A stretch of 64,000 nucleotides of DNA from NCBI RefSeq assembly GCF_000150275.1, contig NW_002060946.1:4111454-4175453 (forward strand). Direction: 5' to 3'. This stretch comes from Trichoplax adhaerens. Its lineage: Eukaryota; Animalia; Placozoa. The notes under the pieces are model-generated. The model saw nothing but the letters and a program-made list of their open reading frames with translations. It searched no databases and had not been told where the DNA came from. The position numbers and the translations under genes are program-made. Shown here piece after piece: positions 1 through 64,000 of this stretch (the stretch's first letter is position 1; every line of letters begins with the position of its first letter).

Positions 1-1443
1 CTTACCTCCATACTGGCCTAAATGGTAGATGTAGTGATAGCCAGCAAATTTCTTCTTGGCTTTTAACCTTAGATCGTCAAGCGTTGCATCAATTTGCTCG
101 CTTCTTATTAACCGATTTGCTCATTAGCTCCCCAAAACAAGAGAAGTCTTTACTCTCCGCTTTCAACAGTAGCACCACAATTGAAAGCGATAGCTCACAA
201 TTTTCCATCGATGAGATAGAACAGTGGTTAGTTAAAACACCCTTGATAACACGTATTGCCGATGAATTATTTATGGCATGTTTTATGGATCAAACTTCTG
301 TCCATCAAGAAGAAAAATCCCACATAGTTCAAGCGGATAAAACTGATTTGGATGATGATGATGATGATGAAAATGATGAGACTACTACAGATATACTTAT
401 ACCTCTATGCATATTAGAAGATAATAAACCATCGCAGTTACTGACCTATTCCACAATTTTAATGTTAAATAATCACTTGGAACATCAACTACGACATGAA
501 TGGAAATTACTCTTTTCCAGTTTACAACATGGTGAAAGTTTTACTACATTGTGCAGCAGAATTATTAACAAAGGTCCGACTTTGCTAATCATTCGTGATA
601 TAAAGGGTCATATATTTGGAGGATTCGCTTCACAAAATTGGAATTATAAATCTCAATTCTTTGGTAAACTATTTTATCCATTTTGATAGATTGAACGGAA
701 TGATACATTGTGGCAATTTTAAAATAATTATTAAATGAATAATATTAAATGAATAATTTCAGTTCTATCTAGCAAAGTAGTAGTATTACGCATGATAAGT
801 TTCATTTTACCTTTGCTAATTACTTTATCGATCAATTTTTCACTTTTAGGCGATTCGAAATGTTTTTTGTTTACCGCAAATCCTAAAATGAGTGTATATA
901 CAACTACTAGATACAATAAGAATTATCAGTATCTAAACTGTAACATGCAGACGTTACCTAATGGCCTAGTAAGTGGAACACATGATCCATAATTCGCCAA
1001 TATGTTTAAAATACCGACAATAAAATAATATCTTGTTTGCTTAATCTATTGCCTAAAGGGTATGGGCGGTCAATTTGATTATTTTGGATTATGGATTGAT
1101 GCGGAATACGGTAAAGGCCATAGTATGGCTGGACCAAAGTGTACAACCTACGGAAGTCCACAATTGTCCGGGAATAAAACTTTTGAGATTGATTGTCTGG
1201 AAGTATGGAGTATCGGAAAAAAGAAGAAGGACGATGATAATGATGTATATTGTTATAAAATAGTTGTAACCAGAATAGTGATGTAATAGTAGTATATTTA
1301 TCCATTAATCCTCCTATTGCTTATAATTATTGTAGGAGAATAAAAGAAGTATACTCGATCAAGATCCTAGTGCTAAAGCCCTACTGGAGTTGATGGGTAA
1401 GAAGCAACATAGTGAAGGGCTTAGGGAACCTGAAAATAACTAA
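1..1443 (+). CDS. MEAK7: TLDc-domain protein MEAK7/TLDC1, 3' portion. Exons <1-663, 850-968, 1059-1244, 1336-1443.
   Basis: TLDc motifs WKLLFSSLQHGESF, GPTLLIIRD..GHIFGGFAS, GDSKCFLF, GMGGQFDYFGLWID and CTTYGSPQLS. The last exon KRSILDQDPSAKALLELMGKKQHSEGLRE matches the MEAK7-type C-terminus. All GT-AG joins keep frame; stop TAA at 1441-1443. Confidence 0.9.
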
Positions 1444-2536
1444 ATTTTCATTGAAGATCCCTAACGGAGATAGTTTCAATAACAAAATAATTAGAATATT
1501 ATTAAATAATGGTGATAGTCTTACAATATACGCGTAAAATTGTGCAATTTTAGAAGTAGAACGTCATTTTACTGCTAATAGTAATTGGGCTGTTATCTGA
1601 TGCATTGCTCTGTATGATTAGCCATCACAAATAAGTTCTGCTTTGGCTGTTACAATATTATTGCCCATAGTCACCGATATAGGGGTATAATGAGGCTATC
1701 CTAAAAGTTGATAACGAATCAATATTAATGTATATAAAATTCATATTGTTACAATAATAATATTAACAACATGAAAGCTAAGCCAGTAAAGGAGATATTA
1801 CCTGTTGCACAATATCATAATTTAAGAATCTGATATACAAAGATTGACGTTAAAAAATGAACGTATTTGTATTTTTTATTTATTGCTGATAAATTGAGCT
1901 TTTCAGTGATATTCCTAAACTTCACTTTGTAACATACCAAGAAGTTTTCAATGCATTTCTATCCTGAACTCACTTGATTTGGATATAATCGTAACACTTA
2001 TATACTGCTAATACATATTTTATACAGGAATAAAGAATTTGTCTTCTTTCATTTAAAATTACAGCGAAATTGCCTATACTAAAATAATTTGGGTTAGATG
2101 AAATGTTAGTTATACAGGTAGAACCATGAAGGGATTTTTTAAAATTTTTTTCTTGTAAACCATACACTACTACAAAGAAGTGACTACGAAATATACTATT
2201 GCGCCTGCTTACATTTAATTATCTTATGCTTATTGAGATAGCTTACATTTCAGTAAATTATAATTATTACAGTGAAAATATAATAAAGCTACTCGTAATC
2301 CTTGAAGTCGACGAGTAATATAGTCATACCAATTTCAAGAAAACGAAAACCCCAGAATGCAATGAGGTCAATAATGTCGCATGATGTTATACATTAATAA
2401 TGCGCTACAACGGCATGGATATTCTAATTCAGTGTCAGCTTGAATATATGATCTTTTTTAATTCTTTAGTTACATTAATTCGCACTGCCATATACACATT
2501 TCTTTCTACGGTGCCCTGCGTAGACGTACCGATAGC

Positions 2537-5500
2537 CTAATTCAATGCATCACCTACGTCGTCATCGTTGTTGTCATCAGGTTCTAACGCATTGCCAGTA
2601 CTTGATGCATTAGAATCTGGTAAGACTACTGTTGGAGGGCGTAAATCTCTTGCCAGTTTTGCAATCTGTTATGGTAACACAAATGCAGTTGTTACGCCAT
2701 TTATAGAACTATGCTATAGGTGCACAGGATTATTAGTTAAATTTCGTACCTCGTTGTCATTATGTAATATTATAGGATTTCGAATGCATTTCTGAAATGT
2801 TTCGCTATCTCCCTCAGTGATGGAATCCAGTAAATTTTCTATTAATGCACCTTCTTCAGAAGTATCAAATCCGGGGTACCTAATAAAATCGTTCACTACT
2901 AATAAATAGTTGCTAAATATAGCAAAATATTTGGAAGTAAGAAAACTTACTCAGTGGCACTTCTAAAACAGTTATCAGCCGCAACTTTGTCTCCAAGTTT
3001 TAAATAAACAATAACCATAGCGATAATAGCCTAAACCGATAGAAACAGTTTAACGCAAGATCTATCTGATACCTTATAATCATATCTTGAAATGTTTATA
3101 TAGCTTAGAATGCAGAAAGTTATCCATACCCTAAATACGGAGGGAAATTTTTCCATGCTTTGATATAATTCGCACTGTTGCTGCATGGTACCCAAAACGT
3201 TTGTGTACCTAAATAGTAGTGCAAATAATTTTATTATTTCATGTTAAACGAAAAGAGAACATTTCTCTCAAGATTACGAGTTGCTATGTCATAATTACTT
3301 TTTTAGTTTTAACTGTAATCTTGCAGCTTTGCCAACACATTCCACTGCCTCATTTGATTTTTCTTCAATCTAACGTAGATTTACATTTTTTAACAAATCA
3401 ACGAATTTATAAAATTCATCACGAGAGGAAATGGTAAAGTACACAGAACATTAAGATCATTATCCAAAGACATTTTCATCTTAATCGCCACAGCAATGTA
3501 CTTCGTTATCAGCATACCTTATGCAATTCACAGGCTCTTAAATATAGATCGATAGCAGTTTCTGCTTTTGTAGCCTCACAGATTCTTGAAATGAATATTT
3601 ACAACAATTCAGCGTCAAAAGTATCCATTGTGCAGCATCATTAATTTACTGGAATCATTTTCTCCTATACTTACTTTGCAGCTCTATTTAGTGCCTGAGC
3701 AGCTGAAGCTGGTGATCCGTGCTCCGATAGCATAGAACTGTATATTAATAGAATCTGTTAAGTATAAATCACGGGCAAAAGGTCTATGCTGTCTCTCCTA
3801 CAATAGCTAGATATTACAATACTATGGCATAGGTCATATAATAAGTTAGAATTTCAAAGATTTACCTGGCTTGTTTTAGAAGATCTACGGCCTCATCAAT
3901 ACAATTTAACTCCTATTGTTTTGAAAAGATTAAAATACTAAATGATAGCAAATCTAAATTTGATAAATTACTGTCCATTTCTTTAATAATGCTGTTGAAA
4001 TTCTATTGTTATGATAACCTTTAGCATGAGTGCTGCCTGTTCATATGACCTACAAATACGAATGGAACAAATAGCAGATGAGTGTAGTAGCATACAATAC
4101 GTATGGCAATTATTACGTTGATAACATATTATCTATATTACTCTTATTAGTTCATGAACTTACTTTGCTGCATGATAAAGACTGTTGTATTTATAAATTT
4201 AGGGTACACAATGCAAGTAACGGGTAAGTTAAGGAATCTATGATTAATCTTTGCTGCTTCTCGGGTGTGGGCTACTATAAAGCGTTTAGTCGTACTTATT
4301 AACATGTACAGATTAAGTGATAAGAAAGTTATGGATACGCCTGTGATTTCAACTGAGCTTCGCCGGCTTTCCTGAATGCTTCACTGGCTTTTTCATAAGA
4401 CTTGGCGTTCTTGAAACAATTCCCTATATGGCATATGATGACAAGATAGGTCAATTCTTAAGGAATTTCATTCTCTATCAATCATAATTTCGTAATGTAT
4501 TCAATTCTGATGCTCTCAACTATGTATCTATATGCAAAGTGCTTTTAGCTCTATACAATTAAGATTTCCTAAACTAGATAAAAGTTATCAATTAGGGTCA
4601 ATAGTAAATTCTATCACAACAACAATATAGTATTTATAATTACTGTCTAATAGTAATGAAGATTGATGTTCTGTGTCTTTTATAAACTGATTTATATAAG
4701 AATGTCGACAGTTGGACGAAACTAGCTTTCATATTCTTCAGTGGTGTAAGACAATAAATTGCAAACCTGCTTTTGAGTAGTCAGATGCGGCTCCTTCCCA
4801 ATCAGCACTCCATTTGAATAGAGAAGTCTTTATACTATAAAAGGATCGATAATTATGATATAACTGGTATGTTGATTGGATGATTGGAAAATAGTCTACG
4901 TACTTCTACAAGTGCTGATCATCATAGCTAGGCGTATGTCTAGTAAATGTTTTAATTTGTACATGACTATTTTCATTTTATCAGTACATTTGAGTCCTCG
5001 AGTATTGATTATTACATTGATATTAGTACTTGTTTAGTAAGACAAGTATAGTTAATCTACATCTAATCAAGACGCAAGTTAGCACAGAATTGAATTTACA
5101 GCACTGTAGTCCTTTTACATAGTGTTTATCGTCACTAATACGCTTATAGCAGGCCAAAGCTTTTCTATTTGTGAAGGCAGCACTATTTTAGAAATCAGAA
5201 CTGAAAAAACATTCTATTGAAAAATACAACGTCGACAGCTAAAGCGAATGAGACAATTTCAATCATGATCTGTACAACTACCACTGCAGTCTCGTACAGT
5301 ACTACCTTATGTATTAGATATAACTCGAGGATAGTGATTGAATTCTTGATCGCTGTGATAAATGCACAATCAAATATCATAGCCATATTTCACACATTTA
5401 ACGTCAGTTAATCATTTTAACAAGCAACTAACCCACGATCATTCATATAAAAGTAGTCGACATCGACAGCACAATCATCGATATACGTATCCAATTCATC

Positions 5501-5886
5501 AGTCGAATGGTAGTACAGTATACGCATAGAATAACATAAAAAATTGACAGCGGACAAAGTTGAATAGTGACTGTTTATTTCCGTGATGATAAACTAAACT
5601 GATGATGGTTTGTATTTTGCTAGGCTAATTATAATTATACTTAGACTTTGAGTATATGTATATTTATTATACAGTACAGTAATACATTATATGATCTGGT
5701 TCAGTTTAGGAAAGCAAACCCATGGTAAACTTGTATCATCCATCGTTTACTCTATGTCAATCAACGCCGGTAATTTTAAGTCAATTTCTACTTTGTACAA
5801 TATCCTATCATTGACACTTACCATTTCTCTGCAGCTGCTAGATATTGTAAACCTTCTCTGATCTTGCTTTCACTTCTGCTGGACAT
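2537..5886 (-). CDS. NAPG: Gamma-soluble NSF attachment protein (gamma-SNAP), 13 coding exons including an 18-nt exon at 4164-4181
   Basis: Spliced translation MSSRSESKIREGLQYLAAAEK..IKTSLFKWSADWEGAASDYSKAGNCFKNAK..ALYHAAKSYEQAALMLKE..YPGFDTSEEGALIENLL..DNEIAKLARDL..DDDVGDALN* is colinear with gamma-SNAP. ATG at 5886, TAG at 2537-2539. Confidence 0.92.
4182..4338 (-). other. Candidate U12-type (minor spliceosome) GT-AG intron in NAPG
   Basis: 5' splice site GTATCCAT, near the GTATCCTT consensus, and a TTCCTTAAC branch-site match at 4228-4236 on the minus strand. Confidence 0.55.
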
Positions 5887-6326
5887 TTTCAACTTTTTCC
5901 ACTACGAAAAGATCAACACATTTAACACTACTACTACAGCAATCGAGTTTGGCTGCAAGTCAAGAACTGCCCAGGCTTATAGTGGTCGTCGGCGGAGAAA
6001 GCGTTATAGTAGTACTGTATTAAGACCGTAAGGAATGGGTATTATACTCACTTACTCAGTAGGGTATAGCGTGTACAGTCTTGACTTGTCATCTGTAGTG
6101 GAGTGTATAGCCGTCCGCACCGTCCGTAGTACTGGAGTCTGTTGTGGTGATTCAGAATACTCTAAACGACATTAGTTTTGCTCATTGACGTGGTATGGAT
6201 TCAGTTCTGATACCCTTTCATGGGGTTCTAATGTGGGCTTCAGGTGCAAACCGCTACCAATAGCCCACTATACGCTGGTCTCCTATGCCTAATCGTCGAA
6301 TGGTATGGAATAGAATCATACAGGTC

Positions 6327-6558
6327 TTGCAAATTGCAAGCAAAAACAATATCGTCACCACTGGTTTCGACGTTTACTCATTGACTTCCATTGCAGTCTA
6401 GAAGTCCTCAACTCAAGTCCACCATACGAGTACGAAAGATACTGTACGGGTGTTGCAAATTGCAAGCAAAAGCAATGTCGTCACCACTGGTTTCGACGTT
6501 TACTCCAGTGACTTACACTGCACTAGAAGTCCACAACTCAAGTCCACCATACGAGTAC
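6327..6558. repeat. Two-copy direct repeat, ~106-bp unit with 126-bp period, upstream of NAPG
   Basis: TTGCAAATTGCAAGCAAAA..CGTCACCACTGGTTTCGACGTTTACTC..CAACTCAAGTCCACCATACGAGTAC occurs at 6327-6433 and 6453-6558. Confidence 0.9.
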
Positions 6559-8356
6559 TACAGTTCCATACGATCAGTAGTACAGTACACTGTACTGTAC
6601 TATACAGTGTACTGTACATAGTACTGTAAAGCCTACAGTATCAGGGAAGAGTCTTTCCCAGAAGTACCGTACTGTACACTCACAGTACTGTAACACGAAA
6701 TCCATTACGTCATGACTATCGACTTTTGCTGGATTAATTTGCATTTGAAAAATCTTCCTTCATCTAGGATGATCTAATGGTTATTTATACATTTTTTGAA
6801 TATTCAAATGTAGTGATGTTTCCGCTGTTATCAATGATACAGAAAGCGTTATGCAGTAACTGATCATTGTATAGGTGCATACTGTGGGTCGGAACGACTC
6901 GAAGATAAAGACCATCAGCAAGGACAGTAATTCTACAATTCTATCATTACTGGTATAGTAGAGTTCAAATGGCTGCGACGATCCATGGACAACTATTTTT
7001 TTTTAGTCGTTCCGTTCATGGTGGATCATAATAATCACTTTATCGTTATTATTATTTAAAAGTGGCGAAGCCAGGCATAAGATATTATAACCATTGTTTC
7101 GCATACAGGTAGCGGTTTTATCTTGTTTATCTTATACTGCAAGCATGCATGTAAAGATTATTGTGTACTGTAGATTGAGTTGCAATCTCGAAATAGAAAT
7201 AATCGACCACCTATTTCAACTTATCCAATGCTACTTGAACTATAGAAAGCGATAACATAAAGACTCGACTAAACTAAAATTCGGGATATAGCTTCCATTA
7301 ATAGCTTGTATTAGCTGCTTATTGGCTGCAATACTCTAGTTCAGTCAATAACATTAGGGATACGATTGGATCAAGGTGCGATACAATTTATTCTCCTATA
7401 GGATTTACTGTAATACTTACTTCAACAAACATGTCTTCTCACAATATTAACAATAAAACAGTCATAAAATTCATTTATCATATCAGATCTGGTGAAAAGT
7501 AGTTATACAATGATAGATGCTACTTGTTTACACTTCATTCTCAAATCGGGATTATACTTCATCGATCAATGATCACGGAAATAACGTTAAAAATTGGCAC
7601 ATCATAATCATATATCATATACCCGTATAAAATAGTATATAAAATACCAAGTCATCAACATATTATAGCTATTAGGCATATGTAACACAATCTATTACTA
7701 GATATTTTACTAACATCCTCATACAATCAATCCATGGAGCTGATTCGTTTATTGAATTAGCATTAAACTTTTGATAAATTTATAAATAGACAAGAATTAC
7801 CCTACTGATCACATCTGCTTCAAAGTGGATAATAAAAATCGGATGAATTAGCTGTAATAATATAATAATAGAATAGAATTCACTAATACATTTAGTTAGC
7901 AATTAGTACAATATAAATATCTTAAGCTCAGTCATACCAAATTACAAAAAGTGGTTAATAATAACAACGTTATTCCGGTATTCCACTTTACTATTTATTT
8001 ACTTTCAGTTATCGTACTCTTCTTATTTTCCAGTTTGAAGACAATGTATGAAAAGCTTTAACAGGCTTAAAAGTGAAACAAAAAATAATCAAAATGGATA
8101 AAGATAGGTTAGAATATGCCACTATATCACTCTATGTATCTAGTGTTATACACGGTATTATCCATCTTTAGTTATTTTCGCTTAGAGAAACTAAAGTGGC
8201 ACATTGCCGATAGTGCTACAATTTACTTTAACGTCATGGCGTCATTTTCATGAACGACAATGCACCCCATTATAAGTCTAGTGGATAATCTTTCCCTATC
8301 TTATTAGGTAATAGCAAAATTTTCATCATGTTTATGTTTATTCTGTTCTGCCTTTA

Positions 8357-11300
8357 TTAATTAATGTAGATTGCAGATTTCAAGTCCGTATTTGGAATTC
8401 CACGATATTTGGAGGTCTTTTTAATAAATCCGTTCTCAATAGCACTATATGCCATATCAATAATTGATACTGCAACTGGCCTAAATTTTAATCCAAGATC
8501 TTTAATAACCTACACCATGGTAGCAAAAAATTCAAATTTTAATGCATTAACATATTTGCTGTGCAACTTAACTTGACAACGATTAAAAAAATTAAGATTA
8601 TTATTTACTAATGGCTTGACTACTTATTTAAAATTATCACTAACAGTATAATATACACACTTTACTGTTTTGAAAAATGGCAGTTTTTCCGATAGCTGGT
8701 ATGACTTGCTTAAGCGATTTATTTACTAACGCAACTCCTTTTATTACAATTAATGGAGTTTCGTCTTTGGTAACTTTATAGCCTACAGTCAAAATAATAC
8801 ATGCTCAATTAAAAATTTTATAGTATTGACTATTTCCAGTATCAATCGCTGTGAATGATAATTACTATAGAATCATATAGAGTATAAAAGGAATGTATAT
8901 AACTCAGAAGTAATACAGCTTGAGAGAAAGATATTTAAAACTGAACCTTGTGGTTCAAATTCTTCTGCAAGATATCCTGCAATATCTTTAATCCAGACAT
9001 TTCCCGATATCGCAAGGTATCGATTACCTAAACCGTAGAAAAATAAATTGCTATAACATGCACAAGTGATCAAAGTAAATTAAATTAGAACTAAATTTTA
9101 TAACACGACTTACTGTAAAGTAGTGAATAACTAAGACAAAAATCAAACATACGAGTACATCCATACAGCATCACACAAGGTTCATTAATAAAGCCGATGA
9201 AATATAATTTAAGCATATCATACTGCAACAATGGATAAAAATTATCGTAAATACTAGCAATTCACAAATTTAATAATGTAACAAGAAAAAGTGTATAAAT
9301 TCTTACTAGTATGCGCTATTTAACTGCTAATCATGGATAAAAGACGTAAAACATCTTATTAAAGAACAGTAAATTTTAAAAGCAAAGCATGCGTAAGGCT
9401 TATTGAAATTTTGCAATGAAAGATTAATTTACAAGCTTAATATTTGTAGTAATGTTAACCTGGAGCTCTTGCAGATGTCATTGCTGCAATGTGAAGGGCA
9501 GCAACATCACGAACATCTACTATTCTTAGGCATATCTTTGGTACAATAGGAATCTTCTTTTCCAACAGGTTTTTAACGATCTGTTCCACATTGTGATGTT
9601 CCCGGTAAATTTAAAAAAAGTAACTTATATTAATGAATATGCTAGCGCATTAAATTTTCTCTGTAGGTACATACATTAAGTATATTTTTAAATGATATGT
9701 TCCTGTTATTATGTTAAATTATTATTAACTGCAATACTTATTTGGTAATAGTCGAGAGTTAGTAATTATTTTTAAGAAGTCCTAGAATAAAACTAGAATA
9801 TTAAATACTTGAAATTATCTGATTTGTTATAGTAAAGTTCAGGATGGATCAGAATGTATCTATGATACATATGGAGAAAAAACAATTGCCAGGTAGTACT
9901 CGTATGTTATTCATGCTTGAAAGTAATCGATATGAAATATAATTATCATAGTAATAGGATGAAGTGCAGTATTAAATCTGTATTAGTCATGGTAGGAGTG
10001 AGAATAATTTGATTTTTAAAAGTACTTACTAAACGCTAGAATAAATATGGCCTTATCATTATATTATGCTTGTTATAAGTATTGCAAGTATTAAATTTGT
10101 TACTAATTACGCTTACTGTATCATATATCTGTTATAAATTAAAAGTATAAAACATAAAGTGTATATTCGCATTGTTTAAATAAAATCATAAACCTACGCT
10201 AGTATTGCAATCATAAGTATATTAAACTCTCATGAAACCTATAAATATATATCTACATATATCAAACAAATATATAACCAAATTACTAAATTCTCATTGC
10301 TGAGTTATAAAGATACTATCAGACAGAAATGATTAATTTACGACGAAATTTATTTACATTAAATGTGAAAACAAATTCGTAGTAGTTAATATGGCAGCTA
10401 AGATCAAATACCCGGTACAGAATTTTGCGTAGATTAATTATACATTTATAGAAATCTATTACGTTCATAATTGATACATAAAGGTAATATTGTTTTGCAA
10501 ATACTGTAGCATCAGTAAAGTATCAGCAACATATTAACCTAGTAGAAAAATTAGAGGACAGCTATAAAAGAGTACAAAAGACACTACTCGATTCTGTACC
10601 TCCAAATTACTGCATGTTGTTCCGGTTATAATAGGACCATACATATCACCAGGATTTATTACTACAATTTTCATTTTATTCTTGCCTATATGATATAATA
10701 CAAGACAATATATTGTTATTTTTAGATTTAAATTTTACTTTAAAGTCTATCCTGTACGCAAATTCTGATGGTGTCAAGTTGTACCTTTTAACGTTTTAGC
10801 AAATTCCCAAACCGTTCTTTCAGTTAAAATTTTAAATTTTAAACAAGGCTGAATATTAGGATCGGTCTCGTCCGACCAGTCCTCTTCCGAGTATATTTTA
10901 CCATCAACAATTGAACTTCCTATAAAGTATTGGTATTCAATATATTTTTGTTTCTGATTAGATGAATATAGATAATTAATCTAACATCTAACTAATACTT
11001 AAATACAATTATTATATTGAAGGTGACCAAGTAAAATTGTTATAAGTTTATGATGCAATTATTATGGTATCCAAAATGTAGAAAGGTTATAAGGTAATGA
11101 TATATTTATGTTTCATTTCTGATTAAAATGATATGATATTCTATTATCTAATACTTAAAATTCAATTAGAACTGAAAATTCTCTCGTAGAAATTTTACAA
11201 GTTCACAATATAATTATTATGTACATAGAAAATAGACATATTTTAAGCAAGAGCATAAATATAGTAGAAGGAAGTCCCTTAGGGACCAATATAAGCTAAT

Positions 11301-12237
11301 GTAATAGTATAAATTATCGCTATATCATCTAAGAGAGAATATAAATTTTAAATTAATATGTTTTTCCTAATTGTACAGTATTAAAATGAAAATTTACCAA
11401 TTATAGCTTGATCTGAGCTAGTTATCACAACTCGTTGGACTGTCTTCGATCTACTACATGCTTGTAATAACAATTCAGCATTTTCTATCAGTTTGGCTTC
11501 GTCTTTAGGTGAGACACCGATACTGTCCATCGGAATGTGGCAAACATAAATACAATCTTGAATTGCTCTAAATTAAATGTAAGTAATATTTCAATATAAA
11601 TTGCCTATAAATTTCATAACAAGAAAGTAAAAAATAAGACTAAAAGTAATCTTAGTAATATGAACATATTAATAGTGAAGTGAAGAATATTCTTAAAATA
11701 TCAAATATCAAATAATCATAATTCTCTAATTTCTATAACTGCCATTATATCAAATTTTCTACGTATACGATACGACAAAAACATAAAATCTATCGTAGAG
11801 CTTTTCAGGTAGTAACTCTAACACGGGTGTTAATCAATCGTTAATAAAAATGATCTTGATTAGGTATTGTAGTAAAGTAATGCCTAATGAATCATTGTAT
11901 TTGATATTTTTCTAATTTTACACATTGTGCTTATGGTATTCTTCTAATGTGAATAGGCTTAAAGAATTGTAAATCAAATCATTACTTGGAATAATACAAT
12001 TTGTTTATAAACTTACTCTAACCAACTAGCCTCGTTTATAGGGTCAATCTGAATTAATTCCAAGTCTTCAAATGCATTTGCTGTCAGCTTTTTCAAACCT
12101 TTACTATTTTTGTCATTCGAATCGCGAACAGCTCCGCGAACCTGATACCCCTTCTGCAACAGCTGTAAGATAATATGACTACCTAGATGGCTCAGTCCAT
12201 TAGTAACCAAGACTTTAGGAAGATTATTCTGACTCAT
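8357..12237 (-). CDS. Extended SDR / NAD-dependent epimerase-dehydratase (dihydroflavonol/aldehyde-reductase-like) protein with degenerate motifs, 8 exons
   Basis: KVLVTNGLSHLGSHIILQLLQKGYQVRGAVRD; RVVITSS; IYSEEDWSD; VVINPGDMYGP; IVDVRDVAALHIAAM; GNRY; LGLKFRPVAVSIIDMAYSAIENGFI. Exons at about 12237-12017, 11567-11398, 10919-10785, 10685-10600, 9580-9460, 9028-8948, 8783-8662 and 8509-8357 keep frame. Confidence 0.85.
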
Positions 12238-15200
12238 TATTAGTTCCTTGTAGAATTTAAAGAGTTATTATTATTAGGCTTATTGCAATACTGTACTTTA
12301 ACTTGTAATTAGTTACGATAACTTCTTATCTTGAATAATTTTCTTGCTATAGTGATTTCTTCTTCTGTTAGATTATTTCATGATTCAAATTTAAATAGCG
12401 TCATACCGTTATAAAATAACCAATTTTTACTGACAATAGTCAAACCTAAAAGTGTACAATTTTGTTAAATGTAAGAGATATAACCAGTACTAATGAAAAG
12501 ACAAGTATACTCTTGACTACTTTTATATTGTCACCAATCGAAAGAAAATACAAGAAAGCAACATACGGTTTTGTAAAGCTAATCAACGCCTAATACTAGT
12601 GGTAGACTAAAATGATAATATAACTTATAAATTAGCTGTGCTAAAGCTTTATTCTTGGAACATACTGTATTGACTTTGCAATCAATTAAATATAGAAATT
12701 ATGCAATGTCAACAATTAATTGGTATTGCTATTGAATAGTAAGGTATTGAATTGGACAAAGTGCCATATTGTTACTGAGATAACGGTGTCTATAGGCAGA
12801 TTGTAGTCCTCAGTAGCTGACTAATGCAATTTAGCTATGCTGGTCAATGATACTACTAATTTATTCTTTTCTAATCACTTGGACAAATAAGAGGACATTT
12901 GCTATATTATGCTAACTTGAACTAATTACATTAGATGTTCGATATTAGACATACTACTAACTACTAATATCATCTTGTCTAAGTTCTAACCATTAACTTA
13001 GCGGTAATACAAAATAAAATAAAGAACTTATAATATCAGATCTCAACAAAATGTCCGACAATCTATAGTAACGTTTCATGTTAACTAGAATTGCATACTT
13101 TAACTAGAAGATACCGTTACTACATCAAAATCGATTACATAAACACGAAATTATCTTTTCAAAGATAATTTGAGTTACCATTTATAGTTTACGATATTTG
13201 TATAAAATTTATGCATTAGTGTAGCAACTATAGTACTATTAATCATTAGTCATAGTTTGCAAGTTGCAAGACATATTTTCATACTTAAATGGTTATCTGA
13301 TATCAAGCTGTTAACCTTAATACTAAAGGTGACTTTAAATAGATGTAGAAATGTCTATAGTATGATTAATACTCCACGTTGCAAGTCTATAGGGTACCGT
13401 ATATGCGTATCCTACTGTTTAATCATAACATTAGCGGAAATTTAGACAATCTGTATTGTTATAGAGCTTAAGCAGTTAACTTAATATTAAAACAATAATT
13501 CTAACATATTACTCTTCGACATATTCGTTAAGATCTATTAAGATTTCTTATCCTTCCAATTTTAGATATTGCTACGGATTGCTATTAATTATAATTCAAA
13601 GTACGTTTTTCCCTGTTGCAGACAGCGTCAAGCCGTTAACTATATATTTTCTTTAAAAAGTTATATTGGCCTATTTTATGACATAGAAACAGTTTAATGA
13701 CAATTAATTCTTCGCTCCAGTTAATATTAAATGTAGTAATGTGATTAATGAATAAATTTTTCGCCACTTATGATTTCGATGATCACGGTAATAATATGTT
13801 AAGTTAAAATTTGAACATATGTACACATAGAATTCTTTAAATGATCGATTTTAAGTCTTCTTTTATGCATAAATTGAACATAGCTAATAAACTTTAATTT
13901 AAATCTCTACTTGATAGCTAATGATACGATTACAGATGTAGTGGACTTCTTTTCAGTTCTATGCCACGGTTACATCTTTGTTTTGCCGATGATTTTGAAA
14001 TACATAACGTCTTTACACATAGGATTTTGTCGATTTATTGGTAATTTCAATATAAAGGATACAAGTGAGTTTCTTAGACAACAATAATAAATACCACCAA
14101 GTCCTTGAAGAAGTATCAGTGTGATGTATAGTAGACGATGGTATAGCATGATGTAAAAAAGCTTAATTCACAAAAATTGAAACATTCGTACTCGTAAGTG
14201 GCCACCTATAACGTACGAATATGGTAATGTAGGATACTTATCCTCACACAAACACCAACAGTGTTTTATTTGGATATTAATCGTTGATATTTAATTATAA
14301 GAAATTTACCAGCTGATGTAGTCATAATAAGAGAATTTACGGTAGTACAGTACAGTACTGTTTGCTATCCCGTATAGCGCATTAAGACGTATAATGTTTT
14401 TGTGAACTTCTTCGAAACTCGTGTAGTATAGTAAATACGCGTGTGTACTATTTATGCGTATATCCCTATAATATCAGCTCCAACCGATGATATTACAAAT
14501 TGCTTAAGTTATTGTACTGTATATTGGTTATCAACAATGACATGCAAACTTATTCTTAATGGTTTTATTGCTAGTCTGAAGATTATAACAAATACGTACA
14601 TTTTAAATAATTCTACAGTATGTTAATTCAGTGAATTAATTACAAAACAAAAAAACAAATTTCTAAAGAATGTATCTGCAAATGATTACGAGAAATAATT
14701 AATATCATTATTTTGTGAGAGAGTAAGGAATAAAATATGATATTAATAGATTTTTGCATAGATCTAAGGTGATCTACAGCACTTTTTATTCACTAAATTG
14801 TATATATCAGTTCTAAGTTACAATAGCACCGTAGATATAACATACGCAATTATTTGTAGTTACTAAACATTCGTGGTATAGAGAAAAGGGAAGCCTTATC
14901 GATAACAAAATGTATGAGTAGATAGTAAAATATCGATACAATGGTATCCAAGTACGATGTCGCTATAAAGTCATCATAGACTTAGGCATGGTCAGTATAT
15001 GTCAATACGCAGTACAGAGTAAGCCTTCTATTAAACAGATGTCAAATAACATTTTCTTAATATAGGTCATCAGTAAAATGAAATGTTCAACATTACATAC
15101 TTTACAGTAAATTGGAGTGTAGCATGTAAGTGCAGAATTCTTAAATTGACAGTTAGTTTGTCCATCGGCATTTACAATCTGTGTTCTAAGGAACTTGTAT

Positions 15201-15266
15201 GCCATATAAAATATTGTAATACTGTTTTATTGCAGAGAACGAAAGGGCTTACAGATCCGCTACATC

Positions 15267-18795
<3,529 letters not shown>

Positions 18796-19298
18796 TTTGT
18801 TGACGGCGTCCTTCGCGATTCCGCTTTGAAAATAGTCTTGAAGGAGTACTGGCAAGAACGATCTGAACTTGATGGAGGCTAATGGCAATGGAGAGAGTTG
18901 AAATGGCTAAAATAGACAACCATTGAAGACAATTGTTCAATTCTTCCCGCTTATGGAGTTGGTCTGGCAATGACGACGATCAACGAAAGTCCAGTATAGT
19001 CGTTGGCGGTTAATGTGCCTACAAGTAGACTCAGTACTGGCTATGGTATCGAAGAGTCTGTAGTCAAAATGAAGCCACGACGCGTTTGGATGTACAGTAC
19101 GCTACGCTAGGAGGATTCGACTGCATGGAGGGATACAGTCGAGTTTTGTCGGCCTTCTCCCTAGACGGACTATCATACAAAATCCTACAGTGTATCGCCG
19201 TGATTGAGTACACTCACTCTCTTCAACTCCAATCGATTGAAGTCAATTGAACCATGCTCGTCACCCGTAACCGTGGTCACCAATCGCTCACAAAGCTT

Positions 19299-19540
19299 AT
19301 TGGAGTACAGTACAGTAGAAAACGCTGTACTGTACAGTACTGTAGATTGGAGTAGAAAACGCTGTACTGTACAGTATGTACTGTACATTGTAGATTGGAG
19401 TACTGTAGAAAACGCTGTACAGTACTGTACTGTACAGTGTACAGTACTGTACAGTATGTAGATTGGAGTAGAAAACACTGTACTCTACAGTATGTAGATT
19501 GGAGTAGAAAACGCTGTACTGTATGGACATTGGAGTAGAA
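19299..19540. repeat. Degenerate minisatellite (GATTGGAGTAGAAAACGCTGTACTGTACAGT-like units) between the divergent CK2 alpha and PM20D2 genes
   Basis: ATTGGAG at 19299, 19346, 19394, 19462, 19498 and 19529, mostly followed by AGAAAAC(G/A)CTGTAC, interleaved with ACAGT/ACTGT pentamers. Confidence 0.9.
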
Positions 19541-20429
19541 AGGAGCTTTTCTGCCATTTTGCCTACAGCCAAGCGCAACTCTTTACCTCTACCATGGCTG
19601 TATTCTACACTGGACTGTACTATCGTGCATGCAGTAAGCATCAAATGCAGCCACGATAGTAGAGTCATAGATGAAAGTAGTTGTACGCTTTTACTGTACT
19701 GTACTATGAAGTCGAATCGAGACAAGAAGGAATAGTTTTCTCCCAGTCGACGACTCCATCATTTTGTTTCATACTGTACAATTTACAGTACTACTGTTAA
19801 CTCATTTTACTCTACTGCTATACAGTACTGTACAGTACAGTTGCTAGACTTTCTTAAATCAACTGTACAGTTTATAGGCACAAATAGGATCGTGATAGAC
19901 ACGGTGTTAGCCAAGACAATAATAAATAAACTATGGGGAAAAAAAAAAAACCTAGCCAAACACTTCATAAAGTATTAGTCGTCCTGTGCACTCTACAGGA
20001 CAGTAGTTATCATTACTGATAGAAGCCATATCTCGTCCTTTTCTCTGCTCCATTCGTTCATCGTACTGCAAATGTACCATAGTCTGTCTGTCTGAGATTT
20101 GAGCCAAATTTCTCTCTTTACGTCTCTCTATACAATACTGTACTGTACTAAATGAAAGTACACCTGATCACCTGATACAGCTCTGAGTGATACAGTATTA
20201 TAGTCTGTATTGTATGGCGTAGTCGGTATTGGCATGGGTTTTTTTCATCTCGCTAGTGTATTGCTACTTCGACAGATGCAACATAGCGCTAGAAGTCCTT
20301 AGAAGTTTCTGATAACTCGTGACAAGTCCGTAGGCCAGGCTAGTGTTAATTAATCCCTAATATTATTATTATTACTTTATGATTCCTGCTCGATTTTTAC
20401 CAGCAGCAGAATACTCATACTCATTTTTG

Positions 20430-20615
20430 ACAGTACTGTACAGTGTACAGTGAACAGTCTACAGTACCGGACAGCGGATTACAACTGTACACTGTAGACC
20501 CTGTCAGTTGTACAGTATGAAAAGTCCTTTAATAGAATCCCTTATTAAACAGTATACTGTACTGTACTACAGTATACTGTACTGTACTGCACTGTACCGT
20601 ACTGTACTGCACTGT
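20430..20615. repeat. ACAGT/ACTGT pentamer array immediately upstream of PM20D2
   Basis: Examples are CAGTACTGTACAGTGTACAG and TATACTGTACTGTACTACAGTATACTGTACTGTACTGCACTGTACCGTACTGTACTGCACTG. Confidence 0.85.
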
Positions 20616-20678
20616 TTACTCCTTCTTAACGTAAGGGCAGTGATCGCTAATCGTTGCAAAATATCTTTCAAAGCTGAA

Positions 20679-21890
20679 ATGGCCGACGTAGAAAAGCTTC
20701 GAGAGTTAGCTACCGCTAATATTGACAAACATGCCGATGATTTATACTCTATCAATCAACAAATACATGCTAAACCTGAAATTGCACATCAGGAAGTTTT
20801 TGCTCATCAACTTTTAACCTCATTTTTAGCAAAACAAGGCTTCCAAGTGGAACAACATTACGCCTTGGAAACCGCTTTTAAGGCGACGTTACGATGTGGC
20901 AAAGGTCCTAATGTCGCTGTCCTCTGCGAATACGATGCACTGCCTAAAATTGGCCATGGATGCGGTCACAATTTGATTGCTGAAGCTGGTATCGGCGCTG
21001 CAATAGGCATTCAGGCCGCTATGAAAGCGATCGATGAGGGTCGTGACTTTGGTACGCTAACTGTTTACGGTACACCTGCTGAAGAAGGCCTCGGTGGCAA
21101 AATAGCCATGATTAAACATGGTTGTTTCAATGGTGTTGATTTTGCTATGATGGTTCATGGGAGCTCCTTTGACGCTGGTATCTCCAATTTAGCATCTATG
21201 CTCGATATAGGTATAACTTATCATGGCAGAAATGCCCATGCTGCATTGTGCCCATGGGATGGGATCAATGCTGTCGATGCTGCTGTTTATTGTTATAATT
21301 CTATCTCAGCCATGAGACAACATTTTAAGCCTACATGGCGTGTCCATGGCATCATCACCGATGGAGGTAAATTACCTAGTATTATACCTGATCAATCACA
21401 AATGCAATTCTATCTTAGAGCATTGTCTGAAAAAGATCTTCACATTTTGCTAGCCAAATGTGAAAGTTGCTTTCGTGGCGCTGCAACCGCTACAGGATGT
21501 ACTGTCGATATCCAATATCGAAAAGTTCATAATGATCACTATATTTGTATGCTAAATAATCTCTCCATGGCAAACCGATATGAACAACATGCATCTCGTC
21601 TGGGTGTTCAATTTCCCAGTTATGCTCAGCAACTAACATTACCTGCCGGATCGTCAGACATGGGTAATATTTCACAATTGATACCATCAATACATCCTTT
21701 TTTCGATATTGGTACTAAGGTTCCCAAGCATAGTAGTGCATTTACTGAAGCTTCTGCTACTGCTATTGCTCACGAAAAGACGTTAATTGCCGCAAAATCG
21801 ATGGCACTAGTTGCCATTGATATCTTTACGGATCCTCAATTTCGCCAGCAAATTATACAAGAATTCAATGATGCTAAAGTTGATTCTTAA
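20679..21890 (+). CDS. PM20D2: Peptidase M20 domain-containing protein 2 (ACY1L2/Xaa-Arg dipeptidase family), single exon, 403 aa
   Basis: IHAKPEIAHQE, LCEYDALPKIGHGCGHNLIAE, GTPAEEGLGGKI, YHGRNAHAALCPWDGINAVDAAV, GSSDMGNIS, PSIHP. The likely start is ATG at 20679 (MADVEK); the 5' extension of the ORF-track frame is pentamer repeat. Confidence 0.92.
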   Translation: MADVEKLRELATANIDKHADDLYSINQQIHAKPEIAHQEVFAHQLLTSFLAKQGFQVEQHYALETAFKATLRCGKGPNVAVLCEYDALPKIGHGCGHNLIAEAGIGAAIGIQAAMKAIDEGRDFGTLTVYGTPAEEGLGGKIAMIKHGCFNGVDFAMMVHGSSFDAGISNLASMLDIGITYHGRNAHAALCPWDGINAVDAAVYCYNSISAMRQHFKPTWRVHGIITDGGKLPSIIPDQSQMQFYLRALSEKDLHILLAKCESCFRGAATATGCTVDIQYRKVHNDHYICMLNNLSMANRYEQHASRLGVQFPSYAQQLTLPAGSSDMGNISQLIPSIHPFFDIGTKVPKHSSAFTEASATAIAHEKTLIAAKSMALVAIDIFTDPQFRQQIIQEFNDAKVDS

Positions 21891-23509
21891 AAATAGAAAT
21901 GCGCTAATATTATTAACATGACCATAACTATTTTTATATGGACTGAAATGTAATCAATGTACAGTACAGCATAATCGTATCATCGTTAATTTATCAAGCA
22001 CTTTTGTTGATCTTCCATGTTATGGCAACAAAAGAAATTTAGAATAGAAAGAATCAAGTTTACTATGTTATCAGTATAAAATCCAAGCAGTGAGCAGTTG
22101 AACACGTTAAAAAGATTTTACTCATTCTCATCAGGAGAACTTATGGTCATGATTGATCATTTTAAGTGCCTGAACTGATGCTATAAGAATTTTGCCGCAA
22201 GAATTATACCTCATTTGTTAATTAATTTATATCATATTACCAACACATTGTCTGAAATGGGATTGTTCATAAACAGTTGCAACTAAATTGTTATTATTAT
22301 GGTATTGATATATTTTATACATATATTATAGTGATGTATTAATAATAACTGGTTATACTCCTAATTGAGTTAAAAATACTAGACTATCGGCCTTCCGTAT
22401 AGACAGATGCCCTAACATTTCTTGAACGGCTGAAGCTATAAAATAAAAACATAAGGATGAAATAAAATTGAAAATAAATATATAAAAGTACAGTATAAAT
22501 GCAATATTGGGTTTTGCTCAACTGTTTCATAGTAAAGAGTATGCTGTACGCAATCGTACTACGGTACTTACTCAACTACTACATCATAATAAGAGCGAAA
22601 GTTTGTATAGCCTACGCTATTTTAATGTGTAAAATTTTGCTTTAAAATTAAGTTTATTAGCCGGGTCGGCACACATGGCTGTGCGCAGTGTACTGTACCC
22701 TTTACATTTATGTATTTATTATTGATGTAGTAGCTCATCCTGCGCACTTCATCAGTTTCATCACAATTATTCACTTTAACTATAGTCATTATTATAAGAC
22801 ACCATTAGATTTATCTATGACTATATAGAAATTATGATTGTACAACTTTGCATAGTTTTATCATTTGATAAACTACTCATAGATGATATTGTTAGCATAC
22901 GCTATATGATAAAGACTTATAATTTTATGGTTGATTCAATGCAATATTACAACAGAGATGCTCTTAACAATAAGCTAACACGATACAAAAAGTATGCAGT
23001 ACTTTTTGCATCTATAGTTTAATATGATTACATCTTAATCGGTCTATATTGATGTAAAATTTTAATGCAGCGACTAGATTATAAATTCCCGTAAAAGTTT
23101 TACACTAGTTTTTGTGAGGATTAATTAGTTCATTATCACACTCTTGAACCTTGAAATCATGTGCAATACTATGGTACTAGGATCAACGCTTAACAAACAC
23201 AATAAAACCGAAACAACCATATACTTGAAAATGAACACCTTTATTTGACTGCCGCTATGATAATTAATTGATAAGATAGTGCAAATTTTGTATTGTTACA
23301 ATTATTAATTAGAGTAAAGGGTATTACTATCTATATATTATTATCATTTCAGATATCGGCTTTTCAATAAAGTTTTATTTCTATAGATAGCCAATGCCAG
23401 GTTAAAACATAGACCAGCCCTGGCATACAAGCATCGCATTACATTCAGATAGGACATAAACTGGATTTATTGACGAAATTAGAATTATACTGAGTTCTAA
23501 TATTTATAT

Positions 23510-26500
23510 TTATGCAGCATTTGCCAAGTAGTAATCGTGGACGTACATCAGTATAGCAATGGGTTGCCCAAGAATTAACGAAAGCCATACAGCAACGTTA
23601 CCATAATTACCACTGAGGAATCGCGAGATAACTGAAGCTAAAGGAATCTATAATTCAAATTAAGATTTTAGCTGACTAACAATGAACGTTCTCAATTATA
23701 TAAATACCGAAAAGTATTGATTTCTGTAATACCTGTGCAACCATACCAATGAATGACCACAATCTGAACATTCTTAACGGTACACTTACCAGGTACTATT
23801 AATATGGTGACGAATGATACAAATTAGACCAATAGATAGTATCGCTTTAATAATTCAATATCACCACTAAAGAGATATACTAACTTCGTGAAAAAATGCT
23901 GATATCAAGAAAACCACTGTTGAAGCTTGTGAATTACGAAAACCAGCCTTTAGCATTGGCTTGTAAACGTGCCTATATAAATCAAAAACATTGCTTTACT
24001 TAATATTATTAATTGATACTATAACAGTAGCAGATTGATTGACTATTACAATAACAAATGCCAAAAAGTTGAAACAACAATCCTTAGGTAAACTCATAAT
24101 TAGCGTTTACCTAGTTGCCCAACGATGGACTGGAATATTCCAAGTTCGCCAAAAATATGGAATAGTTTCAGCATTCCTTCAAAGTATGCAATAAAGTCAG
24201 ATGTACTTATGACAGCTCTTTATTTATGATTGTATATTCTAATAAGTTTACAAAGTTAATCCGTAATGTATTTTACTCTATAGATAAGACTTGAGCGGTC
24301 TCTTTAAAAGCACTATTTAATCAAATAACTACTTGTATAGAGTTAAAGGTAGATTGCTAAATATTTAACTAACCACCAATCTAGATAAAATTGTCTATCA
24401 CCAAAATACGTAATTTCTCCTAGAATATTTAGGTAGGAATGAAAGTAACAGTAGAAGAATAGCAGCCAAATGAAATGATTTGGGATCTATCAAGAAAATG
24501 AATAGATAAGTATCACGTAAATTAACTATTACAGCACTCAACCCAAAGTCAACAATTATAATGAACTTACTGCCAATTTTAACATTCTTTCAATCATACG
24601 ATAATAGTCCATTTCCTATTATTAAAAAATGCAATAATCTATTCATTAGCAAGAAGAATCTCGATCGTATCTTAGAATAAAATATTCAGATTCATACATC
24701 AAAGGGCTGCATTGAGTTCACGACTGCAGGGATCATCCACTGTTGGATTAACCCCATTATAAGTTGTAACAATAAAACCTACAAAAACATTTTAATGGTC
24801 AGTATTAAAAGTAGGGAATAATTTTGATTAATTAGTTTTAATTATTATAAATAGCAAAAGACGTTTATATTTACTAGTTCCACTATCCTACGAAGTAGAA
24901 AATTCTTTCTTATGTAAGGTGTTTTAGGGAAATTAAGTTCATAGCAAAGAGTCGGAACAAACATGAAATAGTATAAATCTACAAACAGATGCGTTAATGA
25001 AATGAAATTAAGATTAGAAATTTTATCAATGCTTTGCTATCTTTTGATTCTATGAACAAGAGCCCAAATATAACTTAAAAAGATCGTAATGGTATTTATA
25101 TACCTTTTAAGGTCAGATTATTCGGGTATTGAACTAAATCTTTGGGATGAACGTCTTTGACAGCTTTAAGAACTAATAAAAATATATATCAATATAATTA
25201 TGAACCTTTACAATTACTCTACATAATACGAATAATAGCAATAGTAAAGCTTAACTAGCAAATAATATAGTCAATAGTTAGCTTTGACGTAGTTAGGAAT
25301 TAATTAAACTAACTCTGCACATCAGGTGTTTTCTGTTTCTTGGACATTTTATCTTTACGACACCATCTATTGACATCTTTATAGGAGATTAGCTTAATAA
25401 ATGCCATGCTATACGTAGAGCAAGCAAGCGATGACCAAACTAGAGGATACAGTGATTTTATAAATTAATATTTCGTGAAAGAAGGTAATGCAAAAAAAGA
25501 TATCATTTTAATTATATCATTTCAACAAGATGATATGTTATTGGTTTCTAATAATTGATAATCGCTACATTGATATAGTTTCTTAACTTCTTAAACACTT
25601 TTTTGGTTAATTATAATTATTAAAACATACTAGGCGTAGGTTGATAAACAAATACGTAGACCAATGGAATAATTAAAATAAAAAAGCTGTTGATAAAGTG
25701 TAGAGCAGAGCCAAGTGATTCCTGTATATATGACTAAGGGATAAATAAGACCGATTACAATAATTGAAATAAAGAATTAGCTATTACAGTGAGCGAATTC
25801 TAGGTCTCCATATGTAGAAAAAGATGCGTTTAAAATTTAGTTTAAGAGAATTTAGATTGCATCCTTTACCTTAGAAAGGGCTAATTCTGTGATATATGCC
25901 GTCAGAATCATGACATTACTAACTGTAAATAGAGAATATAAAATATACGATGACCATAAATGCTTTAAACATATATCATAATTATTATAATATGTTAGCG
26001 ATTACATTGATTAATATTAGTACAATAGCAGTTTCATGGTAAATTAGGGTTGATTTTGTTAATTTTGTGACCACTGTACAATGAATAAGCAATTACTATA
26101 ATTATAAAGAGTCGGTCTATCATTTTACTAACAGCTAATCAAAGCCAGTGCTCGTACGTTGTGAGGATCTCGAATTAGATATTCTAACCATTGTGTTGGG
26201 TCCACAAGAACTCCATATCTAATAAGCAGTTGAAGTGATACCGCATTTTCATCGTTAGCAAGAGTAAAGATTAAAGGCTAAATATCTTGTATATCTATTT
26301 CATCCAATCGTATTAAATAATCCCTTTATCACTACAGTGTATACAGCATAAGTAGTATTCGTGAATGGTGAACAGCACACTTGAATTATGTACACATAAC
26401 ATAATCAATAGTCTGCCTATGACAAACGATGCTACGCATACGCAGTCATTGTATTTTTATAGATATCTACTGTATACTTACTTTAATAAGTTATCCAGAG

Positions 26501-28570
26501 CTACCCTCATATTTGATAATATCTGGAACAGTTAGATGACAAATATTAAGGAAATATCATCCATTTATTATCCACGTATTTTTGAATTCATTAAGACATA
26601 GACAGTTTATTACTGAGGCTTGTTATCAATTATCATCAATAAAGAAGAAATCGAATATTACCGCGGTTGTAGCGCATACGAGTATATACGCGTATATTAC
26701 GGTTTGGATAAATCTCATGTCATATTTTATTATACTATGCTAATATATTTAATTCAAATTTTAGCTGAAACTGATGGTATTTTGATTTCTGTCTATGATT
26801 ATACAATGAACAATGTAGATGTTCATCAATACTAGACGATAGCGCTAAGACCGACTCACCAGGAGAACGATGGCTAAATTAATAATTCCACGATAATTCT
26901 GAAAGCCAGAGCCAGTATGAAGATAAGAATCTTGCATAATATGACACCTACAATAAAAATGATAAATATTAATTCAGTAAGGGTAAAATTTAAAATTAAT
27001 GGCAATAAATTTACGAATTATTCTACTCTAAGAACACGTAGACTGATCCATTACTGGTTTCTGCTGCATCATGTCAAGTTAATAAAATTAGCTTTGATGC
27101 CTAGGGTATTAACGCAATTTCTAATACACGATAATCTTAGGTAAGATTTCAGCAAGATCCAGCAGTACAGATGATCGTATTTGTCTAATCCTTGTTGTAA
27201 CGAGGTGAATAAAGTAAGAGGTCAAAATGTGCAATTTGCATCCTGGTCAGTATACTCGTAGTGCACTGTACGTATGTGATACGCATAAGGCCAGTGAGGC
27301 CTAGAGTAGCAGTCATGTTTTTGTAGATCTGTAAAAATTGATATTATTTTATTTCATTGACGCTCATAATCTTTCTATTTTTTGCTTTTAGACGCGTAGT
27401 TATGCAGTACCGTAATACATAAATATTAATCATTAGTTCTCGTACCCTTAAGGGAAGGGGTACTTTATGTGATTCATATTAAATAATACATTAAACGTCA
27501 ATAACACACTAATCATAACATTAGAAGCAAAATTGATTCGATTCGGTGCATTTTGGATAACTGTAGATGGCACAAGTTGAGTTACCTGTCAGTGCCTTGA
27601 TGCTTGTTCGTCATCAGTCTATTACAATTACAATCGTGATTTTCTTGATCTATTTTAACTATTTCAACTCGTACAGAGTACTACAGTTACGATAGTGGGC
27701 ATCCTTCCTTAAAAGGATTACTGGATATTGCAACCACTTCATATAGTATAGAACACCGCAGGTACTATTTTGGATATCCTTTTATTAAGCAAAGAATGTG
27801 GCACGTCTTGCACGGTATAAATAACATGACCTTTTGCTGCGTTACATTGTCAATACTCCGTCTCTAATTGCAAGGTTGTATTGTGCATTCTGTGCTTACT
27901 TTCAATGGTTCTATCCATGATTTACGAGCTCAGCTACGATATTTTATAAGAGGAAGATGATGGTTGAGCCATTAGGCTTGAATCTTGCTCAATTTGGCTA
28001 TGATGACGTCGTCGTTGTCAGTAAATCGTTCTAAATCAATTGTTTATTCTATTTCAGCATCTTGAGCTGATGGATGATTCATTACCCTACAGTACCGTAC
28101 TCGTTTGATCGCCAAGGGAATAATTATAGAATGATTGAGAGAAAGAAAGATCATTTCTCAATGCGTCGAATTGGTTGAATCGACATCATCAGTAGAGCGC
28201 ATAAGCAATTTGCACCTTTCATGGCTGCAATAGGCGTACAATAACACATGTAAGAAAGACATCCGAGATGTACATTCTTTAGCTACTCTATCACTATAAC
28301 GACAACTACTGTCTGTATAATCCTTTTCTTATTGTTGTCATTATTCTTGATCGATGGAATATTAAGCAATCCTTCTCCAGTCATGTACGCAAATGAAATG
28401 ATACAATTATAATTCACTTACGGTTTATCGGATAGCTTTGATTTTTTCAGTAGTAATTGATCATCAGCTTTCTTTTGTAGCAGTACATCGTCTGATCCTA
28501 ATCCAGCGATCGATTTCCGATGGCGTAGAGTTGTATTATCATTGCTATCATTAGTCTTGTCAGAAGACAT
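23510..28570 (-). CDS. DGAT1: Diacylglycerol O-acyltransferase 1 (MBOAT family), 16 coding exons
   Basis: [19 protein letters not shown]; [21 protein letters not shown]; [26 protein letters not shown]; [12 protein letters not shown]; WNIPVHRW; [19 protein letters not shown]; [28 protein letters not shown]. Stop TAA at 23510-23512. The start at 28570 is less certain. Confidence 0.95.
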
Positions 28571-28740
28571 TATTGATTCATCAGTCTGTATTGGAACAGG
28601 GATATCAAGCCAAATAGGGAAAAATGGATAAATAGTTTACAGTTAATAAATGATCGTTAATGACTAGTTGATTGATTGCTGGTATTGCAAAATTATCCAA
28701 ATCAACAATGATGAAATGGCTTAATTTTCCATCGGGATTT

Positions 28741-28791
28741 GACTACTGAGTAGTGACCCCCGGCCAGGGTGAAGGGGTCACGTCGGTAGTC
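28741..28791. promoter_or_regulatory. GC-rich stem-loop about 170 nt upstream of the DGAT1 ATG
   Basis: GACTACTGA-GTA-GTGACCCC, a 13-nt loop, then GGGGTCAC-G-TCGGTAGTC, giving 9-bp and 8-bp stems. The function is inferred only. Confidence 0.45.
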
Positions 28792-29473
28792 CCCTAGTTG
28801 ACACTTGGGACTCGAGTCTAGCATGGCCATCTGCTATGTTGGCTTCTAGTCAGCAGCGTATCGACTTTTCCTTTCTGATACATTTTCTACTGTCGTCCAA
28901 GACTGCATCTGCACCATAACTCGGGATGGCCAAGAGGGTAGCGTAGGGTATCAAACCAATCCAAAAATTCGAGTCTATTGTATGGCTGGGGACAATGGCA
29001 AGCGGTGTCACCTGTCTTCAGCGGTTCACTTGTCATTGTACAGTGTACAGTGTACAGTACCAGAGTAAAGTACGTACTGTAACAGTCGACAACCAGTTCA
29101 TACTAGACCTGAGAAAGGTTCGGTTCAGTGGGCAGTGTCCTGTGCTACAATATACAGTACAGTATAATACTGTACACGTGAATGGGTAGCTGATGCGAAA
29201 CAGACTACAGCAAATCGTTAGCCAGTGTCGGATTAATTAATGGACAACTTGACTTGTTCCTATTAGAATTAATTCCCATAGAATTAATTTGTTAATTAAT
29301 GAGCAAGCTAATTAGAATTTCAATTAGCCAAACATATTATTAATGTTCCTACAATGCTGCCAATACTGTTGTACATCAGGGAGGTTAAGTAAACACTATC
29401 GTATTTTTAACTCTATTTCATTAGAAATGATAAAGATGGGAGAAAATTGATTATTAAAAAGTGATCGGCAAGT

Positions 29474-30420
29474 ACATATGGACAGCAATAGTCAAGAAGA
29501 GATTTTCAATAGTGACAATTAGACTCTATAAAGTAATACATCGCGAATAATGACTGTTATGGGCTATTATAAAGGTATGGTCTTTTTTAACAGTCCATGT
29601 TACTGCATCCATAGAGGTAAAAGAAAGAGCTTTCTCTTACCTGTTGGACTAGACATATGGACAATAGCCGTATAGAGTTTTAATAATACCAAATAGACTC
29701 GACAAAGTGACATTTCGACAACAATCACATAAGCACATAATTTGGTATTTTACTGCCATTATTGGCTAGTATTTGACTGGATATACTTGAAGTGGTTGCC
29801 AATTGCATTTAATTTATTACCAAATTCGAAAGACATTCAAGAAACCCCCCGTTAAAACTCTCAGCTTTTATATCCTCGATGGCGAATTGTGCTGTAGGGT
29901 GTTTGCAGAATTGATCATTCTAACATTGCTGTATGTTTCATTCTTTGTCACAGGTACTATGCTAATCTTTACCCCTTTCAAAATGTCATTACAAGCAGTG
30001 ATGCAAGTCTGCTTGTACAGACTGCATGCACAAGTATAGGATTACATACTCGTATAGACGCAATAGCGGTAAAAAGTGTTCAATAATGACAAAGGGAATC
30101 TACAAAGTGATATTTCGACAACAATTACAATCATATAAGCACATAATTTACCATTTCGGCTTGTATTTGATTGGAAATACTTGGAACGGCTATAAATTGT
30201 ACTCAATTTATTTTCATAAGGTAAATTATAATTATAATCGAATATACCGTACATATGGACAATAGCGGTAAAGAGATTTCCAATAATAACAAATAGACTA
30301 TTATAATCGAGTAGCCCGTATACTTAGAAATGCAGTAAAAGAAAATGCTTACTTGTGTGGCTGGATATATGGACATTGGACAACAAGGGTAATGCGATTA
30401 CTAATAGCTATAGTCTCTAC
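29474..30420. repeat. Degenerate local repeat family, about 5 copies
   Basis: ACATATGGACAATAGCGGTAAAGAGATTTCAATAATGACAAATAGACT-like units near 29474, 29654, 30052, 30251 and 30367. Two copies share ACAAAGTGA(C/T)ATTTCGACAACAAT..ATAAGCACATAATTT. Confidence 0.8.
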
Positions 30421-32266
30421 CAGCTGATGCTTGGTCAATTTACTGTAAATGTGCACAGCGTCGGCACAAAATGATTGAACTCAATACTGTTAGCTAAAAG
30501 AAAAAAAATTACATGCCTTTAATACTCAGGCTAAATACAACTCTGCTTCCGGAGCTTATGGTCTAGAAGGATGAATTAATGCGAAAAAAGCTTCTACAAG
30601 CACAATCAGCTAATACACTTCATTTATCGATATCAATAACGGCGGTATATACTCGGTAGATCCAAGCATACTAAACTCACGTTACTATACATATATTCAT
30701 AATTATATAATGAATTAACTATCCTACCTTGGTAATTTCTTGATGACAATGCATTTAAGGAAGTAATTATATATATCAGTAGCACATACCCGGTAGTTAG
30801 TATAATTTATTAATTTCATTAATTTACCACAGGAGTTCACGCTACCGTTAGTAGCGTACCGTGCAGATATCCATTATTCACTATTCCATTTTAGTATTTT
30901 ATTCTACGTTAATAAATTTAGGGTCAATATAACTTTCAATCGATAAAATGTATCATCTGCCCACATTTTTACTGGCATGAAAGCAATTTAATTTAAAAGA
31001 AAAATTTTATTAGGCTTATGCCACATAATGATTATTATTAACATATTAGTTTATTCTAGAATTTGACAATTAATTTTTTCTCGTAGTATCAAGAATAATG
31101 ATGTAATTGTTATATCGAAGTTAAATTTTACTAAATAAAGTGTAGCTTTCCTTAACCGTGTCATCTTAAAAAACGAATAAACAAGGAAAGTAGGATCGGT
31201 ATACTTGTGAGAACTTGATATACTCGCATTAAATTACTTATATTATGATATCGACAACTCATTATATGAAATTAAAGATGGAAACACTGTATTTCATTCA
31301 GTAATATCATATATCAAAATAAGAGGGAGCAACCTGTTAGTTAAAACTCTGTATAAACTAGAAGATAGGGTAGTTTATTAATTATGATCAATATACTTAT
31401 GCACTAGTTCGAGCCCGGTAACCATATATTAAGCTTCTCACTTAGATAATCGTATTATGGAGGTGCTCCAATAGATCAACGATCGCTATAACTGTATTTT
31501 ACTGATATCGCCAGAGTTTTACATTTAAGAATAATAAATCAGAAATTCACGTCAAAGTGCTACTGCAGTCATAGTACTGCAACTACCCAAATTAATACTT
31601 TACAGTCATTAGCCAATGAATGTTAATTTGTCGTTTAATTAATTGTTAGAGTTAAAATAAAAGGAAGGAACTAATTATAAAAGATTACAAGGGATACAAT
31701 AGATCACATGAAAGCCGCATAGAATAATGTATCATTTAGTAGCTGCATACGCTCCACTATTAATATAAAATTTTGCATCGGTATAACAGACAATGTCGTA
31801 AAAACATTGAATAGTATTCGATACAATACACACAATGATTCATACTCCGAGCCATCAATTGGTGCCACCAACATGTTTACTCCGAGTCGTAAACCCATAA
31901 ATCGCGATATTGCTGTACTATATCGACATTAAAAGCGATATTAGTAGTGCGATCCAAGCCATAAAATTAGATACCGTTATATATCGCAGTTTTGGCTGCG
32001 GCAAACGAGTATAATTATTGAGTTGATCGTAGAGAATCACCTGTAGAATCTATTTCTACAATCTATCCGTAGTTTTCATCTGCCATTTTTATATAGTATA
32101 CAGTAAATCCTATTCATTTCTTCCAGCTTGCTAGGTTTAAAGTTAATATTACTTCCATAAACGGATTAGTTTTTCAGAAGAAGTTGGACTTTGTTTTCCA
32201 TATTGTTAATCCTTTCAACGAATCAACTATAACATTTTTACTTATACCCGTGACTGGTACTATCGG

Positions 32267-35200
32267 ATGACCTACAAAATGGCAGCCGTTTACTTTGTAA
32301 CAGGTTTACTCCTTTTGCTGCTAGGAATTGGTAACGCTGTTATGGCTCTATCAGCAACTATTGATATAGCCTTCATCGTAAAAAGCCTTAATCCTACAGA
32401 TTTATTTTCTACTCCATCCGTTCTTGGCAATTCGGTAAGGAATCATTCAGACAAAGTAAAAATCGAAAACATTCCCAGTGGTAAAATCAATTAATGACTA
32501 AACCTTTATTCGATTACTAACTTATAATCAAGATTCCTTTTAGTTAATAAAGATGAGACTTATTTTTCTAAGTAGATTATCATTTTCATCTAAATTAAGC
32601 TAATTATAAGTTAGAAGGCAATTAACATTTCCTTGAAATGGTGTCATTGTCAGTTGATTACAATTATGCTACCTAACTCAAATGGATGCTGCCCTTTTTA
32701 CCGATCTTGTTCAATACATCCAAATACCGATCGTAAACATTTTTGAATAAACTTTTCTTAGCTACCTAGCCGGTAGAAGTTAAAATCTTCACTTCACAGA
32801 GTGAAATGAAACTCCATAAACTTCAGATGGAACATGAATAATACTTTTAAAGCGCGTTTTTACTCATAGTAGGCCAATAATTATAATCAGTATTGGTATA
32901 GCAGCAGAAACTGCAGACAGATCGTCAGCGTATTTCTGTCAATATTTGACAAAGACTACTATTGTTACTTTTTCGTTTCTGATGCCTTAAAAATACGAGC
33001 ATTTTAACTACTGTACTATATGATCATTATGAATTGTAATTAGAATTGCTTAAGAATAAGATTCATAATTTTAAAGTAGATTGAAATATTGACTAGTTCT
33101 AATGTAGAAAAAGATATGCTAAAACAGTTTCCTTAGTAGCATAACTCACAGTAGTGAGCTGAAATGCTTTTATTACCGTACTCTTGCACGATGAAAATCT
33201 ATTTATAATCTTTTATTAGACATTGAGTAGCATGAGTATCATGAAAATAGCGAATAAGTTCAACATTACAAGCCTGATCGCCTATCAATAAATTCATTTA
33301 ATAAACAGCATGCGAGAAAAATTTACCGTTAGCTAACTTGCAGTGGATCGTTAACATAACGAGTACAGATTATCCGTATAATAAACTATTGATAAAAATT
33401 ACCAAATTTTTATCTTTGAGGCATAGCTTTATTTCCTCTTAATCTCATTCTTGCAAAATTATCGATAATTATGTAATAAAAAAGGCTTGAAAAGATCTAA
33501 ATTATTTATTTTCTCCGATTTTATAGATGATTATTACTGGGATTCTTTCTATCATTCAATATTTTACTCCCACTAATGCAATGGTACGTTTATTTACAAA
33601 CTGCTTTAGATAGCATAGAGAAATAAATAAATTTGATTTCGATATAGCAAAATGATATTCATGATTAGTATCCAGTTTGCCTTTTAATTTGAAGTGAGAA
33701 TGAATGTTTCCATGCCATTTAGTTATAGATACGATACGCAAATCTAATCGTTCTACCTTCACCTAATTCTTTTTTTGCTTTTATGTTCTAGTTGGTTGCT
33801 ATTTATATCTTCAACATTCATACCTTAACATTACTACCGATATCCATCTTTACTTCCATCTACTACTATGCTACTATTCCACGATTGAATTTAGCAACTC
33901 GTCAATCTATCGCCATTTTTGCAGTTATTGTCCTTTTCTATCTATCTACAATCATCATTTCCGTTTACATTGCCATGCAATATTTCACCGATTTTATAAC
34001 CAGTCGTCATTATCATAAGCTATCTGATTTAAAAGAGGAACAAAATAGTGACAGATCCATTAATGAGGGTGAAATAGCCTTTCGTCTTTCATCGACCAAA
34101 AAGATTAGAAATGTAGCCATATTTCAGTTAATATGTAGCGGTGTTCTTATCGCATCTGGACTGGCAGATCTTTTCTTGTTTCAAGGTTTATACAGTAATC
34201 AGACATTTTATGCTGGCAGCTTAGTAAGTTTTTCTTAAAAAGATAATGAATTACTTCGACTTCAATTTCGAAATTTAAATGCCTGTTTTGTTGTTATTAT
34301 GGATATATTTATCAACCCTCAATTAATACAATTTTATATAAATAACTAAAATACTTATATAGTTATGTGTGACCAGCATTTGTGGAATTCTTTCGGAGCA
34401 TAAAAACATTGACGAAGGGGTAGGCAGACTTTGGTTTATTGTATGAATAAAATTTCCTCTGCACTATAATTAATTTAAAACTATAATCATATAATGCAGC
34501 GATGATATTAATGACGTATACTCACTCATACATTATTATTATTAATTTAAACTTCCCATGTAGATGATTTGGTTTGGCATATTATCGCGCGTAAGCCGCT
34601 TAATATGTATTTCAACAATCGGAATCAATGTTCTTGCCTATCTTAATACTTCAGCAGCAGCTCTATATGAAGATCCGGACAATATTCGTTCCTTATTCAT
34701 ATGCGTGTCTGTTATGTTGGTACTGGGATTTTTAACTTCGTTTTATATTACGTTAAAGCTGACGTCGAATATTGGCTTCTTTAATGTCATCTCTGTATGG
34801 AAAAAGCGACGTGCGGAACAAAGTTATAAACCAGAGCTATGCTCACTCACTACTGTCTTGAGCACTATCCAATTTTTGGCTGCCTTATTTTTATGGGCTA
34901 GTGGAGTCGCTGCTATGCTTTATGGTAAAGCTCAACACCTCTCTTTCAGTACTTTCTCTACCGCTAGTTGGGTAAGTTTTTTATACTATTAATGATGATT
35001 TAAGTAGGTGTTGCATGTGAAAAACATAATAACCATGATCAAACCGAAATCTAATAAGAAGATGAATATATTGGACCGTGGATTGCTAAAAAATATCATA
35101 TTTTTCAGTATTCCATGGATAGGCTAAGTCCAAATTCTCACTTAGGATAATGTGCGCCATAAGATGAGAGTTTGTTGCAATAGCTGAAGCTTAATCGTTC

Positions 35201-36315
35201 TGTTTTCATTTCTGCATTTAGGTCATTGTAGCAGCTAAAGTTGGCGTAAGCCTTAACCGGATGAAATCTGTTCAAATTGTAAGTAGAAAGACAGCAATGA
35301 CATGGTATACAACTGTTTTAGAAGTCTATCATAAATAAAAAAGATAAATACGAGTATATCTACTGTACATATATGAGCACATATTAAATAGTTAAAAATT
35401 TTAATAAATTTCACCAAAGATATCATTCTCTTATTTTAATTAGAACATACCTTACGTGGCAATATCTATTTTATCTACTTTGCTGCTATTGAATAATATG
35501 ATAGTCACTGGCATGGAGTACTATCGCTTGTATAAAAGTGACATAACCATTCGATTATCCATTCAAATTACTTTCGGCTGCATCATAGGTGCTGCCATCA
35601 TTTCTTTCCTCATTACCTTTTTCTCAGCCATAAAGATTGCCTGTGCAAACGATATTACATGTCGCAAAATAACTCCTACTTCAAAGGTACAGCATCGAAA
35701 GATTCATGACCTGACTCATATTTTTATTGATCTCCGTTGACATTTAAGTCCGTAAAGCGAAACGATTTCCACGTAGACAACTATTTCACTAGTATTTATA
35801 AAAGATTTAAAGAATATCAGTAGACTTAATTTAGTATTAGTTGATAGCACTGAGCATTCCAATATACTTGTATGTAAAGATACATTCGCAATATAATATC
35901 TTAAATCTAAGCTACCAGAATAATTTAGGAAAATACGTATACTCGTATCTATTATCGTCATTCTTTTTTATGGTGTATTTGGGCTATGAAATAGATCGAC
36001 TATGGTAAATATTGGAAAAGTATTTTGATTTAAGGACTGCTTTAATTCTCAATATATACCAGTATCGTATAATAGGGATACTTGGATATTTGTTGTTATT
36101 ACTGCATCATGCTTGTAGTTTTAAACTGGAATTTTAAAAATGCGATAAATTCGTCGATTTTCGAACTGATTAAACAATCTCACCTAATCTTGGATTCTGA
36201 TCAATTCTAGGCTACTAATACACGAAAACTAACGAAAGACATGGGATCAAGGAACATGCTAACTGCTAATGAAGATAATAATGAACAGGAGGACTCAAGA
36301 GAGTCTGCAAACTGA
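32267..36315 (+). CDS. Multi-pass membrane protein (~508 aa, ~12 TM) made of three tandem MS4A/CD20-like units. Exons 32267-32434, 33527-33583, 33792-34223, 34363-34419, 34564-34971, 35222-35278, 35444-35686, 36211-36315.
   Basis: All seven introns are GT-AG and phase 0, and the joined frame is open to TGA at 36313-36315. There are three 57-nt exons and repeating hydrophobic segments. The gene model is well supported; the family assignment is inferred. Confidence 0.75.
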
Positions 36316-37350
36316 GAAATCTTTCATTCGTTTCTCACTAATCTTGAAGACATCATTCCCTATTTTTCGTTTATTTCTTTCCAGGAATGAGGCATTAATA
36401 TCTAGTGTTAATGATAAATTACATATCCTAAGTGAATAAATAACTTGTAGTCTTTTTAAAGACGAAATAATCTATGTTTATATATCTTTCTGAACTGTAA
36501 TGATCTCATTCCATTTTAGTTAATCTACGGTAATACACGAAAAGAAAATCTACAAAATTGCATTTGTAATTTATTTCAATCTAATCATGCATGTATCCTA
36601 TACTGTAATACCAAGCAGGCGGTTTAGCCTAACGATATCTTAAATACATAGTTGGATATGGGATATTAAACTTAGAATATATTATTGAGCTAATATTTAT
36701 GAGTGCTTATCGTTAATAAATGAATTATAGCCTCAGTGCATTATTGACGTCTCTTTGTTCATAAAATACTAGTCGTCAACTCGATAATTTCAAATAGGAT
36801 TTTTCAGTTACCTCCTTTGATCGTTACTTTATTAACGGTAAGATCATTAGACCCTATCTAGGAACGTATTCAAAATCTTTAGCTCGATTATGACAGTACG
36901 TAGATAGAATATCTTGGCATTTAAATCGAAACATAGTCATTTAATCCATTAACAATTGTCCCAGCTTCAATATTTTGTATTGTTAAGTAGATAAATTACG
37001 AATAATGGTTATAACTTGTACGAGTATTAAAATAGTCTTAAAGATAACCAAGAGGTATAATCTATGATGGTAAAGAAAGTGAAGACGCTATATCTTTTAT
37101 TAAATACGTATTATTGAAATTCTATCTAGATGAGATTATGAATATTTTATGCTATTCCATTCTCTGATTACTTAATATCGCGGGTATAATTTCTTAGAAA
37201 ATAAGAATTAATCTATGCAGACGTACACATATCTTTGACTATTCAAGCAGTTAGTCTTCATTTTGCAACACAGTTTGTAGATATAGCGTTAAAATCGGTA
37301 AAAGGATTTGTAATATCAGCGTTGAAAGAATTCAGACGTAATTAAAGTAC

Positions 37351-37464
37351 CTATTGGATAAATAGGTTGCTATCTTCAATTTAGAGTTGTAGAAGCAATA
37401 GATTGAATTTTAAAACAAAAATTTTCCTTAAAGCTATTTGATAGCAATACCCTATTTCCAATAG
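37351..37464. repeat. Imperfect inverted repeat (foldback)
   Basis: CTATTGGATAAATAGGTTGCTATC (37351-37374) pairs with GATAGCAATACCCTATTTCCAATAG (37440-37464). Confidence 0.65.
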
Positions 37465-40400
37465 ATTGGCCTGACTTTTAACAGCGACTTTGCTAACATT
37501 TATGGCCGTTATCGAATACATAGTATTGACCAAGCTCAATTAGACTTTACGAAGGTACATGTAGAACCCTTGTAAAGATTTTAAAATAAAACGTCATTGG
37601 ATTACATAACTTTATTTGAATTGTGAAACCCTAATAAAATCGGATACCGATATTAATTTGTATTTGGGGTAATGGAAGAAAAAAATAGACGAACTGGGTT
37701 CATTTTCTCACAATCGTAGAATTACCTTTAGAATCCCTTTGTATTTGAAATATCATCCCCAGGCCCCCCAAAACAGGATATCTTCATACTCGTTCATGGT
37801 AGAAATAGTGTTAGGATTGCATTAATTAAGAACATCGAGCGGAAAACTTTCCTTCCAAATCCCCTACAACGCTATCTATTTATCAAAGGTATTTCAATAG
37901 CAAGATAGAGACAACATGCTAGGACAGGTTAGGTTGGTTTATTTTCTCACAGTTCAGATGAACTGTAGGATTGTCCAGAAAATTCTATTCTCTTGCTCTG
38001 TTAGCATAACTTGGCCCCCATTCAGATTTAAAATAAAAGATTGTAATTAGTGGATCTTCCCGCCTTCTTGAAATGAGATGACAGGTTAATTACCGGGTAC
38101 AGATCTCAGTTATAATTATGGTTCATTAAGATTACAATACCGTCGTGGGTAAATAGGGTTGATAACCAGATTCAAATGGCCGTACACACATATAGAATAA
38201 CAGCTATTAAAGTATAAAGACGAGTGGAGGAGTCGATAGACGAAAAAGTAATAGTAGTATTTATATCTTGTACTCCAATGGGCTCGATGAATAGGTCCAG
38301 TTCCAGATATTTTGAAAATGATCCTTTTGAAAATTAACTTTACTTTGTTATAAGGTACAAGAAAAGAATAATTGGAAGAGATAGAAGAGAAATAATAGGA
38401 ATATCTACAACGTATCTGTTCTTCGATAGGTTGGATAAATTTATAGAATGAGGAGCCCTTTTGATAATCGATCCTTTTACAATATACGGCCTCGTTATGT
38501 ATGGTCAAACTGTTTCGAGTTCGTACTGAAATCGAATTCTTAATTAGTACCGAAGTTACTAATATATGTGCTACAATAAGATGCAATGCTCGTGTAGTTT
38601 AACATGATTAGCTGCTGGTGCTCTAGCAGGATATAGTAATCTAATCCCCGTGCTTAGCACATGAAAGCATAAACACATATATTAAGCGTTATGATAATGT
38701 GTTACTACCATTCCTTGACAGGTCATGCGCTGGAATTTATAAGTGTGCATCGAGTAAATCGGGAGTTCTTCTCGTCAGTTGTTGTAGATACAGTTACGGT
38801 TTAGTTTTATTGTAATAAAGCTTAGATTAGTTTTCATCAATCCAGAGAATCTGATTTCTTATGGGCCCTAAGCATTAGCTTCGCTACAAACGCCAAACTC
38901 GACTTAAAAATAATTGTTTCGAAAATTTGCCTTATTTTATCGGATAGGAGTAAAAGGTTTATGCTAATGGGTTAAAAGAATGATCAAAACTGATCCTGAA
39001 ATTACATATTAAGGTTATCATCTTCATTAAGCACCAGAATAATTAAACCTTTATCAAGTTGCCTACAAGAAGTTAAGTATATCAGTATTTGGACCATATT
39101 TAACCTTGGATTAGAGAAAATGATTAAATTATACCAATAAAGTCTACTAAATTCTTATCCTTTATTACTTCTTTCGGAATAGATCAGATCTTTAAAATGT
39201 GCACACCCTATCAGTCTCAATTTATATTTAAAGCTAGTACTGTATGCCTTACCATCTACGTCTAACAGATTCGAGGAATAGCCTTCCATATTAATCGGCT
39301 ATAATCCTTTACCATTGCGATTACTATCCTCTAAAATTGTACTCTACTGGAAAAATTTGTCTTATCCTATCAGTAGATAGAGTCCGGTATTCACTGACTA
39401 TGATACCACATAGGGAAAACTTCCGAGGTTAAGGGTGAACACCCAACATAATTACATAAGCTGTACTAATAAATCATTAAGCCGTAATAGTATATGTTAT
39501 AACATCAACCATATCACCGGTTACATCAGCTATAATCTAATATCATTGTAGTCTGAAAAGCAAACAGTATAGGTGACAGGTCTTGGATCATGTCTAGTAT
39601 CTATATCCATATTATGAATTAATTTTTCATTCCGATAGTAGTAAAATTATTATCGTAAGTTAAGCAATGGTAATAACAATTTACTATCTATATTCTTGTG
39701 TGAAAATGGTCATATTATCGCAAGTCCGTTTTGATGTCTATCGTGGATAACATATTTTTATATGGTGCAAATAATTAAATAGAGAATAACTTTCTGCCTC
39801 CATCCATTATCGGTACGATTCTTGCATTATATCAACCTCTGAATATAAATGATCAAAAGAAAATAGGTTAATCTGATATTAAACTGAATGTCGAGTCATT
39901 AATATACCACCAACTGCTACGCCTGTTCATTATATTTCTATATTATATATAAGGTCTACAGAGAAGATTATTCGTACAATATTCGAAAAAATTAATTCCC
40001 AGTATATGCTTTCTTTAAACGTAATTTTAAAACGATTTTGAAAATACCATTGAATAGATATACTGTCAATAATAATCCTTGATGGAAACTTCTTTATTTT
40101 ACTTCGTTCAACACTTTTTGAGCTTTAATATTAAATTAAATTAATCAATGTACATTTAAACACATACTCCGATAGAATATTTAAATTATGAGAGGGATTT
40201 AAGAACAAAGAAAATTGCATCAATCTAAATTTTAAATGTAAGCTCAAACTTATTCCATATTTGCGAAGACGAAGGTGTAAAAGGGGAAAAGATAATAACA
40301 GCTAATATATTGTAATGGATGAAGTCTTGAAATGTATAATTACTGGTATACTAGCCATCCTAAAGAATATTACCCAAAATTTTATTCACTAATTGAAAGC

Positions 40401-43400
40401 ATGGCTACATTGTTTTAACAAACCCATTTCTTTTCACTGCCAATCTACTAAAGTTCATGAGTTTTAGCAACTAACAACAATAGACATAATTTATTAATTC
40501 TTTATTCACTTCCTATAGGTCATCATTTGATTGAATATTATAGTAAGTAAAGCTATTATTGGTGTGGAAGGTACTCCTACCTTGATATTTTATAATTTAA
40601 AATTACCTTAACGGCGCAGATATAACCTTCAAATGGCTGATTATGACTGAATACCTTGTACTCATGAATCTCAATTATAATTACCAGTACAATTGAATAA
40701 ATAATATCATTGCAAACACGATGATAGTGTTTATAAGTTTATATGGTAGAGGCTTTGTAACATTTAAATAAGGAACTTTCACAATGCAAACCGTGTTAAA
40801 AATTGAAATGAATACTATAATTAAAAATAGTGCATCATAGTAAATAACTTCGCATATTTACAATTGATGTTAGATAAAGACAATATATTAAAACTTTATT
40901 CATAAAATCTTACTTTAATCTATCGTCATTTATCCTTTTTTATACAAATATCTCCATGTATGCATACGAATAGCCAATAGAAGTTGTAGTCTAAACCCAC
41001 TTATTTATCGGAAACGCTGTACTTACTATAATATTCGTAATAATCTTTCATTTCAGTGCTGGTACTAAGAAGACAGTATATTTGGATTCGAATAAATGAA
41101 TTAATTATAGACCAATAGATATAGTATTATCACCATCACTCCATAAAGGAACGAACTAACTAACGAAACTAATAAAACATTTGGAAATAAAAGACAATTT
41201 TCTACTATCCGTAGTGAGAAATAGGATATAGTATTGTAAAATAATATTGTTTCAAATTGGACATTTTCCTGGAATAAAATAGAATTGATTGACATCCCTT
41301 TCTGACGAAATAGTTAGCACAGGTGTTCATCTTCATTTCACTCTTGTCTTTCGTCAGCTATTTTATTAGGACATGAATAATAAAATTGGCTTAAAAGAGG
41401 GTTTAACGTCATCAACATTTTATTCTAAGATGTTGTAATACCTGTTCCTTTTACGTCAATACTTAATTTATTAAACGCGTTCTATCATAGACCATACTCA
41501 ATTTGACAAAATCAGCTTGCATCATTATCAATAAAGAATGATTAAGCTCGAAACATGTGAAAGGTTTCTTATATTTTTGCCTATAATCATCCTAAATCAT
41601 AAATTTATATTGTCTGCATAGCTATTATCAATTATATATATACACGGTATAGATAATACGAGTTTTATGACGTGTAATAAATGGGTCTCACAATAACTAT
41701 CTTATTCAAATGGTATTTTCTAAAAGGCTTTTATTACAAGGTTTTAGGAATAGTAGAGCAATAATTAATTACTACAAGAATCTAGTCTAAAATCTAAAGT
41801 TTTCGAGCTCAAAGCGAAGTGAAGTCTCTTTTCCTCTGTGAGCTCATCTCTGCAGTTCTTATAAACATTTCGTTAAATCCGTTTATGATAACTTGATTTA
41901 TCTACAATCAGACACGAGCTATCAAACAAAATACTTTTCTCTAATAGTACATCATTATTTTCTACAATCTAAATCGTTCTACTTAAGATATCACTACTCT
42001 TCTATTAACGTCTAGGCCCTTTCTCCGAAGGGCATCTTCATAACTACAGTATTTCTAGCTACATGAATCTTGTACCATAATTAGTCAACTCGGTATAAAG
42101 TTACTGAACCTCTGACAGGTCTACTGAGTACGACAAATGGTAATACTATCTGTTAAATGAGCACATTATCGTAAACCGTCAGCAAAGCGACGGGAGTTTG
42201 CACTAGTATCTATTCAAAGCAACCTAACTATATCAAATATAGCTATCCGTATAATCAAATATGGGTGCATCACTACATGACGTAAAAAATGATGTATGTG
42301 TGTATTCCTTAGAATAGGATTGCGGGAATATGATCAAAGTAACAATTTTAGAGAGCTTATCTTATGCTGATAAATAAAAACTTTTTGTTAAATACGTAGG
42401 TGAACATCTACTTTTAATTAATTCCGTGCAGGATAACCACGAAAAATATCAAGATTTTATTCGCACAGATAGTTTTATTCGACTATAATCCCTCCTATTA
42501 TTATCATTAATACTACTAAGAATGGGCGCATTATTCTTTTAAACTTAGTAGTATAGCTACAGATATTACTATCTAATCAGATTTTTATACATTAAATAGA
42601 TTCTAAATATCGAATAACAAAGCTTGACGATACGTATTAATTTAAAGGGAAGTCCACGTATATACTAGGCTCTTTTCAATTTGTATAGAGAACATTTAGG
42701 AATAACTGCCCAGTTTTAGCCTCTTCCTCTTCAATAATGATGTTTCATTTAATATTGAGTATAAAGTAAGTTTTGTAACGTTTGGGTACAGAAAATTAAT
42801 AATACAATCTACTTCCTGGCTAATATAAATTAAGCAAATGGAAGATAACGGCAGTGAAATAAAAGTATTTACCAATTTGTAAAGTACTTGTCATTTTTCA
42901 TTATTCTACTTTTCACAATAATGTAAGTACGTGGTATATTCGTGAAGAGATTCACATTATTAATCATTTATTATCAGTATCTGAACGAGTTAAAAAATGA
43001 AGGGAATATGTAACGGGAAATCAAACTATTTTTTAAAGTTATGGTGCGTAGGAGTTCTTAATATGAATTAAACTGTACAACAGCATAGTAATATAAAAAA
43101 ATTTAAAATAAAAACAGGAACAATATCAAAACCTATTTTTCTTGCTATTTTTTATGGTTAAAGAATAAAAAAAGTAGACAAAGAGAAGGGACTACATTAA
43201 ATAAATTAGTTAATACTTTCGTAAATAAAGCTAAATTGACCTCTAAAATTACAGTATTAGTTATAAAAACCCTTCAATGGTACTATAATTAATACAATAT
43301 TAATAACGAATTTATTACCACAAACTTATCACTACAATCTATTTATTGATATACATTTCAATTTGGTGTATTACGATTATGCTAAGAATTTCAGATAACA

Positions 43401-46400
43401 AAGTATTGGATTCTCTTGTTAAGAATATAATAAATATAATTTTCTATAATTTAATGGATGGTAGTGTATACGAATTTGATGACGATGGTAAATGATATGT
43501 TAGGGTACTATCTATCTGAATTTTCTCTCTCAAATAGTTTGGCATACATATATTCTCCTTCTCTAATATTTCTGCCTTTACAATTTATTTAATCTTAAAT
43601 ACTTGAGTTTAAAAATGAATAAGTCTCTATAGCAGTAAATATACACTGCAGTATTTTTACTTCGTATGAAAGTCCCAATTATGCCATAATCATAAGCTTC
43701 CGTCGATAATTTCATAATTCTGAACACGGTCTTCTTCATTTCTACAACAAATAAGATTTATTGACAGTTTCCTTCTATTGTGAAAAATCTCTGAAATATT
43801 GCTCATTATAATTATAAATAATTGAGCATTAATGTATTATCTTCCTTCTTGATATTTCTGTAAAACCTGTTTTATCGATCTTATTAGTAAGCAAAATATC
43901 TATTATAGAATAACATTGATAAATTTTAACGGTGAATTTAAGTATTTAAGTATTTTTTCTTCCTTAATGACATGATAAAATTAATTATACTATAAAATTA
44001 AGGTATATATCAGGAAATAATTTAATATAATAAGACAGGCTACGTCAAATAGCTTTTACTTTAAAGACATTGGCTTAATCAACAGCAGGAATAATTCCTA
44101 AAGTATATGATCAACTCTCGTTCAGTATAATATAAAGATTACGCAATGGCAGCATATTATTGCAGACTATTGCTAATAATGTCGTGATGTCTGTATATTT
44201 GTCATAGATAATGTAGTAAAATATAAATGAAAATATGATACAAGAATTGATATCCTTTAGGGTAATGGAATATGTTAATAAGCATTCATGAATTGTAGTT
44301 TTAAATTGAGGCATTGTCTGTAGTTCATGATAAGTTGGTAAATATTTTCATCCGTATATTCAGATAGTTTAGTACATTTTAATCTCATAAACTCACATTT
44401 AATTTCAAGAGAAGTAAAATAAGTAGTTTAATTATTTTATTTTATTATCAGAACAATGGACAGCAGATTATTATTCTGTATAATTGTCCTTTTGCCATAT
44501 TTGAACAATATTATCGCTTTACAAGTTGATAGTAAGGAAAGATATGATTAAAAATATTTCCGTAGTAAGTAACCACTCAACAATAGCGGCTGATTTGGTC
44601 AGGTTTAATAATAATCATGCTAAATAGATATGAAAAATTCCAAAGTCAAGATACCATCAACTCTGTTTTAACAGACAATTGATCAACGATGAAAATAGAT
44701 TATTTTGGTATTGCAGAATATTGATCTAAATTTTGGATAACTTAAGTCTTATAAACGATAAGATATACAATAATACTCATAGGGAAATAAAATAATTTGT
44801 CACATCAAGAGAACTTTATGTAAAATATAATCTTGAATTATTTTCTATTATCTTGCATCAAAATTATGGCTACCATAGCACAGTATTAAGAGAATTAGCA
44901 AAAGACAATATTGCTCTTACTGAACTTAACGCAATGTGCTGACTTAAAGTATTGCCTTTAATACGGTATCAATGAGTCAATAACATTATTTATTGAAAAA
45001 TGAATAAAATGTATCTATAAGGATTAAAAGTTTTAATTTTCCATCTTCAAATAATCTAAACATTTTAAGATTTATATCTACCATCAAAATAAACTCGGTT
45101 TTGATTTATAGATTGTTGACAACAATAATGGTCTTAGCGGAAACCATTTCATTGCTCTACAGAATAATAATTTAATCATTTCGCATGTTTACTGCCTAAC
45201 TTAAAGTATTTTCTACGTAAAATGTTGCATAAGAAAACTAAAGAGACACAATACAATACGTCCTAAACCACTCATATATGAATTTTGCCACGCAAACCTG
45301 CCAAACTTTTTTAAAACCTAATGACATTATCTAATAGACTCTAGCCAAAATTATCTCTAGTTATTGCGAGTTTATTTAACGTATTTTAAAATATCAATTC
45401 GCTTGCTATTGACTATCAAAAGTCATTGCTCTCGTATTTCCAACAATTCTATTTTAACTGTTAACAATGGTAAACTTGCAACTTAATATAATATCAGTAG
45501 GCTACGTAGCGAGTATCAATTTAAATCGAAATAGATCTGATCTAAAGCTGATTAATAGTTTCATTAAATTCTATATTACTAGATGTTTATAATCAAGGTG
45601 ATGCGATAGAATAGTAATCTTATTTCTTGACATAAATGCCAAGCATTGATCAAATTACAGGTTGCTATGAAATTCTAAATATTGCTTCCACCGATTGTTT
45701 ATTTAGTCTCTAGATAAGCAACTAATGAGATATCGCGAATAACTGCAAATATTTATTATCTGTACTTAGCACAATCTGTGAAATTCATTGATAGCGAACC
45801 ATAACGATATGACGTAGATCAATGGTTGTGTACTATGAAATTAAATACAATCAGAAGGATTATTTTTCCATGAGCAAACTATAATACAAGCAAATCATGG
45901 CTTTTGTCTTTACTAGTCTGTACTAGTTACAACTGAAGAAATATTAAACTGGTATTCATCTTGGCTTTGAACAGTTTCCAGTTCATTAATTATAGTCAAT
46001 GAGCATAGTAGGGCTATTTATCCAAGAATGGGTTATGACAGGATAATATTAGTCAACAGCTATTTAAGATGTATACTAGTTATAACCAAATACAATATAG
46101 GACAAGGATTAAATTATTGATGACAGTAAACTTGTATTAGTTGACCTTAATTTATAATTCATAGTCGATACAATCAGCTAAGATTTTTGTCCAAGACTAG
46201 AAGTATCATCGTACCGCACAAACTAAGATTTACTGATGATCGATACTAGTTTAGAGTGAAAGGAATATGGGACGAGTGATAAATTGTGTAGCTATTGTAT
46301 AATCAGTTCTTTGCTCCTTATTTTAATCAATGCGATATAATGTATTGGTGGAATACATGAGTATTAAACCACGTTAAATATTGCATCAGTACCTGATTGA

Positions 46401-47264
46401 ATAAGATCTGTACTAAATACAATTGATCAAGCGCTGAGCTAAATTTCGTACTAGATGATGAACGAATTTTTCAGTCCAGTAGGCATTTAAGATATATACC
46501 GGTTAAAATTATGATAAACAATTAAACTATTTGCTTATACTTGTAAAAATAGCTTTGTTCCGTCCTAAATGCCATATGTAATCATCGATAATTACAATTA
46601 ATGAAAGTATTCACTGAAATAGAGGACTAGACGAAGAGAGCAAAGAAGACGGTGGTTTAATGTTCTTTCCTACTCTACTCCATGGGCTGGCAGTTTGCAC
46701 AGTGCTACTATTAATTAGATTGGATCGAATAAATCAGCAGCAATGCGGCGAGTGGTTAGTTTTGCTCAATATAGAATTAGTGAATTATTGCCTAAGCTTA
46801 TGCATTTTATGAACCGTCAAATTGGTACAGATACTTACCTATCATACTATATGTTTTTTACAGTAAATAATTCTAGTTACGTAATAGCTTTTTATGCAAG
46901 TTAAAATGATCAAGAACAATATAGATGGCTAAGGAAAAGCTATAACTAAATATATATATATGGATAAAATTGATTATTATATAATAACAATGTATAGCTA
47001 AAATCGTCATTAACAAAATAAAAACAAGCATCATAGTAGACAGAAAATTTTTATCTATATCCTGAAATAAAATACTCCAGATTGTTGCTTTATGGTTTTT
47101 CATATGAAACTATAAATTATGAATAACGTTACATTATTTTATTTCTACCCTTCATAATACCATTACGGCGATCACCCTCCATTATGAATTGATACTTTTA
47201 GTAGTTACCATATTAATGAAATTAATTTGGTAAAAATGGATTTACTGAAGTAAATGGAATGAAG

Positions 47265-47486
47265 GAGTTAAAATATTAATTCGTAATACAAGTGTGAGTA
47301 TATAATATATTGTAAATTTAAATAAACTAGACCATTGACACCCTTGATAGGTACCATACTAATGAGATTAATATAAAGAAAAATTGATTTTTAGAAGTAA
47401 ATAGAGTCGACGAGTAAAAATATTAATTCGTAATACAAGTATAAGCAAGCATGCGAGTATGTAAGATGCTGTAAACTTAAGTAAAC
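47265..47486. repeat. Short two-copy direct repeat
   Basis: AAAATATTAATTCGTAATACAAGT followed by similar GAGTAT..TGTAAA(T/C)TTAA(A/G)TAAAC, at about 47270 and 47417. Confidence 0.75.
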
Positions 47487-49859
47487 AGACTTAATATGGC
47501 TCCTATTCACATTGTAATGAAACTAAAGTCAACTGAATGACATTATTATAAGGCCAATACTGAATTCAACCTGTTTTAGTATGCTATTTTCCATCTTGAA
47601 TTATAACTATCCATATGCACTAGTGGAACCGGCGATTATACTGGAACCATACAGAAATTTATCAATCTGATTAATTGACCTTATCGATGAATAGTCTTTC
47701 AATTAGAGTCTGTTGTTTATATCAATTTGCCATGATATTAGGATTATCTCTATGTTGTCACGAAACTAGTTGATCCTTTTTCCCTTTTTATTATCAAGCC
47801 AATGTATAGTAAAATGAAGACTATGCTATTATAAACAGATGTATACGTATCCAGCTGCCTGAAGCAATTATTATGATTACTATGATTATTGCAGCGTACG
47901 CGATGGTGTCTTGTTTGTAGATAAAGAAATTTCTAATTTATATTTTATCTTATTTTCATATTGTTTCCCCAACTGGAGTGTTTGGATTGCTTGTATTTCA
48001 CATGCACAATATCACAAGACAGCTGTTCATATTTAATCATGGTATTATATAATAACTTCTACCGTATAAATTTTTCTGATTTGTTCAATCCATTCACACT
48101 ATTTCAATCGCCCATTTTATACTAAAACTATTATTCAACTATGATAATGGTGATACCATGAGCAAGATTGTACGAGTATAGTAGGATTTAGTACAATTAT
48201 TCGTTAATATTCCAGTCGTAATAATTTACTCTAACTATCATTGATTATTTCATGCAAGCTGATAAATTGTAAGTATGATGCTCAATTCCAATAAAGCTCG
48301 AAATATTACCATCACGACACGTTACCTATTAAAATAGAATAGTATAGAATCAGTTGATTTTATCTCTATATTTTTATCAACCTACGTATTATCTATATTT
48401 AAATCAGATATATAATTTAAATTTTTTGTAATATATGCTTCCATCGGGTTGGATAAATTGCCAATAAAAATGGATTATCAATTGTTATACTTATTATTGA
48501 AGCAAGTACCAACTAGATTATGAATCATATTTGACGTCAAAAATTGCTCTCTTCCTTTCTGTTTTATCTATTCTATCATTCATACAATAGCCAACATAAA
48601 TAATTATTTGTATTTTATCCATTCGGCGTCAATCTTTACCTCTTTCTCGATATGGATGTCTGTCATTTCTTTTTCTGTCCCTTATACTATTATGATAATG
48701 GTGGTGATTGCGAACGGTAATAATAATGACTATCATAGTAGTTTACGTATTAATCACGTATAACTTCCTTCCTATAAAGTAACCTTATTTGAATTTAAAT
48801 AGACCATATTGATACACAATTAGAAATAGAATATCATTAAAATACTGAATTTTCTATGCGCCGTGAGTTGTGTATTAATACAACTCTATTTCTATTCAAA
48901 TTATTTGTATAGGAGGGCATCTTTAGCCTACATTGTATGGAATAAAATTGAGTTCTTCCTTATTTAATACTAATATCTTATTATGATCGTTACACAGAGA
49001 AACAGGATGACAAATTCTATGACTTTTTTAATCTTGCTCTAAATGTTCTGTTTCAGAGAGGGTTTTCTCACACATTTAAAGTTGAAGAGAAATTCAATTG
49101 TTAACATTACCCTATTCTGAGTTCATTATCAACGCCATAAAACATCATTTTACTCTAGGTAATAGTATGATAATCATGATCTATCTATACAATACAAGGT
49201 AGGTTTATATTATTTATATTATAAATGTGTAAGTCGAATTGAGATTCTATTTGATTTGTTTATTTACCCTATCGACCTACTTTGTGTCTCTATCTCTATG
49301 TATTTGTGATCCACTATACATATAATATATTCAACACAATTTAAAGCTAGCAGCCTGTCAAATATCCATGGCTATGATACAATATGTCTATCTTGTTTCA
49401 AAATTTAAAATTATCAACTAGTTATTGTTATTATCATGGAAAATTGAAAGTTATACGTACGAACAGTGAATAGAAGAGGAGATTGTTATATTCAAATGGA
49501 TTATAATATGGTGGCGAGACGCAAATATTCAAATGTTATCCTATTCAATAATAACCATAATAATTGTTTAATATCCACAATAAGGATAGACGTAAGCATA
49601 ATTAAAATTAATACAATGGTGTCATATTGGAGCGGATTAAGTGGGCAAAGTGTCATTGATGTCTTACTATATGATATTAAAAGTTCTCATCATTGATTCT
49701 CAATGTACATAAAAGGTCAAACATTGTCATTTCCATCATACTCCTTTCACTTGCAAGACGTATCCTATCTTGAGCTAACAAGAAGTTCATTTCAGTAACG
49801 AGAGAAAAGATTATAGATTGGCAGTATTTTTTGCTGATTAGCGAATTCAACAGCGAGAT

Positions 49860-51608
49860 ATGAATCCAATTAGACGATCGGTTCAAGAATACGGTAATCC
49901 ATACGGTCATCATCATCATCAATCGAGTAGCTATAAGAAAATTACCAGCAACCTAAGTCTTGGTAATAATCGTCATGGTATTGCAAGTAGCAGCAAAAAT
50001 GGTAGTAGCAGCGGTAGTAATATTGGTACCAGTAGTTATAACCATTCAAGTCATTTACCTCTAGTGACAAGCTATCAATCCAATCATCCTTACTTTCTTG
50101 GTCATTTACCTCCATTTCAAGATTATTTACAACGTGTTTGGATGAATCGACCTGGTCGACGATGTTCTTCTGCTATTTCTCGATCATTACATAATAAAAT
50201 TGTCGATTATTTACAACATAATACCAGTACCACACCAAAATTCAAATATTGGGTCAAGAGTAAACGATTTACACTCATCAATAGCTATTTAGCAGTCCCT
50301 GCAGGGACAGGAAGAAAAAGATCCAAATCTACAAATAAGTTATTTCAGCTAAAATCATCATCGACTAGTAGTTCAACTCAACGCTCAGGTAATTTTATCC
50401 ATGATCCCATATGGTTATGACTAGCTTTTTTAGCACAAAATGTTCTTGATTACTTTATACGGTATATCTATCTTGCTGTACCACACTGAAACCGATTATT
50501 CTTGCTTGACTATAAGTATAGTACTCTAAATTAATCATATCCTAAAAGAGATTATTCCTATATGTACGTGTGCATGATTACTTTTATTTACAAGTAGTTC
50601 AGAGGTTATGTCTGTGCTGTATATTGTTTTAATGTACATATTTGGTGCAAATATTATATTCATTTCAATTCATGTATCGGTACTTATGTTCCTTTAAGAA
50701 AATATCATTTTTTTGATTGATCTTGGATAGAAACAGCGATTCGAGGTTATCGTCGTGTTGCTGTCATCGAAGACTATGAAGAAATTATCCAACGCTATCA
50801 CTGTATTGAACATGAACATGCTGGAATTCGACGGACTTATGAAATGATATGCCAAGATTATTCTTATTTTCCTCGAGCAGTGGTAGCTAAATATTTGGAA
50901 TTTTGTCCAATTTGTTCGCATCGCAAACAACATGAAAGTACAACAACATCAAGTATTACAACAATATCAACATCGATACCTGCAATATCCAATCCATCAA
51001 CATCCATAGCGGTTATATCCGTGGCTACTGAAGCTATTAACAATGCGGGGAAAATGGATAAGATTGTAAGTAGTGGCAATATTATGGCTGCAACTACAAT
51101 ATCTAGCCAATATAACTTGCGTCTAGATAGTTTTATGGCCACTGGTAATATACTTTTTATTGATATGACCCATCGACCTGATGAATTTCATACTTGGATC
51201 GGGTGTTATTTTGATTCATGGAGTAATTATTGCATACTCTTCCCTCTAAGAAATCGTAGTCCACAAGAAGTTAGCCGTAAGTTAAGTAGCCATATCTTTG
51301 CTATCTTTGGATTACCTAAATTATTGAGATGTCAGCTTGATGGGGATTATATCCAAGAATTAGTAGATCAACTTCATCAACTATGGACTATACGAAAAAT
51401 GAATATACATATTGATCAGGTTAGATTAAATCATCATCCAATCATTCACTATATTCAACATCTGCTAACGATAGCATCAGTTGATAAGTGGGTTCCCAAT
51501 TTACCCCAAATTCAATATAAATTAAATAATACAAGTGCCAATACCGGATGGACTCCACAACAAATTGTCTTTAATATATTACCAACATGGATAGCAAGTA
51601 AAAGCTAA
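49860..51608 (+). CDS. NOL4-like / integrase-derived protein, 2 exons (49860-50388, 50731-51608), ~468 aa. NOL4-type N-terminal module, H2C2 zinc module and degenerate RNase H-fold integrase core.
   Basis: ISRSLHNKIVDYL..PKFKYWVKSKRFTL and RRVAVIEDYEEIIQRYH..HAGIRRTYEMICQDYSYFPRAVVAKYLEFCPICSHR resemble NOL4/NOL4L. FIDMTHRPD..FDSWSNYCILFPLRNRSPQEVSRKLSSHIFAIFGLPKLL..WVPNLPQIQYKLN..TGWTPQQIVF resembles the KRBA2/SCAND3 integrase core. A phase-1 GT-AG intron at 50389-50730 joins the two ORFs in frame. Confidence 0.8.
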
Positions 51609-54600
51609 AATTTGCTACTCATAATTATGATATATTACGATAACATTGATATAACATATACGGCAATCCTTAAGTTCATGCATAAGCGTATTTGTTAGAG
51701 CTCTACAGATAAGTGAATATAATCTATCGCAATATTTATTCTCATTTGTCTACATATATAGCTTATATGGTATACAATGTGTGCAAATTACTTAAAAAGA
51801 TTAAATAGTTGAAGATTTAATATTTTATTGATGTAATAAGTAGGCTAGAAACATTAAAACATCTAAGCTAATTCTATAAATACTTTCATAGCCACTTACA
51901 TCGCTATTATAATATCAAGTTATAAGATATTTCTGCGCAGAAATATTTTCCATTCTAATAATCGAATGCATAAAAAGTGATCTTTATAAAATTTTTTTAC
52001 AGATCATGCATGATTTCTTATAACCTAAACTGCTCTGACCTACTAAATTTTATCTTCTACAATCGTATTATATTTGTGTTTACAATAAGAAAAGATTTTT
52101 TTTCGTTCTCTATCTCAGAGTTTCTTCATTTGACAGCCAATTATTAATATTAGCGCAATATCTACATGTATGACATATCGCTTTGCTGTTTTAAAATATT
52201 TAAAGCTTCCCTTTACAAAAATAAAGTTCAAGATTTTACTCACTCTATAACGATTTATTTCTTACTATTTCTATAATCCATTTAATGAAACCCATTATAG
52301 TCTCATACTAAGATAATTATTCATCTTATAAGCATTAAGAAAATCAGATTGTAAGTGGATACTGCGATCTGTCACGCAAATTGCCCTACTCCGTGAGCGG
52401 CCTTTTATTCTAGGTTGATTTGTGATTTAATAAGCTTAATTTCTATTATTTAAATATGTAATCAGTCAGAAGGACCCTATATCTCTGAACATTAGTATTG
52501 CAGTTACGTATTTTTAAATTAATGGAGCTGAGGTATATTTTATCACGGGCGTATCTTTACTGAAACCATCTCTAGACGAAAAAGACTTGGTACATTGAAT
52601 CTATAAAGGTAACATGTTTGAGAATCATTAGTAACGAATAATTATTATAATCTTAAATAGCATATAATGTTATCTTTATTAATTTGGTCATAACCACCGT
52701 GGATGAAAATCACTTACAACAAAGAATTGAAATACTGATATGAAGATATAGATTAAACTAACAACCTAATATCGATATCCTTTACCTTATGATTTGAATG
52801 ATGGTAGTTTAAAATAAAATTTCTTTCTTTAAGTACCATCATTAGTCGGTTACAGTTATTGGCAGTTAAATTAAATAGTTTGACTACTATTCTATGGTAC
52901 TGCTATAGGCAATTTTTTGAAGAATTTCATTGAATCGCTATTCGATAACATGCTACCTGGCCTTGTGCATAACTTCAGTCATTTATCACAATATCCTTGA
53001 GTAAGAAATTTTGGGGATATAATTAATTACTATCGAAATTTTAAAATCCTTAGGGTATATGATATGATTTTATTTAGTTAGTTTAAAGGCCTTAAATACC
53101 GTAAGGTATAAATAATGTTTTAATTAACTAGGGTATAAAGCATTAACATTGAATCATAGAGCATAAAGTGTAGATAGTGGAAATTTGATAGAGATAATTT
53201 GTAAACTTAATAAATTGAAATATTTATACAGCCGTCGTTCGAACGATTTTAAAGTAACTTCTTGTCCTAGCAATCTTTTTGCTAGAATTTTTAAACTCTA
53301 GCCTATCGCATAATACCATAGGTAGATCTAATATGCGTACTTTCTTTTCCACTAGTTACAACGGAGCGCAATGATACATAGATACTAAAGTAAAAATAGC
53401 AGTAAAGATTTTTAATTTTTTCGATATTTTAAATGTCATTTAGCTGTCAGAGCTATCAAAGAAACTATCAAAGGTGGTCATCGATCCACAATTTATATTT
53501 AGCGACTACAGTACTTACTAAGATCTCAACTTTATTCTTTAATCGGCAAGTTTTTTCTGAAAACTATTCTATTTAGTAATTTATACATTATTTAAATCGA
53601 ATATCAAAGAAAATGTGTCTAGAAGTAAAGCTAAAGACACTTGTTTACGAGGTCATATGAATAAGTTTTAGAACTCGTATAATTATCATAACGGTAGATA
53701 TAGCAACGATTTCTGCAGAAGCTTGCGTTTGGAAACTATACTCGGTACTTAGTGTATTGGCTAATATACTCGTGCAGTACTACACATGTTTATTTAACAA
53801 ATAACAATATTCCTAGTATGTTTCATGATTTACAAATTGAGTTATTTGATGAGTAAAAATCATAATATATAACGTAAAAATTAAAGATATTGATGAGGGT
53901 AACCAATATGCACAGTGGATTGCCTATATTCAAAAATGGTTAAAAATCTTTAAAATACGATATCGAATATATTTTTGTCAATTCAAATAAAGAAATTTAA
54001 TTTCATTTGTCAACTATAAGACCTATCAACGTTTCTACAAGTAACTTAGGACTTCTTTTTATTTTTTTGAAGTCAAAAGGAATAGTCGTTAGGATTTGGA
54101 CCTTAAAGCGCATCATAATGTCAATACACATATTTCAAGCTGTATATGTAAACACATTTTATTCGCTTCAATTTCAAGTGACGTTCTGTAGTAGGCTATA
54201 AAATACTAATTTTTCGACAAAATGTAATATCTTGATACATTAATGGCCCCTTTCATTTAGGTACGACTGAAGATTGCTTTGTCATTGCACTCTTATATTA
54301 TTGCAACCTACTAGGAAATCATAAGAAGAATCGTTTACGTATTCATAATTATTAATAAATCTTTTTGTTTTTCGTTATGACTAGAAAATACGATAACTAA
54401 AATTATATAAAACCTGTCTTACTTTAACTACTCCTGTATCCAGACTTCACACCAGAGTCTATCAAAGATTACATCGGACTATAGTTGTTTTACATCAAAG
54501 GATATACCGGTATTCGATACCGAAACTATTGAGATAAAAGAAAAATTTATTCAAGCTGAGTTTATTATTGGTGAGGTATGGCTATAGTTATCACATTATG

Positions 54601-57600
54601 AACAAGACCGAAAACTATCATTATTACTGGCTAAACTGAGAAAATAATTCTTGTAATTTCATCGATTGATGATATTAAGCTTCGTTCTTATTCGATGTTT
54701 TCATAGTCGCCTTTGGGTAATGGGGTGAATATATAACAAGGAAATAATCGTATTAGTTAGAATGGTGTATTAAAATATAGCTGGAGTTGATGATGAATTG
54801 TTGCTTTCTTCTTTCAGAGCTATACTTCTGAAATCGTCAGGCCTCTTCTAATATAATATTGCGGATGCCACTAGAAATGATTTGGCGCATTATAACAATA
54901 TCCAACTATACCGGTAACCATTTGTTGAAGTTATTAAACTGTCGATGTATCGCATAGGAATTAATAAACTTACCTAGTCTTCGATTAAAAAAATATCGTT
55001 ATTTCCGTAGGTTAACAATTGTTTCTACCTTGCATGATCTAACTTAATCAATGTCATTTATATGTATCGAAGATTGGTAGCATTATTTTAACATGTGTAC
55101 TATTAGCTTCCAAACGGATCATCTAATTGTTGATGTCGTATTGAATTTCCGCTTACCCGTTACCGGCATCTCTTTGTTTTAGGTGCTTATCCAACCGGAA
55201 AATGACCTCAAGGGCGAGGTATTGGGAACATTGATTAATGTCTGGTGGAACAAAAAATCGGATACACGCATAGATAAGATTAACTCTAGCAATAATGACC
55301 ATCAAAATGAGTGAGAAACTGAGGGTACATTCAAACAAGGCTCGATTAATGAGGTGATTATAGTGTAGTTCTATTTGAAAGCATTATCTTTAATTGCAGG
55401 CACGGATAGCCTACTAAGTCCTAGTTATAATAGAATTTTTTCCAGTAGATAATAATGCTGCTGTTTTTGGTATCATGCTCATAATTTGCTTGGAAAAGTT
55501 CGTAGACTTTATTACTTCAATTACTGATCAGCTCAAGACATGGTATTACTACAGCATAATCTAGAGTATCAGTGAGTTCTTGCTGACAGGGTCACTTTAT
55601 ATGTTCGAAGAATTTTCTATAGATCGATTTGAGATCGTTTAATACTGACTTATTGGACTAAATCATTTTAACAATCATCAAAGTATACGTGATATCCTCT
55701 ATGATCAATATTTTAGTTTAACAATTGGTGGATATTTTTACGTATGTGAAAGATGCAAAAAGCTAACAACGGCAATTTTTCTATAAAAGATGGCATCGCT
55801 TCTTTATAACGTTTGCTTCTCAGAGTTAAATAAGTCTATTTTCAAATTAGGATACGATGTATTGTTATATGCGATTCTATCCTTTCGCTATCGATATAGT
55901 AAATACTGTACATGCTATCAAGATAATCCTTCTTCGTTCTTGTAGAATTCGATATATTGACTGATGCGACGCAACTCTAACCATATAAATGATGCTAATG
56001 ACAAGATATAATGTAATGTACCATACATTGTCTGTAATTATAGCAATTTATGAATGCCTCTTCAGCTCTCTCTCTACGTATATTCACATTGGACGAATTA
56101 ATAGGAAACTGGAAGCATGTACTAGAGTGATATATCCACTATAGCTTTACATTTGTATTAAAGCTCTCCACTAATTCCTATAAAAGTACCGAATTTTTTT
56201 ATTAAATTTTTATTATTTGCATATCCAGCGATGTAACAAGACAGAATTGTAATATACTGCAATCTATCTGCATACAAGATCACAGAAATCAGTCGATAAT
56301 AATTAATTATCTGAAACGCATTCTATAATTCTTCTACACATGTGGATTCTAATTCTCATCAAATTGTATCATGTTTAACTAAGAACCGGAAAAGTCCTAT
56401 TACTTTGTTGCTTATTTATAGCATACATAAGGTGAGATATAATGTTTAGGATTGTAAAGATATTAGAAAGAAATGAATTCCTATAGCCGTTGTGGATATT
56501 TTTTCTATAAATTGAAACGTCGCACTGAATACGTCTGCTGACATAAACTATTCGTTGAAATTTTTTATAAAATACTATTTCTTATGAGATATTGATACAT
56601 GTGCGTATGATATGGATGACAAAATGTTATTTGGCAGTAACTAACCACAACGACTATCACAAGAATTACTTCATTTATCTTTGGAATAAAAATTGAGATA
56701 CGTACAGAGTTTATTGATTATTTTATCTGAAGTCATTCATAGCTTACAACCAAGATGAGATAGAAGTTACAGAACAAGGTTGCTATTAAACGTGTTAATA
56801 TCAGTACTTTAAATTAGACGGTAAAATATCAAATAGTTCTATCCTAGGTTATCGCTTGATTTAATTAAACGTGTTTATATGTCTATGACGAAATTTAAAC
56901 ACACAGTACCAACATAAATCGACAGAATCTCATTTTATTGCTTGCTACTATAATATTTAGCGGCTCATTTGTTGCATAGTGTTTAACTACGGTACATTTT
57001 TGGTCCAAATTTTAAATTAAATTACATTTTTAAAAAATTTCTTGCTCCTCTTGAAACAGGTAAATAACATGATGATATAGGAGTGTATAAATTTCGTACG
57101 GATAAGTATTTTATAAAATAATTTTTAATAAGTCTGGATATCTTCGCCACTTTATTCCTTTACGTAGGTATATCACTTTTTGACGAAGACTAGACGAAAT
57201 AATGCTCAGACTACATGAAAAATTGAAAAGTATACGTACTTTTACCGTATCTTGCATTATTCTTACCCATGCAAGCAATCGATCCTATCTTATGTTCTAT
57301 ATTTGAAAAGAGTAATATGAAACTAGAGCCTATTATAAGTACTTGTCATGGTAATCGTGCCGCGACAAGTAATCTTATATATGTAAATTGTTAATAAATA
57401 TAGAATTGTTAAATAAATTCAATTTCTGGTAAGAGCTAGTGAATTAGTTTGATACTTAACTTATGAGAGCTCAAAAGTCAGAATGTGTTCGTGAATAATC
57501 TTGCGTTACATGCGCTCTAATATATTTTAAAGTAGAGCATAAAGTTATACAAATTTAGATCTAAGAATATACCACAGCGGATATTGTTTAGTAATGTTCA

Positions 57601-59108
57601 ATTCCATTTATATGTTGTATACTCTGTAGCTGCTTGCGAATAAAGTTGAAAGATGTAAAAGCGAGTTGCTTTTATAATAAAGAGAGTTCTAGATTTGATC
57701 TTACAGTAGTAAAGACTGATGTTTGTGTTTAGCTGCAGTTGGAAGTAGTTCCTGTGTTACAAAAGTGGTTGTAACAGTACTGTATTTCGTGCGTGAACTA
57801 AATCTATAGCTTCACTGTTTGAAGATACGAATAGGTGTGATCTATTAGAACCCAACTCTTAATAGACATTATATAAAGCGCTAATTTTAAATGTATAGTC
57901 TTCACAGTTACTAATAACTTAACTATCGAAAAATTGCAAAGAAATAATCTATCACGTATTCTTTAAGAACATCATTAATTAAAATTTAAATTTTAATGTA
58001 AAATTGTTTATTATTTTGCCTGTTTTTGTGCGAATGCGATTAAGGAATTTAATTCATTAGTCATATTGTATTAGTAAAAATGATCTAATGAATATTTTCA
58101 TGTGACTAATAATATAAATTAGTTAAGTTTTGCATTATAATTGTTATTACAGTTTAAACAATCAAGTTAAGAAAATTAATTAAACGAAATGTTAACTAGG
58201 CTTAGCAATTATATAATTATTAAAGTTAAAAAAAAATTAAAATTAGACAAAATCAAACTGTATCAGTCAATTCATTTTCATCAGCTAAATGGGTTGACAT
58301 TTTTTAAATTTCGGAAGTTATAATTGACTGATATCTTCTTATAATATCAGTTCGTGACAGTATGATGTAAAAATATTAATCTACCTCTTCACAATCAATT
58401 ATGAAGCATGAAATTAGTAGATGCAGTATAAAAAGTGCTCAAGTTCAACTTGTCGATTTTGTGTTGAAAAATTAATGATGTACAGCAAACTCATTAATTA
58501 TTTTTAAGTGATGGCATTAGGAAAGTCTAATTAACAAATGTCCTTGGATGATCTTCCATAATAATAAAATAAAAATGGCATATAGAAAAAATTACTAATT
58601 ATCTATCTTAATTCATAATTCAGCTATAGGGCTAAATTGATGATATGATTAATTAATTATATTAATTATCAATATTGGCAATCTTAGTTGAATATACTAT
58701 CGTTACCATATCTATACCTATTCATACGATATCTGTTTGGATAAAGTAATCGTAAGAAAATAGGAAGTAATAGTAGGAAGAAAGTCAAGAAACAAGAAAG
58801 GAAAATAAAGATTTAATGGTAAGGTGAGTATTTACTTTAATTCGAATATCTCATGCATCGAAATTATTCTCTATCCAATATATTAGCAGTGCCCATACTT
58901 GCGATCAGAAAGTTAGAAATTATGGCTGTAGTCCTATAGTGATTATATATTCCGTTAAGATGAATACCAACGTATAGACTATATACCAAGCAGAGTAGTT
59001 TATGCCGATAATTTTATTCTTTTAATTTACTATTGGCGTTAAACCTTGTTTAGGTGCGGTATTTATCAGCTTGAAAACCACCGTAACAACTAACTTTATG
59101 TGTTTACT

Positions 59109-61082
59109 TTAATAGTAGCCAGCAAAGTTTCTAGGTCTCTTTCTTCTATTTCCATGATAATAATGGCCATTAGAGGCAGTACGTTTTGGATGAGTGAATT
59201 TGTCATGACTATTCCTTTCGTAATAATTATTGCGTGTGTTCGAATGGTGATGGCGATATCGATCACCATTATTATTATTGTCTAGTCGATGGCTATTACT
59301 ATCATGGGAGCGCATATCAGAGGTAGATTTAGAGTGCCTATTGCTTTCATGAATTTGATTTTTCAAATTGGTTACAGAATTCATTAAAGAGGATGCCGCA
59401 GGATTAGTAATAGGATGAACATTGGTTTTCGATGGCTTAATATCTTGACTATCGTTATTTTTATTATTATTTTGCAATCGGTTTTCATTGGGTCGGTGAT
59501 TGGATCCAGACAGTTGAATATCCCTATCATGATAGTTATTGATTGCATTGGTGGATGTTGACGAATTGCGATGATTCACATTATTATTATTGGTATTAGC
59601 ATTGGTGTTGGTGTCCATATTGTCGAGATGGCCATCATTAGCTCGAGTTGCAGTTCCTTTAGCATGATAGGTACTAAGATGTTTCTTAAGTGAAATAGCA
59701 CTAGTAAATGTCATCGAGCATAAAGAACACTGTATTAATCCATGTTGACGATTATGTTCATCAAGTTCAGTAACAGTATTGAATTTTTCCGAACAAGTTG
59801 AGCACGGATAAACTTGAGAGCCATTACTTTCTGAATTACTGGAAATATTAACATCAACTTCATCCACTGAGTCAGGATTATCGATTCCATGTTGAATGAT
59901 CAGATGGCGCTTTAAGGATAATTTATTACTAAAAAATTTTCTACAGTAGCTACATCGATAAGCGCCGGAGTGTTTCTTAACATGTTCACGTAAATAATAA
60001 ACGCTAGTAAAGGATTTCGAGCAAGAATCGCATGAATAACGTAATCGGCCAGAACGTACAGTAATTGCAGAATCCTTATTGATATCGTTATCATCGTTTT
60101 TATCCATATCTAATTCCTGTTGATCATCATCGCCTCGATCATTGAGTAATTCTTTCGATTGGCGAGTAATCATTCTCCTAGTAATCATACCTCTTTCAGG
60201 TTCTGCATCAACTAGATGATGATTTATATCGACGTGATTACTTCTATGATGGCCTTCTGTTCGCGCAGCTTTACCAATTTCCGCATCATTTTCTACTTCC
60301 TCATCATCATTTGTATTAACATGGTTGTTCTCATTCGCATGCCCATTACTTGGATGCACAATTTTATCTTGATAGTCACGGCGTGTTTGAGTTTGATCCT
60401 GATTGCTATTTTGATTGGCAAATAGTGGTACATTACTCTCATCGTAGTGATTTTGTCGTGTCATTGCCATTCCATTGGTGTTATTACTTGTTGCAGTAAG
60501 ATGGTGATTTTCTTCAATAGGATGAAAGCGGTGATTGGTGATCGTATTGACCATGTTAACATCTTTACTCGATGGATTAGAAGTCTCACGATGGTTAAGA
60601 GGATGTTGTGCTGGTTGTGGTTGTTGTTGAGTTTGTTTAACCGCTTTTTGAAAGCTGTAAAATTCTTTTTCATGATATTTTTTCATATGCTTGTTGACTG
60701 CCGAGATACAACTGAATGGTTTGCTGCAAAATTTGCATACACATGAACTTGGCTGGTTATGCATTTTAACGTGAGCTTTCATGTAGGTTAGGCTAGTAAA
60801 TTGTTTATTACAGATTTCACATTCGTAATAATTTTTACCACTTTCATCTTCGCCCACTTTACTAATAAATGAGGATCGTTTAGCACTATCTTGTGAATCG
60901 TGATTATCACCGTTACTGCTGGTTGCTGTTGGAGTGGTAGTAGTATTGCTAGAATTGTGCTGGCTGTTGTTATTAGCATTGATGGGAATAGTACGATAGC
61001 CATCTTTCTCTCGGCTAGGTGTTGATGTGGTTAATTTTTGACTGTTTTGTTGATTCAGACTAGATCGATTACCCTCCATGGA

Positions 61083-61115
<33 letters not shown>

Positions 61116-61668
61116 GAACAAGTCATCATCGCTATGAGAGCTAGAATTCATGGATGGCAGGTGATTAGGATAATAATTAGCATGATAGCGAAAATGATGG
61201 TTTTGCCGGTCTTCTTCATTATTACTGGCTATCGATGAATCATTTCGAGAATGGTAGTATTGTCGACTTTGCTCCTCAGAGCGATGGATAATTGGATGAG
61301 TGGATGCTATAATGTGCTTGCTATGATCGGCTGTATCGCTATGATTCGATGTTCTATCATCATCAGCAACTTCGCCATCGGCATGTTCATCATCGGGTGA
61401 TATAACTCCGTTATGATAATCTTTAATATGCTTATTGAGTGAGGATGTACAACTGAAAAGTTTATTGCATTCAGGGCAACGGAAGGAATCAGGTATCTCA
61501 TGAACACGAATATGCGCTTTCAAATAAGAATTACTGCTAAAAGATTTACCACAATATTTACATGTAGGTGATCGCTTTAACATACTAGGTGATAATTCTT
61601 GTCGTTCATTGTTGGCAAATTTAACGGGCGATAGACGTTGTATATTAGAATTATTTTGCTGTTGATGC

Positions 61669-61702
<34 letters not shown>

Positions 61703-62624
61703 GCTGCTGCTGCTGCGGCTGCTGTTGTTGTTGTATCAGTAAACCACTAGCGTTGGCAATGGCGTAGCTGCCATCGATAACATATTTGCCGGCTGCTACT
61801 GGATATTGTGCAAGGCATGGTACATGTGAATAAGGATCCATGATTGCTGCCGCTATTGGATTGTGCCGATTGGCAGCAGAATAAGTGTAAAGGCTTGGAT
61901 CAACGAGTGGTCGAGGTAGGCAATTATTTAAAACTGCAGCATTGCTTCTATCATAGACTTTGGAAAGATTGCTGCTACTATCATTACTGTTTGTATCTTT
62001 GTCTTTCTTTTCTAACCCATTCATAACATGATCACTGTTTTCCTTGTCTTCTTCAGCTTTTCCTCTTGCTGGATTATTTTCGCCTACTTTGCTCGTTTGA
62101 TAACTACGTAATGATTCTTTTCGAGTACTGATATGATCCCGTTTACCTTGATCGTTTTCTTCGCCCTCTTCGTTATCATCAGCAAGCAATACTAACCAAG
62201 CGATAACACTGGATGTTAGCGTAGCTACGGAAGAAGCCATGGCGATGTTGAGTGTTTCGCCTAATGATGATGATTGATCTAAGTCAATGGATGATTTAAC
62301 AACTTCATCTGCCCATAACGTTAACTGAGCTAAAGAATAACGGACGTAATCCAATTTTGAAGTGAATTGATCGGAAGATGCTTGAGAGGAAATTCTGTTT
62401 AAATTATATGAAATATTTAACAAGCATTTTTGCATAGAATGGTAAGATTCTTTGATTAAATTGGCTTCATCGGGGTTTTCAGTTGTAGACCTTTTATACC
62501 CAACTGGACTAAATTTATCTGCAAAAATAACGATATCATGGCAGATTGAGGTGATTTCGCCAGCTGTACAATCGTCATTACCCAAGAGTTCTTGTAATTT
62601 TTTTAATGACACAGCCGTTAATTC
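59109..62624 (-). CDS. C2H2 zinc-finger protein with 8 fingers in 4 separated pairs and polyQ/polyN tracts. This is a 3.5-kb terminal exon; upstream exons were not located.
   Basis: Finger pairs are CKYC..HIRVH/CPEC..HIKDYH, CEIC..HVKMH/CKFC..HMKKYH, CDSC..HVKKH/CSYC..HLIIQH and CSTC..HNRQH/CSLC..HLSTYH. The acceptor tttag|GAA lies at 62625/62624. The ORF-track start (GTG) is not a true start. Confidence 0.88.
61657..61733 (-). repeat. CAA/CAG trinucleotide tract encoding polyQ. An AAT polyN tract also lies at about 61083-61118.
   Basis: (TGT/TGC)n on the + strand within the zinc-finger exon. Confidence 0.9.
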
Positions 62625-63263
62625 CTAAATTGATCAAAGGATAATGTTACTATTGCAAGATGGTTTATTAAGATAGTAATTAACAGATATTATGCAATGA
62701 ATTGCAACTTTGTAGATAATTGGATAATGTTAATATGCCAAAGATAGTTTATTGAGGTTGTAATTAACAGACATTATGTAATGAATTGCAACATTTTAGG
62801 ATGGGATATTTAGACTTGATTGATCAATGGATAAAATTATTATTGTAAAGACATTTTACTGAGGATTTAGTCTGCTTATGATATGAATACAAATTGCAGT
62901 ACCGGCTGCAAATTATAGGTTAACGATCCTTTTACCAGAGTTTGCTAAGCGCAAGATCACCATTTTATATATTAAACTATTCCCCAACTTTCCTCACTCT
63001 AGCTGACGTGCAAAATTAAATTAGTTGTAATCGGCAAAGCTCTACAACTGTCCATTTGAAATTGGAAATTTTCCGCTTTGTGGGTCCATCTATTCAACCT
63101 AATTATGGCTATAGTCGCAACCTGAAAGTTCATTTACCAAACTTTACTATAAAAGTATAAGATTAACCTTTGCAGGTTAAAACTATTCCCAATTTCCCGA
63201 GTGTTGATGGCAAAATCCGGTTGATACGGTAGGAATGCGCAATGGTCAATACAATTTGATAAT

Positions 63264-63863
63264 GCCAAGATTTATTGTAAAAGAACGGGCTGACTATAGT
63301 ATGAATTTAAAAACTATCCAAGCGTTCTGTTAAACACACATGGATTAAAATACAGCGGAAGGATTCTCTATATATTATCAACGATGGATATAATAATTAG
63401 ATAGAGTAAACTAAAATATATATATATATATTTATCGATGATGAATAGAATCATTAGATAGACTAAAGTATAACATAAATGTGCGTATGCTGTATATATC
63501 GATAATGAATGTAATAATCAGATAGAGTAAACTATAATATATATTTATCGATGATGAATATAATACTGTAATTAGATAGGGTCAAACTATAACTTATTTT
63601 TTCACCTAGTTGTAGAACTATTTCTAATTTCCCGGCTATCAGTGATAAAGTTCAATTAGTAGTAATGTACCAAGTTCTACAATCTGACAATGTCATAATA
63701 AACGCCAAAATTTATTTTAAAAGAACGGCCTGAATATACTGTAGTATCAATTTAAAAACTATCCAAGTGTCCCGTCGAGCATACCTTGATTAAAACTCAA
63801 CGGAACGATTCTGTATGTATTATCGATGATGGATACAATAATTAATTAGATAGAGAAAACTAT
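63264..63863. repeat. Diverged ~150-bp direct repeat (63264-63413 and 63703-63863) with internal ~55-bp subrepeats
   Basis: GCCAA.ATTTATT.TAAAAGAACGG..AATTTAAAAACTATCCAAG..GATTAAAA..CGGAA.GATTCT occurs twice. TATCGATGATG..AGATAGAGTAAACTA-like units recur about 5 times. Confidence 0.85.
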
Positions 63864-64000
63864 AAATCATTTGCCTTCCTAGCTGTATGCTGGTGTTGCT
63901 ATAATCGATGATAGTATTACTATCATCGATTAACCGTGGGAATTAATGACATGGGAAAGGCAGGGATCACACTTTACATAGGGTCTCCACTCTTGGTAGT

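What the first reader, a model, noticed from the sequence alone, without database searches (positions are those of the whole stretch)
32267..36315. Triplicated MS4A/CD20-like protein: three 4-TM units in one chain, each keeping a 57-nt phase-0 exon
Seen in sequence: the ORF-track fragments join through seven phase-0 GT-AG introns into one ~508-aa hydrophobic protein. Three exons are exactly 57 nt and sit at the same position in three repeats: 33527-33583 MIITGILSIIQYFTPTNAM, 34363-34419 LCVTSICGILSEHKNIDEG and 35222-35278 VIVAAKVGVSLNRMKSVQI. Each follows a TM1 plus half-TM2 segment (e.g. IFQLICSGVLIASG..FYAGSL, TIQFLAALFLWASG..FSTASW) and precedes two more TMs. Recalled knowledge: vertebrate MS4A genes carry a 19-codon phase-0 exon completing TM2 (CD20 YIISGSLLAATEKNSRKCL; FceRI-beta FSISGMLSIISERRNATYL, compare MIITGILSII), and they act as oligomeric single-unit receptors, channels or chemosensors. 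Inference: this is an internally triplicated MS4A, a covalent pseudo-heterotrimer with strongly diverged units, in an early-branching animal. It could be a novel chemosensor or channel architecture.
Basis: partly seen in the sequence, partly recalled or inferred. Interest (0 to 1): 0.85.

Follow-up and report, generated by a model that had tools for sequence, protein, structure and literature searches.

The report
Three-unit CD20-like membrane protein, Trichoplax
A real, expressed gene of the placozoan Trichoplax adhaerens encodes one 12-helix membrane protein made of three very diverged four-helix units. Each unit keeps the exon plan of the small CD20-like genes of the same genome, so this is an ancient three-in-one fusion of a known kind of protein rather than a new kind.

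Summary
At 32267-36315 (+) eight exons join through seven phase-0 GT-AG introns into a 508-aa, 12-TM protein, with three 57-nt exons at the stated coordinates. RNA contigs from four studies show introns 1-6 exactly as modelled, and one 2146-nt contig crosses all three units. Intron 7 is spliced in two runs and retained in two.

The gene is TRIADDRAFT_55647 of Trichoplax adhaerens, "uncharacterized". Its database model wrongly skips exon 7.

No Pfam CD20 match exists for any exon or for the whole proteins. An exhaustive search finds only placozoan relatives. However, single-unit CD20-like genes of the same genome share the plan exon A | 57-nt exon B | exon C. They align in register with the units, strongly for unit 1 and weakly for units 2 and 3.

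A 12-TM paralog keeps the architecture. Language-model features point first to MLC1, then to CD20. The fold test failed, with pLDDT 43.

Tandem MS4A genes are already known in vertebrates (PMC2826416). This scan had already noted single-unit CD20-like clusters elsewhere in this genome, but not this gene. Verdict: new variant of a known kind.

The parts
32267..32434 (+). Exon 1 (56 codons): start codon, TM1 and the first half of TM2 of unit 1. It is the equivalent of exon A of the single-unit CD20-like genes.
   Evidence: Sequence and splice sites. In-frame stop 21 codons upstream. Junction 32434|33527 seen in four runs, and transcript contigs run at least 139 nt upstream of 32100.
33527..33583 (+). 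Exon 2, 57 nt, phase 0: the rest of TM2 and the short cytoplasmic turn of unit 1 (equivalent of exon B).
   Evidence: Aligned in register with the 57-nt exons of the single-unit genes, z 3.9, rank 1 of 25 shifts.
33792..34223 (+). Exon 3 (144 codons): TM3 and TM4 of unit 1, a K/R-rich cytoplasmic linker, then TM1 and half of TM2 of unit 2. It is a fusion of an exon C with the next exon A.
   Evidence: It has a 72% identical fragment from another placozoan (P0002) and a 32% identical paralogous exon at C1403.
34363..34419 (+). Exon 4, 57 nt, phase 0: the rest of TM2 of unit 2.
34564..34971 (+). Exon 5 (136 codons): TM3 and TM4 of unit 2, a linker, then TM1 and half of TM2 of unit 3.
35222..35278 (+). 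Exon 6, 57 nt, phase 0: the rest of TM2 of unit 3.
35444..35686 (+). Exon 7 (81 codons): TM3 and TM4 of unit 3. The database protein TRIADDRAFT_55647 lacks it.
   Evidence: Junction 35278|35444 in all four runs. P0001 lacks this stretch. MAFFT places it on TM3-TM4 of unit 1.
35687..35740 (+). Alternative C-terminus when intron 7 is retained: 17 further codons and a stop.
   Evidence: Contigs of runs X5 and X9 run unspliced from 35445 to 36238 and 36474. The open frame 35456-35740 is listed.
36211..36315 (+). Exon 8 (34 codons plus stop): acidic cytoplasmic tail of the spliced form.
   Evidence: Junction 35686|36211 in runs X6 and X7, which also show a second donor at 36004.

Best explanation
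TRIADDRAFT_55647 is an expressed gene for a 12-TM protein of about 508 aa, built from three tandem four-helix units.

Each unit keeps the exon plan of the single-unit CD20-like tetraspan genes of the same genome:
- exon A: N-terminal part, TM1 and half of TM2;
- exon B: a phase-0 exon of 57 nt with the rest of TM2;
- exon C: TM3 and TM4.
In this gene, exon C of one unit is fused in frame to exon A of the next unit.

The gene therefore arose by in-frame triplication or fusion of a CD20-like gene. This happened before the duplication that gave the 12-TM paralog (TRIADDRAFT_59681 / TrispH2_000269). Other placozoan lineages carry fragments of both genes, so it also happened before those lineages split.

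By inference it works as a covalently linked hetero-oligomer of CD20-like bundles. The N-terminus, C-terminus and inter-unit linkers lie in the cytoplasm, and very little of the protein is exposed outside. Such a protein would act as a membrane scaffold or modulator of ion flux or signalling, in the manner of CD20 dimers and MLC1 trimers, rather than as a transporter.

Within the part covered by four sequences, the best conserved patch is the outer end of TM1 of unit 2 (a G-L-A-D motif) plus the following short loop. This is the likeliest functional site.

Shown: the gene model, its expression, 12 hydrophobic segments, the paralog and the shared exon plan. Inferred: homology of all three units to CD20-like proteins. 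Speculative: topology details and function.
For: Gene model and expression:
- Model.
- Splicing and a single transcript.
- Selection: 6 synonymous against 3 conservative changes among strains, and 72% identity to a fragment from another placozoan.

Paralog: it is collinear at 30% identity, with exons of 162|57|435|57|396|51|231 nt, all phase 0.

Internal repeat:
- Unit 2 against unit 3 gives Smith-Waterman z 5.8, reached by 0 of 300 shuffles, and the alignment is in register.
- Scores anchored on the intron rank shift 0 or +/-1 first to fourth of 29 shifts for all unit pairs.

Single-unit CD20-like genes:
- Exon A hits Pfam CD20 positions 2-40 at E 1.9e-4 and 5.9e-3.
- All three genes have a 57-nt phase-0 exon B.

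Link between single-unit genes and the units:
- Anchored, ungapped scores: unit 1 z 5.5-6.7, unit 3 z 3.8, unit 2 z 2.6. Each ranks first of 25 shifts in the windows quoted.
- Smith-Waterman of gene s1 against paralog unit 1: z 7.4.
- BLASTP: 14 of 28 identical, E 6e-4, and both stretches start at the first residue of an exon.
- hhalign: P 4.4e-4 for unit 1. The six-unit profiles give P 0.0037 for the exon A parts and P 0.0066 for the exon C parts, both in register.
- An independent nine-gene array: unit 3 z 3.5 and unit 2 z 2.0, both rank 1 of 25.

Other: ESM features list MLC1 and then CD20 for both paralogs. K/R-rich linkers and tail fit a cytoplasmic location.
Against: - Pfam CD20 gives no hit at E up to 10 for any exon or for P0001 and P0004.
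- PDB profile searches with the units are blank.
- Exhaustive phmmer with exon 3 finds only placozoan proteins.
- Unit 1 against unit 2 is not significant on its own. The hhalign match of unit 2 to the single-unit genes is out of register.
- The link to CD20 is a chain of moderate steps, and the single-unit genes themselves stay under the Pfam cut-off when tested exon by exon.
- Hydrophobic segments inflate such scores. A chance hit to a reaction-centre chain at E 0.5 shows the noise level.
- The AlphaFold2 model was unusable, with pLDDT 43.
- Atlas scores of 0.85-0.87 are leads only.
- No functional data exist.
Confidence: 0.7

Rival explanations
1. It is the placozoan relative of MLC1, the vertebrate 8-TM protein that forms trimers, and has gained a third unit. 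On this reading its closest kin is MLC1 rather than MS4A or CD20 proper, and it would regulate volume-activated ion fluxes.
For: For both paralogs, queried separately, the best ESM feature hits are MLC1 clusters (score 0.87; 177 and 187 shared features, above the 170 mark). CD20 follows at 0.84-0.85. One cluster carries both MLC1 and CD20 Pfam labels. MLC1 has 8 TM segments with both termini inside and forms trimers (PMC8633789), so it is also a multiple of four helices.
Against: Scores under 0.9 are leads only. No MLC1 cluster is among the rows shown by the Atlas structure search of P0004. The Pfam MLC1 model PF27925 is not in the local library, so there was no test. MLC1 is reported as confined to vertebrates. 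The protein here has three units, not two. That MLC1 is a duplicated CD20-like unit rests on my recollection and on the mixed-label cluster.
Confidence: 0.2
2. It is a placozoan-specific 12-TM protein unrelated to CD20. On this reading the 4+4+4 pattern reflects an internal triplication of some other tetraspan, and the similarity to CD20-like genes comes from hydrophobic composition and chance.
For: There are no Pfam or PDB hits. Only placozoan relatives turn up among 1.84 billion proteins. Weak tetraspan cross-hits are common: Claudin_2, Tetraspanin and MARVEL appear, and a reaction-centre chain.
Against: Shift 0 is the single best register by a wide margin (177 against -70). Exon boundaries coincide in position, phase and length. 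A composition-adjusted BLASTP hit starts at residue 1 of both exons. The reversed-profile control is much weaker. The G-x-x-D motif at the end of TM1 is shared by the single-unit genes and by units 1 and 2.
Confidence: 0.1
3. The model is an artefact: three neighbouring 4-TM genes wrongly joined.
For: None was found.
Against: Single spliced contigs in four runs join exon 1 to exon 5 or beyond in one open frame. No start or stop codons lie between the units, and exons 3 and 5 each span a unit boundary. The paralog has the same layout.
Confidence: 0.01

Closest known systems
CD20-like family (Pfam PF04103: MS4A, TMEM176, sarcospan) and its single-unit members in Trichoplax
   Same: Each unit has four TM helices with a short TM2-TM3 turn. 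TM2 is split by a phase-0 intron and is followed by an exon of about 57 nt. The units are similar, in register, to Trichoplax genes whose first exon hits PF04103. A G-x-x-D motif at the end of TM1 is shared.
   Different: Three units sit in one chain. No unit reaches any Pfam CD20 score. Extracellular loop 2 is very short (14-18 aa). The units are far more diverged from each other than the subunits of vertebrate tandem MS4A genes.
Tandem 'long' MS4A genes of chicken, opossum and platypus (Zuccolo et al. 2010, PMC2826416)
   Same: Two or more complete 4-TM MS4A units lie in one polypeptide. The authors read this as support for oligomers being the working form.
   Different: Those genes have 2 or 6 closely similar subunits, are lineage-specific and were known from gene predictions. 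This gene has 3 strongly diverged units, is confirmed by RNA, and is conserved as two ancient paralogs across placozoans.
MLC1 (Pfam PF27925), 8 TM, trimeric, vertebrate astrocyte membrane protein
   Same: The helix count is a multiple of four and both termini are cytoplasmic. It is the best language-model feature match for both paralogs.
   Different: MLC1 has 8 TM helices, not 12. It is known only in vertebrates. No profile or fold test could be run here.

Membership tests
CD20-like family (Pfam PF04103) | Match to the Pfam profile at or above the gathering score (27.9 bits) | tested here: not met
   No CD20 hit at E up to 10 for exons 1, 3, 5, 7 and 8, nor for the whole database proteins P0001 and P0004. 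The own-genome scan with PF04103 did not pick up the window. The joined 508-aa model itself was not submitted, because it has no reference.
CD20-like family (Pfam PF04103) | Four TM helices per unit, N- and C-termini cytoplasmic, short cytoplasmic TM2-TM3 turn | tested here: met
   Twelve hydrophobic segments lie in a 4+4+4 pattern. K/R-rich stretches are found in the linkers (8 and 5 residues) and the tail (9 residues). The TM2-TM3 turns are 3-8 residues long. These are hydropathy and positive-inside reasoning only, with no dedicated topology predictor.
CD20-like family (Pfam PF04103) | Exon plan: a phase-0 intron inside TM2, followed by an exon of about 57 nt | tested here: met
   Met relative to the Trichoplax CD20-like genes: 57-nt exon B at L009 3741-3797, L009 9440-9496 and L010 (reverse complement) 6928-6984, and a 60-nt exon B in the nine-gene array. 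The Pfam and PDB alignments of exon A end at profile position 40 and at ...WGGIM of human CD20. The human exon boundary itself is recalled knowledge and was not checked.
CD20-like family (Pfam PF04103) | Significant sequence similarity to accepted members | tested here: inconclusive
   Similarity is only indirect, through Trichoplax single-unit genes that are themselves under the cut-off exon by exon (E 1.9e-4, 22 bits). Unit 1 is well supported. Units 2 and 3 are weak but in register.
CD20-like family (Pfam PF04103) | CD20-like four-helix bundle fold | tested here: inconclusive
   The AlphaFold2 model of paralog P0004 with a 4-row alignment had pLDDT 43 and pTM 0.34, too poor for a fold search. 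The rows shown by the Atlas structure search include neither a CD20 nor an MLC1 cluster.
Vertebrate MS4A clade proper | Grouping with MS4A genes in a tree, and the MS4A signature in TM1-TM2 | not tested
   No MS4A sequences could be obtained through the tools. Zuccolo et al. 2010 found no MS4A genes outside jawed vertebrates.
MLC1 (Pfam PF27925) | Match to the MLC1 profile | not testable with these tools
   PF27925 is absent from the local Pfam copy. The only evidence is ESM feature scores of 0.85-0.87.
MLC1 (Pfam PF27925) | Eight TM helices (two four-helix halves) | tested here: not met
   This protein and its paralog have twelve TM segments in three units. MLC1 has eight.

The most novel reading that the evidence does not exclude
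The two placozoan 12-TM proteins are the invertebrate sister of MLC1. On this reading, ancient covalent fusions of CD20-like bundles gave three units here and two in MLC1, which then trimerises. The three diverged units would form a pseudo-threefold assembly around a shared ion or ligand site marked by the conserved G-L-A-D motif and loop of unit 2. That would give MLC1 its first non-vertebrate relative, and would offer a one-chain model of how CD20-fold units assemble.
Probability: 0.15. Interest if true: 0.7.

Novelty: new variant of a known kind. Interest (0 to 1): 0.5.

Why it matters
- It corrects the model of an "uncharacterized" Trichoplax gene. The database protein lacks two helices.
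- It shows by RNA that three CD20-like units are made as one chain.
- It shows that the exon plan A | 57 nt | C is shared between single-unit and fused genes in one of the earliest-branching animals.
- If the human intron position is confirmed, this argues that the CD20-like family predates vertebrates. Zuccolo et al. 2010 concluded the opposite.
- It supports the idea that oligomers are the working form of these proteins.
- A fixed 1:1:1 hetero-oligomer in one chain is a convenient object for structural and functional work on a family whose molecular function is still debated.

Tried and rejected
- Pfam on single exons and on the database proteins gave no CD20 hit and only noise.
- PDB sequence and profile searches with the whole-protein alignment and with the six-unit exon-A profile were blank.
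- AlphaFold2 on P0004 with the 4 available sequences gave pLDDT 43. I therefore ran no fold search and did not use the second structure job. The family has too few sequences, and exon-fragment rows would add no inter-helix signal.
- The search for homologous proteins was run three times: with P0001, with a Trichoplax CD20-like exon, and with alignment A2. Only placozoan proteins came back, so no MS4A or MLC1 sequences could be gathered for a direct profile comparison.
- PF27925 is not in the local Pfam copy.
The other-placozoan loci behind P0002 and P0003 could therefore not be read.
- Literature searches found nothing on an MLC1-MS4A link, on MS4A in Trichoplax, on a 57-bp MS4A exon, or on the locus names.
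- Pairwise hhalign of units with only two rows each was weak: unit 2 against unit 3 P 0.024, the other pairs not significant.
- Global identity figures between units are not informative and are not used.
- MFS or another transporter fold was rejected. The Atlas structure TM-scores are 0.26-0.31, and the repeat is 3x4 helices, not 2x6.
- The joined 508-aa model was never sent to any search, fold or Atlas tool, because a spliced model has no reference. Exons were sent by reference, and the database proteins P0001 and P0004 stood in for the whole protein. The joined translation was used only inside local scripts.
Full report
WHAT IS THERE

The window is AT-rich eukaryotic DNA from a genome of 105.6 Mb in 1414 contigs. 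The database protein that matches the locus is TRIADDRAFT_55647, "uncharacterized protein [Trichoplax adhaerens]".

Reading the + strand between 32267 and 36315 gives eight exons:
- E1 32267-32434
- E2 33527-33583
- E3 33792-34223
- E4 34363-34419
- E5 34564-34971
- E6 35222-35278
- E7 35444-35686
- E8 36211-36315

All exon lengths are multiples of three and all introns are GT..AG. The joined frame is open for 508 codons. The three short exons are each exactly 57 nt. An in-frame stop lies 21 codons upstream of the first ATG. A 19-residue hydropathy window finds twelve hydrophobic segments in a 4+4+4 pattern. The second helix of each unit is split by the intron in front of the 57-nt exon.

EXPRESSION AND SPLICING

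Contigs of four runs from four studies were laid on 32100-36500. One run is on record as RNA. The other three are guessed to be RNA, but they carry spliced forms.

All four show introns 1 to 6 exactly as modelled. Single contigs join exon 1 through exon 5, and a 2146-nt contig of run X5 runs from upstream of the ATG to beyond exon 7. The three units are therefore made as one transcript, which removes the "three separate genes" rival.

Intron 7 differs between runs:
- It is spliced (35686|36211) in X6 and X7. These runs also show a second donor at 36004.
- It is retained in X5 and X9. The protein then ends 17 codons into the intron (stop at 35738-35740) and keeps all 12 helices.

The database model (P0001, 423 aa) starts at the second Met and joins exon 6 directly to exon 8. 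No run shows that junction, so the public model lacks the last two helices.

Differences between strains in the contigs are 6 synonymous and 3 conservative replacements. This is as expected for a gene under purifying selection.

RELATIVES

An exhaustive phmmer search of exon 3 against 1.84 billion representative proteins returned five proteins:
- P0001, the gene itself.
- P0002, a 72% identical fragment, probably the ortholog in another placozoan.
- P0004, a 490-aa protein named TrispH2_000269 of Trichoplax sp. H2.
- P0003, a fragment 54-57% identical to P0004.
- P0005, a spurious repetitive protein.

The own genome holds the paralog at C1403. Its exons are 162|57|435|57|396|51|231 nt, all phase 0. 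It aligns collinearly with the model over all 12 helices at 30% identity. The three-unit architecture therefore predates the duplication of the two genes. Because other placozoans carry fragments of both genes, it also predates the split of those lineages.

IS IT AN INTERNAL TRIPLICATION?

- Unit 2 against unit 3 gives a collinear Smith-Waterman alignment with z 5.8. None of 300 shuffles reaches it, and the 57-nt exons align on each other.
- Unit 1 against unit 3 gives z 2.1, in register.
- Unit 1 against unit 2 is not significant on its own.
- Ungapped scores anchored on the first residue of the short exon, summed over both paralogs, place shift 0 or +/-1 at rank 1 to 4 of 29 shifts for every unit pair and window tried.
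- MAFFT spontaneously placed exon 7 (TM3-TM4 of unit 3) on TM3-TM4 of unit 1, through a shared Y-Y...R-x-S-I motif in the outer loop.

The repeat is real but old.

IS THE UNIT CD20-LIKE?

Direct tests fail. Pfam CD20 gives nothing at E up to 10 on the exons or on P0001 and P0004. PDB profile searches are blank.

The link comes through single-unit genes of the same genome. A scan of the genome with PF04103 found three weak first-exon matches. I modelled the three genes.

Each has three parts:
- Exon A holds the N-terminus, TM1 and half of TM2, and ends just after a P-I-W-x-G motif.
- Exon B is a 57-nt phase-0 exon that starts Y-[FL]-[IM]-[AS]-G.
- Exon C holds TM3 and TM4.

Exon A alone hits Pfam CD20 positions 2-40 at E 1.9e-4 and 5.9e-3. 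A profile of the three exons A finds only human CD20 chains among 177,635 PDB sequences. That alignment runs to the last residue of the exon and to ...WGGIM of CD20. The E-values of 4-9 are at noise level, however: the exon C profile gets a chance hit at E 0.5.

This A | 57 nt | C plan is exactly the unit plan of the window's gene. There, each exon C is fused in frame to the next exon A.

Sequence similarity follows the same register.
- Anchored on the start of exon B, without gaps, the single-unit genes against unit 1 score 177 at shift 0, and -70 at the next best shift (z 6.7).
- Unit 3 gives z 3.8 over exon B plus the start of exon C. Unit 2 gives z 2.6 over the wider window that also takes in exon A. 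In each of those windows shift 0 ranks first of 25.
- Smith-Waterman of gene s1 against unit 1 of the paralog gives z 7.4.
- Composition-adjusted BLASTP finds 14 of 28 identical residues, E 6e-4. The match starts at the first residue of the exon in both proteins.
- hhalign of the unit 1 profile against the single-unit genes gives P 4.4e-4 over 59 columns in register. The reversed control gives 0.033.
- Profiles of the six exon-A equivalents and of the six exon-C equivalents against the single-unit profiles give P 0.0037 (45 columns, end to end) and P 0.0066 (from the exon start).

A note from this scan (s1-764959) led me to a nine-gene CD20-like array 3.1 Mb downstream on the same contig. I read it myself. 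It has the same plan, with one exon B of 60 nt. Its exon C starts align best at shift 0 with unit 3 (z 3.5) and unit 2 (z 2.0). Its own Pfam CD20 hits are only E 0.1.

A G-x-x-D motif at the outer end of TM1 is shared by two of the single-unit genes, by unit 1 of the paralog, and by unit 2 of both paralogs.

I therefore judge the units to be homologous to the placozoan CD20-like genes (about 0.8) and, through them, to the CD20-like superfamily (about 0.7). Membership of MS4A proper is not shown.

OTHER LEADS

ESM Atlas features, queried separately for the paralog and for units 1-2 of the window's protein, list MLC1 clusters first (0.87; 177 and 187 shared features). CD20 follows at 0.84-0.85. 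One cluster is labelled with both families. Scores under 0.9 are leads only.

MLC1 has eight TM helices, both ends inside, and forms trimers (PMC8633789). The Pfam MLC1 model is not in the local library, so this rival is untested.

The Atlas's own model of P0004 (pTM 0.75) is nearest to an unnamed 828-aa nematode cluster, with TM-score 0.67 over 452 residues. MFS rows score about 0.3. My AlphaFold2 run had only four sequences and gave pLDDT 43, so I made no fold search.

HOW IT LIKELY WORKS

Shown: one chain, twelve helices, three diverged units, purifying selection, two ancient paralogs.

Inferred from the K/R distribution: the N-terminus, both inter-unit linkers, the short turns encoded at the end of each 57-nt exon, and the tail are cytoplasmic. 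Only short loops face outside, and one of them carries an N-T-S sequon.

Inferred by analogy: CD20 works as a dimer and MLC1 as a trimer, and tandem MS4A genes have been read as evidence for oligomers (PMC2826416). On that basis the protein is most likely a fixed 1:1:1 hetero-oligomer of CD20-like bundles. It would act as a membrane scaffold or as a modulator of ion flux or signalling.

Within the region covered by four sequences, 10 of 19 invariant columns cluster in TM1, the loop and the start of TM2 of unit 2 (G197 to G216 of P0004). This marks the likeliest functional site.

A role as chemosensor or channel is possible but has no support here.

NOVELTY

Multi-unit MS4A genes (2 or 6 subunits) are published for chicken, opossum and platypus. 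CD20-like single-unit genes of Trichoplax had already been noted by this scan.

New here are:
- an RNA-confirmed three-unit protein with strongly diverged units;
- its conservation as two paralogs across placozoans;
- the demonstration that its exons are fused copies of the family's A|B|C plan;
- the correction of the public gene model.

This makes it a new variant of a known kind.

LIMITS

- The joined 508-aa model was not submitted to any remote search, fold or Atlas tool, because a spliced model has no reference. Exons were searched by reference, and P0001 and P0004 stood in for the whole protein.
It could not be verified.

Noticed in passing
window 35222-36315: The public protein TRIADDRAFT_55647 (423 aa) joins exon 6 directly to exon 8 and starts at the second Met. 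All four runs instead show exon 6 joined to exon 7, so the public model lacks TM11 and TM12.
   Followed up: yes
window 35686-36211: Intron 7 is alternatively processed. It is spliced in runs X6 and X7, retained in X5 and X9 (which gives a different 17-residue C-terminus), and has a second donor at 36004 joined to 36211.
   Followed up: partly
window 35278-35445: Three runs report the intron 6 junction one base to the right (35279|35445, ends TA..GA), and one run reports the canonical 35278|35444. This is most simply an A/G difference at the first base of exon 7 (Asn or Asp at codon 394) in some strains, not a non-canonical splice.
   Followed up: no
L008 3714-8448 (G000:C1403:179713-184447): The paralogous 12-TM gene has short exons of 57, 57 and 51 nt. 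Its T. adhaerens database model TRIADDRAFT_59681 (320 aa, P0007) lacks large parts that the Trichoplax sp. H2 model (490 aa, P0004) contains.
   Followed up: partly
L009 3391-4279 and 7688-9951 (G000:C1409); L010 reverse strand (G000:C1408): Three single-unit CD20-like genes share the exon plan A | 57 nt | C. Two of them are tandem neighbours. The third has a 2.7-kb intron before its exon B and a long, low-complexity, Asn/Ser/Thr-rich C-terminal exon of about 210 aa.
   Followed up: partly
L011-L014 (G000:C1411:7319000-7358999, minus strand): The nine-gene array of CD20-like tetraspans noted earlier by the scan has the same three-exon plan, with one exon B of 60 nt. One of its first exons scores better on Claudin_2 (E 7.7e-4) than on CD20 (E 0.11), which shows how unspecific weak tetraspan hits are.
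   Followed up: partly
P0004 (ESM Atlas structure search): The Atlas model of the paralog (pTM 0.75) is closest to an unnamed cluster of 828-aa nematode proteins, with TM-score 0.67 over 452 aligned residues. The 12-helix arrangement may therefore recur outside placozoans.
   Followed up: no
window 84-686 (+), 20508-21890 (+), 59109-62612 (-): Neighbouring open frames carry a TLDc domain, an M20 peptidase dimerisation domain, and an apparently intronless 1167-aa frame with many C2H2 zinc fingers. They are unrelated to the finding.
   Followed up: no
P0005: An 842-aa repetitive protein matched exon 3 in ten short stretches. It is a low-complexity artefact, not a relative.
   Followed up: no
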